Virus record (IMG/VR): IMGVR_UViG_3300012155_000041
Coordinates: 1-9,014 of that record
From: a virus
Lineage: Duplodnaviria > Heunggongvirae > Uroviricota > Caudoviricetes
Reading direction: 5' to 3' (one strand)
DNA: 9,014 nucleotides
Shown here: one piece after another, positions 1-9,014 of the stretch
How the letters are laid out: the number at the start of each line of letters is the position of its first letter
Numbering within the stretch: position 1 is the first letter of the stretch
Position numbers and translations under genes: made by a program
Notes under the pieces: generated by a model
The model's database searches: none
Seen by the model: the letters and a program-made list of their open reading frames with translations, nothing else
What the model was told of the DNA's origin: nothing

Positions 1-261
1 GCGCTTATTGTTCGCCAGCAGCGACTGAAATTAAACCTGTCCGGAAGGCTGGCAATAAAAATTATTGCAGAGCCGCCGGATAAGCGCCGTCGTGACCTGG
101 ACAATATTCTGAAAGCACCACTGGATGCGCTGACGCATGCGGGGCTTCTCATCGACGACGAGCAGTTTGATGAAATTAATATTGTGCGCGGTCAGGTCGT
201 TCCTGGTGGTCGGTTGGGCGTGAAGATTTACGAAATTACAGGTGATAACGATGGTGCGTGA
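1..261 (+). CDS. rusA: Crossover junction endodeoxyribonuclease RusA (Holliday junction resolvase), C-terminal part; 5' end lies outside the window
   Basis: Frame 1 is open from base 1 to TGA at 259-261 and translates to ...[58 protein letters not shown], which I recognise as the conserved RusA C-terminus. Position directly upstream of Q is the usual lambdoid arrangement. Confidence 0.8.
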
Positions 262-637
262 TATTCAGCAGGTTATGGAGCGGTGGGGGGCATGGGCTGC
301 AAACAATCACGAAGATGTGTCCTGGGCGTCAATCGCTGCTGGTTTTAAAGGATTAATTCCGCCGAAAGTGAAATCACGTCCTCAGTGTTCTGATGATGAT
401 GCGATGATAATTTGTGGCTGTATGGCCCGGTTGAACAAGAAAAATCAGGATTTGCACGATTTGTTGGTGGATTATTACGTAGGTGGAATGACTTTTATGG
501 GGTTGGCACGAAAGCATGGGTGTTCGGATACCTGTATTGGCAAGCGCCTGCAGAAAGCGGAAGGGGTTATTGATGGTATGTTGATGATGCTTGATATCCG
601 ACTGGAGATGGACAGATACGTAGAACGAATTATATAG
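251..637 (+). CDS. Late-gene antitermination protein Q (phage 82 / DLP12 QuuD-like)
   Basis: ORF 242..637; ATG at 251 is preferred because AGGTGA at 240-245 sits 5 nt upstream, whereas 242 is a GTG. Product [35 protein letters not shown]...CGCMARL...[11 protein letters not shown] resembles the 82-type Q antiterminators as I recall them. Overlaps the rusA stop, typical for rusA-Q. Confidence 0.85.
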
Positions 638-642
638 GCGCT

Positions 643-673
643 TGACCAGACACATTGTCCGGGGCTATATTTC
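643..673 (+). promoter_or_regulatory. Candidate late promoter PR' with Q-utilisation region (sigma70-type, TTGACC -35 and TATATT/CTATAT -10)
   Basis: TTGACC at 643-648 lies 6 nt after the Q stop codon; CTATAT/TATATT at 666-673 gives a 17-19 bp spacer. Location immediately downstream of Q matches the known position of PR' in 82-like phages. Not tested. Confidence 0.5.
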
Positions 674-732
674 TGACGCAGCCGCAAAATCGGTTGTCGG
701 GATTGGCGTCCCGGATAGAAACCGCGACAGAT

Positions 733-757
733 ACACGCCGCGAGCGTGTTTTTTATT
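733..757 (+). terminator. Intrinsic terminator, candidate tR' (end of the short PR' leader RNA)
   Basis: GC-rich hairpin ACACGC-CGCGA-GCGTGT (733-749) followed by TTTTTTATT. It lies about 60-80 nt downstream of the candidate PR', the expected geometry for the lambdoid 6S-type leader transcript. Confidence 0.55.
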
Positions 758-915
758 GTCGTATGCACGCGCACATCTGAACTATGGTGAGCTGTGTGGG
801 GGAGCTTAAAAGCTCGCCGGTCGGTTTCCCGGTTACGCCAACCCTGCACAGTTCACCACCAGACGGTTGGCGTCGTCGGTGGTGAGTTATTTAGAAACCA
901 CTCGAGGGCGTCATT

Positions 916-1503
916 ATGACAACTCAAATCTCTGTTGAAACTCTCTCCCCGATCACCCATAACCAGATCCCCGTTATCACTACTGAACTTTTGGCGCAGC
1001 TTTACGGTACCGAGATCAACAATATCAAAGTCAATTACACCCGTAATGCTGAAAGGTTTGTTGAGGGAAAACACTTTTTCAAAGTTGGTGGCGATGCCCT
1101 GAAAAATTTGCGGGTTACTTTAAGTAACTCACAAAATTTGCAACCATCTTTAAGAGGGTTACAAATTTCCCCGAAAACCCGCTCGCTCATACTCTGGACA
1201 GAACGCGGAGCAGCCCGCCACGCAAAAATGCTGGAAACCGATCAGGCATGGGAGGTATTCGAAAAACTGGAAGATTGTTATTTCAGCCGAAAACAACCAG
1301 CTGCAGCACAAAACACATCTATCGAAAATGATGGGGGCGCATTACTGATTCACTTCGATAAACACGGGCAGGTCGAGTTCACGGAAAAAGTACCCGCCGA
1401 TGCGATGGTATGCACTCTGGAGCGGTTTAAATTTTATCTGGAACAACGCGGCTGGATCGTTGCCCGTAAAGAGCAACTGGTGGAACGGCTGATGCGGCTT
1501 TAA
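916..1503 (+). CDS. ORF6N-domain protein (KilA-N-related putative DNA-binding domain) with an uncharacterised ~70-aa C-terminal region; first gene of the late transcript
   Basis: 195-codon ORF with GAGGG 8 nt upstream of the ATG. The N-terminal ~125 aa show the ORF6N pattern (LAQLYGTE..N..RNAERFVEGKHFF ... LWTERGAARHAKMLETDQAWEVFE), recalled from the family consensus; the C-terminal part is not recognised. Confidence 0.7.
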   Translation: MTTQISVETLSPITHNQIPVITTELLAQLYGTEINNIKVNYTRNAERFVEGKHFFKVGGDALKNLRVTLSNSQNLQPSLRGLQISPKTRSLILWTERGAARHAKMLETDQAWEVFEKLEDCYFSRKQPAAAQNTSIENDGGALLIHFDKHGQVEFTEKVPADAMVCTLERFKFYLEQRGWIVARKEQLVERLMRL

Positions 1504-1580
1504 GAAATTTTCCCCGAACGCTTTACGATCGTAAAAAGTTGAATATCCTGTTAAGAGTGGTTACTACGCCACACAGCTTA

Positions 1581-1604
1581 AACCCGCCGTGAGCGGGTTT
1601 TTTA
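1581..1604 (+). terminator. Intrinsic terminator downstream of the ORF6N gene
   Basis: Hairpin AACCCGC-CGTGA-GCGGGTT (1581-1599) followed by a T-run to 1604. Confidence 0.6.
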
Positions 1605-2347
1605 TGCCCGAAAAGCGGCACAGTACGTTAAACGTGCTGGTGGTTGCGAATACCGGTTGGCGATTATCAGGGATGTTTGGTTGCTGATTTTTTATGGGGT
1701 CTGGCTCAATAATAAAGGCAGTACTTTCACTGGGACGTCGTGCAATTGGTGTAAAACTGGAGGAAGAGAGATTCAATCAAACGGTTGGTGAAGTGCGGCA
1801 AAAATGCTGACTGGCGATATTGTTTTTTATGTTTTTATAAAAAAACAAAAACATATGGATATATTTGCATTTTTTGACAGTGTTACCTGTTGAAACCTTG
1901 CATCAGATAATTATTATTTGCGCTGGTTTTTGGGAAAGATTCTTTTACGAGGTTAATTATCTTTTCCCTGTAACCCGGAGTACTGGTGTATAGCAGTTGT
2001 AATCCTGATTGTTCAGGTTAATGATGTCGCTGCCAGCTTCACGGGAATATGACTAAGCCTTATTCGTTTAGCACTGGCGCGTTTTGCGTGGGATTAGGTT
2101 GTTGAGAAGTGTATGCCCACCCCGAACTATAATGTGCAACCTGTTATAGTTTCAGTGCTTGTTTTTTTTACAGTATCAGAATGGCGCATTGTCGAAAAGA
2201 AGTAGCAGGATTTAGCGTCGAGAGGCTGATGATGCGTCATTCTGATGCTGTTGCAGATATAATTTGAGGTGTATCCCAGTGCGGGAGTGGCCGGGAATAT
2301 TTTACGCCGAAGGTCACAACATATTGCTTATTGAGGCAGGTGATATG

Positions 2348-2371
2348 TTTCGGGAGGCACCCGACACCTCA
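2348..2371 (+). repeat. 24-nt box TTTCGGGAGGCACCCGACACCTCA, copy A (self-complementary core; candidate sRNA element)
   Basis: Identical 24-mer occurs again at 3114-3137. It contains nested complementary segments (TCGGG/CCCGA, GAGG/CCTC) and is preceded in both copies by CAGGT(G)AT. No CRISPR-like regular spacing and no ORF is conserved across the two copies. Confidence 0.6.
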
Positions 2372-2405
2372 AACCTTATAATGATAGCGTGTTCTTTTAG
2401 TCATT

Positions 2406-2431
2406 AACCGTCGTGTCAGGCGGTTTTTTTT
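2406..2431 (+). terminator. Intrinsic terminator following box copy A
   Basis: AACCG-(10-nt loop)-CGGTT followed by eight T. The stem is weaker than in copy B, but the AACCG...CAGGCGG-T(8-9) arrangement is shared by both copies. Confidence 0.45.
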
Positions 2432-2578
2432 ACGCAGCGGTATAAAAATATCATATTTAATAATTGCCAGAGAAATAAATTTGTTTGTATATTGTCGGGC
2501 ATGTGTTACTCGTGCGTGAAAAGTTCACAAAAAGTAAGAACAAAAAGATAAATTTACATAACTTGACTTGATGCGTTA

Positions 2579-2606
2579 TTGCTCCTGCATCATTTAACCG
2601 TATTAT
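2579..2606 (+). promoter_or_regulatory. Putative sigma70 promoter for the tRNA pair (TTGCTC -35, TATTAT -10), preceded by an A-rich upstream tract
   Basis: TTGCTC at 2579-2584, 16-bp spacer, TATTAT at 2601-2606, about 60 nt upstream of the tRNA-Thr 5' end. The A/T-rich tract at 2520-2560 resembles the UP/FIS regions of stable-RNA promoters. Sequence-pattern call only. Confidence 0.3.
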
Positions 2607-2667
2607 CAAAGGCGGTTCTGAGGGGGGCACCTGTTCACCGATGATATTGATTCCCTGAAGAACCAAT

Positions 2668-2743
<76 letters not shown>

Positions 2744-2746
2744 TAT

Positions 2747-2821
<75 letters not shown>

Positions 2822-3113
2822 ACAGTAGACGAAATCTGGTTATATTAGGCACTGCACATTGATATGTGGGGCGTTTTCCTGATTCCTTACCGCGTCCTGT
2901 TCTGTAATATGTGATGCAGGTTACAGTCCAGTGCCATTTTTTTACAATAATGGCATGGTGCATTGTCGGTGGAGATTTTGTATTTCCTGGCAGGGGCCGA
3001 TGATGCACTATCCCTGTGTTGTAAAATAATACCGCAGAGGTGTTCCTCAGCGCGAGGGTGGTTTAAAGAGTCGGTTTAGCGGGAAACCACAGTATCTGCT
3101 AACGGGTCAGGTA

Positions 3114-3137
3114 TTTCGGGAGGCACCCGACACCTCA
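3114..3137 (+). repeat. 24-nt box TTTCGGGAGGCACCCGACACCTCA, copy B
   Basis: Exact second copy of the box at 2348-2371, again followed about 40 nt later by a terminator. Confidence 0.6.
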
Positions 3138-3177
3138 GTTTTACAACAATAAAAACAGCTTATATTTTGCATTGACC

Positions 3178-3204
3178 AACCGCCACACCAGGCGGTTTTT
3201 TTTT
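3178..3204 (+). terminator. Intrinsic terminator following box copy B
   Basis: Perfect 7-bp stem AACCGCC/GGCGGTT with loop ACACCA, followed by nine T (3196-3204). Confidence 0.6.
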
Positions 3205-3372
3205 ATTCACAATCCTGTTTCTTATGGCTCGCTACGGCGAGCTTTTTCATACCTGCGTCACGACTGGCGCTCATCAAATAACACCAGATAAAAGGCATTT
3301 GTGGGTGCCTTTGATGTGGTGTTGTTTTTTATGGGCCGCTGGTGGCCATTTTTTATTTACAGGAGAAAAAGT

Positions 3373-3765
3373 ATGTCTGAACCCTTATCCGGTTCCGGCA
3401 CGGCTGCGGCGCTCGGCGGGGCGACGGTATTCGGGCTGTTTACCGGAACGGATTTCGGGATTGTGTTTGGTGCGTTTGCCGGGGCGTTGTTTGTGGCAAC
3501 GATGCCGCAGGCGCTTTCAGCCTGGCGTGTGGCGGCGCATTTTCTGGTGTCGTTCATTATCGGCGTGCTGGGCGCAGAGGTTCTGGCATCCTGGCTGGTA
3601 AAGCATACAGGGTTTGACGGTGCGCCTGTCGACGCACTGTGTGCAGTGCTGGTGTCAGTGGTGTCGGTGAAGATTCTCTCGTTCATCCACCAGCAGGATA
3701 TTGCATCACTGGTGTCCGGCCTGTTCTCCCGCCTGCGGGGTGGAGGAGGCGGCAATGTTAAGTAA
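3373..3765 (+). CDS. Multi-pass membrane protein of the lysis cassette (putative holin or antiholin; 3-4 predicted transmembrane segments, Gly-rich C-tail)
   Basis: ORF 3301..3765; ATG at 3373 preferred because AGGAG at 3361-3365 is 7 nt upstream. Product MSEPLSGSGTAAALGGATVFGLFTG... has several hydrophobic stretches and a short hydrophilic C-terminus, and sits immediately upstream of the endolysin. Function inferred from position and hydropathy only. Confidence 0.55.
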   Translation: MSEPLSGSGTAAALGGATVFGLFTGTDFGIVFGAFAGALFVATMPQALSAWRVAAHFLVSFIIGVLGAEVLASWLVKHTGFDGAPVDALCAVLVSVVSVKILSFIHQQDIASLVSGLFSRLRGGGGGNVK

Positions 3766-4030
3766 CCTTCCCGGATTACTGAATGTGGCGTTATGCACGG
3801 TTATCGTGCTGACGCTCTTTTTTTATCGTCGCCGTGATTCCAGACATAAACCGCTGATGTCATGGCTGGCCTGGCTGCTGATGCTGCTGTATGCCTTTGC
3901 GCCCCTCAGCTATCTGTGTGGTCGCCCGTTAGCAACGGGCTGGCTGGAAGTGTTTTTTAATCTGCTGTTCTGCGTGTTGGTGATACGCGCACGCGGGAAC
4001 GTCACAAAAATCTTTCCATTGTTGAGGTGA
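3755..4030 (+). CDS. Second lysis-cassette membrane protein, about 91 aa with 3 predicted transmembrane segments (class-I-holin-like topology)
   Basis: ATG at 3755 with GGAGGAGG at 3742-3749; its start overlaps the stop of the preceding gene (ATGTTAAGTAA). Product MLSNLPGLLNVALCTVIVLTLFFYRRRD... has three hydrophobic segments separated by charged loops. Its stop at 4028-4030 abuts the endolysin start. Confidence 0.55.
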   Translation: MLSNLPGLLNVALCTVIVLTLFFYRRRDSRHKPLMSWLAWLLMLLYAFAPLSYLCGRPLATGWLEVFFNLLFCVLVIRARGNVTKIFPLLR

Positions 4031-4032
4031 AT

Positions 4033-4410
4033 ATGTCGGGTAAATTCAGATTCAGCCGTCGCAGTGAAAAAAATCTGGAGGGTGTCAAACCACAGCTGGT
4101 TGCTGTCGTTCGCCGTGCGCTGGAGCTGACGGAGGTTGACTTTGGTATTACGGAAGGGCTGCGCACGAAAGAACGCCAGAAACAGCTGGTCGCGGAAGGG
4201 AAAAGCCAGACCATGAACAGCCGCCACCTGACCGGTGATGCGGTGGATGTTGTTGCCTGGGTTGGCAGCCAGGTGTCATGGGACTGGCCTCTGTACGAGA
4301 AAATCGCGCAGGCATTTAAGCAGGCTGCCGCAGAGCTGGGAACTGCCATCGAATGGGGCGGGGACTGGAAAACACTGAAAGACGGGCCTCACTTTCAGTT
4401 GAAACGCTGA
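4033..4410 (+). CDS. Endolysin, zinc peptidase M15 family (putative L-alanyl-D-glutamate or D-Ala-D-Ala type peptidoglycan peptidase)
   Basis: ORF 4027..4410; ATG at 4033 with GAGGTGA 4-10 nt upstream. Product has the spacing of the M15 zinc-ligand motifs (SRHLTGDAVDV ... DGPHFQL) and is the right size (about 125 aa) for phage M15 endolysins. Confidence 0.8.
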   Translation: MSGKFRFSRRSEKNLEGVKPQLVAVVRRALELTEVDFGITEGLRTKERQKQLVAEGKSQTMNSRHLTGDAVDVVAWVGSQVSWDWPLYEKIAQAFKQAAAELGTAIEWGGDWKTLKDGPHFQLKR

Positions 4411-4424
4411 TAACCAGGTGTGTT

Positions 4425-4607
4425 ATGAGCAGAAAACACTGGACACACAGAATGCCGCGAACGGCGGCGAAATGGGCACTGGTAGCGATACTGGTGCCTT
4501 TTTTTCTGGTGGGATGCGTCAGTCTGGATAAGGCGCGCCAGCTTTTCGATACAGCTTCTCAGGTCTGTGAAATTGTCGACGGTGTTCGGCAGTGTCTGCA
4601 GAACTGA
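4425..4607 (+). CDS. Small lipoprotein (signal peptide with lipobox LVGC; about 30-aa mature part with two further Cys), possible outer-membrane spanin-like lysis accessory protein
   Basis: ATG at 4425 with AGGTG upstream, in frame with ORF 4353..4607. Product MSRKHWTHRMPRTAAKWALVAILVPFFLVGC|VSLDKARQLFDTASQVCEIVDGVRQCLQN has a positively charged n-region, hydrophobic core and lipobox. It sits where Rz/Rz1-type genes are normally found. Confidence 0.5.
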   Translation: MSRKHWTHRMPRTAAKWALVAILVPFFLVGCVSLDKARQLFDTASQVCEIVDGVRQCLQN

Positions 4608-4780
4608 TCGCCTGTAAGAGCAGAATATTTTGCTGAAAAATGAAGGATGCGTCAGCGTCCGGAAAGCATGAAATTCTGCTGTGTGTGTCAATTTGTCTTA
4701 TACATTCTGAATATTGCCGAATCAGGATGAACTTTGATCAACAGCCCGGGCGGCAAGGGGCATTTTTATCCGGAGGGGAT

Positions 4781-4987
4781 ATGAAGAGATTACTGGTAAC
4801 CGTAAAGCCCTTTAACGGAACGATTCCATTCAGGGTTTTGCAGCGTGGACGTGTTCTGGTTAAGGATATCTTCAGTGGTAAATGCACGGAGTGTTATTCC
4901 CGGACATATGAAGTGGATGCCACGGATGAAGAGGTAACTGTTGAGTGTGATAGCGGGATAGTCTCAGCTACATTGCTTCATGGATGA
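4781..4987 (+). CDS. Hypothetical protein, 68 aa, soluble, Cys-containing (C..C...C)
   Basis: Strong RBS GGAGGGG at 4772-4778 before the ATG at 4781. The longer ORF 4640..4987 in the track has no RBS at its 5' end. No recognisable domain. Confidence 0.5.
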   Translation: MKRLLVTVKPFNGTIPFRVLQRGRVLVKDIFSGKCTECYSRTYEVDATDEEVTVECDSGIVSATLLHG

Positions 4988-5012
4988 ACTGGGTTGTTGC
5001 TGGAGGATGCAA

Positions 5013-5213
5013 ATGAATTACCAGCTGGCAAAACTTTATCGTGGTAAACATTTCGTAGGGTATGGGATTGCAGTTAATGGTGAGTTACTGGAAGGACAGC
5101 TTTTCGCCAGGACAGAGTCACGCGGAGGCGAGCCACCAACAGTCACTGTGACTTTCAGACTGACAGCAGAGCATATCGAGAATCAGCCCGTCATTAAACT
5201 GAACAGGGGGTGA
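5013..5213 (+). CDS. Hypothetical protein, 66 aa
   Basis: GGAGG at 5002-5006 is 6 nt upstream of the ATG at 5013 (the in-frame ATG at 5007 is too close to the RBS). Stop at 5211-5213 lies just before the HNH gene. No recognisable domain. Confidence 0.5.
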   Translation: MNYQLAKLYRGKHFVGYGIAVNGELLEGQLFARTESRGGEPPTVTVTFRLTAEHIENQPVIKLNRG

Positions 5214-5220
5214 GGTATTT

Positions 5221-5571
5221 ATGCCATCACGAATCCCCCGCGCATGTCGTAAGCGAGGCTGCGCAGGCACAACAACAGACAGCTCTGGCTACTGCGATAA
5301 ACATCGGGGTGAAGGCTGGGTGCAGCACCAACGTGGACTGAGCCGCCACCAGCGTGGCTATGGCTCGAAATGGGATGCCATACGTGCGCGCATACTGAAG
5401 CGTGATAATCATCTGTGTCAGAACTGCCTGCGCAATGGGAGAGCCGTTGAAGCCAGAACTGTGGACCACATCATTCCGAAAGCGCATGGCGGAACAGACG
5501 CAGACAGTAACCTGCAGAGTCTGTGCTGGCCCTGTCATAAAGCAAAAACAGCGCGCGAACGCATCAATTGA
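5221..5571 (+). CDS. Phage HNH homing-type endonuclease (terminase-associated)
   Basis: RBS GGGGGTGAGG before the ATG at 5221. Product has N-terminal Cys pairs plus an HNH core (DHIIPKAHGG ... NLQSLCWPCHKAKT). Position immediately upstream of a P27-family small terminase is the conserved HK97-like arrangement. Confidence 0.85.
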   Translation: MPSRIPRACRKRGCAGTTTDSSGYCDKHRGEGWVQHQRGLSRHQRGYGSKWDAIRARILKRDNHLCQNCLRNGRAVEARTVDHIIPKAHGGTDADSNLQSLCWPCHKAKTARERIN

Positions 5572-5718
5572 TAACAGTTCCCATCTGCAGGGGAGGGGCG
5601 GGTCAAATCTCTGCCGCCCTGGCTGCTCAGTACCGCCGCCTGACCCTTCCTCGCATCGCCGCAGGTTCGAAAACTTTTTTTTGGAATGTGATTGAATGAT
5701 TGATAGGTAAAACCGATT
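5572..5718 (+). other. Intergenic region expected to contain the cohesive-end (cos) site and packaging signals
   Basis: In HK97-like genomes cos lies between the HNH gene and the small terminase gene. This 147-bp region has a G-rich tract (GGGGAGGGGCGGG, 5590-5602), an inverted repeat GGGCGG...CCGCCC (5596-5619) and a T9 run (5675-5683). The exact cos cut site cannot be determined from sequence alone. Confidence 0.3.
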
Positions 5719-6201
5719 ATGTCAGGACCCCCGAAAACCCCGCCACGCCTGCATTTGATACGAGGTAACCCCTCAAAGCGCCCCGTTAAAGACCCAAAAA
5801 AAACCGCTAAAAAGGATGAAAAAGGTCTCCCTAAAATTCCGCAACATTTAGGGTCGCAGGGGAAGTACTGGTTCAGGCGAATGGCGGAAGAACTGAATGC
5901 GGAAGGGATCATTTCTCAGCTTGATGCGCGTGCACTCGAGTTACTGGTGGAAGCCTACACCGAATACCGGCATCACTGCGAAACACTTGATGCTGAGGGT
6001 TATACCTACCGCACGGAAACGCAGAACGGTGATGTGCTGATTAAGGCACACCCGGCTGCTGCGATGAAAGCGGATGCCTGGAAGCGGATCCGGGCGATGC
6101 TTGCAGAATTTGGTATGTCACCGGCAAGCCGGGCGAAAGTAAATACCGCCGGACCGGATGATGTTGATCCGCTGGCGGAGCTTTTAAAAGCGAGAGACTG
6201 A
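5719..6201 (+). CDS. Terminase small subunit, P27 family
   Basis: 160-aa product with a basic N-terminus and the conserved ...LLVEAYTEYR...AEFGMSPASRAKV... P27-family pattern. Its stop overlaps the large terminase start (TGATG at 6199-6203). Confidence 0.85.
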   Translation: MSGPPKTPPRLHLIRGNPSKRPVKDPKKTAKKDEKGLPKIPQHLGSQGKYWFRRMAEELNAEGIISQLDARALELLVEAYTEYRHHCETLDAEGYTYRTETQNGDVLIKAHPAAAMKADAWKRIRAMLAEFGMSPASRAKVNTAGPDDVDPLAELLKARD

Positions 6202-7958
6202 TGGCAAAAGTGGCTGACGGGATCCGCTACGCCGAACGTGTTGTTGCAGGAGAAATTGTCGCTGGCGAATTTGTCCGTCTGGCCTGCCAGCGTTTTCTTG
6301 ATGATCTGAAGTACGGCGAAGAGCGGGGGATTTATTTCAGTGAACCCCGTGCGCAGCACATCCTGAATTTCTACAAATTTGTGCCCCATGTGAAAGGGGC
6401 GCTGGCAGGCCAGCCCATTGAGTTGATGGACTGGCATGTATTTATCCTCATTAATATTTTTGGTTTTGTCATTCCGCTGGTGAATGAAGAGACCGGGGAA
6501 GTTGTCATGCGCAGCGATGGCAGCGGACGCCCGGTGATGGTGCGCCGGTTCCGGACGGCGTACAACGAAGTCGCCCGTAAAAACGCAAAATCAACCCTGT
6601 CATCGGGTATCGGTCTGTATATGACGGGGGCAGATGGTGAAGGCGGGGCTGAGGTGTATTCAGCCGCAACCACGCGTGACCAGGCCAGAATCGTGTTTGA
6701 AGACGCCAAAAATATGGTCAGAAAAGCCCGGTCGACACTCGGGCGGTTGTTTGATTTCAACAAGCTGGCGATTTACCAGGAGCAGAGCGCATCAAAATTT
6801 GAACCGCTTTCCTCGGATGCAAACAACCTGGACGGTCTGAACATCCACTGCGCCATTATTGATGAGCTGCATGCACATAAAACCCGCGACGTGTGGGACG
6901 TTCTGGAGACGGCAACCGGTGCCCGTCTGCAGTCCCTGTTATTTGGCATCACCACGGCTGGCTTTAACAAGGAAGGGATTTGTTACGAGCAGCGCGATTA
7001 CGCCATTAAGGTATTGCGAGGCTATAACAGCGACGTGGAGGGCGCGGTAAAAGACGACTCCTACTTTGCGATTATTTACACCCTCGATGAGGGCGATGAT
7101 CCGTTTGATGAGACGGTCTGGCAGAAAGCGAACCCCGGACTGGGCATCTGTAAACGCTGGGATGATCTGCGTCGTCTGGCGAAAAAAGCGAAGGAACAGG
7201 TCTCTGCGCGGGTAAATTTTTTTACCAAACACATGAATGTGTGGGTAACAGCAGAGTCTGCCTGGATGGACATGATTAAGTGGGAGAAGTGCGAATACAT
7301 TGCCCCACGACATGAGCTGAAAACGTATCCCATGTGGGTCGGCGTCGACCTTGCTCATAAGATTGATATCTGTGCGGCGGCAAAACTCTGGCGAACGGAT
7401 AACGGGCATGTTCATGCCGATTTTAAATTCTGGCTTCCGGAAGGACGACTGGAGCGATGCTCGCGGCAGCAGGCAGAACTTTACCGGAAGTGGGCGGAGA
7501 TGGATAAGCTGATTCTGACGGATGGTGATGTTATCGATCATGCTCAGATAAAAAGTGACTTACTGGAATGGATTGGTGGTGAAAACCTCAGGGAACTGGG
7601 ATTTGACCCGTGGAGCGCGATGCAGTTCAGCCTGGCACTGGCTGAAGAAGGGATACCGCTGGTGGAGGTTCCGCAGACGGTTCGCAATCTGTCTGAAGCC
7701 ATGAAAGAAACGGAATCACTGGTCTATGCCGGGCGTTTCCATCACAGCAATCATCCGGTCATGAACTGGATGATGTCTAACGTTACGGTAAAACCGGACA
7801 AAAACGACAATATCTTCCCGAATAAATCCACGCCGGAAGCCAAAATCGACGGCCCTGTTGCGATGTTTACAGCAATGAGCCGGATGCTGGTCAATGGTGG
7901 TGAACCGGAGCCGGATCTGTCTGAACATCTGGTCAGTGTGGGCATCCGCTCGCTTTAA
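6201..7958 (+). CDS. Terminase large subunit (Terminase_1 / HK97-like ATPase-nuclease)
   Basis: 585-aa ORF translationally coupled to the small terminase. Size and composition are typical of large terminases, and the flanking HNH, small terminase and portal genes support the call. Confidence 0.9.
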
Positions 7959-7969
7959 CCGAGGTCATT

Positions 7970-8152
7970 ATGTTTCTGATAATTCTTGCGCCATTGGTGG
8001 GCGTGCTGGGTGCGCTTTTGCTGGCGTATGGTGCCTGGCTGATTTATCCCCCGGCGGGTTTTGTTGTTGCCGGGGCGCTGTGTCTGTGCTGGTCGTGGCT
8101 GGTTGCGCGTTATCTCGATCGCGGTCACCGGGTCGCCTCCGGAGGTGAGTAA
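7970..8152 (+). CDS. Small hydrophobic protein, 60 aa with 2 predicted transmembrane helices, inserted between the large terminase and portal genes
   Basis: GAGGT at 7961-7965 before the ATG at 7970. Product [60 protein letters not shown]. Its stop TAA (8150-8152) overlaps the portal start (TAATG). Confidence 0.5.
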
Positions 8153-9014
8153 TGTTTTTCCAGGGGCTTTTTCAACGCAAAAATAACACCCCCGTCACAA
8201 CGCCCGGGATGCTTGCGGAAGAACTTGGATTGTCATACGACACCTATACCGGAAAGCGGATCAGCAGCCAGCGGGCCATGCGGCTGACGGCGGTGTATTC
8301 CTGCGTCAGGGTGCTGGCGGAGTCTGTTGGTATGCTGCCCTGCAGCCTCTACAAAATCACCGGCACCCTTAAAACACGGGCGGTGGATGAACGACTGCAT
8401 AAGCTGGTTTCGGCAAAACCTAATGGCTACATGACACCGCAGGAATTCTGGGAGCTGGTTATCGTCTGCCTGTGTCTGCGGGGTAATTTTTACGCCTACA
8501 AGGTAAAGGCACTGGGGGAAGTGGTGGAGCTTCTCCCGATAGATCCGGGCTGTGTGGAACTGAAGCTGAACAGCCAGTGGCAGCCGGTTTATCAGGTGAC
8601 GTTTCCGGATGGTTCCGTGGATGTGTTGACCCAGGATGAAATCTGGCATGTGCGCACCCTGACGCTGGATGGACTTGTCGGTCTGAATCCCATTGCGTAT
8701 GCGCGTGAGGCCATTTCACTGGCAGCGGCAACCGAGGAGCACGGCGCCAGGCTGTTTGGTAACGGCGCTGTGACATCCGGTGTGTTGCGTACAGAACAAA
8801 AGCTCACGCCGGATGCTTATGAGCGCATGAAGAGGGATTTTGAGGAGCGTCATCTTGGGCTGGGTAATGCGCACCGTCCGATGATTCTGGAAATGGGGCT
8901 GGACTGGAAGCCGGTGGCACTGAATGCCGAGGACAGCCAGTTCCTGGAAACCCGCAAGTTTCAGCTGGAAGAAATCTGTCGCCTGTTCCGCGTACCGCTG
9001 CATATGGTGCAGAA
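8152..9014 (+). CDS. Portal protein, HK97 family; N-terminal ~287 codons, 3' end lies outside the window
   Basis: Open frame from the ATG at 8152 (RBS GGAGGTGAG at 8141-8149) to the window end; it has no stop codon, which is why it is absent from the ORF track. Translation [26 protein letters not shown]...AVYSCVRVLAESVGMLPCSLYK...GNAHRPMILEMGLDWKP... resembles HK97-type portals. Confidence 0.85.
   Translation, partial: MFFQGLFQRKNNTPVTTPGMLAEELGLSYDTYTGKRISSQRAMRLTAVYSCVRVLAESVGMLPCSLYKITGTLKTRAVDERLHKLVSAKPNGYMTPQEFWELVIVCLCLRGNFYAYKVKALGEVVELLPIDPGCVELKLNSQWQPVYQVTFPDGSVDVLTQDEIWHVRTLTLDGLVGLNPIAYAREAISLAAATEEHGARLFGNGAVTSGVLRTEQKLTPDAYERMKRDFEERHLGLGNAHRPMILEMGLDWKPVALNAEDSQFLETRKFQLEEICRLFRVPLHMVQ

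Follow-up and report, generated by a model that had tools for sequence, protein, structure and literature searches.

An orphan small lipoprotein in the Rz/Rz1 position of phiP27-type lysis cassettes, a candidate single-gene substitute for the spanins

The two-component spanins, of which Rz and Rz1 of phage lambda are the best-known pair, bridge and fuse the membranes of the host envelope at the end of the lytic cycle. Lambda Rz1, the outer-membrane lipoprotein (o-spanin) of this pair, is inactive without its inner-membrane partner Rz (i-spanin), and to our knowledge there is no precedent for an o-spanin acting alone. Typical i-spanins are type II proteins of the inner membrane whose periplasmic domain is usually a coiled coil, and o-spanins use periplasmic cysteines for homotypic intermolecular disulfides. 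In the unimolecular spanins (u-spanins), such as gp11 of phage T1, a single protein links both membranes; it ends in a transmembrane segment, and its periplasmic domain is about 100 residues long. Envelopes can also be permeabilised by a lipoprotein without any inner-membrane partner: the colicin lysis proteins, made as precursors of 45–52 amino acids with a mature form of 28–35 residues, do this alone, through OmpLA. No spanin can be recognised in about 13–15% of the phages that infect Gram-negative bacteria, and only one alternative to the spanins has been characterised, the disruptin of phage phiKT (PMC6139136; bioRxiv 10.1101/515445).

Here we describe a small lipoprotein gene in the late region of a phiP27-like temperate phage. 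The window, i.e. the whole stretch of DNA that was analysed, comprises 9,014 nucleotides of the IMG/VR virus record IMGVR_UViG_3300012155_000041. A lone, conserved lipoprotein in the slot where related phages carry their spanins suggests a putative one-gene way to finish lysis. The family would offer a tractable E. coli case of outer-membrane breach without a recognisable spanin pair.

The lipoprotein gene and its family

The window encodes a Q antiterminator (242-637), an ORF6N protein (916-1503) and a tRNA-Thr and tRNA-Gly pair (2668-2821), which are followed by a lysis cassette on the plus strand. Pfam matches assign the first three genes of this cassette to a holin-family protein (Phage_holin_8, PF16931, 3373-3765), a second holin-family protein with three membrane segments (Phage_holin_3_7, PF05449, 3755-4030) and an endolysin of the L-alanyl-D-glutamate peptidase type (Peptidase_M15_4, 4033-4410, stop codon at 4408-4410). 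The prolipoprotein gene, 60 codons and a stop, lies at 4425-4607; a gap of 14 nt separates its start codon from the endolysin stop, and a Shine-Dalgarno-like AGGTG (4416-4420, plus strand) is located 4 nt 5' of the ATG. An earlier note on this DNA, made from the sequence of the window, had described a lone lipoprotein after the endolysin, followed by about 170 bp of non-coding DNA and then by genes for small soluble proteins. This description holds: the gene is real and starts just past the M15 endolysin, there is no credible gene in 4608-4780, and the two small soluble ORFs 3' of it (4781-4987 and 5013-5213) contain no membrane segment. Further 3' are an HNH endonuclease and the P27-type small and large terminase genes. 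Between the lysis region (window 3300-5300) and the Shiga-toxin 2e phage phiP27 there is 95.7% identity over 68% of the query, and the region also matches prophages in 418 complete E. coli genomes.

The precursor is 60 amino acids long (MSRKHWTHRMPRTAAKWALVAILVPFFLVGCVSLDKARQLFDTASQVCEIVDGVRQCLQN). Its sequence and the conservation among homologues define a signal peptide of residues 1-30 (4425-4514, plus strand), in which a basic n-region of 17 residues, conserved as MxRKHWTHRxPRxAAKW, is followed by a hydrophobic core of 12 residues (ALVAILVPFFLV) and the lipobox LVG-C31. Such an n-region is much longer than expected for an E. coli lipoprotein signal, and its basic stretch RKHWTHRxPR is kept across genera. 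The predicted mature peptide is 30 amino acids long, starting from the lipidated Cys31 (4515-4604, plus strand). It contains no proline, and cysteines are found at positions 31, 48 and 57 of the precursor, in agreement with the earlier description of a mature part of about 30 residues that is not proline-rich and has three cysteines. The lipoprotein signal was judged by the lipobox and +2 rules read from the sequence. There is Val and no Asp at position +2, which fits outer-membrane sorting by the +2 rule of E. coli. A terminator-like RNA hairpin with 11 pairs and U7 (4474-4506, plus strand) is situated inside the region coding for the signal peptide.

The conserved start of the protein is M1, since many homologues have T, I or V at residue 10. 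A longer ORF of 84 amino acids, extended upstream to 4353, was considered and rejected: its added part overlaps the M15 endolysin gene in another frame and could not exist in those relatives where the endolysin is of the GH108 type. A Tat signal was considered as well, given the RR in subfamily 2 (see below), and rejected, since subfamily 1 has R-T at this place and the motif context does not suit such a signal.

Homologues of the lipoprotein (n=141) are found in Escherichia, Salmonella, Citrobacter, Cronobacter and Yersinia. The lipobox and the cysteines C31, C48 and C57 are invariant among them, and the +2 residue is V, A, T, G, S or E, never D. With dN/dS values of 0.10-0.43 in comparison with the Citrobacter, Yersinia and Salmonella copies, the ORF is, by its pattern of substitution, a real gene under purifying selection. 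There are two subfamilies that have the pattern C...EK/DKAR...C...C in common. In PHROG the protein of the window belongs to phrog_7528, whose function is unknown; the match extends from end to end (residues 1-60 of 60, E=6.8e-38). Of 5426 complete E. coli genomes 354 carry the gene, annotated as hypothetical, and among Shiga-toxin phages it is carried by phiP27 and phiSTEC1575-Stx2k. A copy with 58% identity lies directly 3' of the endolysin in Lelliottia.

The family is narrow, since an exhaustive profile search of 1.84 billion representatives gave only 23 matches (representative clusters), all from one enterobacterial family of proteins; the same search found no bridge to known spanins. No match was obtained in Pfam (E<=0.1), NCBIfam or PADLOC, including the Rz1, Bor, Cor-type and colicin-lysis families, and the homologue search proposed in the earlier note has thus not turned up a Bor- or Cor-type identity. 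Two PDB matches (8e-5 and 2e-3) cover 14-19 residues of an eggshell-membrane protein and of PCNA and were taken as chance.

AlphaFold2 predicted a single long helix, with low confidence (pLDDT 69). For the phiP27 copy Jpred has predicted 25 of 30 residues as helical (PMC6139136). The helix of the mature peptide is amphipathic, with a maximal hydrophobic moment of 0.45-0.62 as compared to 0.31-0.38 in shuffled sequences. Cys48 and Cys57, both invariant, lie near the C-terminus and are 9-10 residues apart across the family. Two periplasmic cysteines are the commonest pattern among o-spanins, T4 PseT.2 being an example (PMC6139136).

The Rz/Rz1 position in the lysis cassette

We compared about 100 related loci, most of them from closely related E. 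coli prophages, so that the counts given below are not independent. In all of them the lipoprotein gene is 3' of the endolysin, on the same strand and before the packaging genes; it follows the endolysin directly in 43 of the 86 scorable loci. The distance between the two genes is small in such cases. Specifically, it is 3 nt in one locus (L089) and 0 nt in another (L110), and in Yersinia (L091) and in a Mu-like phage (L108) the start of the lipoprotein gene overlaps the endolysin stop by 4 nt. The surroundings are variable: the endolysin belongs to either of two families (M15_4 or GH108 with PG_binding_3), the holins are either holin_8 with holin_3_7 or holin_3_1, and the order endolysin–lipoprotein recurs in at least six phage backbones, including the P27-type with HNH/TerS, lambda Nu1-type, Mu-like, Terminase_2 and ParB/TAGT. 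Only the adjacency of endolysin and lipoprotein is constant among these cassettes. Two observations concern the same stretch of the genome. SerU-LTIIb is without the lipoprotein gene and has LT-II toxin genes after the endolysin instead, an arrangement that is uninformative. A Bor homologue is encoded just downstream in locus L021, on the opposite strand and separate from the lipoprotein gene.

The lipoprotein gene is preceded in 38 of the 86 loci by a gene for a tiny membrane protein, here called TMa (phrog_4493/1115), sometimes together with a second one, TMb (phrog_4906). These genes allow the position of the lipoprotein to be compared with that of a genuine spanin pair. In PhiR12_1 the order is R, TMa, TMb and Rz/Rz1 (PF03245, 6e-51; PF06085, 7e-22), and in locus L030 it is endolysin, TMa, TMb and lipoprotein. 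The DNA homology between the two (84%) covers TMa and TMb only and ends where Rz or the lipoprotein gene begins. Moreover, a spacing of 1 nt is common to TMa–Rz in GER2 and TMa–lipoprotein in L021. As the TMa–TMb module precedes either of them and the homology stops there, the lipoprotein sits exactly at the Rz/Rz1 position. TMa and TMb were considered as the specific partner of the lipoprotein and rejected, as the module also precedes genuine Rz/Rz1 genes in PhiR12_1 and GER2.

No intact Rz/Rz1 was found beside the lipoprotein gene in the approximately 100 loci or in the phiP27 genome. GER2 and E. coli FDAARGOS_401, both of which have Rz, contain a copy of the lipoprotein gene further downstream. 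This copy is a pseudogene, with a frameshifting insertion of 1 nt at codon 2 and several in-frame stops. Decay of the lipoprotein gene where Rz is present fits redundancy of the two, but the decay is probably one evolutionary event. In position the lipoprotein and Rz/Rz1 can stand in for each other, and the two are mutually exclusive.

The search for an inner-membrane partner

According to the earlier note the lipoprotein has no detectable i-spanin, and our searches lead to the same result. All ORFs of at least 28-30 amino acids were inspected in every frame of 4000-5400, and the sole membrane segment was the signal peptide of the lipoprotein itself; no alternative-frame ORF with a transmembrane segment was found within 4000-4800. 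Searching the approximately 100 related loci with lambda Rz and Rz1 by tblastn gave no matches. In the same loci a hydropathy screen for ORFs of 65-230 amino acids with an N-terminal membrane segment did not reveal an i-spanin, and neither did a similar screen of the complete phiP27 genome. These screens, based on simple hydropathy rules, returned only internal starts of holins, signal peptides of toxins and out-of-frame noise.

It is important to note that the protein is already known from the literature. Kongari et al. (2018) have listed PhiP27 as having a two-component spanin of the "separated" type (PMC6139136). The i-spanin of this entry is a protein of 64 amino acids (20348-20542 of the phiP27 record) and the o-spanin one of 51 amino acids (20706-20861), a singleton family; with 32 + 30 residues (62), the pair has the shortest combined periplasmic length in the catalogue (PMC6139136). 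The catalogued o-spanin is the phiP27 homologue of our lipoprotein, read from M10. The proposed i-spanin begins with a TTG codon; its ORF is part of some 480 bp of DNA that, in phiP27, separate the endolysin from the lipoprotein gene. It has no match in PHROG. The strand opposite to it encodes a protein of 90 amino acids with a full-length match to phrog_36812, and the homologues of this protein are 62-78% identical and all exactly 90 amino acids long. At the four homologous loci examined the 90-residue sense frame is open and the "i-spanin" frame contains 2-3 stops; the phages in question have ordinary spanin-type genes (PF03245, DUF2514). Moreover, this intervening segment occurs in just 4 of the 86 scorable loci, and the window does not have it. 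The published phiP27 i-spanin was therefore rejected as an antisense artefact of a conserved gene on the opposite strand, and one entry of the spanin catalogue is thereby corrected. Since the catalogued partner is an artefact, the lipoprotein is an orphan in the whole family examined, and annotation pipelines should expect no partner for it.

How does the orphan compare with the described spanins? Like the o-spanins lambda Rz1 and T4 PseT.2, it is a small predicted outer-membrane lipoprotein, its precursor has the length of that of lambda Rz1 (60 amino acids), its gene follows that of the endolysin, in the Rz/Rz1 slot, and it has two periplasmic cysteines as T4 PseT.2 does. Unlike the o-spanins, it has no i-spanin gene embedded in it, overlapping it, adjacent to it or elsewhere. 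The lipobox with a +2 residue other than Asp and the placement in the lysis cassette are thus present, whereas a cognate i-spanin, the defining requirement of an o-spanin, is lacking. There is also a difference from lambda Rz1 in particular, which contains 10 prolines against none in our predicted helical peptide. The Rz1 model PF06085 does not match the lipoprotein, though with the same library Rz1 of PhiR12_1 is detected at 7e-22. The earlier note had called the mature part unlike lambda Rz1, and had also judged it too short for a unimolecular spanin. Both judgements are supported. With the u-spanin gp11 of T1 it shares the N-terminal lipoprotein signal and, in the reading proposed here, a single gene for the outer-membrane step; in contrast to u-spanins it has one hydrophobic segment only, that of the signal peptide, and ends 29 residues past Cys31.

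Action of the lipoprotein and alternative explanations

Our best reading, to which we give a probability of about one half, is that the protein would be a late outer-membrane lipoprotein replacing the spanin function without an inner-membrane partner from the phage. Its gene is the last one of the phiP27-type cassette (holin, holin, endolysin, lipoprotein) and would be transcribed late, together with the endolysin gene, as part of the Q-dependent operon. After export, lipidation at Cys31 and cleavage by signal peptidase II, the product would be sorted by Lol to the outer membrane and reside in its inner leaflet; a lipobox followed by a +2 residue other than Asp points to this route. With the cell wall gone through the action of holin and endolysin, the amphipathic helix of 29 residues, its two conserved cysteines presumably joined in a disulfide by Dsb, would act at the third step of lysis, the breach of the outer membrane. 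The lipoprotein would thus fill the job that Rz/Rz1 has in other lambdoid phages, with no phage-encoded inner-membrane subunit. We infer the localisation, the disulfide and the lytic role from the features described above. What counts against this reading is the length of the mature peptide, as 30 residues are far too short to span the periplasm.

Among the likeliest modes of action would be perturbation of the membrane or activation of a host factor, as the colicin lysis lipoproteins do through OmpLA. Colicin lysis proteins (PF02402) are likewise made as small precursors, the mature lipopeptide having about 30 residues. In these proteins the signal peptide plays a separate role, and the conserved 17-residue n-region of our lipoprotein may be a parallel. 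However, what the two have in common is size class and lipobox, there is no sequence similarity, and the colicin lysis proteins differ in being Gly/Ser-rich, unstructured, free of cysteine and plasmid-borne in SOS operons. A second candidate for comparison is the disruptin gp28 of phiKT, a single small amphipathic helical peptide that replaces the spanins in a spaninless phage (bioRxiv 10.1101/515445). While gp28 is cationic and not lipidated, our peptide is predicted to be lipid-anchored and is near neutral, with a net charge of about −1 in the subfamily of the window and 0 to +2 in the four other members scored. With such charges a cationic, disruptin-like action is unsupported. The other mode among the likeliest is that the lipoprotein pairs with itself: the long conserved basic signal peptide would hold some of the precursor in the inner membrane, and its Cys-bearing helix would pair with that of the mature outer-membrane form. 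Whether through a host envelope factor or as a self-partnering spanin, a disulfide-bearing lipopeptide of 30 residues might constitute a third, single-gene route of outer-membrane disruption; we put this forward as a tentative proposal, less probable than the replacement of the spanin function as such.

Of the other explanations, the one that survives best, unlikely as we consider it, is that the lipoprotein is a canonical o-spanin with an unrecognised inner-membrane partner, the pair bridging and fusing the membranes in the manner of Rz/Rz1. The partner could be a holin-family protein, TMa/TMb, or a protein of the host or of a co-resident prophage. The lipobox, the two cysteines and the cassette position would suit an o-spanin, the phiP27 homologue has been filed as one (PMC6139136), and a small membrane protein is encoded immediately upstream, with a spacing of 1 nt, in 38 of the 86 loci. 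Nevertheless, the published phiP27 i-spanin is an antisense artefact, and TMa and TMb are not specific to the lipoprotein because they also precede genuine Rz/Rz1 genes in Stx-type phages; they would, moreover, expose at most about 20 residues to the periplasm. No membrane protein is common to all cassettes, since the holins differ, and there is nothing between endolysin and lipoprotein in the window, in Yersinia, in Lelliottia, in the Mu-like phage or in L089. A contribution of TMa and TMb might be conceivable in the 38 of 86 relatives where they precede the lipoprotein.

It is more doubtful that the lipoprotein is an accessory product of the moron type, acting either in receptor masking and superinfection exclusion (as T5 Llp and phi80/N15 Cor), where it would protect the progeny from debris, or as a Bor-like fitness factor. 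Small disulfide-bearing outer-membrane lipoproteins of phages (Llp, Cor, Bor) do such masking and accessory jobs, and this speaks for the moron explanation: T5 Llp, phi80/N15 Cor and lambda Bor resemble our protein as small phage-encoded outer-membrane lipoproteins, and Llp has a disulfide. The region 3' of lambdoid lysis genes is a known moron site, which the Bor gene of L021 and the LT-II toxin genes of SerU-LTIIb illustrate, and various inserts occur between endolysin and lipoprotein in relatives. Regulation and linkage point the other way. The genes for Llp, Cor and Bor either neighbour tail or receptor-binding genes or are transcribed from the opposite strand by a promoter of their own, and their products act in lysogens or in early infection, whereas our gene is coupled to the endolysin and is not homologous to them (no Bor, Cor or Llp-type similarity in Pfam, NCBIfam or PADLOC). 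No promoter of its own is detectable. There is no room for one 5' of the gene, and GC content and composition are like those of the neighbours, which argues against an independently expressed moron. Without a promoter of its own, and with 14 nt between it and the endolysin gene, which it overlaps in other genera, the lipoprotein gene should be silent in lysogens. Furthermore, its linkage is to endolysins rather than to genes for tails or receptor binding, it is found with at least six different virion modules, as a receptor-specific blocker would not be, and it has decayed precisely where Rz is present.

Least probable is a regulator of lysis, e.g. a lipid-anchored periplasmic modulator of endolysin activity or of lysis timing: the tight coupling to the endolysin gene would suit it and extra regulators do occur in lysis cassettes, such as the small membrane protein Lcc6 of LambdaSo (bioRxiv 10.1101/2024.01.23.576932), but the lipoprotein is accompanied by two unrelated endolysin folds and different holins, which makes a specific protein target unlikely, and the predicted outer-membrane anchor, the Rz/Rz1 slot and the exclusivity with Rz/Rz1 point to the outer-membrane step. 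The earlier note had left three functions side by side, a divergent spanin component, surface exclusion and regulation of lysis. Comparative evidence favours the first, a divergent lysis component of the spanin type, over the other two.

Replacement of the spanin function by the lipoprotein is directly testable on the established lambda RzamRz1am complementation platform. If it is true that the lipoprotein acts alone, a lipopeptide of 30 residues would open the outer membrane from inside, and it would be of interest for lysis biology, for ghost and protein-release systems and for antimicrobials that target the outer membrane.

A putative RNA hairpin in the signal-peptide codons

The 60-aa prolipoprotein encoded after the M15 endolysin (window 4425-4607, + strand) carries in its signal-peptide codons a terminator-like RNA hairpin (window 4474-4506, + strand), which consists of GGGCACUGGUAGCGAUACUGGUGCC plus U7 and has an A-tract upstream. 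The hairpin region folds as a 61-nt segment with −24.3 kcal/mol (z = −3.5). Nucleotides of the hairpin stretch, the rare codons GTA and ATA among them, hardly vary between genera, whereas in the lipoprotein gene outside this stretch dS is 0.4-0.7. Pseudogene copies of the GER2 type still keep the hairpin, and the changes found there are wobble-compatible. True covariation is minimal, and therefore the function of the hairpin is only putative.

The n-region of the signal peptide (window 4425-4475, residues 1-17) is unusually long and contains about six basic residues. Its sequence RKHWTHRxPR is kept from E. coli through Lelliottia, and this conservation seems to exceed what export by itself would need. 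At the other end of the protein, the stop codon has been lost in several related loci (L005, L008, L010, L011, L084 at 4001-4219, and L019), leading to a C-terminal extension of 9-12 residues and a total length of 69-72 aa.

Decayed copies, spanin candidates and neighbouring genes

Decayed lipoprotein genes with a frameshift plus nonsense codons are present in GER2 (L105 2988-3171) and in a second locus (L106 2501-2675). In these Sepvirinae-type Stx phages, Rz and an LPS heptose-phosphatase (Ais-like) moron on the opposite strand both lie upstream of the decayed copy. The matching band of 60-80% identity holds 32 E. coli records, one of which was inspected.

A 64-aa i-spanin has been catalogued for phiP27 as partner of the lipoprotein (Kongari et al. 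2018, PMC6139136), at L001 4265-4459 on the + strand (phiP27 record 20348-20542). We rejected this candidate: it runs antisense to a conserved 90-aa gene on the opposite strand (phrog_36812), and stop codons interrupt its reading frame in all four homologous loci examined.

In related loci (L030 3662-3996, L021 3826-3999, L103 2432-2793 and L105 1630-1782), one or two tiny membrane proteins of 37-48 aa (phrog_4493/1115) and 44 aa (phrog_4906) are encoded after the endolysin and before the spanin slot, i.e. the Rz/Rz1 position; they are absent from the window. These proteins are common to lipoprotein cassettes and to Stx-type phages with Rz/Rz1, and they are tightly coupled to the gene downstream. 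An unannotated lipoprotein gene is also found in PP818812.1, the record of 'Actinobacillus phage vB_Apl-pPE4' (L002). This record is about 91% identical to the E. coli prophage lysis region of the window, and its named host looks doubtful.

Other elements of the late region

An ORF of 60 aa (window 7970-8152, + strand; phrog_502, 'membrane protein'), which has two membrane segments, is flanked by the large terminase and portal genes. Both the ORF and its position are conserved in phiP27 (L37) and the Yersinia prophage L091. The terminase-portal interval is an odd site for a membrane protein.

Three Rfam elements are located on the + strand between the Q gene and an ORF6N (antirepressor-like) gene (window 665-863): isrK (678-754), C4 antisense RNA (780-863) and its a1b1 target (665-717). 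This stretch is a P1/P7-type antisense immunity module within a lambdoid late region.

Upstream of the holins the window encodes tRNA-Thr and tRNA-Gly (2668-2821), while phiP27 has tRNA-Ile, tRNA-Arg and stx2e at the corresponding place (L001 1075-2654). The two phages carry different cargo and the same lysis cassette.
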